In this document: positions 1 through 10,154 of the stretch, in pieces
Layout: every line of letters starts with the position of its first letter
Numbering within the stretch: the stretch's first letter is position 1
DNA from: Candidatus Heimdallarchaeota archaeon
GTDB lineage: Archaea > Asgardarchaeota > Heimdallarchaeia > Heimdallarchaeales > Heimdallarchaeaceae
DNA: 10,154 nucleotides
Assembly: GCA_019057375.1 (NCBI GenBank)
Contig: DXJF01000052.1
Coordinates: 1-10,154, forward strand
Reading direction: 5' to 3'
The notes under the pieces: model-generated
Seen by the model: the letters and a program-made list of their open reading frames with translations, nothing else
Database searches by the model: none
What the model was told of the DNA's origin: nothing
Translations under genes and position numbers: made by a program

Positions 1-698
1 CTGATTAGAGATTTAAGCCTGTAAATCTTTTCACCATCATTAAATACTACGCCTTGTATACCTGATGTAATGACATTGGTTACATTTATTGGAAGAGATT
101 TGAATATGTCCGAAAAGGATTTCTTTCGTGTAAATGCTTCTGCTTCATTTAAAGAAAATTTAACTATATCAACATCTTCTATGATGCTCTTAACATATTT
201 ATTATCAAATCCCAAAACGATTTTTCTATTGTTATCTATATTCCTAACTAAGCCTTGAACATCAAGCCCTACATACTCATGATTTTTCTTTGCCCATTTA
301 ACGGATAAATCAGATATCTCTCTAAAAACTGGGGATATTAAACAAGCTTTAGCCTCCTTCTGTTCTTCCACAAATTCATCAAGATTGTCTGCTTGCGCCA
401 ATAAAAACATCGTTCTTCTATCTTTGTAAATTTTATGTAAAAATTTAGTTGACTCTTCACCTATAAGAATCTCCAGTTCTAATTTACCTATCGAAGAGAG
501 ATAGTGAAGATAAGCTTCTGGGAAATCTTTGCCAACAGATGTGATTATTCTAGTTTTCAAGGAGAGAAGAGGTGTAACCATTGTTGCATAAGCAGGTGGT
601 CCTCCAAGTGCTAATTTTTCCTTCTTAACTGGTTTAACGTTTAAGAATTCTTTATCATCTAACACAAGATGACTAATTACATTCAAATCAGCAGACAC
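1..698 (-). CDS. PfkB/ribokinase-family carbohydrate or nucleoside kinase, 3' end runs off the window
   Basis: Not in the ORF track. Manual translation of the - strand from GTG at 698 is open to base 1: MSADLNVISHLVLD...LALGGPPAYATMVTPLLSLKTRIITSVGKDF...ISPVFREI...VGLDVQGLVR...DIVKFSLNEAE...VITSGIQG. The HLxxD, GGxxxY, xVGxDF, LDxQG and KxSxxEA elements follow the PfkB pattern. The C-terminal DxxGAGD signature would lie outside the window. AGGA lies just upstream of the GTG. Confidence 0.85.
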   Translation of the reverse strand, partial: MSADLNVISHLVLDDKEFLNVKPVKKEKLALGGPPAYATMVTPLLSLKTRIITSVGKDFPEAYLHYLSSIGKLELEILIGEESTKFLHKIYKDRRTMFLLAQADNLDEFVEEQKEAKACLISPVFREISDLSVKWAKKNHEYVGLDVQGLVRNIDNNRKIVLGFDNKYVKSIIEDVDIVKFSLNEAEAFTRKKSFSDIFKSLPINVTNVITSGIQGVVFNDGEKIYRLKSLI

Positions 699-786
699 AA
701 AATTCCTATATAAAGAATGTACTTAAGTTTTATTGCCTTGAAAAAAATGGAAAAGATTTTTGAAGGAGGTAAGTTAATATATAGAC
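699..786. promoter_or_regulatory. Divergent intergenic promoter region between the PfkB kinase and the SLC44-like gene
   Basis: 88-bp AT-rich gap between head-to-head genes. It contains TATATAAA near 707-714 and GGAGGT at 765-770, 16 nt before ATG 787. Individual elements cannot be assigned with certainty. Confidence 0.4.
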
Positions 787-2280
787 ATGACTACAGAAGA
801 AAGAAAAGTAAGAGATTTTGGATTAATCTTTTACTTTTGGTTTTTACTAGTAATAGCTGCTTACGCTTTTGGTATTTATGCAATCTATCAACTGGTTGTT
901 AAAAATACAGATTTAGTCCAATGGGTTCTTGAGAAATTTAACTCTGTTACAACTGTTTTAGGAGATTATCTTTGGTGGGTAGCAGGTGTTGCTGGTGCTT
1001 TATTTGTAATAGGTATTGTATTTGCATATTTGCAAGTATGGTTAATGAGCTATATTGGAGCAGAAATTGTCAATACAGTTATTTTTGGTATTCCATTAGT
1101 ACTCACTGGAGCTGGAATTTACTCCTTCATCGCTTTTAGTGAAGTGTGGATTGGAATTGTTCTAATTGCACCTGCTGCTTTCTTGCTAATAATTGCACTA
1201 CTAGTAGGAAAACGAGTAGTTCTAGGCTCTAAGATATTTGAGATGAGTAATGAAGCTGTAAATGATGAAAAAAGTTCTTTGACTCCTGTCTTCTTTTTTG
1301 CATTTATGTCTCTAATTACTATTATAACTGGTATTGCAGCTGCAGTATTTACAAGTGCAAATATCGATCAGTGGTTAACTGGAACTACAGCAGGTAAATG
1401 GGTAGAATATGTTGTGTTCTTCGTTTTGATATATGTTTATTTAGCTATACATTATACGATGCTACATTTCAGTGATGCAATTAATATTTGTATTTTCAAA
1501 AGATGGAATAATTACAAAGATTCTTCCTTGAAAATAGCAATTAGGGAAATCTGGAAAGTTAAAGGAAGCATCGTTTTATTTGGGATGTTCATAGCATTTT
1601 TTGATGCAATAATTAAAACAATCCAATTCTTTGCTAACAGAAATTTCTTTAAGAAATGGAAGAAGAATAAAGTTTGGACAAGAACTATGCTGGTTTTGAG
1701 AATAATATTCTTTATTTTCATAATAATTCTCAAAGGATTATTTAAAATCCTCAAATTCCTTAACTATTATACTTTAACAATTATAGTAGTAGAAAAACGA
1801 GGTTTCATTAGAAGTGTAGCTAGATCAGCTGATTTGTCTCTAGATTCAGCTGCTGATATTATTATCGGGAAAACTGGTGTAAATATAGCTAAAGGTCTCT
1901 TCACTTTGCTGACTATGGGTTTCTTCTCGTCTGGAGGTTTCTTCCTTGGATATTATTGGTTAGCTGATCAGCTAAGTATACCTGATACAGAGTTTGCATT
2001 AGGAATTAGCTATAAAATAGTGTTTTCAATAGCTATAGGTGCTCTGTTCTTCCTATTTGGATATTTACCAACATCAGCTATTCTACGGCCTATTTCCACA
2101 GCTTACAAGACAATACTTTTCTTCCACATAGCTGATCCATTTAGAGGTAATCCTGGTCGAAGAAGTAGAATTTCCGAAGATATTCAAAAGAAAGTTGATG
2201 GAATACAAGCTGAAGTTATGGAAACCTATGATAAAGAAGAAAGACCAACTTGGGAGAAACCACAAGAAGCAAAAGTATAA
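787..2280 (+). CDS. Choline-transporter-like (SLC44/CTL/Pns1-type) polytopic membrane protein, about 10 TM helices
   Basis: 497 aa with about 10 hydrophobic segments. Colinear motif matches to recalled CTL sequences: KVRDFGLIF (TM1); GKRVVLGSKIFEMSNEAV..SSLTP (cf. RKRILIAIALIKEASRAV..SLLYP); AIREIWKVKGSIVLFG (cf. ALRYHTGSLAFG); LFKILKFLNYYTLTIIVVEKRGFIRS (cf. [26 protein letters not shown]); TAYKTILFFHIADP (cf. CVDTLFLCFLED). Confidence 0.8.
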   Translation: MTTEERKVRDFGLIFYFWFLLVIAAYAFGIYAIYQLVVKNTDLVQWVLEKFNSVTTVLGDYLWWVAGVAGALFVIGIVFAYLQVWLMSYIGAEIVNTVIFGIPLVLTGAGIYSFIAFSEVWIGIVLIAPAAFLLIIALLVGKRVVLGSKIFEMSNEAVNDEKSSLTPVFFFAFMSLITIITGIAAAVFTSANIDQWLTGTTAGKWVEYVVFFVLIYVYLAIHYTMLHFSDAINICIFKRWNNYKDSSLKIAIREIWKVKGSIVLFGMFIAFFDAIIKTIQFFANRNFFKKWKKNKVWTRTMLVLRIIFFIFIIILKGLFKILKFLNYYTLTIIVVEKRGFIRSVARSADLSLDSAADIIIGKTGVNIAKGLFTLLTMGFFSSGGFFLGYYWLADQLSIPDTEFALGISYKIVFSIAIGALFFLFGYLPTSAILRPISTAYKTILFFHIADPFRGNPGRRSRISEDIQKKVDGIQAEVMETYDKEERPTWEKPQEAKV

Positions 2281-2310
2281 CTTCCTCTTTTTTCTCCTTT
2301 TTTCCTTTTC
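2281..2310 (+). terminator. Pyrimidine/oligo-T tract, probable archaeal intrinsic terminator
   Basis: cttcctcttttttctccttttttccttttc directly follows the TAA of 787..2280. Oligo-U tracts are the established archaeal termination signal. Confidence 0.55.
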
Positions 2311-2361
2311 CGAATAAGCAAATTTTTTAATCTGTTATGTTCTCTTTATATTTGTGAGACA

Positions 2362-3768
2362 ATGTCATCAAGGTCACCTCGAAGAAGTTTGATAGGGAGT
2401 CATAGATATAGTGTTGTCATTAAATCTACTGAAACTGAATATACAGCCAGTTTGAGCGGAGTTCTGGATTTGTATGATGGTAAGCACGTTGTGGAAACTC
2501 ATAAATTTTCTACTTTTGATCAACTTGCAGAGACAATAATCAACTATTGGGAGAAAAAATTGGGATCTGAAGTGAACATTCATAGATTCTCAAATTGGTT
2601 GTCAGAATACTTTTCTGATATTGGGATATCAAACATAAATTTCTATCAGATGATAGAAGCTGTTAGAAACTTAGGGACAGGAACATCTTTACATTCTTCA
2701 GGTATTGCAATACGAGAAGCAAAAGTAAGAACTAATGATTTTGATCCGATTGATCCCAAACCCGCTAAAGCAACTGGTGCACATATGTTGGGAGAGCTTG
2801 TAAAACCAGATGAAGAGGTCATTGTTGAAAAAGCTCGACCAGATAAACCGCCGGATGATACTGTTGTTAAACCTAGTGAACTTTTCAAATCAGAGGAAAC
2901 AGTTTCACCAGAAGTTAGTCTTTTACCACCTGTGAAAGTTGAAGTTAAGGAAGAAAAAGAAGCACCACCTATCAATAATCTACTTAAACCTAGTGAAGTG
3001 TTGAAAACACGGGAAACAGCATATGAAATTGTAGAAGAAAAAACAGAAGATTATCCAAAGGTATCAGGGGATCCTGTGGTTACAAAACCATTTGAGAAAA
3101 CTGAAAAAGAAGAACCTCCAATTAATAATTTGCTTCGTCCTAGTGAATATTTAAAGAAAAGAGAGATAATCGAAGTAATTTCAAAATCAATTTTCGATGA
3201 ACCTAGCCAAATACCAGAAGAAAAAAAAACTAGGGTTGCTGCCCCAAAAAAAGAAATAAAACAGCATAAATTAGTTCCTCCTTCAGAAATTTTACTCAAA
3301 CTAGAAGAGGAAGAAGTGTTGAAGAAACCCTCAGAAGTTGTTAAAGAACAGGAAAAGAAAATTCAAGAAGTAAAACCGTTTGCAAAAATAGATCCAAAAG
3401 AGCATGAAATCCCTGTGCCACCTTCAACAGGAAAGAAAGAAGTTAAAACAGCTGATAAAATTGAAGCTAAAGCTTCATTCAAGGAGAGAGAGATTTTACC
3501 ATTTGAAATCGAAGTTGAAGAAGATGGTACTACGATAGAGGATTTCGAAGCTTTGGAAAAAAGAACAATAGCTGATTTGAAGGTTACAGACATAATGGGT
3601 GTTGGTGATAAAATTGCAATGCTTCTCAAAGATGGAGGATTTGATTCTTTAGAGAAAATCCTTACATCTACTCCTGAGGAGTTGAGTAAAATCCGTGGAA
3701 TAGGCATAACATCAGCTAAGAAACTACTTTATGGGGCTAATGCTCTCAAAAAAGAAATAGATGAGTAA
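2362..3768 (+). CDS. Unknown N-terminal domain, long Pro/Glu/Lys-rich repetitive linker, C-terminal double helix-hairpin-helix domain
   Basis: 468 aa. The C-terminus (about 3577-3765) reads VTDIMGVGDKIAMLLKDGGFDSLEKILTSTPEELSKIRGIGITSAKKL, two HhH motifs (GVG, GIG) of the RadA-N/HHH_5 type. The middle is low-complexity and likely disordered. The first ~105 aa look globular but I do not recognise them. Confidence 0.8.
   Translation: MSSRSPRRSLIGSHRYSVVIKSTETEYTASLSGVLDLYDGKHVVETHKFSTFDQLAETIINYWEKKLGSEVNIHRFSNWLSEYFSDIGISNINFYQMIEAVRNLGTGTSLHSSGIAIREAKVRTNDFDPIDPKPAKATGAHMLGELVKPDEEVIVEKARPDKPPDDTVVKPSELFKSEETVSPEVSLLPPVKVEVKEEKEAPPINNLLKPSEVLKTRETAYEIVEEKTEDYPKVSGDPVVTKPFEKTEKEEPPINNLLRPSEYLKKREIIEVISKSIFDEPSQIPEEKKTRVAAPKKEIKQHKLVPPSEILLKLEEEEVLKKPSEVVKEQEKKIQEVKPFAKIDPKEHEIPVPPSTGKKEVKTADKIEAKASFKEREILPFEIEVEEDGTTIEDFEALEKRTIADLKVTDIMGVGDKIAMLLKDGGFDSLEKILTSTPEELSKIRGIGITSAKKLLYGANALKKEIDE
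2848..3345 (+). repeat. Dispersed in-frame peptide repeat, hydrophobic-x-[K/R/P]-P-S-E-hydrophobic-hydrophobic, five copies
   Basis: PPDDTVVKPSELFK (2848-2889), PPINNLLKPSEVLK (2965-3006), PPINNLLRPSEYLK (3115-3156), LVPPSEILLK (3271-3300), VLKKPSEVVK (3316-3345). The 18-aa segments at 2953-3006 and 3103-3156 match at 15 of 18 residues and lie 150 nt apart. Confidence 0.8.
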
Positions 3769-3834
3769 AGGAGAAATTATTCTTCTAACTACTCTATTTT
3801 ATTTTATATGGTTCAGAAATAATAGACAAAATAA

Positions 3835-4368
3835 ATGTGTAATCTTATGATCAAACCGAAAATTCTGCAAATCATAGGGTATGCTGGTACCGGAAAAACA
3901 ACTATAATTTGCTTATTATTAGAGAAACTATTGAAGAAGAATTTTAGCTGTGCTACAATAAAATCGTCAAGGAAACATTCTTACTCTTTTTCTAAAAAGG
4001 ATTCAGATGAGTTTCTTAAAGCAGGTACTAATCTTTCAGCTGTGGTTTTAGATAACACCACCCAAATAACTATAAACGAGCAGATTAAGCTAGAGCGGCT
4101 AATAACAGAAATTTCAAATATTTCTGATCCTGATTTTCTCATTATTGAGGGATTTAAAGATGAAAAATATCCTAAATTATTACTCTGGGCAGAGAAAATA
4201 CTTGATGAATCAATTGATTTTACCACAATCAAATTTTTATATTGTAATTATAATGACTATGAAAGTAGTAAACTGGTTATAGATGAATTTGTTAGTAAAT
4301 ATGATATTCTCTTTAGTACTGAAGTAAATAAAACATTACAGAATATTTTGGAATATTTCGTCAGTTGA
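3835..4368 (+). CDS. mobB: Molybdopterin-guanine dinucleotide biosynthesis protein B (P-loop NTPase)
   Basis: ILQIIGYAGTGKTT Walker A near the N-terminus, then ATIK, DSDEFLKAG and DFLIIEGFK..YPK, all typical of MobB. The real start may be ATG 3847. Confidence 0.88.
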   Translation: MCNLMIKPKILQIIGYAGTGKTTIICLLLEKLLKKNFSCATIKSSRKHSYSFSKKDSDEFLKAGTNLSAVVLDNTTQITINEQIKLERLITEISNISDPDFLIIEGFKDEKYPKLLLWAEKILDESIDFTTIKFLYCNYNDYESSKLVIDEFVSKYDILFSTEVNKTLQNILEYFVS

Positions 4369-4377
4369 GGAAAGTAA

Positions 4378-5481
4378 ATGCATAGTTCAATAAAAAATTT
4401 GCTTGAAGAAGTGGGAAAGAAAACCTCCAAACATGAGCATTCAAAAGAGAATACCACAGGTTTGATTGTAGGTTATGAAAGCAATTCTCAAGACAAGGAG
4501 CACTTCATTACTCATCAAATTAGAAAAATGAAGAAATTTGTTAATGAGATTATTATCTCTCTCCCATTTAACTATGAAATTCAAGATATTCATTTAGCAA
4601 ATGAGTTAAAAGATTTCCCGATTCACATCGTAAATAGAGATAAAAATCATTCTGGTAGCTCTATACTAGCATTTGAAAATTTAGTCAAAAGGAGTCTCAA
4701 TGATAAAATTCTCTTTCTTCCTTTTGATTTAGAAATACCCATTACAAAAATAGAAAACTTAGTGAAGCACAATCATTCATTGTTAACATATCTAGGTTCT
4801 AATGGTAATTTTTGTCCACATCTAGGCTTCTTAGATAAATGGTCAAACCGGTTCAGTTTGCAGATACTCAAATTTAATAAGAAGGAAGGATTGGATGATC
4901 TTTTCAGGATATGTTCCGAACTAGTTTTCTTAAAACTAACAAAGGAAAATCATATCAAGAAGAAGACCTTAATTCCAGAAGAGAAAGTCTTAGATATTGA
5001 TCTAGAAGAATCACGAAAATATTTTCCTCAAAGAGTTCATTATCCTTTAGATGAACAATCCTTGGTAAAAATGATTGCTTTGATACACATTTTAACAAAA
5101 GAAATAGAAGAAAAGAAGAAAATTTCTTCTTCTTTCAAAGTACAGCAATTTATTTCTTTGAGTAATCGATTTGCTAATTCGGGACATTATTTCTTAGCAT
5201 TTCAAGCCCCTTATTTCTTTATCGATAATAAGGAATTTGAAATCAAATTCCCTTTGGATTGGTCTTTTTCTAAAATTTGTGAAAATGGACGTCATCTACT
5301 TTTAGAGGAATCAAGCTTCTATGCAAGCAAAGGATTCGAAAGGTTAAGGTATGCTTGTCTTAATGATTTGATTGAATATAACTTATACAAAGAAAGTGAA
5401 ATTGAATGGATTAAGGAAGAGCAATCCAAAATTTCAAAACTTCTTATAGCGGATAATATCGACCATCAAGCATTTATATGA
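4378..5481 (+). CDS. Degenerate MobA-like (NTP-transferase fold) protein with helical C-terminal extension
   Basis: Directly follows mobB, with GAGGA 6 nt before the ATG. Spacing of TGLIVG, HFITHQIRKMKKFVNEIIIS, D..HSGSSILAF, KILFLPFDL and NGNFCPHLGF follows MobA (xILAGG, LIEHV..VDEIIIS, D...GPLAGI, VLVLPCDMP, GRLEPL). The LAGGxSxRxG and GPLAG signatures are absent. Confidence 0.55.
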   Translation: MHSSIKNLLEEVGKKTSKHEHSKENTTGLIVGYESNSQDKEHFITHQIRKMKKFVNEIIISLPFNYEIQDIHLANELKDFPIHIVNRDKNHSGSSILAFENLVKRSLNDKILFLPFDLEIPITKIENLVKHNHSLLTYLGSNGNFCPHLGFLDKWSNRFSLQILKFNKKEGLDDLFRICSELVFLKLTKENHIKKKTLIPEEKVLDIDLEESRKYFPQRVHYPLDEQSLVKMIALIHILTKEIEEKKKISSSFKVQQFISLSNRFANSGHYFLAFQAPYFFIDNKEFEIKFPLDWSFSKICENGRHLLLEESSFYASKGFERLRYACLNDLIEYNLYKESEIEWIKEEQSKISKLLIADNIDHQAFI

Positions 5482-5500
5482 CCTTCTGACTTTTTTATCA

Positions 5501-6943
5501 ATGACTTATCAAGCTTTGACTAGTTCTAAACCGGGTGTTAATATATGGTATATGTTGCTTAGGGTATTATTTGGTTTAATTCTACCTTTTCTAATAGAGA
5601 TTTTTGTATATGTAATTTATACAGGATTACGAACTCAGGATTATCAATTTTCCTCACTGCTTTTATTCATCTTTCTAATAATACCTATTATTTTCCTTTA
5701 TATTATATCACCAAGATTGGTTTTCTTCTTTGGAGGAGTTAAGAAACACATAACTAATAATCTGAAAACCAATCTAGAACGTATATTCCTTAAGCCAAGG
5801 CGATTAAAGATTCGTGAGAAAGCTGTTCCTCTTGAAGACATGGAGCATATTCTTAAAGATAAGGAAATAAAGCTTTTGAAAAACAAGATTGAAACAAAAG
5901 TTATTCCAGATTTGGTTAAAGAAGCAAGGAAACAATATTCTCAAAACTTCATTGATAGAAGCCACGGTTCAAGAAATCAAAGGTTGTTAACATATAATGA
6001 ATCACTATTCCTGTTTAGTGGAGTTACTTCTGCATTACTCTTCATGAACTTGATACTGGTCATTATTCTGCGAGGAACGAGTGTTAAACTTGATTTCATT
6101 GAATTGGATCAAATCACAAATTCAGTTAATGTACTTATATTCTCTCTGATTTTTGGATTGTTACTTTTCTTTGGTTTATTTCTCTTCTTTACATCATCTA
6201 GAACATTATGTCGTCTAATTCCAAGGATAGTTCCAATTATCTATTATGAACCTGAAATTGAGAGAGAAAGACGATTGATTCAAATTTTGTCTATTGCTGA
6301 ATTTCCAATAAGTAATCTTTTTGTTCGAAGAACTCAAAGGGAATTGTCGAGTGTAATTTATGAAGCCAAGAAGAGTTTACTTCTATCTAAAATGGTTGAG
6401 ACTATATCTTGGCATTATAGAGATGAAATGGCTAAATCTATAGCGTGGAAACTATATAAAGAAGTATTAGAAGAAATTAAAATACCTGAAGAAGCAAAAG
6501 AACAGATTGAGAAACAATTCAAATATGACCCTCTGTTACAAATCATTTCCAGTCAAATATTGACTTCAGAAGAAGAACAAGCAATCAAAGCAGATTTAGA
6601 TTATATTCAAGAAAAGATTTCTAAATGGGATAAAATCAGAAGTGAAGAACAAACATTATCTTTCTTACTTATTTATCGAACTCTTGAAACTGTCTTCAGA
6701 AAAACCTTAATCAACTTAAATCCAGAACTAGAGAAGGAAGAAGTTAATTTCATAAAATTAATTGATATTTTAGAGAAGAATAGAATGATTACAAAAGACG
6801 CTGTTTCTTTACTACATGAAATCAGATTCAAGAGGAATGTGTTATTCCATGAACCAGGAAAATCTTTGGACATAGGGAAGAAAACGATGGAACAATTACT
6901 TTATCTAATAAAAGAGATTATAGATAAGGCAGAAGAGAAATAG
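5501..6943 (+). CDS. Four-TM membrane protein with C-terminal HEPN-type (DUF4145-like) domain
   Basis: Hydrophobic segments at about aa 14-42, 50-80, 169-190 and 211-231. The C-terminal helical region LLIYRTLETVFRKTL...FIKLIDILEKNRMITKDAVSLLHEIRFKRNVLFH carries RxxLE and R-N-x-x-x-H (6833-6850). Confidence 0.7.
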   Translation: MTYQALTSSKPGVNIWYMLLRVLFGLILPFLIEIFVYVIYTGLRTQDYQFSSLLLFIFLIIPIIFLYIISPRLVFFFGGVKKHITNNLKTNLERIFLKPRRLKIREKAVPLEDMEHILKDKEIKLLKNKIETKVIPDLVKEARKQYSQNFIDRSHGSRNQRLLTYNESLFLFSGVTSALLFMNLILVIILRGTSVKLDFIELDQITNSVNVLIFSLIFGLLLFFGLFLFFTSSRTLCRLIPRIVPIIYYEPEIERERRLIQILSIAEFPISNLFVRRTQRELSSVIYEAKKSLLLSKMVETISWHYRDEMAKSIAWKLYKEVLEEIKIPEEAKEQIEKQFKYDPLLQIISSQILTSEEEQAIKADLDYIQEKISKWDKIRSEEQTLSFLLIYRTLETVFRKTLINLNPELEKEEVNFIKLIDILEKNRMITKDAVSLLHEIRFKRNVLFHEPGKSLDIGKKTMEQLLYLIKEIIDKAEEK

Positions 6944-7029
6944 TTTACAATAAATGAATAATGTGAACTAAGATGAAAAGTCCCGTTTATCTAAGAAGTG
7001 AAGTTTCATTTCTATGAAATGACCGACCA

Positions 7030-7794
7030 TTGATTATGGCCCATAGAGGGAGAAGTGCTTACACTCCAGAGAGTTCATATCAATCCTTCAAGGAAGCTTA
7101 TGATTTGGATGTAGATGTTCTGGAAACAGATATTCGGTTGACAAAAGATGGTATTCCTGTGATTTTTCATGATGAATCTTTAGATCGTACTACCAATGGA
7201 ATTGGTTCAATTGTTGACTATACTTTTGATGAATTACAAGCATATGATTTGGGCTATTGGTATCAAGATTCTAGAAGTGGGGAATATCCTTATAGAAACA
7301 AAGATTTCAAGATTCTTTCGCTTGTAGAATTTCTTGATAAATTTCCAAAAATTCGAATAAATCTGGACATCAAAAATGAATTAAAAGAAGCTCCTAAAAA
7401 CATACTCGATGCTATCGTTTCTTCAAATGCACACGATAGGGTTTTATTGGGATCATTTCACCATAAACAAGTCAAGAGATTTAGAGATATAAGCGAACAA
7501 TGGCGTGTTCCTACAAGTGCAAGCCCTCTAGAAGTATTAGCTTTTCTTGGTCACTTTACATTATTCTCCCATAAAAAATTCTGTGCTTTTCAAGTACCTA
7601 TGAAATATAATTTTTTGAAAATTGTTACTCAGAAAAGTATTGAAAGAGCTCACAAATGGAATTTAGCTGTTCATCCATGGACAATTAATGATGAACAAGA
7701 AATGATAAATCTCCTTAACTGGGGAATAGATGGGATTTTTTCAGATGATCCTGAACTATTACTAAAAGTATGGGATTTTCATAAGTTAAAGTAG
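7030..7794 (+). CDS. Glycerophosphodiester phosphodiesterase (GDPD, cytoplasmic UgpQ/GlpQ-like)
   Basis: AHRG, ETDIRLTKDG, VIFHDESLDRTTNG, LDIK, LGSFH and HPWTIND..LLNWGIDGIFSDDP. Both catalytic His residues and the E-x-D metal motif are present. No signal peptide. Start is uncertain (TTG 7030). Confidence 0.93.
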   Translation: MIMAHRGRSAYTPESSYQSFKEAYDLDVDVLETDIRLTKDGIPVIFHDESLDRTTNGIGSIVDYTFDELQAYDLGYWYQDSRSGEYPYRNKDFKILSLVEFLDKFPKIRINLDIKNELKEAPKNILDAIVSSNAHDRVLLGSFHHKQVKRFRDISEQWRVPTSASPLEVLAFLGHFTLFSHKKFCAFQVPMKYNFLKIVTQKSIERAHKWNLAVHPWTINDEQEMINLLNWGIDGIFSDDPELLLKVWDFHKLK

Positions 7795-8636
7795 GAAAGA
7801 ATATTCTTAATTTCCTCTTTGGGAACTCGAACAGAACCTAACCTACCTGAATCTCCATGAAAATCTGTTCCTCCTGTTATTAGTAAATCATTCTTTTTAC
7901 AATAGTCGTTAAGAAATTCGTTTCCTGCTTTAATTTTCCTTTTTGAAAGAAATGTCTCAATATGGCTGTAATCATAATAAACTTCAATTCCTTCAAGTTT
8001 CCAAGATATTAGTAACTCGAGGTATTCCTCTAATTTCTGTAGATTGTCACCCTCAACAAGCAATGGATGAGGAAGAACAGCTGTACCTTTCCCACTTAGA
8101 ATCAATTCTATTGCTTCTTGTGGGGTTATTGTTTCTCTTTGGACATAAGCTGGTTTTTCGTTTCCAAGATATTTCTCAAAAGCTTCATTTATTGTTTTTA
8201 CAATTTTCTTCTCGATCATCGCTCTTGCTAAATGTGGTCTTCCAGGACTAACTCCACTTCCTATTTGCTTTAAGATATCATCATAAGTAACATCTAGATT
8301 CATTTCGTTTAATTTCCTTAAGATTTTGAAGATTCTTTCATTTCTTTTTTCCTGAAGAAACACCATTCTCTCGTGTAATCTTGTACTTGTAGAATTAAAG
8401 TTATATCCTAAAATTTCTATTTTTGTTTGTTCATATCTTGCTGATAATTCAATTCCTGTAAGATAAGCAAAAGAATAATTAATTGACATCTTTTCAGCAA
8501 CATTGGTTCCTTCAATTGTATCATGATCAGTGATTGAAAATAGTTGTAATTTTTCTTTTTGAGCTAACTCAAGCAATTCTTCCGGGGAATAAATACCATC
8601 AGAAAAATTGGAGTGACAGTGCATATCAATTTTCGT
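7779..8636 (-). CDS. PHP-domain metal-dependent phosphoesterase (TrpH/YciV-like)
   Basis: KIDMHCHSNFSDG, SITDHDT, GIELS, GRPHLAR, FEKYLG..KPAYV, LPHP, LEGIEVYY, GGTDFHG. The track starts at ATG 8624. I extend it to ACG 8636, which restores MKIDMHCH and sits 6 nt after GAGGTG. Overlaps the convergent GDPD 3' end by 16 bp (7779-7794). Confidence 0.9.
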   Translation of the reverse strand, partial: TKIDMHCHSNFSDGIYSPEELLELAQKEKLQLFSITDHDTIEGTNVAEKMSINYSFAYLTGIELSARYEQTKIEILGYNFNSTSTRLHERMVFLQEKRNERIFKILRKLNEMNLDVTYDDILKQIGSGVSPGRPHLARAMIEKKIVKTINEAFEKYLGNEKPAYVQRETITPQEAIELILSGKGTAVLPHPLLVEGDNLQKLEEYLELLISWKLEGIEVYYDYSHIETFLSKRKIKAGNEFLNDYCKKNDLLITGGTDFHGDSGRLGSVRVPKEEIKNILSYFNL

Positions 8637-8639
8637 AGT

Positions 8640-9053
8640 CTACACCTCAACTCGATATAATTTTTTCAAAATAAGATCTAATTCTTCGAATATCTGATAT
8701 GTTAGGAAGATAATCGCGATGACCCATGTTAAAGCTATCAAAATGTAACTAAAATATATCTGGCTGTCAACGGTAAAAGAAATACCAATCATAATACCTT
8801 CAAGTGCTAATAATAAAGGGACTGTAAATGCGAATAATGGCCACCAGCTGATTTTTCTATGAACTTTAAGGTTTCCATTTTGTTGATGAACGAAGAATTT
8901 GATAAAAGCTACAGGAATAGCTACTTGACATGATAAGGTAATTTGTTTCTCTATTTTTTTCTTCACCTTTAGGGTATTTCTTTCTCTGGAAATAGCATCA
9001 ATCATTTCTATGAATTCATAATCTTTCAGAGCTAGATATTCGTACTCTTTCAT
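8640..9053 (-). CDS. Small hypothetical membrane protein, two C-terminal TM helices
   Basis: 137 aa packed 4 nt after the pcp stop and immediately before the PHP gene. Hydrophobic hairpin WWPLFAFTVPLLLALEGIMIGISF / IYFSYILIALTWVIAIIFLTYQIF. Confidence 0.7.
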   Translation of the reverse strand: MKEYEYLALKDYEFIEMIDAISRERNTLKVKKKIEKQITLSCQVAIPVAFIKFFVHQQNGNLKVHRKISWWPLFAFTVPLLLALEGIMIGISFTVDSQIYFSYILIALTWVIAIIFLTYQIFEELDLILKKLYRVEV

Positions 9054-9057
9054 ATTA

Positions 9058-9687
9058 TCACTTCTCAGATTTTTCTATATGTTTAATTGTTGAATAAATA
9101 ATGATTCCTAGAGCTTTGGTTGTTAGTTCCAATGACATTGAAGGAAGATTTTTACCAACAACTTGTTCAGGTAAAGATGGAACATGAACAAATCCTGCAG
9201 AAATATTTAGGTTTTCATTATTTATAAAATGCATTAAATGGAAGAAAATCTGATTACATCCATAAGAGCCTGCGTTATTAGAAATATTAACAGGAATTTT
9301 ATTTTCTTCCAAATCTCTTTTTATCTGTTGTAAAGGTAATGTAGAAAAATATCCTGCTGGAGCATCTTTTGATAGAATTTCGTTCTTTGGGGATTTTCCA
9401 CAGTTGTATGTTGATTTGATCACATCAGCAATATTAATAGCTACACGTTCTAGAGATATTCCATATTGGGATGATTGCCCTGTACAAATGACAGCTAAAG
9501 GACGTTCATATTGGATTAGTTGCTCAATAGTAATTCGAATCTCTTTATATCGCAAGGGAATTTCAGAGACTTTTACTATATATCCCTCTATTACTTTATA
9601 TTCATACTGTCTACATGCTTGTATAGAAGGATTAGTGTCTGAACCCCCAAATGGTTCAAAACCTGTCAGAAGAATAGTACCACTCAA
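9058..9687 (-). CDS. pcp: Pyrrolidone-carboxylate (pyroglutamyl) peptidase I, peptidase family C15
   Basis: ILLTGFEPFGG..NPS, ERVAIN (catalytic Glu), AGSYGCN (catalytic Cys), GFVHVP (catalytic His). Start placed at TTG 9687 because GGTGAT (9697-9692) lies 4 nt upstream. The track starts at TTG 9699. Confidence 0.93.
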   Translation of the reverse strand: MSGTILLTGFEPFGGSDTNPSIQACRQYEYKVIEGYIVKVSEIPLRYKEIRITIEQLIQYERPLAVICTGQSSQYGISLERVAINIADVIKSTYNCGKSPKNEILSKDAPAGYFSTLPLQQIKRDLEENKIPVNISNNAGSYGCNQIFFHLMHFINNENLNISAGFVHVPSLPEQVVGKNLPSMSLELTTKALGIIIYSTIKHIEKSEK

Positions 9688-9810
9688 TGTAATCACCAAA
9701 GTATTAGCCCTATGTAATTATAGTTTCATACTTTACTCATATTTTAAGTTTCTTTAGATTCAGTTGAAATGTTATGATTCTATGTTATTTCTGAAAAATC
9801 ATTTCAATCT

Positions 9811-9857
9811 AAAGGTTTTTAAAACTATTTTCCAGATTTCTGATTGTTAAAAAGGTG
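9811..9857 (+). promoter_or_regulatory. Candidate TATA box and Shine-Dalgarno site for the ORF at 9866
   Basis: Purine run AAAGG then TTTTTAAAA (9816-9824), about 40 nt before the ATG. AGGTG at 9853-9857, 8 nt before ATG 9866. Confidence 0.45.
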
Positions 9858-9865
9858 TAAAAATA

Positions 9866-10154
9866 ATGGCTGAAAGTGAGCTTCTAAAATTATCTGGTGT
9901 TGGATCTAAAGCTGCAAAAACATTAGAAGATTGTGGTTATAATACAATAGAAAAATTAGCTAAAGCAACAACAGAAGAATTATCTCAGTTACCAGGCATT
10001 GGTAAAGCTATAGCCAAAAAGATTATTGCTAGTGCTAAAGAAACTAAACCTGCTACTAAGGGTCCTACTGCTAAAAAACCTACTGCCAAAAAACCTGCTA
10101 CTAAGGTTCCTACTGCTAAAAAACCTACTGCCAAAAAACCTGCTACTAAGGTTC
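9866..10154 (+). CDS. N-terminal double HhH protein with Lys/Ala/Pro/Thr histone-H1-like repeat region, runs off the window
   Basis: Not in the ORF track because there is no stop in the window. MAESELLKLSGVGSKAAKTLEDCGYNTIEKLAKATTEELSQLPGIGKAIAKKIIASAKETKPATKGPTAKKPTAKKPATKVPTAKKPTAKKPATKV, 96 codons visible, with SD AGGTG. Confidence 0.88.
   Translation, partial: MAESELLKLSGVGSKAAKTLEDCGYNTIEKLAKATTEELSQLPGIGKAIAKKIIASAKETKPATKGPTAKKPTAKKPATKVPTAKKPTAKKPATKV
10046..10154 (+). repeat. In-frame 45-bp tandem repeat built from three related 15-bp subunits
   Basis: 10046-10090 aaacctgctactaagggtcctactgctaaaaaacctactgccaaa; 10091-10135 identical except one G>T; 10136-10154 is the start of a third copy. 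Encodes KPATK[G/V]PTAKKPTAK. Confidence 0.95.

Follow-up and report, generated by a model that had tools for sequence, protein, structure and literature searches.

Genomic Locus

The window, meaning the whole stretch of 10,154 nt analysed here, is an entire contig, and the assembly to which it belongs has 3.47 Mb at 89% completeness. It carries a gene for a CTL/SLC44/Pns1-like protein, P0001 (Table 1), that opens with an ATG codon and encodes 497 aa with no internal stops; the assigned start at position 787 is supported because homologues align from residue 1 with 100% coverage. The gene order at the locus runs from a PfkB-type kinase gene on the opposite strand through the CTL-like gene, a helix-hairpin-helix (HhH) protein gene and MobB to further genes, and is kept in all seven other loci examined from the host family, two of which lie in single-contig genomes. 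The G+C content is even across the window (30-35%) and the neighbours are ordinary archaeal genes. The proteins nearest to P0001 (97-49% identity) come from Heimdallarchaeota and Heimdallarchaeaceae MAGs. An earlier note on this DNA had supposed an Asgard host, and these proteins, the synteny and the phylum-wide occurrence described below agree on Heimdallarchaeia. Eukaryotic contamination as the source of the contig is ruled out by the shared synteny, including that of the single-contig genomes. The tract that follows the stop codon is consistent with an archaeal oligo-T terminator, in which case the CTL-like gene would form a separate transcription unit.

The 468-aa product of the HhH gene is recognisable only in its C-terminal HhH module, which resembles the RadA N-terminus, and the gene lies in DNA markedly rich in A (AT skew 0.25). 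A paralogue runs off the contig end, and both copies are conserved in the family synteny. Three further ORFs, encoding 367, 480 and 137 aa, keep their place in the synteny of relatives and match no Pfam or NCBIfam family, the 480-aa ORF giving a weak DUF4145 match only. A stand-alone GDPD gene, 4.7 kb downstream of the CTL-like gene and on the same strand, is convergent with a PHP-domain gene, the two overlapping by 16 bases (7779-7794). The GDPD gene keeps its place in 6 of 8 loci of the host family; this linkage is family-level synteny only, since none of the 12 loci examined from other Asgard families has the gene.

Gene neighbourhoods compared across Asgard families give no functional clue, synteny being conserved only within taxonomic families. 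The neighbours found at CTL loci (CysRS, ThiI, GNAT, Usp, M29 peptidase, ABC ATPase, GT2, ZIP and UbiA) are functionally unrelated to each other, and no choline or ethanolamine catabolic or kinase gene occurs as a neighbour conserved across clades.

Table 1. Positions in the window of the CTL-like gene, the segments of its product and the neighbouring genes discussed in the text.
Feature	Position (nt)	Strand	Evidence
CTL/SLC44/Pns1-like gene P0001, complete with stop codon	787..2280	+	ORF, Pfam, homologue alignment
N-terminal module M1-M4, residues 12-139	820..1203	+	Hydropathy, model; Asgard profile-Pns1 alignment from profile position 18
PF04515 Choline_transpo match, residues 124-451, profile 1-325 of 326	1156..2139	+	Pfam
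AH1, residues 141-160, M4-M5 linker, bears KR...AV motif	1207..1266	+	Hydropathy, model
AH2, residues 248-257, M6-M7 linker	1528..1557	+	Hydropathy, model
Strongly basic M7-M8 loop, residues 285-298, seven K/R and no D/E	1639..1680	+	
M8 end, family motif K320-x-x-K323-F324-L-N326-Y-Y-T-L	1744..1794	+	Profile alignment
AH3, residues 340-353, M8-M9 linker, contains S347 ('RS' motif)	1804..1845	+	
M9-M10 hairpin, residues 355-449, conserved G384-x-x-x-G388, P428, T442	1849..2133	+	
Cytoplasmic C-terminal tail, residues 450-497, begins at conserved D450; low model confidence	2134..2277	+	
Pyrimidine/T-rich tract immediately 3' of stop codon	2281..2311	+	
HhH protein gene, 468 aa	2362..3768	+	HHH_5, E 7.7e-10
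ORF, 367 aa	4378..5481	+	
ORF, 480 aa	5501..6943	+	
GDPD gene	7030..7794	+	E 2.3e-39
PHP-domain gene	7779..8624	-	
ORF, 137 aa	8640..9053	-	
Paralogue of HhH protein, runs off contig end	9866..10153	+	

Predicted Topology

Hydropathy and an AlphaFold2 model built with 28 homologues as input (pLDDT 71, pTM 0.68; moderate confidence) place ten transmembrane (TM) helices in P0001, in line with the 497 aa and approximately ten TM segments given in the earlier note. The same two sources identify three short amphipathic helices (AH1 to AH3) in the M4-M5, M6-M7 and M8-M9 linkers, one ahead of each hairpin. A topology of ten TM helices with amphipathic helices in the linkers has been published for human CTL1 and yeast Pns1 (PMC13160678). 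The M1-M2 loop is short in both hydropathy and model, at about 19 residues (39-57), and the large extracellular domain of the animal proteins is therefore absent from P0001, as the earlier note had claimed; in CTL1 this domain comprises residues 63-213, and the alignment to CTL1 begins only beyond it, covering CTL1 214-606. Loop charges fit an N-in/C-in arrangement, the M7-M8 loop being the sole net-positive outer loop, with a net charge of +7. The ten helices are predicted to be arranged as an N-terminal M1-M4 module and three hairpins (M5/6, M7/8 and M9/10), with both termini cytoplasmic and no extracellular domain.

The cytoplasmic tail lies outside the Pfam model and carries a family-conserved motif, D-x-E/F-x-G...P-S-R-L-P in most clades and DPFRG..GRR.R in the clade of P0001. 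This motif may be a partner-binding site.

Assignment to the CTL/SLC44/Pns1 Family

The Pfam family PF04515 (Choline_transpo) matches P0001 at E 1.1e-10 and 41.7 bits, relative to a curated gathering cut-off of 26.9 bits, over almost the whole profile (Table 1), and a six-frame search of the genome with the same profile gives 43.4 bits at the same position. PF04515 stands alone, with no second Pfam family matching P0001 even at E 10, and NCBIfam holds no model that matches it. When a profile of 38 diverse Asgard homologues (A2) is searched against all 177,635 distinct PDB sequences, yeast Pns1 is recovered at E 2.8e-20 over residues 86-495, a span that includes M1-M4 and leaves out little of the membrane part. 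Human CTL1 is recovered at E 4.5e-10 over a region that begins just past its extracellular domain. The next match reaches only E 0.33. Neither a single-sequence phmmer search with P0001 nor a narrow Heimdall-only profile (A1) finds a CTL among the PDB sequences, and the identity of the archaeal protein to Pns1 and CTL1 is 12-15%. The predicted model displays the CTL fold, with ten TM helices, three linker amphipathic helices and a three-fold pseudo-symmetric core. Judged from these profile matches, the resemblance to CTL and Pns1 lies far beyond chance.

P0001 residues F324, N326 and D450 share profile columns with CTL1 Y495, N497 and D604, the last being the terminal Asp of M10 and the tyrosine being replaced by phenylalanine, and F324 and N326 also align with the Y-F-N of Pns1. 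The aromatic residue of M8 (CTL1 Y495, Pns1 Y394) is the only pocket residue common to both solved structures, and across the Asgard family this position is occupied by Phe, Tyr or Leu. The motif blocks that had been recognised in the earlier note are all present and in the order given (K142-R143...A157-V158..S164-L165-x-P167; G260-S261; L318-x-K320..K323-F-L-N326...F340..S343; T442...D450), the last spacing being one residue longer than was noted.

The HMM, the reciprocal profile search and the fold together uphold the proposal of a full-length CTL/SLC44/Pns1 homologue. P0001 is, with very little doubt, an archaeal member of this family, and nothing counts against its membership. It belongs to the compact Pns1 type, because it lacks the large, glycosylated M1-M2 extracellular domain that marks an animal and plant subgroup and not the family as a whole. 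Saccharomyces cerevisiae Pns1 (PDB 9F63; approximately 15% identity) has a long N-terminal region that is absent in the archaeal protein, the alignment starting at Pns1 residue 86, whereas the archaeal protein has a conserved cytoplasmic tail of its own. In human CTL1/SLC44A1 (PDB 7WWB and 9QU3) the M1-M2 extracellular domain missing from P0001 comprises 150 residues. The CysZ sulfate permease (PDB 3TX3 and 6D9Z) is also counted among the closest known systems.

Distribution in Asgard Archaea

PF04515 is found in 137 of 400 genomes of the Asgard phylum at E ≤ 1e-3, and above the curated cut-off in 100 of the 400, representing 38 of 85 genera. An Asgard-derived profile at E ≤ 1e-5 detects the gene in 112 of 231 sampled genomes, covering 33 of the 60 sampled genera and 24 of 25 genomes in the host family. 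The clades with the gene include Candidatus Hodarchaeum, other members that bear names are assigned to Promethearchaeota and Hermodarchaeota, and Thorarchaeota predominate in the nearest Atlas cluster.

Outside the Asgard phylum, no genome exceeds the cut-off among sampled Thermoproteota (0/351), Halobacteriota (0/301), Thermoplasmatota (0/251), Actinomycetota (0/301) and the phylum of a Woesearchaeota MAG (0/151), nor do any of 14 control genomes. These five phyla amount to 0 of 1,355 genomes, in samples picked via an archaeal 16S motif that leave most bacterial phyla outside their range. Sub-threshold matches in non-Asgard genomes are few and consist of short fragments of at most 24 bits, several with stop codons. 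An exhaustive search with the A1 profile returned 66 representative clusters. BLAST against genome-derived copies assigned every one of them to the Asgard family, and none came from eukaryotes or other prokaryotes.

The most heavily sampled family of the phylum, f20, has no match to PF04515 in 135 genomes and none to the Asgard profile in 49, including a 99%-complete genome, which looks like lineage-specific loss or divergence beyond detection. That its copies are merely divergent is unsupported, the Asgard profile likewise finding 0 of 49. In family f19, the Asgard profile recovers the gene in 4 of 4 genomes, versus 2 of 14, both sub-threshold, with PF04515.

With 100 of 400 Asgard genomes positive versus 0 of 1,355 elsewhere, the distribution within this sample therefore resembles that of a eukaryotic signature protein, a protein that eukaryotes share with Asgard archaea and that other prokaryotes lack or rarely have. 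Of the earlier note's candidate eukaryotic-signature transporter, this leaves the signature standing; the word transporter is unsupported, in view of recent work on the eukaryotic proteins (PMC13160678; bioRxiv 10.64898/2026.10.02.755950) that is considered below. The earlier note had also left open whether such homologues were already catalogued. The PF04515 label is already attached to these "hypothetical proteins" in public collections, and a cluster of them appears in a preprint of 29 October 2026. The family goes unmentioned in a survey of Asgard transporters from 2021 (PMC7997004). P0001 adds a confirmed member to this labelled set, together with the distribution, a tree and a residue mapping.

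Phylogeny and Origin of the Gene

A maximum-likelihood tree was built from 31 genome-derived copies, all of them Asgard and representing eight taxonomic families. The tree needs seven label changes for the eight families, the minimum possible, whereas 200 label shuffles give a mean of 17.8 changes and none as low as seven. Each of the families f1, f7, f11, f25 and f31 comes out as a single clade with full support, and f24 is not a single clade, with f25 nesting inside it. Branches between families amount to 1-2.5 changes per site; the deeper order departs from class boundaries and, with branches of this length, is unreliable. The agreement of the tree with taxonomy indicates that the CTL-like gene is old in Asgard archaea and vertically inherited within families. 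The PF04515 score is 37-57 bits in the host clade and 56-73 bits in three other families and, judged by this score, the host clade is not the one closest to eukaryotes.

A eukaryotic source for the gene, through horizontal transfer or through contamination of the contig, would deprive it of any bearing on Asgard ancestry. The family PF04515 was defined on eukaryotes, and the tree covers Asgard copies only, both of which leave room for such a source. However, the same gene lies in the same synteny in 24 of 25 genomes of the host family, single-contig genomes among them, its neighbours are ordinary archaeal genes, and the G+C content is even across the window. The occurrence in more than half of the sampled Asgard genera, the tree that follows taxonomy with long branches between families and the low identity to Pns1 and CTL1 all point the same way, and a eukaryotic source is highly improbable. 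Recent transfer from a eukaryote to an archaeon, in particular, was rejected on the synteny, the wide Asgard occurrence and the tree.

Relationship to Six-Helix Prokaryotic Families

When 38 diverse Asgard family members are compared with Pfam, 35 match PF04515, 11 match DUF6159 (PF19656), 10 match GPDPase_memb (PF10110), five match DUF7544 (PF24400) and one matches DUF7847. The PF04515 matches span approximately positions 125-435, those to DUF6159 approximately 205-430 (M5-M10), and those to GPDPase_memb and DUF7544 approximately 270-435 (M7-M10). DUF6159, GPDPase_memb and DUF7544 thus have an M5-M10 or M7-M10 core in common with the Asgard family, including M8-AH3, yet they match only some 130-230 core residues and lack the M1-M4 module that the ten-helix Asgard form possesses. 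GPDPase_memb also finds matches in bacterial control genomes where PF04515 finds nothing, and a remote homology of PF04515 with the membrane domain of WhyD from Streptococcus pneumoniae had been reported earlier (PMC9208761).

In the Asgard family as a whole, S347 in AH3 alone is invariant. Further residues conserved family-wide are G384-x-x-x-G388 in M9, P428 and T442 in M10, and D450, and the Asgard-wide conserved residues fall in the core common to the six-helix families. Few charged intramembrane residues are conserved across the family. The earlier note had pointed to a segment of the protein that resembles shorter prokaryotic membrane proteins with a 'vvE..g...a..RS' motif, and had suggested that the protein might bridge the two groups. 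This holds at the level of the family, through the '...E..g...a..RS' region at M8-AH3, but not for P0001 itself, which has no match to GPDPase_memb, DUF6159 or DUF7544 at E up to 10; searches of the host genome with PF19656 and PF10110 likewise find nothing at E 0.1. The kinship with the six-helix families, as read from these profile matches, is accordingly at superfamily level, and the domain coverage and distribution suggest that the ten-helix form is probably an Asgard and eukaryotic elaboration of a prokaryote-wide six-helix core.

Other forms of the protein occur within the phylum. Several Asgard genomes hold, beside a full ten-helix gene, a second frame of approximately 300 residues that matches only profile positions of about 135-431 (G013:C130, G014:C31, G131:C10, G134:C1:1494616-1495431 and G136:C38), and none is present in the host genome. 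These core-only frames may represent, within the phylum, the short form from which the family descends. In f19, the CTL-like module lies within open frames of approximately 2,040 residues (G134:C1:3181037-3182458 and G136:C106:2200-3627), and in f21 (G280-G282; L033:7223-9244) the proteins have about 670-710 residues and are extended at the C-terminus by a segment that no Pfam family matches. The Asgard forms of 540-710 residues contain no extra Pfam domain, and fusions give no functional clue.

The link to GPDPase_memb raises the possibility that the archaeal protein acts together with a phosphodiesterase whose substrate would be glycerophosphodiesters or a polymer of the cell envelope, as its bacterial cousins may. 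In bacteria the domain is part of a fusion with a GlpQ/GDPD enzyme, WhyD being one example. About a quarter of the compared Asgard members match the domain, and most host-family loci keep a GDPD gene downstream of the CTL-like gene. However, P0001 itself has no match to the domain, four unrelated genes and the terminator-like tract separate the two genes, the GDPD neighbour is confined to the host family, and no fusion of a CTL-like protein with GDPD was seen in Asgard archaea. By analogy with these cousins such a role may be entertained, but it is unlikely.

Residue Conservation and Putative Function

Older literature describes uptake of choline, ethanolamine or thiamine pyrophosphate for some SLC44 proteins. 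Following this classical SLC44 annotation, P0001 could be a secondary transporter or facilitator of a small polar solute, the candidates being organic cations, among them choline and ethanolamine, and anions, for example sulfate or a phosphorylated metabolite. However, two groups detected no uptake of choline by CTL1, whether in oocytes, in mammalian cells or in proteoliposomes. One of the two, Nel et al. (2026), finds no uptake of choline or ethanolamine by CTL1, Pns1 or plant CherI, the latter two in oocytes (PMC13160678). The closed bowl shape of the solved proteins is judged incompatible with known transport mechanisms, fitting no alternating-access scheme (PMC13160678). The second group, in a preprint (10.64898/2026.10.02.755950), likewise reports no choline transport by CTL1 and describes phospholipids bound in its cavity via a polar network, with membrane thinning in simulations. 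The poor conservation of the CTL1 pocket residues in P0001, set out below, the scarcity of intramembrane charges conserved across the family and the lack of choline or ethanolamine genes among the neighbours conserved across clades also tell against transport. A transport role is considered doubtful, though it is the main alternative to the head-group binding proposed below, and a classical choline carrier is less likely than such binding.

Comparison with CTL1 through the shared profile, in which the register is uncertain at 12-15% identity, shows which positions are kept in P0001 (CTL1 residue first: K491/K320, N533/N366, Y495/F324, N497/N326, G441/G260 and D604/D450) and which are replaced (K454/D273, R457/I276, R476/L302, K480/F309, K544/M377 and H584/S430). 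Of the seven residues in the CTL1 phospholipid polar network (K454, R457, R476, K480, K491, K544 and H584), six are not conserved and K491, as K320, alone is kept. P0001 therefore keeps the scaffold but little of the lipid site that is specific to CTL1. Pns1 too lacks most of the CTL1 pocket residues (PMC13160678), and so the polar network does not define the family. The M7-M8 loop supplies the vestibule residues R476 and K480 in CTL1 (bioRxiv 10.64898/2026.10.02.755950); this loop has a net charge of at least +3 in only 30% of Asgard family members.

By analogy with CTL1, P0001 is tentatively proposed to be a membrane protein in the shape of a bowl whose ligands are the polar head groups of lipids or some other anionic molecule that carries phosphate. 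The ligand would enter the outward-open cavity of the bowl, and its uptake there would alter local membrane or lipid organisation, as recent CTL1 structures suggest. Several points weaken this proposal. The replacement of six of the seven polar-network residues and the restricted occurrence of the basic M7-M8 loop may speak against a lipid site of the CTL1 kind. The ether lipids of archaea are unlike those that CTL1 binds, the evidence for lipid binding by CTL1 comes from a preprint and in part from simulations, and there are the older reports of uptake by some SLC44 proteins. No conserved neighbour or informative fusion backs any function, and the confidence of the model is moderate. On balance, binding of lipid or anionic head groups is favoured over solute transport, and the explanation as a whole, which joins family membership to a head-group mechanism, is about evenly poised between holding and failing.

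Significance of an Archaeal CTL

In humans, SLC44/CTL proteins have links to neurodegeneration, hearing loss and transfusion-related lung injury, and in plants to development. Their molecular function is now openly disputed, given an unusual bowl fold and the failure of several groups to observe choline transport. The archaeal form is compact, at 500 residues, and has no extracellular domain, glycosylation or eukaryotic lipid modifications, and could therefore simplify structural, lipid-binding and transport assays.

In the most far-reaching interpretation, the Asgard proteins would be the direct vertical ancestors of all eukaryotic SLC44/CTL/Pns1 proteins, the M1-M4 module would have been added to a six-helix core in Asgard archaea, and the conserved job would concern polar lipid head groups or membrane organisation and not choline uptake. 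This combination is speculative and, taken together, rather unlikely. If Asgard ancestry and a lipid role were both true, the family would represent a lipid- or membrane-related eukaryotic signature protein and would offer a minimal archaeal model for SLC44 function. Confined to Asgard archaea among the prokaryotes sampled, the family brings a membrane protein into a list of eukaryotic signature proteins that is mostly cytoplasmic, and the link to GPDPase_memb, DUF6159 and DUF7544 suggests that the eukaryotic family grew from a prokaryotic six-helix core.
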